DNA of 12,801 bases from a virus (IMGVR_UViG_3300021254_000001), one strand, 5' to 3'. Shown: positions 1 through 12,801, counted from the stretch's first letter. Translations and numbers: made by a program. The notes: generated by a model not told the origin, from the letters alone.

Positions 1-1999
1 ATGTTTTACATTTATTTGCTTGATCTGATGATAAACCGATATATTTTAATGTTTTGTTTGATGTTATTTTTACAGCATTAATACACATTTGCATTATAAT
101 ATTTAAACTATCATCAGTTAGATTTGGGCAATCATTAAACATATTAAACATACTAGTAACCTTACTTGTATCTAATAATGGTATAGTTGTTAAATTTTTG
201 CAACCGTTAAACATTTCGCTCATACTAGTAACCTTACTTGTATTTAATAATGGTATATTTGTTAAATTTTCACAATATGCAAACATATTAAACATAGTAG
301 TCAATTTGCTTGTATTTAATTCTGGTATAGTTGTTAAATTTTTACAACCATTAAACATCATATTCATATCTGTTACACTACTTGTATCTAGTAATGGTAT
401 ATTTGTTAAATTTTCACAATATGCAAACATACTATTCATAGTGGTTACATTACTTGTATTTAATTCTGGTATAGTTGTTAAATTTTTACAACTGCTAAAC
501 ATATCAGACATATTAGTAGTACTGCTTGTATCTAGTAATGGTATTGTGGTTAAATTTTCACACCTATGAAACATGCCCGACATATTAGGCACTTTACTTG
601 TATTTAATTCTGGTATAGTTGTTAAATTTTTACAACCATTAAACATCCAGTTCATATTAGTCGCACTGTTTGTATCTAGTAATGGTATTGTGGTTAAATT
701 TTCACAACCGTAAAACATTTTTTCCATATAAATAGCCTTACTTGTATCCAGTAATGGTATAGTTGTTAAATTTTTACAACCGTTAAACATTTGACCCATA
801 TTAGTCGCACTGCTTGTATCTAGTAATGGTATTGTGGCTAAATTAGTACAGTTTAAAAACATTTGGGCCATATTAGTAGCATCACCCGTATCTAGTAATG
901 GTATAGTTATTAGATTTGTGCAACCGTTAAACATTTGACCCATATTAGTCGCACTGCTTGTATCTAGTAATGGTATTGTGGTTAAATTTTCACAACCGTA
1001 AAACATATTCTGCATATTAGTAACATCACTCGTATCTAGTAATGGTGTTCCGTCTCTTTTAACTGGTATAAAATATATATTTTTATTTATAGTTTTATCA
1101 GTATCTGTTAGTATTCTAGGCTCCATATTTTCATATTGATTTTGAATTTCATATACTGCTTTTGCAGTAGTATCAGCAAATGAATTGTCAGGTGTACCTA
1201 ATGTGCCACTTTCAACACCATTTTTGCCATAAAATAATAATTGCTTATAAACATAGCCAGATGTTGCTGTTAACTGAGTAGGTGCTAATTTCCAACTATT
1301 ATTTTTATACGCATATATACCTTCAAACACACTTTCACCTATTTGCATAAAGTTTCCAATTACATTATTAAATTCTTCATAAGGTTCCCATTTTATGGTT
1401 GTTCCAAATTCTTGTAGTTCTTCTCCACCATCAGTTCTTGTATACGTTATTCCATCTTGTGAAGTATATTCTACTCTTACTTGACTATTTTCACTCCAAC
1501 CATTAAATCTAAATCTTGATGATGACATTTCTACCATACCATCAAACATTACACTGTGGTCTACTGCTCTAAATCCACCGTAAATATTACCAGTAAATGC
1601 TTCTTTTAATACTACTGTATTTGGAAATGTACAACTATCAAATTCACTTTCTTCTGTTACTGGTTGTATTTCTTCTCTATATACTACAGCCAAGTCCCCT
1701 TCTTTACTTCCTGTACTGCTGTTCATTTCTTCTTTTGTCTTAAATAACTTTATAGGTACATCTCCAGTTTGTGGTACATTTACAACTACTGTACCTAAGC
1801 CTGTATAGCCTTCATCAGCTGTATAAGTACCATTTTTAGTTATATCTTTATCTTGATTGTTTATTTTTGTTCCTGTTTCAATACTTTTTATTTCTGTATC
1901 AAAATTTTCAGCAGGTATTTGGTCTTGCGTACCTTTTTTCTCTCTTATTGCATCTGCTACATCTGTTAAAAAACTACTTAAATTGCTTATATTTGCCAT
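1..1999 (-). CDS. DUF285/BspA-like leucine-rich-repeat protein, probably a virion fibre/adhesin (partial, 3' end off-window, >=666 aa)
   Basis: Translated by hand: ATG at 1999 behind GGAAAGGAGAATTAAA, open with no stop to the window edge. N-terminus MANISNLSSFLTDVADAIREKKGTQDQIPAENFDTEIKSI; C-terminal half has 13 repeats of TTIPLLDTSxxTNMxxMFxxCxNL. Absent from the ORF track because the stop is off-window. Confidence 0.88.
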   Translation of the reverse strand, partial: MANISNLSSFLTDVADAIREKKGTQDQIPAENFDTEIKSIETGTKINNQDKDITKNGTYTADEGYTGLGTVVVNVPQTGDVPIKLFKTKEEMNSSTGSKEGDLAVVYREEIQPVTEESEFDSCTFPNTVVLKEAFTGNIYGGFRAVDHSVMFDGMVEMSSSRFRFNGWSENSQVRVEYTSQDGITYTRTDGGEELQEFGTTIKWEPYEEFNNVIGNFMQIGESVFEGIYAYKNNSWKLAPTQLTATSGYVYKQLLFYGKNGVESGTLGTPDNSFADTTAKAVYEIQNQYENMEPRILTDTDKTINKNIYFIPVKRDGTPLLDTSDVTNMQNMFYGCENLTTIPLLDTSSATNMGQMFNGCTNLITIPLLDTGDATNMAQMFLNCTNLATIPLLDTSSATNMGQMFNGCKNLTTIPLLDTSKAIYMEKMFYGCENLTTIPLLDTNSATNMNWMFNGCKNLTTIPELNTSKVPNMSGMFHRCENLTTIPLLDTSSTTNMSDMFSSCKNLTTIPELNTSNVTTMNSMFAYCENLTNIPLLDTSSVTDMNMMFNGCKNLTTIPELNTSKLTTMFNMFAYCENLTNIPLLNTSKVTSMSEMFNGCKNLTTIPLLDTSKVTSMFNMFNDCPNLTDDSLNIIMQMCINAVKITSNKTLKYIGLSSDQANKCKT
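119..1054 (-). repeat. 13 tandem 72-bp (24-aa) LRR-coding repeats
   Basis: The T(C/T)(T/C)A(A/G)T(AA/TC)TGGT motif recurs at 171, 243, 315 ... 1035 (period 72). 777-837 is identical to 921-981 (61 bp) and 309-359 is identical to 597-647 (51 bp). Confidence 0.95.
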
Positions 2000-2014
2000 T
2001 TTAATTCTCCTTTC

Positions 2015-2956
2015 CTAAAAACTTTTATTTAACACTTCTGTAATATTTGTTGCAATACTATCGTCAACATATTTTTTTGTCGCAGGATGGTATGGTTGTG
2101 TAGGATCAAATGGATTAGTATATGGCACTGTAGGGTCAATAAAATGTAATATTTCGTTATTAGAATAATCTGATGTAACTTTAGTTATTATACCATCACT
2201 CACTGTTATATTAACAGTTAATGTTGACGCCATACTGACACTGTAACCATACGATGGTTGTCTATTTTCATACTGATGTTTTAACATATTAAATGTTAAA
2301 GAACCCTTTAATTTATGTGTTTTTGAAAAATATATGCTATCACCAGTACTAGAACCACTAGCTATAATTATACAAGGTTTATCACTATTAGTATCTATAA
2401 TGGCTTGCAATTCTGCTATTGCATCTGCCGGCCAATTATAATTTCTACCCGCTGGATTTTTAGTTAAGTAATATACCTCCGGTACTACATTTCCAAATAA
2501 CGTATCAGCGTAAGCTTTTGCAGAATTTAATGTTAATACTCCAGAAGCTTCAATTGCGTTCATCATTTCTTTAGTAGTTGAATAATCTGACAAATTAAAC
2601 TCAACCATACCTATTGGGTCCCATTTCTCTCCAGTCCAATGATATTCTACAAAACCACCTTTTTTGTCAGATACTAAATAAATTTTTTGAATATTACCAT
2701 CAGAAGGTAATTCATCTACCACCACATAAATAGAAGTGTCTACCATACTAGCAATTATTTCATTCAATGTTGAATAAGTACCATCTGGATTTAACCATTT
2801 ATTAGGTAATGCTTGCTTTGAATCCCAACTATTATCAGGATTTACTATTGTATTTCCTTGTATATCAGTAACAGAACCATCTGCTTGCAACAATTTATTA
2901 GGTAGTCCTTTTTTGCTATCTAATATATAAGTTGCGTCATTTTTATTTTTAGCCAT
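2015..2956 (-). CDS. Phage structural/fibre-like protein (313 aa)
   Basis: Motifs often seen in phage tail/head-fibre proteins (YVVVDELPSDG...KIYLV...YHW...KWDPIG...NLSDY; ATKKYVDD) and an internal repeat, GLPNKLLQADGS / ALPNKWLNPDGT. Sits immediately upstream of the LRR gene. Confidence 0.55.
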   Translation of the reverse strand: MAKNKNDATYILDSKKGLPNKLLQADGSVTDIQGNTIVNPDNSWDSKQALPNKWLNPDGTYSTLNEIIASMVDTSIYVVVDELPSDGNIQKIYLVSDKKGGFVEYHWTGEKWDPIGMVEFNLSDYSTTKEMMNAIEASGVLTLNSAKAYADTLFGNVVPEVYYLTKNPAGRNYNWPADAIAELQAIIDTNSDKPCIIIASGSSTGDSIYFSKTHKLKGSLTFNMLKHQYENRQPSYGYSVSMASTLTVNITVSDGIITKVTSDYSNNEILHFIDPTVPYTNPFDPTQPYHPATKKYVDDSIATNITEVLNKSF

Positions 2957-3323
2957 TTACATTTTCTCCTTTCTTAATATTATTTATTTCTTTTTGAAGG
3001 CGTTGATTTTCATCTTCTAATTTTTTATTTTCTTCTTCTAATTCACTTATGTTTAATTTTAATTTTTGGGTCTCTTTTTCTAGGTTTAATTTTTCTGATT
3101 TTAATTTATAGTTTTCTTGTTCAAGATTTGCTACACGTGCTTCGAGTTTAGACATTCTTTCATTCATTCTTTGGTCTATCTCTAGTAAACTTTTTATATT
3201 TGTACTAGTAGCTTCAGCATTGACTTTTCTTTTTTCTGTCAATGACTTCACAATCGCTCCTATGACGCCTCCACCAAGTAATGAACCTATTGTCGTAGCG
3301 ATAACTCCCCAGTCTATTCTCAT
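2949..3323 (-). CDS. N-terminal transmembrane + coiled-coil phage protein (holin-like/lysis-accessory type, 124 aa)
   Basis: Hydrophobic WGVIATTIGSLLGGGVIGAIV followed by a heptad-rich charged helix; GGAGG RBS; the stop overlaps the next ATG. Confidence 0.55.
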   Translation of the reverse strand: MRIDWGVIATTIGSLLGGGVIGAIVKSLTEKRKVNAEATSTNIKSLLEIDQRMNERMSKLEARVANLEQENYKLKSEKLNLEKETQKLKLNISELEEENKKLEDENQRLQKEINNIKKGENVNG

Positions 3324-3343
3324 ATTTTCACCTCCTTGGTATA

Positions 3344-3763
3344 TTAAATTATATAGCGTCTGTTAGTGATTTGTTGGTGCATTAACTTAACCCAATCATT
3401 ATAGACGTTTTGTTGACCTAACTCTGATTGAGAGCCTAATCCTTCGGCTCCCCTATTCAAATATGCTACGCAAGAACACTTAACAATTACGGGCCAGCAA
3501 TCATTCATTACTTCAGTTAATTGTTCTTCCTTAAATCTATTTGTCCATTGAGCCGCTTCTCTGATTACCATAGCACATATATCTTCTAAATCAGTAGGTA
3601 TTTCTTTTGTATTCAATTCTCCAGTTTCTTTATTTACCGTTGTGATTTTGTCTAATTCAGCCTCAGTAATCTCAGCTATTTCTGACTCACGATAGTTTTT
3701 ACCTAGCATAAGTTTTGTTTTTTCCACTATTTTTTCAAATGTCATATCTGGTATTTCTGCCAT
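3344..3763 (-). CDS. Head-tail connector protein (SPP1 gp15 / HK97 gp6-like)
   Basis: C-terminal YLNRGAEGLGSQSELGQQNVY matches the recognised NRxGxEGxxSxSxxG motif; 139 aa; AAGGAGG RBS. Confidence 0.75.
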   Translation of the reverse strand: MAEIPDMTFEKIVEKTKLMLGKNYRESEIAEITEAELDKITTVNKETGELNTKEIPTDLEDICAMVIREAAQWTNRFKEEQLTEVMNDCWPVIVKCSCVAYLNRGAEGLGSQSELGQQNVYNDWVKLMHQQITNRRYII

Positions 3764-3780
3764 TTGCTAGCCTCCTTCTT

Positions 3781-3822
3781 AAAAAATATAGACCGGTCAA
3801 AATCTATTTTTCAACCAGTCTA
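3781..3822 (-). terminator. Intrinsic terminator/attenuator-like hairpin just upstream of the head-tail connector RBS
   Basis: Minus-strand UAGACUGGUU...GACCGGUCUA forms a 10-bp stem with two G-U pairs, followed by UAUUUUUU. Confidence 0.45.
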
Positions 3823-3862
3823 CTAACCATATTACTTGTTCATATGATTTCTACCTATGAAC

Positions 3863-3902
3863 AGTATAATATATTTCTTGTCTAATTACAAGTGGAGTAC
3901 AA
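3863..3902 (-). promoter_or_regulatory. Internal late-arm promoter (TTGTAA-17-TATACT) with a conserved upstream motif
   Basis: -35 at 3891-3886, -10 at 3868-3863, 17-nt spacer. Shares TTGTACTCCACTTG(T/C)AA with the portal promoter. Confidence 0.7.
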
Positions 3903-3905
3903 GTT

Positions 3906-4355
3906 TTATTTTCCTGTACTACCAAGCCCTCCAACTCTTATAGCCGTAGGATTAGAAGAATAATCATTTTCAACTTTAATAAATTTTTGTATAATTCCTT
4001 GACCAATTTTGTCACCTTTTTTAATAAAACTTCCTGTTTCGTTTAATGAACTAAACGCAAAGCATATTTCTCCGTCATTATCTGGATTGCCATAATAATC
4101 ACTATCCACTATACCCACACCATTCATCAAAATTAACTCTTTCTTCTTAGGGTTAGACGAACGATTACATAACATTAAAAATTCATCTTCTGCCAACTTT
4201 ACTTTTACACCAGTTTTAACGTACGTAATTGCACCTTTACCAGGTACTAATATATCTTCTATTGCATAAAAATCATATCCAGCACTGAATTTCGTACTTC
4301 TTTCTGGTAATTTAATATCTTCATTTATTCTATTTACTTTTTCAAATTTCGCCAT
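3906..4355 (-). CDS. dut: Trimeric dUTPase
   Basis: All five conserved motifs are visible: AGYDF, RSS, GIVDSDYYG, DKIGQG, RVGGLGSTG. Confidence 0.96.
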   Translation of the reverse strand: MAKFEKVNRINEDIKLPERSTKFSAGYDFYAIEDILVPGKGAITYVKTGVKVKLAEDEFLMLCNRSSNPKKKELILMNGVGIVDSDYYGNPDNDGEICFAFSSLNETGSFIKKGDKIGQGIIQKFIKVENDYSSNPTAIRVGGLGSTGK

Positions 4356-4884
4356 TATTTTGCCTCTCCTTTAATAATTTTACACCACTATTAAATAAAT
4401 CATTGTATGTTTCATTTTTTTCTTGAGCAATTTCTTCAGTATATTTAGTTAAATCTATTATTTTTTCATTTTTTAATTCCTGTACTATCATATGTCTAGT
4501 CTCGTGTTTAACTATTTCATATAGCACATTCATATGATACAAATTAGCCGATATATCTATATAATAACAATTATTCCATTCGTGAAACGTGCCTAATAAA
4601 ACAGTTTCTGGGTCCGACTTACACACCTTGAAACTATCCTCGTGCTGATACTTCACGAAGCGATAACTTATAGGTTTACTTATAGTTATTCCTAAACTTT
4701 TTACGTAGCTCTCTGACATTTCCTTAATAGAAGTCTCGTCTATACTTTGTACTTTCATATAAATACTCATAATTGGGTCTATTATATAAGTCACGACTAT
4801 TGAAAAAACTAATACCAATAAGAGTATACTTGCTATCCAAAACATAGTTTGTCCTCCTAAAAACCATTGCCATTTAATTTTCAT
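4342..4884 (-). CDS. Membrane-anchored protein with HExxH (zincin-like) motif (180 aa)
   Basis: Start moved from 4905 to ATG 4884, which follows GGAGGAGTAAA. N-terminal TM helix FWIASILLLVLVFSIVVTYII; IVKHETRH motif followed by downstream EE. Confidence 0.55.
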   Translation of the reverse strand: MKIKWQWFLGGQTMFWIASILLLVLVFSIVVTYIIDPIMSIYMKVQSIDETSIKEMSESYVKSLGITISKPISYRFVKYQHEDSFKVCKSDPETVLLGTFHEWNNCYYIDISANLYHMNVLYEIVKHETRHMIVQELKNEKIIDLTKYTEEIAQEKNETYNDLFNSGVKLLKERQNNGEI

Positions 4885-4885
4885 T

Positions 4886-5161
4886 TTACTCCTCCAATGG
4901 TTCACTCATAATTTCAAATGCGTCCATATCAACTATAGATAACTCATTATTTTTACATACTAGCATTTGATTTTTTGTGAATCTATCACAACCCCCAATA
5001 ATATAGCAATCATCAGTTTCGTGTGTAATAGGTACACCTTTATATTCAAATGACCAAGGCATATTATTATAAATATTATCGGTTTGAGTTAATCCATATT
5101 GAATTAAATCGTCGAATGTGATTGCTTCTACTATCATAGGTTTTAGTTTAAACTTAGCCAT
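4886..5161 (-). CDS. Small conserved phage protein (KxKPxxVEAI...family, PGDYG-like)
   Basis: MAKFKLKPMIVEAITF...MPWSFEYKGVPITHETDDCYII...AFEIMSEPLEE resembles a widespread phage hypothetical family; GGAGG RBS. Confidence 0.55.
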   Translation of the reverse strand: MAKFKLKPMIVEAITFDDLIQYGLTQTDNIYNNMPWSFEYKGVPITHETDDCYIIGGCDRFTKNQMLVCKNNELSIVDMDAFEIMSEPLEE

Positions 5162-5181
5162 ATCTAATCCTCCTATTTATA

Positions 5182-5217
5182 TAAAAATAAAATATAAAGG
5201 CGGGGTCTCCGCCTTTA
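5182..5217 (-). terminator. Rho-independent terminator after the endolysin
   Basis: Perfect 9-bp stem TAAAGGCGG/CCGCCTTTA (5195-5217), followed on the minus strand by TATTTTATTTTT, immediately after the lysin stop. Confidence 0.85.
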
Positions 5218-5219
5218 GA

Positions 5220-6287
5220 CTAAACCTTTTGGCAGTCTCTTATATTAACAGCTGATGTAACTGCTGTCCCCTTACCAATAACAACTCTATCACCTGAAAT
5301 CTCAATTACGTCAAACACATCATTATGTGTCCAAGCCGCTAATTTCATTCCAGAATATGAACGTGTTCCTGTAAATCTAACACGTGAACCTTTTTTAATA
5401 GTTTTAGCTGGTTCTGGAGCTGTATATTTTTGTATGTCCTTCTCATTCATCCAACCTAAGTCACCTGTGGTGTTGTATGGGTGAGAAGCGCCTGCTACAT
5501 ATCTAGTTATATTTGTTACCTTTGACTTAACTGTACCTGCTGGAGCTGTAGCTGTTGAGCTACTGTATAAATTACCACTAATTTTTACTTTTTCTCCAAT
5601 TGAAAATTTTTGTGTTGGTGCAGAAGCAGGCTCTGGTTTTGGTTCTGGAGCAGATTTTCCTGGGTTAGGAAATGTTGTATAAGCATAATTTGTGTCTAAC
5701 CTTCCGTTATGTCCCTTGAAATATCCGTCTGAAGTGAATTGCCATATTGACCAACCTGTTTGTTCATCTGGAGATACATTCAAACCTCTTTGCTTTCCAC
5801 CAGAAGTAGGCCACATTGCTATCCATTTATCAAAACGAGATAATCTATCGCCTGCTAATTGATTTCTAAACCAAGATAGTGAAGCATATATACCAGAATA
5901 ATATCCAGCATTTTCAACCTTTTCACAGAATGCGTAACACATATCTCTTAAAGTGCTGTTGGAAGGCATACCATTTCTCTTTTTATAGCCGTCCGCGTCT
6001 TCCATATCAAACCAGCAACCCATTGTAGGATTATAAGGAGCGATAGCGTTCAAGAAATGATCTGCTTCAGTTTGAGCGCCTGATACATTTAGCGCATATG
6101 AATACCAATAGAAACCATAAGGAAGTCCTAATTGTTCACACAATTTGACATTTCTTTTGAATTTTGAATCTATACTACCAGATACACCATATCCAACACG
6201 TATGATTACAAAATCAATCTGATTTCTCAAAGCTTCAAGGTCTATATTCCCTTGATGGGTCGATATATCAATACCTCTTTTAGCCAT
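5220..6287 (-). CDS. Endolysin: GH25 muramidase + Pro-rich linker + two SH3-like cell-wall-binding modules
   Basis: GIDISTHQG, FVIIRVGYG, YWYSYA, FDMED (DxE) and WQFTS are GH25 hallmarks; PEPKPEP linker; two KVKI/RVRF beta-rich C-terminal modules. Confidence 0.92.
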   Translation of the reverse strand: MAKRGIDISTHQGNIDLEALRNQIDFVIIRVGYGVSGSIDSKFKRNVKLCEQLGLPYGFYWYSYALNVSGAQTEADHFLNAIAPYNPTMGCWFDMEDADGYKKRNGMPSNSTLRDMCYAFCEKVENAGYYSGIYASLSWFRNQLAGDRLSRFDKWIAMWPTSGGKQRGLNVSPDEQTGWSIWQFTSDGYFKGHNGRLDTNYAYTTFPNPGKSAPEPKPEPASAPTQKFSIGEKVKISGNLYSSSTATAPAGTVKSKVTNITRYVAGASHPYNTTGDLGWMNEKDIQKYTAPEPAKTIKKGSRVRFTGTRSYSGMKLAAWTHNDVFDVIEISGDRVVIGKGTAVTSAVNIRDCQKV

Positions 6288-6396
6288 TCTTTTGCACCTC
6301 CTCCTCTTTAGGGACTATTTCATTAGCCTCGTAATCCCTTTTCAACTCAGCGTCACCTTGTTTCGTTTCTTCTTTTTTGTTATTTCTTATTTTCAC
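6280..6396 (-). CDS. Unannotated 38-aa charged micro-ORF between holin and endolysin
   Basis: GTG at 6396, 8 nt after GGAGG; MKIRNNKKEETKQGDAELKRDYEANEIVPKEEEVQKNG*. Fills the whole gap, and its TAA overlaps the lysin ATG (ATGGCTAA). Confidence 0.55.
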   Translation of the reverse strand: MKIRNNKKEETKQGDAELKRDYEANEIVPKEEEVQKNG

Positions 6397-6700
6397 TGTG
6401 TTTTCCTCCTTCCAACATAGTCTTTATATTTGTTGCTACCGGAGAAGCCATTTCATATATACCAATCGCACTTGCTAGTAATATGAATATATTAAATATG
6501 CCAGAAGTAATACCTGCAAAATCAAATTGTTGTAAATAAATAATACGTAATATTCCTACTATAATTGAAAATCCTAGGGCAAGCCATTTTGTGTCTATTT
6601 TTTCAGGTAAATAGCGTTTGAATACTTGTGTAAGTAATGTAATTATTAGAGAGCAACCTGCCATTGTACCTAAAATTTCAATACTAACAAAATCATTCAT
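6380..6700 (-). CDS. Holin (three predicted TM segments, 106 aa)
   Basis: Three hydrophobic stretches, a charged C-terminus and a position upstream of the endolysin; GGAGG RBS. Confidence 0.8.
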   Translation of the reverse strand: MNDFVSIEILGTMAGCSLIITLLTQVFKRYLPEKIDTKWLALGFSIIVGILRIIYLQQFDFAGITSGIFNIFILLASAIGIYEMASPVATNIKTMLEGGKHSENKK

Positions 6701-6733
6701 ATTTTTTACCTCCTATTTTAATATTTTATCTTA

Positions 6734-7075
6734 CTAAAATTGTTTACGATTTATCATATCGTGCGCACGCTCGTCAGGACTGATTATAAGAGCTTCTGGA
6801 AGTCTCAATGATAAATTTAACCTTCTTAAAGAATAAACGCCTGATTTTGCGTCGTAGGCTTCTACAGTGTATGTATATTTTTTATATTGTGGGAATAATT
6901 TAAAACCATTTAAGTCTGCGTCAGCGTCTTTTGACACATACACAATACTTCCTATTTCATATTTACCTGTTTTTTCTTTCTTTTCTTCCTTTGCAGGAGT
7001 TATTTCTTTTTTTATTTCCTCTTTGACTTCTTCAACTGGAGTTATTTCTTCTTTTTTAGTTACTTTTTTAGCCAT
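6734..7075 (-). CDS. Hypothetical protein, K/E-rich N-terminus + SH3/KOW-like C-terminal domain (113 aa)
   Basis: Start moved from 7198 to ATG 7075, which follows AAAGGAGACAAAGAA and overlaps the zinc-ribbon stop. KYEIGSIVYV...YTVEAYD...YSL pattern. Confidence 0.55.
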   Translation of the reverse strand: MAKKVTKKEEITPVEEVKEEIKKEITPAKEEKKEKTGKYEIGSIVYVSKDADADLNGFKLFPQYKKYTYTVEAYDAKSGVYSLRRLNLSLRLPEALIISPDERAHDMINRKQF

Positions 7076-7253
7076 TTCTTTGTCTCCTTTCTCTATTATA
7101 TTGTTCGTTTTTGCGTCTATTTCTGCAATAACGACATCTTTTTGGTGGTGTGAAGCCTTTATCTTCATACCATTTTTGCTCTGCGATATTAAAAACAAAT
7201 TCTGTTCCGCAGTCTTGACATTTAATTTTTATGTCCTGGTAGTTATTTGACAT
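7068..7253 (-). CDS. Stand-alone zinc-ribbon protein (zf-trcl/PF13451-like, 61 aa)
   Basis: IKCQDCGTEFVF...EQKWYEDKGFTPPKRCRYCR: two CxxC pairs with the family's EQxxYxxKGF..PKRC signature; AAAGGAGG RBS. Confidence 0.8.
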   Translation of the reverse strand: MSNNYQDIKIKCQDCGTEFVFNIAEQKWYEDKGFTPPKRCRYCRNRRKNEQYNRERRQRNG

Positions 7254-7268
7254 TGGGGTTCCTCCTTT

Positions 7269-7943
7269 TTATTTTTTACTCGTAAAGTTAAAATTAAACT
7301 CTGGCTCGTTATTTTTCTTTTTCTTATCGCCTAACAATACGTCTGGGTGATCTTTTAATAGTGTTTGTACTCTAGCATTTGTAGCTTCAAGGAATACTTG
7401 ATTTCTTTTATCTACGTAATCTTCAATTTCTTCATCTGTACTCACGTCTTCAGCACGAAGAAGTTGCAATAAACGTGGATCATAACCTTTATCTGCAACG
7501 ATTGTAGCGATTTTATCCCTACGTCTGATCAAAGAAAGCTCTTTTTCATACTCTGCTATTTTAAGCTCTTGGTTATCTATTTGTTTTTTATACCTTTCTT
7601 CCATTGACATTTTAGCCATTTCTTCTGCTTCTTTTTTCTTAGCTTCAATTTCTTCTAAGATATTTTGTCTCATTTTTTCTTTTTCTGTGTTAATACTAGC
7701 TTGTAGAGCGCTTTCTCTCTTAGAATACTCTTGTTCTTTGTTTGTAAGGGCTTTATTTATAGCCTTTTCTAATTTTTTGTCAAATTCAGCTTGAAGTTTA
7801 GGGTCTTGTAAGAGAACGTCTAAGTTTTGTGTGTCACTCTCTTGTGGTTTAGCCACCTTATTGTTTGTGATTTGTTGATTTGTTGCTGTGTTATCAGCAT
7901 TTGCTACCATATCTTGGATAGCGTCTTGATTTTGTTCGTCCAT
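7269..7943 (-). CDS. Capsid scaffolding protein (DUF4355-like)
   Basis: Acidic N-terminus, long coiled coil with EAEEMAKMSMEER, aromatic C-terminal EFNFNF; directly downstream of the portal. Confidence 0.75.
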   Translation of the reverse strand: MDEQNQDAIQDMVANADNTATNQQITNNKVAKPQESDTQNLDVLLQDPKLQAEFDKKLEKAINKALTNKEQEYSKRESALQASINTEKEKMRQNILEEIEAKKKEAEEMAKMSMEERYKKQIDNQELKIAEYEKELSLIRRRDKIATIVADKGYDPRLLQLLRAEDVSTDEEIEDYVDKRNQVFLEATNARVQTLLKDHPDVLLGDKKKKNNEPEFNFNFTSKK

Positions 7944-8012
7944 ATTTAATCCTCCTATTATTTATATATGAAACAGATTTATGGGAGCGAGCGATTTGGT
8001 GATATGAATGGT

Positions 8013-9761
8013 CTATTTATTTGGTCTTCCTTCTCTTGACTTTAGAGCTGGAATGTTATCGGTTTTATCTTTAACTGTCTGAGTTTTAGTTTTTGTTCTG
8101 TTTTCTATTTGATTATTTGTTTGGTTTTGAGTCGTGCTTGTAGTTGTTTCTTTATTGTTGCCTCGAGAAGATAAGTCTTGAGCGTTATCAACATCATTTG
8201 GGCTAACGAAGGCTGTATCTGGAGCAACTGTCTCCCATAGTGTCTCGTTTTCTTCTTCTTTGTTCTTCTTCTCTGTAGCGTAATCATAGCCAAGATTAGA
8301 TAATAGTGTCTTATTAGAGATTATACCGTTTAACGCTAATTGTTGATTTATAGTCTCGTCTGTCATACTTGGTAAGTTTGTGCCGATTATTATGGTTATG
8401 TCATCAATATTATATTTGTTTGATGAGATGAGGTTTATTCGCTGAAAGAAATTGGCCCATCTGTGCTTAATCATTGCAGTTACACCCTGTTTTACGTCGT
8501 CTAGCATTAGCGCCATAGTATAAAATTTTCTATCTATTGCACTCGCATTCATATCTCCTGAGTTGAACGCAGCGTCAGAGGTATTAGGTATACCAGAAAT
8601 CTGAAAGATACTGTCAACGTAGTATTTTAAGTATTTCGTAGCGTCTTCTGCGTGTATTTCTTTTAGTAACCAGCTGACGTCTCCACCTTCTTGAACGAAG
8701 AATGTCTTAGAATTCTCTAAGTATTCGTCTTCTAACTGTCTAGCTGGGTTTGTAATCTTATCAGGATTTGAAGATGAGACTGGTTTCTCAGGGTCAAACG
8801 CTGGATTAGGTATCGTTAGTGGATTCTCTGGTCTATAGCCCGATATTTTCAACTTAGCGTCTTTATCGTTATAATTATACATATTGTTTAAATTATTCAT
8901 TATCTGTTCATAAGACGTAATTAGAGAAATTATTGGGTCTATAATACTGACTTGTGGGTCTGGCTCGTATGCTGTGAATGTTGGGACGGTGTGTGATGAC
9001 TCTTTTTCCTCTTTTAAAGTGATTTTATTTTTATATTCACTTGTCGCGTCTTCATTAGTTGTCTTATCATAAATAGACGTACCATAAAAACCAGTGTATG
9101 AGTTACATTCAATAACATAGTATAGTGTATGCTCTTGATTGTCTTCGCTATTACGTTTATCTAGTAGGTAACGTGTGATTAGACCTACTGGTTTTTGTTG
9201 GCTGATGTCAGATATGTCAGTTGGAAATATTGCTACTGTGTTTAGAGCGGATAGTGGGTAATACGTATAATTTGGGTCGGTTGTGTCTGGGGCGTCATCT
9301 GCAGCAATAGCGTCTGCCTGAGTTTGCTGAAGGTCCAATTGTCTCTCATAGCAACAGCCATAAAGGACTGCATCGTGAAATAATGCCTTCAAAACTTTAG
9401 GGTCATCATTTTTTGAGCTGAGAGTCGTGATAATAAACTTCAATTGCGCGGCTGTATCTGGGTCTAATGGAGCGGTGTGAGACGGATGAAGTAATCTATA
9501 AGCTGGTTCTTCACTTTTATCTACAATTTCTGCGTTGTAAGTTATCTCACCTGACAAATAACCAGAGGCTAAGTCGGTGATAAATTTTTCGAAAAATACT
9601 TGGACTGTTGCACCGGAAACTATGTCAGTGCTGGTTACTCCTCTTAGATAACGGTCATTGATTTCCGCACGTTTTGAAAGGACTTTGTCGACTTCTGACA
9701 ATAAATCTTGTAATTTACCATCATTGTATTCGTCTTTTATGTTTTTTGATATTTTAATCAT
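8013..9761 (-). CDS. Portal protein (SPP1 gp6-like, 582 aa)
   Basis: Typical blocks IISLITSYEQIMNN, GGDVSWLLKE, IFQISGIPNTSDAAFNSGDMNASAIDRKF and SNKTLLSNL. Start moved from 9785 to ATG 9761, behind AAGGAG. Confidence 0.85.
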   Translation of the reverse strand: MIKISKNIKDEYNDGKLQDLLSEVDKVLSKRAEINDRYLRGVTSTDIVSGATVQVFFEKFITDLASGYLSGEITYNAEIVDKSEEPAYRLLHPSHTAPLDPDTAAQLKFIITTLSSKNDDPKVLKALFHDAVLYGCCYERQLDLQQTQADAIAADDAPDTTDPNYTYYPLSALNTVAIFPTDISDISQQKPVGLITRYLLDKRNSEDNQEHTLYYVIECNSYTGFYGTSIYDKTTNEDATSEYKNKITLKEEKESSHTVPTFTAYEPDPQVSIIDPIISLITSYEQIMNNLNNMYNYNDKDAKLKISGYRPENPLTIPNPAFDPEKPVSSSNPDKITNPARQLEDEYLENSKTFFVQEGGDVSWLLKEIHAEDATKYLKYYVDSIFQISGIPNTSDAAFNSGDMNASAIDRKFYTMALMLDDVKQGVTAMIKHRWANFFQRINLISSNKYNIDDITIIIGTNLPSMTDETINQQLALNGIISNKTLLSNLGYDYATEKKNKEEENETLWETVAPDTAFVSPNDVDNAQDLSSRGNNKETTTSTTQNQTNNQIENRTKTKTQTVKDKTDNIPALKSREGRPNK

Positions 9762-9793
9762 AAAAAATTTGTCTCCTTTCTTCATTTGTTCAC

Positions 9794-9833
9794 ATTATAT
9801 CTTAACTGAACAAAATTTGCAAGTGGAGTACAA
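9794..9833 (-). promoter_or_regulatory. Leftward (portal operon) promoter TTGCAA-17-TATAAT
   Basis: -35 at 9822-9817, -10 at 9799-9794, 17-nt spacer. The upstream motif is shared with the 3863-3902 promoter. Confidence 0.75.
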
Positions 9834-9849
9834 CAACTTTCTTGACTTT

Positions 9850-10087
9850 TTTCGAGCTGTTGCTCGAAAGCCACACTTGACTAGGGTTGAACAATGTGAT
9901 AAAATAGACAAGAACCTTGTTGTTTCCAGTATTTTTACTGGAAATATTTTACCCCTTAATGTAGACAAGAACCTTGTTGTCTAATTTTTCGCAGTATATG
10001 TTTTGATTTCGGGCAACCGCCCGAAATATCTACCCCTTATAGTTAGACAAGAGGTGTGTTGTCTGATTTTTTACAATATATGTTTTG
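9850..10087. repeat. Hairpin + palindrome repeat array in the divergent control region
   Basis: Three perfect 8-9-bp hairpins with 4-nt loops (9850-9869, 9923-9944, 10006-10027), three TAGACAA-N8-TTGT(C/T)T(A/C/G) palindromes (9905, 9962, 10044) and two ~65-bp imperfect direct repeats (9941-10005, 10023-10087). Confidence 0.9.
9877..9905 (+). promoter_or_regulatory. Rightward promoter TTGACT-17-TAAAAT with extended -10 (TGn)
   Basis: -35 at 9877-9882, -10 at 9900-9905, preceded by TGA. The predicted start site falls inside the first palindrome. Confidence 0.55.
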
Positions 10088-10181
10088 TGAGTCGCCACCC
10101 ATCCTGGCAAGGTCTGAAGATATACTAAGTAAAGGCTTTACAGGATTTGATCCTAGATTACAAAAACATAATGATATACTA

Positions 10182-10210
10182 TTGACAAACTACCAAAAAT
10201 TTAGTATAAT
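10182..10210 (+). promoter_or_regulatory. Early promoter P1, perfect sigma-A/sigma-70 consensus
   Basis: TTGACA (10182-10187), 17 nt, TATAAT (10205-10210), with an A-rich UP-like region. Confidence 0.9.
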
Positions 10211-10380
10211 AGAATTAACAAAAGCAAAAAGAAAAACGTATTTACTATAAGTAAATACATTTCATAAAATAGTTTTTGTTATGTATGTATACACATTAAA
10301 AGTATACAAGTATAGTTGCATTACTAAAAATATATGTAACAGATAATGGCTAATCATTAAATAGAGAGGAGTGTGGTATT

Positions 10381-10689
10381 ATGGACAAATATATTTTATA
10401 TGTAGGTCTAAACGATAAAAACACAAAAACACAAAAAATTGATACTTTAAGTGCTTACAACTTAACAAATAATATTTTACTTAATTATGTTGAAGGTGCA
10501 ACAGTAACACAATCAAAAGGAATTTATAAACACAATAATGGCAATGTAGTAATAGAAAACACTTTAATTATAGAGTTATTATTCACAGATAAACAAACAG
10601 TCGAAACAATAGCAAAAGACTTAAAAATTGCATTAAATCAAGAAAGCATTGCAATACAAAAGCAAACAATAGAAAGCTATTTATTCTAA
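10381..10689 (+). CDS. Putative S-adenosylmethionine lyase (DUF3574 / Svi3-3-like, PII-like fold)
   Basis: Motifs YVGLN, G47-x-Y49...E59-N and Q87-E88-S match the motif order I recall for phage SAM lyase Svi3-3 (FVGLN; RGVY...ENS; KQESV). First gene after the early promoter. Confidence 0.7.
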   Translation: MDKYILYVGLNDKNTKTQKIDTLSAYNLTNNILLNYVEGATVTQSKGIYKHNNGNVVIENTLIIELLFTDKQTVETIAKDLKIALNQESIAIQKQTIESYLF

Positions 10690-10779
10690 TTCGACAAATA
10701 GTAGGTAAAAACGGCTGAAACCCTACTGAAAGCCGTCATATAAAATCAAAAAATTAAAAAATTATGGAGGTAAAAAATT

Positions 10780-11151
10780 ATGGAAAAATCAAGAATTGAA
10801 GAAATTGCAATGGCAGTTGCAATGGTTGAATATTATCAAGAAATTATTGACAATGCAAAAGAAGAAATCAGAAACTTATCAGAAGAAGAAATTACAGAAA
10901 TTAACAAAGGAAAAGACTTAATAATTAAAAGACAAAACTATACAAAAACAATATATTCAAAAGAATATCAAGAAGCTAAAAAAGAATTAGAGAAGAAATT
11001 TCCACCAACAAAAGAAACAACAGTAAATTATACAATCAAATTACAAGCAACAGCTTATACAACAAGTAAAAGAGAGCTAATAACAAGCAAATTCACAAAC
11101 TTAAATAAAACTCAACTAAAAGCAGCAAGCAAAAACGCAAATATAAAATAA
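10780..11151 (+). CDS. Hypothetical early protein (123 aa)
   Basis: GGAGG RBS and a clean ORF; no recognised family. Confidence 0.75.
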   Translation: MEKSRIEEIAMAVAMVEYYQEIIDNAKEEIRNLSEEEITEINKGKDLIIKRQNYTKTIYSKEYQEAKKELEKKFPPTKETTVNYTIKLQATAYTTSKRELITSKFTNLNKTQLKAASKNANIK

Positions 11152-11195
11152 GGGGAGGGGCTAGACCTCTACCCCAAAGAATAGGAGGGTATAAA

Positions 11196-11459
11196 ATGGA
11201 CGCCATTAAATTATTAAACAAAACAGAAAATGGAATGTATGTAGTAGTCATATTAAAAAACGGAATACGTTGCCCGTCCCTATATATGGGGCAACCAACA
11301 CCAGGAATATATCAATTCATAGACGACAGTGGGATATACAGAATAACAGCGGGATATATCAAAGAGCATAATATAAAAATCGACCAAACATTAAACAGTG
11401 AAGAATTATTCCAAATAGGAGTAATCGTAAATCAAGTAACGAAAAAGGAGGTAAAATAA
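11196..11459 (+). CDS. Hypothetical early protein (87 aa)
   Basis: AGGAGG RBS and a clean ORF. Confidence 0.75.
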   Translation: MDAIKLLNKTENGMYVVVILKNGIRCPSLYMGQPTPGIYQFIDDSGIYRITAGYIKEHNIKIDQTLNSEELFQIGVIVNQVTKKEVK

Positions 11460-11460
11460 T

Positions 11461-11631
11461 ATGTTAACAAACATTGAAAAATGTACAACAGCAAGACTTG
11501 CTACAATATGGGAATTGGCCCAGGAAGGTATATCTTGGGCTAAAAATAATAAACAATTAAAAGACATTGAAAAAGAGCTAGAAAAAAGAGGAGCATTAGA
11601 ATATCTAAAATTAAAAAAGGAGGTAAAATAA
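11461..11631 (+). CDS. Small hypothetical early protein (56 aa, below the track cutoff)
   Basis: GGAGG RBS; MLTNIEKCTTARLATIWELAQEGISWAKNNKQLKDIEKELEKRGALEYLKLKKEVK*; abuts both neighbours. Confidence 0.75.
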   Translation: MLTNIEKCTTARLATIWELAQEGISWAKNNKQLKDIEKELEKRGALEYLKLKKEVK

Positions 11632-11632
11632 A

Positions 11633-11800
11633 ATGAAACCATATTCAATAAAAAGATTTTTAGAGTTATTAAAACAAGATAGGATCAGACGCAATTGGAA
11701 TGGAATATACTTTGACATAACAGACTATCCATTCTATGACGAGAATAGAGCAACGCCAGAAGTATTAAATAATTTATATAATATAGTAAAGGGGGTGTAG
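11633..11800 (+). CDS. Small hypothetical early protein (55 aa, below the track cutoff)
   Basis: GGAGG RBS; MKPYSIKRFLELLKQDRIRRNWNGIYFDITDYPFYDENRATPEVLNNLYNIVKGV*; abuts both neighbours. Confidence 0.75.
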   Translation: MKPYSIKRFLELLKQDRIRRNWNGIYFDITDYPFYDENRATPEVLNNLYNIVKGV

Positions 11801-11802
11801 TT

Positions 11803-12075
11803 ATGGAATTCTTATACGAATTACAACCACAATATGACAGTAGAAAATCATTCTACAAAAAAGCTAAAGTATACAAAGACGACAAAGGACATTTGCTACT
11901 AATGAGCTATTCAACAATAGTCGCAGAAATTACAGACGGGATCGCAACAGAAGACGGACGACCAACAGTAAAAGTGAACGGCTGGTACAGTAGCACAACG
12001 GCAAGACACATTAACGACTTCTTATATCAACACGGCTTCGACACAATGAGTAAAAAAGAAATGGAGGAAAATTAG
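11803..12075 (+). CDS. Conserved phage hypothetical protein (SYxTxVA...GWYSxTTxRH family)
   Basis: LMSYSTIVAEI and GWYSSTTARHINDF resemble a widespread small phage protein family of unknown function. Confidence 0.65.
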   Translation: MEFLYELQPQYDSRKSFYKKAKVYKDDKGHLLLMSYSTIVAEITDGIATEDGRPTVKVNGWYSSTTARHINDFLYQHGFDTMSKKEMEEN

Positions 12076-12076
12076 T

Positions 12077-12280
12077 ATGGAAAAGAAACCTTACAAAATC
12101 ACTGACGAGGATATGGACTTACTTATAGAAATTGAAAATGTATTGATTAAAAAATCAGAAGCTATATGGGGCTTAACCCATAAACGTAAGATAAAAGGGG
12201 GAGCAGACATCACCCCATACGAAACAGGTTATGACAAAATGTTTGACTATATGGAGCTAGTCGCAAGAATAATAGGTTAA
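12077..12280 (+). CDS. Hypothetical early protein (67 aa)
   Basis: GGAGG RBS; abuts the upstream stop. Confidence 0.7.
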   Translation: MEKKPYKITDEDMDLLIEIENVLIKKSEAIWGLTHKRKIKGGADITPYETGYDKMFDYMELVARIIG

Positions 12281-12348
12281 AACGCAAGCCCTTAAAAATA
12301 GTATGAAACCAGGGCGTGATACTATCATAAAAAACTAATGATAAACTA

Positions 12349-12377
12349 TTGACATACTATTAAAATTATAGTATAAT
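12349..12377 (+). promoter_or_regulatory. Early promoter P2, perfect consensus and near-duplicate of P1
   Basis: TTGACA (12349-12354), 17 nt, TATAAT (12372-12377). Confidence 0.9.
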
Positions 12378-12450
12378 AGAAAGTGAACGGTTATCAGACA
12401 AGCCGTAGGCTTTAATCTAACTGAAACCGTGTAGAAAGGTAGGTACATAT

Positions 12451-12801
12451 ATGAGTACAATGAAAATTGACGGTATTGACGTGCCAGAAATACGTCAAAG
12501 CGACTTCTACGCTTTATTAGAAGACGAAGAAAACACACTTGTCTTTGGTAACAAAGGTATAGGTAAATCTTCAATAGTTAGAAAGTTTGCAGAAGATAAA
12601 GGCAAGACATTATTAGTCTTTCCACTTGCTACAATGATACCAGAATTTATTGGTGGTGTACCATATGCACAAGTTAGCAGTGACAAGAAAACAGAATACT
12701 TTACACTATTATTAAATGAGGCACTAGCCCCAATGTTCGAAGTCAAAGGTAAAAATTATATATTATTCTTTGACGAAATCAACCAAGCCCCAACAGAAGT
12801 T
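12451..12801 (+). CDS. AAA+ ATPase (MoxR/AAA_5-like), partial, runs off-window
   Basis: ATG at 12451 after GAAAGGTAGG; Walker A GNKGIGKS, Walker B ILFFDEIN followed by QA. Missing from the track because the stop is off-window. Confidence 0.85.
   Translation, partial: MSTMKIDGIDVPEIRQSDFYALLEDEENTLVFGNKGIGKSSIVRKFAEDKGKTLLVFPLATMIPEFIGGVPYAQVSSDKKTEYFTLLLNEALAPMFEVKGKNYILFFDEINQAPTEV

Follow-up and report, generated by a model that had tools for sequence, protein, structure and literature searches.

We propose that the repeat array in the divergent control region of an uncultured phage is a promoter-operator cassette reiterated three times in tandem and accompanied by accessory hairpins, a reading to which we assign a probability of roughly one half. 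Each cassette would consist of a hairpin, a short linker and a 20-bp dyad operator, which lies 12 bp from a -10 hexamer, TATATG, that has no -35. The dyads would be bound by a phage-encoded dimeric DNA-binding protein. At the second and third core promoters (P2 and P3) this dimer would occupy the position of the -35, and would therefore either stand in for -35 recognition or shut these promoters off, while on the first dyad it would act as a roadblock to the upstream promoter P1. The hairpins would be accessory separators within this arrangement.

The initial annotation of this DNA had described structure-conserved hairpins separated by conserved linkers. Comparison with related phages points the other way: the conserved part is the linker, that is, the dyad and the core promoter in fixed geometry, and the hairpins are limited to a sub-lineage.

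Organization of the divergent control region

The DNA analysed here (the window) is a stretch of 12,801 nt of phage DNA. The source phage, of about 77 kb, is an uncultured phage of gut/rumen Firmicutes. Genes for the portal (8013-9785, SPP1-type), scaffold, holin and endolysin are read leftward, and from 10381 onwards small early genes followed by an AAA ATPase are read rightward. The divergent intergenic region between them (9786-10380, 595 bp) has the portal gene on its late side and the early genes on the other, and the array makes up its rightward half (Table 1). A promoter scan identified the late promoter that serves the portal side. This promoter is preceded by the + strand motif AAGTGGAGTACAAC, which is kept in all relatives and occurs twice in a complete relative genome of 78.9 kb. 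P1, whose -10 abuts the first dyad, is kept in L001-L008, L021 and L005. The early-operon promoter forms the right border of the control region.

The comparison set comprised 35 distinct versions of the control region from relatives (34-35 in some counts). All come from rumen and human-gut samples as uncultured contigs of 73-79 kb, and three were binned with Clostridia, Lachnospiraceae and Bacilli MAGs. Neither the intergenic region nor the whole window had a DNA match among GenBank phages, and the portal found a single distant match there, at 27% identity. No phage RNA polymerase was detected among the 11 largest ORFs scanned in one complete relative, so promoters for the host polymerase are expected. 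The largest ORF of the complete relative, of 1707 aa, had no PHROG match and sub-threshold Pfam glycine-zipper matches only, and it looks like a tape measure gene. A search for tRNA and tmRNA genes returned none.

Table 1. Features of the control region. Coordinates are those of the window; P2 and P3 were called from their fixed geometry, and all starts and ends are predictions.
Feature	Position	Strand	Description
Portal (late) promoter	9794-9833	-	-35 TTGCAA 9822-9817, -10 TATAAT 9799-9794; promoter scan
Hairpin H1	9850-9869		Perfect 8-bp stem, loop TGTT
P1, sigma-70-type promoter	9877-9905	+	TTGACT-17-TAAAAT with TG extension; scan 10/12 matches plus TG
Dyad copy 1	9906-9925		Imperfect, right half TTGTTT; 3-nt overlap with H2
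Hairpin H2	9923-9944		Perfect 9-bp stem, loop TTTT, about -10 kcal/mol
Linker 2	9945-9962	+	Contains ACCCCTTA (9951-9958)
Dyad copy 2	9963-9982		Perfect AGACAA-N8-TTGTCT
Core promoter P2	9983-10005	+	12-bp T-rich spacer, -10 TATATG 9995-10000, TTTTG; predicted start ~10006
Hairpin H3	10006-10027		Perfect 9-bp stem, loop AACC, -13 kcal/mol
Linker 3	10028-10044	+	Contains ACCCCTTA (10032-10039)
Dyad copy 3	10045-10064		Perfect half-sites
Core promoter P3	10065-10087	+	12-bp spacer, -10 TATATG 10077-10082, TTTTG; predicted start ~10089
Clade-wide conserved segment	10089-10148	+	60 nt, follows the last hexamer; in all 34-35 distinct relatives
Early-operon promoter	10182-10210	+	TTGACA-17-TATAAT, 12/12 consensus matches

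A predicted dyad operator at a fixed distance from a -10-like hexamer

A block of 65 bp occurs twice in the array (9941-10005 and 10023-10087) with a period of 82 and 75% ungapped identity, which bears out the repeat of about 65 bp that had been reported after the second and third hairpins. In each block the 20-bp dyad is followed by 12 bp of T-rich spacer, and then by the hexamer TATATG and TTTTG. The dyad has the consensus AGACAA-S-A-N4-T-S-TTGTCT and is present in three copies. Among 22 distinct instances, 18 to 22 agree at each of positions 1-6 and 15-20, which makes the half-sites invariant or nearly so; A8 and T13 are nearly invariant (19/22 and 22/22), and the central positions 9-12 vary freely. 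A non-complementary G/G is frequent at positions 7 and 14, and the half-sites are kept despite these unpaired bases, which indicates that the sequence is conserved and not the pairing. By this pattern the dyad is predicted to be a protein site, the operator of a dimeric phage regulator.

The spacing between dyad and hexamer is equally constrained. In every dyad-bearing relative, 12 bp (range 11-13) separate the hexamer from the proximal half-site; the distance from the dyad to the leftward late promoter varies widely among relatives. Read from the sequence, a -35 hexamer is absent at 16-18 bp from the P2 and P3 hexamers. Relatives that lack the dyad carry at the same place a block, GTTTACATAAT, in which TTTACA stands 17-18 bp upstream of the same hexamer, and on this spacing the two hexamers are an ordinary -35/-10 pair. 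The P3 copy is the one found in all relatives.

Two other readings of the hexamer deserve mention. As a -10, TATATG is without the canonical T at its end, and the more conserved hexamer could instead be TATGTT, in which case the spacing to TTTACA becomes 19-20 bp. The hexamer might also mark a start codon region and not a -10, since the ATG inside it opens a frame that 29 of 32 relatives keep intact.

The dyad is specific to this locus. A perfect copy was found nowhere else in 480 kb of related DNA, and the complete 78.9-kb relative holds one occurrence. In the three MAG bins the dyad is as frequent as a reversed control, and a host transcription-factor regulon was rejected on this ground. A wider promoter class, defined as TTGTCT-N12 followed by a -10-like hexamer, was likewise rejected, being near chance genome-wide. 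Among the early ORFs scanned against PHROG and Pfam, no helix-turn-helix or other DNA-binding family was found. A co-occurrence analysis gave loose associations only: three families of proteins of about 90 aa are enriched in dyad-bearing phages. Two of these have copies in the window, and neither of the two strictly tracks the dyad or is DNA-binding in appearance; the third is absent from the window.

Cassette number among relatives

Copy-number variation, which the initial annotation had suggested looking for in related phages, is indeed present and ranges from 1 to 3 cassettes. Most relatives have a single dyad and no hairpin. In L001-L003 there is one cassette, in which P1 is joined by a single dyad and a single hexamer. 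The dyad is doubled in L004, L005 and L028, L007 combines two units with H2, and L008 and the window have three units with both H2 and H3. A recombinant form is seen in L189, where an upstream TTGACT takes the place of the half-site, 12 bp from the hexamer. Promoter blocks have also been reiterated independently, without hairpins, in L182 (which has three -35 blocks), L011, L185 and L175. As these other lineages have multiplied their own promoter block, reiteration appears to be recurrent in the clade, and the window is its largest example of promoter-module reiteration. Unequal recombination or tandem duplication between conserved blocks would have produced the extra cassettes, and the additional copies would tune the dose and timing of a short transcript.

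A conserved 60-nt segment as the predicted target

The last cassette always points into the conserved 60-nt segment. Two invariant blocks, GTCGCCAC and AAGATATACTA, are held there at a fixed spacing of 18 nt, and a short T run closes the segment, which is a candidate small transcript. RNAalifold gave no consensus structure for it, folding had a mean z-score of 0.02 over 32 relatives, and a fixed-register pair scan detected no covarying helix. No complementary target for its conserved blocks is present in the window. A search of 9300-10800 against Rfam 15 had Ref84 as its best match, at 25 bits against a gathering score of 52, and nine related loci returned nothing at E<=1.

A micropeptide encoded by the segment is a minor possibility. 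The micro-ORF (MFCESPP...) that begins at the ATG of the hexamer is open for at least 20 codons in the 29 of 32 relatives mentioned above, has early stops in L004, L021 and L013, and is shifted by one base in L017 and L185. It has no Shine-Dalgarno sequence, and its column entropies of 0.98, 1.01 and 1.13 bits reveal no codon periodicity.

Hairpins of the window

All three hairpins are present as first described, each with TTTC at its 5' base and GAAA at its 3' base, a perfect stem and a 4-nt loop. Counting perfect stems of at least 8 bp with loops of 3-6 nt, we found 3 hairpins in 9840-10100, against a shuffle mean of 0.016, and none of 5000 dinucleotide shuffles reached 3. The same criteria yielded 6 perfect hairpins in the whole 12.8-kb window and 8 in the complete 78.9-kb relative, none of the latter being of the TTTC/GAAA type. 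Perfect stems with differing inner sequence are thus far beyond chance, so something keeps these palindromes perfect. The initial annotation attributed this to selection on shape. The excess over chance stands; the cause, judged from the sequences compared here, would be either shape selection or a palindrome-making mechanism at the DNA level. In the proposed cassette the stems would be kept perfect by weak stem selection or by palindrome-homogenising template switching.

H1 and H3 are near-identical and differ by one compensated pair, and the loop AACC is common to the H1 of L003 and the H3 of the window. This likeness makes H1 a paralogue of H3, so that there are effectively two hairpin types, of which H2 represents the second. 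The compensatory change that had been claimed for the stems is therefore borne out for a single pair between H1 and H3, and that pair separates paralogues within one genome, whereas orthologous stems are invariant.

The three hairpins also differ in their surroundings. H1 sits between the divergent late and P1 promoters, with a TTGACT hexamer on each flank, and has no + strand promoter upstream. H2 lies about 11 nt past the predicted P1 start, and 5 of the 8 nt in its + strand tail are U. The predicted P2 start coincides with the opening base of H3. Like intrinsic terminators that act as insulators, the array has stable GC-cored stems (-10 to -13 kcal/mol, equal to the endolysin-gene terminator of the same window) and a U-rich tail on H2. 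Unlike such terminators, neither H1 nor H3 is followed by a U tract on either strand (1-2 U each), so that the description 'insulating terminator' applies to H2 alone. The polarity of the A/T runs is also wrong for a terminator, with T before the stem and A after it. H2 is thus the sole hairpin that looks like a terminator in shape, and a consensus terminator scan of 9600-10500 called none. In the proposed cassette H2 with its U-rich tail would probably end transcripts from P1, and those from P2 would begin with H3 as their 5' stem; H1 lies between the two divergent promoters.

Hairpins across relatives and their possible origins

Hairpins of this kind are limited to the window and to L008, L007/L169, L002 and L003, whose portals are 93-96% identical to that of the window; the wider bracket for phages with hairpins is 92-97%. 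Orthologues of H1 occur in L002 and L003, and H1 is absent in L004, L007 and L008; orthologues of H2 occur in L007/L169 and L008, and the H3 orthologue is in L008. Across these, stems are invariant and the loops alone differ (H1 TGTT in the window, AACA in L002, AACC in L003; H2 TTTT, and TTTTT in L007/L169; H3 AACC, and AACT in L008). Relatives without the array or with broken stems, which the initial annotation had named as evidence against its own reading, are largely what we found: 28 of the 35 distinct relatives have no hairpin at all, L001/L023 are without the 3' arm of H1 through a deletion, and L189 (portal identity 92%) has lost 13 bp between CCC repeats, and with them the base of H3 and some of the linker. 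When IMG/VR was scanned specifically for the junction of hairpin end and linker, the L008 contig alone was recovered, and this tighter search marks the unit as rare. A looser pattern of linker plus dyad gave only chance matches among the matches listed. From this distribution the hairpins are best read as recent and dispensable, accessory spacers of a narrow sub-lineage.

Such a distribution also suits hairpins that have no function. They could be by-products of fold-back or template switching, together with unequal recombination, in a promoter region prone to duplication, one arm having been copied from the other. Traces of inversion agree with this: the loop of H1 reads TGTT in the window and, exactly inverted, AACA in L002, the central 8 nt of dyad copy 2 are inverted in L007 and L008 relative to the window, and L020 and L022 carry the -35 block in inverted orientation. 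The confinement to a narrow sub-lineage, the losses in L001/L023 and L189 by deletion between short direct repeats, and the near-identity of the H1 and H3 paralogues, which implies that the hairpin itself was copied, fit as well. What tells against it is that the hairpins are positioned non-randomly relative to the predicted starts and promoters, and that between the window and L008 none of 36 stem nucleotides has changed although the flanks differ by about 10%. In distant relatives, moreover, the place just upstream of the promoter block is often taken by a mini-palindrome that is GC-rich and different from these hairpins, and the shared location hints at a positional requirement. We regard hairpins without function as unlikely, though this is the alternative that survives best.

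The hairpins may also act in RNA, at the 5' end of P1 and P2 transcripts, where each stem, with the adjacent linear motif ACCCCUUA, would recruit a factor. Its effect could be antitermination of the nut or put kind, processing by RNase III or stabilisation of the 5' end, and transcripts from the upstream cassettes would then be unlike the short P3 transcript. The placement of H2 just after the predicted P1 start and of H3 at the predicted P2 start is in keeping with such a role, as is the presence of ACCCCUUA after both. About 20 relatives have an early-operon leader hairpin, a different element that is conserved in position and variable in sequence, and 5' leader hairpins would thus be a habit of the clade. 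Folding of the leader is also stronger than that of shuffles (z -4.6), yet the opposite strand folds even better (z -5.9), so the fold signal is just that of the palindromes. No strand-specific signature, such as a G-U pair, was seen in the hairpins, the variable loops (TGTT, TTTT, AACC, AACT, AACA) share no conserved motif, H1 has no promoter upstream, nearly all relatives dispense with the hairpins, and no N-like or Q-like factor was found. A repeat-structured RNA, one of the candidates put forward originally, may exist here, though both strands fold equally well and so favour neither as the transcribed one.

The nut site of lambda, composed of boxA and a boxB hairpin downstream of early promoters, is the nearest precedent for such RNA elements. 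The array resembles it in placing a copy-variable stem beside a short conserved linear motif just past predicted starts. It differs in that the hairpin precedes the motif (in nut, boxA comes before boxB), the stems are longer, the loop is not conserved, an N-like protein was not detected and the element is missing from nearly all relatives. Taken together, these points make an RNA-level role for the hairpins doubtful, and somewhat more so than their being functionless.

Relation to known phage control elements

The predicted promoter-operator cassettes can be set beside two well-known operator arrays, OR1-OR3 and OL1-OL3 of lambda and the central control region of phi29, in which p4 sites lie between the early promoters A2b/A2c and the late promoter A3. 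Common to these and the present locus are several dyad sites within a short divergent region between early and late genes, where they overlap a promoter -35 or +1, and half-sites that are conserved around a free centre. Unlike those operators, the dyad copies here are 57 and 82 bp apart and not adjacent, their number varies from 1 to 3 among close relatives, and GC hairpins intervene between copies. The predicted target is also the conserved 60-nt segment, not a repressor gene, and the cognate regulator gene was not found.

A second likeness concerns the core promoters. Middle promoters of T4 use a host -10 without a -35, with a phage box 12 +/- 1 bp upstream, and depend on sigma appropriation by MotA and AsiA (PMC2988021). 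The dyad, at 12 (11-13) bp from a -10-like hexamer and without a -35, has the same layout. It is a symmetric site of 20 bp, which implies a dimer, whereas the MotA box is asymmetric and bound by a monomer; there is one such promoter per genome here against about 60 in T4; and the hosts here are Firmicutes. No MotA or AsiA homologue was found among the ORFs scanned. A 123-aa protein considered as an AsiA-like anti-sigma factor was rejected, with 13.9 bits in Pfam against a cut-off of 25 and no AsiA match among solved structures. A fuller version of this parallel, which we consider improbable, would have a dimer carry out T4-like sigma appropriation. The -35-replacing dyad would then form an activator-dependent 'middle-type' promoter for one 60-nt transcript, and in the sub-lineage that has multiplied this module the perfect hairpins would be supercoil-sensitive or RNA-level (nut-like) switches that choose between the short RNA and read-through into the early operon.

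The hairpins might instead work as DNA. They would then extrude as cruciforms or constitute a second dyad operator (half-site TTTCGRGC, 4-nt centre), sensing supercoiling between the divergent and the tandem promoters, binding a second dimer or acting as hairpin promoters for a phage polymerase, the last of which had been raised in the initial annotation. Their 8+4+8 layout is that of the dyad operator, perfect palindromes with a 4-nt centre and AT-rich flanks favour extrusion, and H1 lies exactly between two back-to-back promoters. Phage N4 offers a precedent, with three early hairpin promoters that have conserved and variable stem bases and are defined by a GC-rich heptamer centred at -11, short inverted repeats and conserved loop and stem bases (PMC4496689). 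The parallel extends to the clustering of three such small hairpins, their stem bases in part conserved and in part free, where the early region begins in a phage of about 70 kb. N4, however, needs a virion polymerase of about 3500 aa, and no such giant is encoded in the complete relative, whose largest ORF is 1707 aa long; stems of 8-9 bp with variable 4-nt loops are also unlike the N4 hairpin. For a second operator, the half-site and length of H2 differ from those of the others, and a protein site needs no perfect symmetry, yet all copies are perfect. We therefore rate a DNA-level role for the hairpins as very improbable.

A replication origin or a packaging signal, both among the original candidates, is the least credible of the explanations. 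Iterons and hairpins would be apt where transcription diverges, in an intergenic region that combines a strand switch, several copies of a putative protein site and AT-rich flanks with promoters able to prime or activate an origin, but most relatives have one dyad and no hairpin and hence no iteron array, the GC skew turns near 7.6 kb, away from the array, the contig ends of relatives do not fall at the array (the complete relative is circular, with a 141-bp overlap elsewhere), and the terminase gene is about 10 kb away. An iteron-type origin was rejected also because the sites are palindromic and not direct repeats.

Two further comparisons were discarded. The array had been likened to an inverse CRISPR, and a CRISPR array was rejected: there are only two full 65-bp blocks, effectively two hairpin types and 1-3 units in relatives, and PHROG and Pfam scans found no cas genes in the ORFs flanking the array. 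A resemblance of hairpin and linker to the repeats of Cas12a, Cas13a or type I-C CRISPR systems, or to T7-family promoters, is one that we take to be unconvincing. An attC-like recombination substrate, as in integrons, was not upheld either, since the stems are perfect and without bulges; the 14 window ORFs scanned included no recombinase.

Implications for the clade

As the clade is uncultured and has no close phage relative in GenBank, these results provide a first map of its central control region, made up of the late promoter and its motif, the predicted dyad operator, the 60-nt predicted target and the early promoter. They indicate that promoter cassettes expand and contract quickly in this clade. 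The hairpins are a cautionary case, in which stem differences within one genome resembled covariation and relatives then revealed paralogy, loop inversion and arm deletion. The map supplies testable parts for work on the promoters, the operator and its regulator. If the -35-replacing dyad is truly the site of an activator, T4-like promoter logic would be extended to phages of Firmicutes.

Hairpins and inversions in the promoter region

Downstream of its consensus early promoter and ahead of the first early gene, the window carries a perfect AT-rich hairpin, with a T run after the stem on the minus strand. Hairpins occupy the equivalent place in about 20 related loci, for example at L001:1791-1820, L010:2705-2736 and L199:16222-16250. 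The position is conserved clade-wide, with stems of 9-14 bp and entirely different sequences. This early-leader hairpin is a clearer case of structure being kept while sequence is free than the hairpins of the cassette array.

Small, exact inversions were found at the centres of two palindromes, namely the loop of the first cassette hairpin (H1), compared with the related locus L002, and the spacer of the second operator copy (dyad 2), compared with L007 and L008. In L020 and L022, the whole 11-bp -35 block is inverted between relatives. Because both palindrome centres and the -35 block are exactly inverted from one relative to another, DNA-level flips are common in the promoter region.

G-run/C-run mini-palindromes (e.g. 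GGGGTACCCC) were also observed in distant relatives (L009, L188, L181, L016, L024, L179 and L174), where they directly precede the -35 block or the dyad and are, in several cases, followed by T runs. The ACCCC in the window's linker may be what is left of one of these mini-palindromes.

Features of the control region and early genes, in window coordinates
Feature	Position	Strand	Remark
AAGTGGAGTACAAC	9821-9834	minus	just upstream of and into the portal promoter -35
H1 loop	9858-9861		
Dyad 2 spacer	9969-9976		
Conserved 60-nt segment	10089-10148		directly follows the last cassette
GATATACTA, first copy	10119-10127		within the 60-nt segment
GATATACTA, second copy	10173-10181		abuts the strong early promoter's -35
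Early-leader hairpin	10238-10258		
Early protein	10780-11151		123 aa, helical, charged
Early protein	11196-11459		~90 aa
Early protein	11803-12075		~90 aa

Conserved segment and repeated motif

The 60-nt segment is kept in all 34-35 distinct relatives. Its invariant blocks, GTCGCCAC and AAGATATACTA, stand at a fixed spacing of 18 nt and are separated by a C-rich variable stretch, and a T run closes the segment. A fold, covariation and an Rfam match were looked for in this segment and none was found; read as an ORF (MFCESPP...KDIL...), it is open in most, not all, relatives. The two copies of GATATACTA are 54 bp apart, and the second is also present in L001, L002, L004, L007, L008 and L175.

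Early proteins

Both ~90-aa proteins belong to families enriched in dyad-bearing over dyad-less phages (8/18 versus 0/17 and 10/18 versus 1/17), as is a third family that has no window copy (10/18 versus 2/17), an association confounded by the relatedness of the phages. No recognisable DNA-binding domain was found in any of the three families. The 123-aa protein gave a weak, near full-length Pfam match to T4 AsiA (13.9 bits against a cut-off of 25), a likeness to which a search of solved structures gave no support.

A complete relative genome and the late promoter

One relative, G003:C206 (loci L198-L201), is represented by a complete genome of 78,950 bp, assembled with a 141-bp terminal overlap, and is circular or terminally redundant. 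The only host hint for the phage clade comes from MAG binning, which placed this genome in a Bacilli MAG and related contigs with Clostridia and Lachnospiraceae MAGs.

The motif at the portal promoter, AAGTGGAGTACAAC, was found in every relative. The complete genome holds two copies, at L199:10090 and L199:15990 (positions 30090 and 35990 of G003:C206), which fits AAGTGGAGTACAAC being a candidate activator site of the late promoter.
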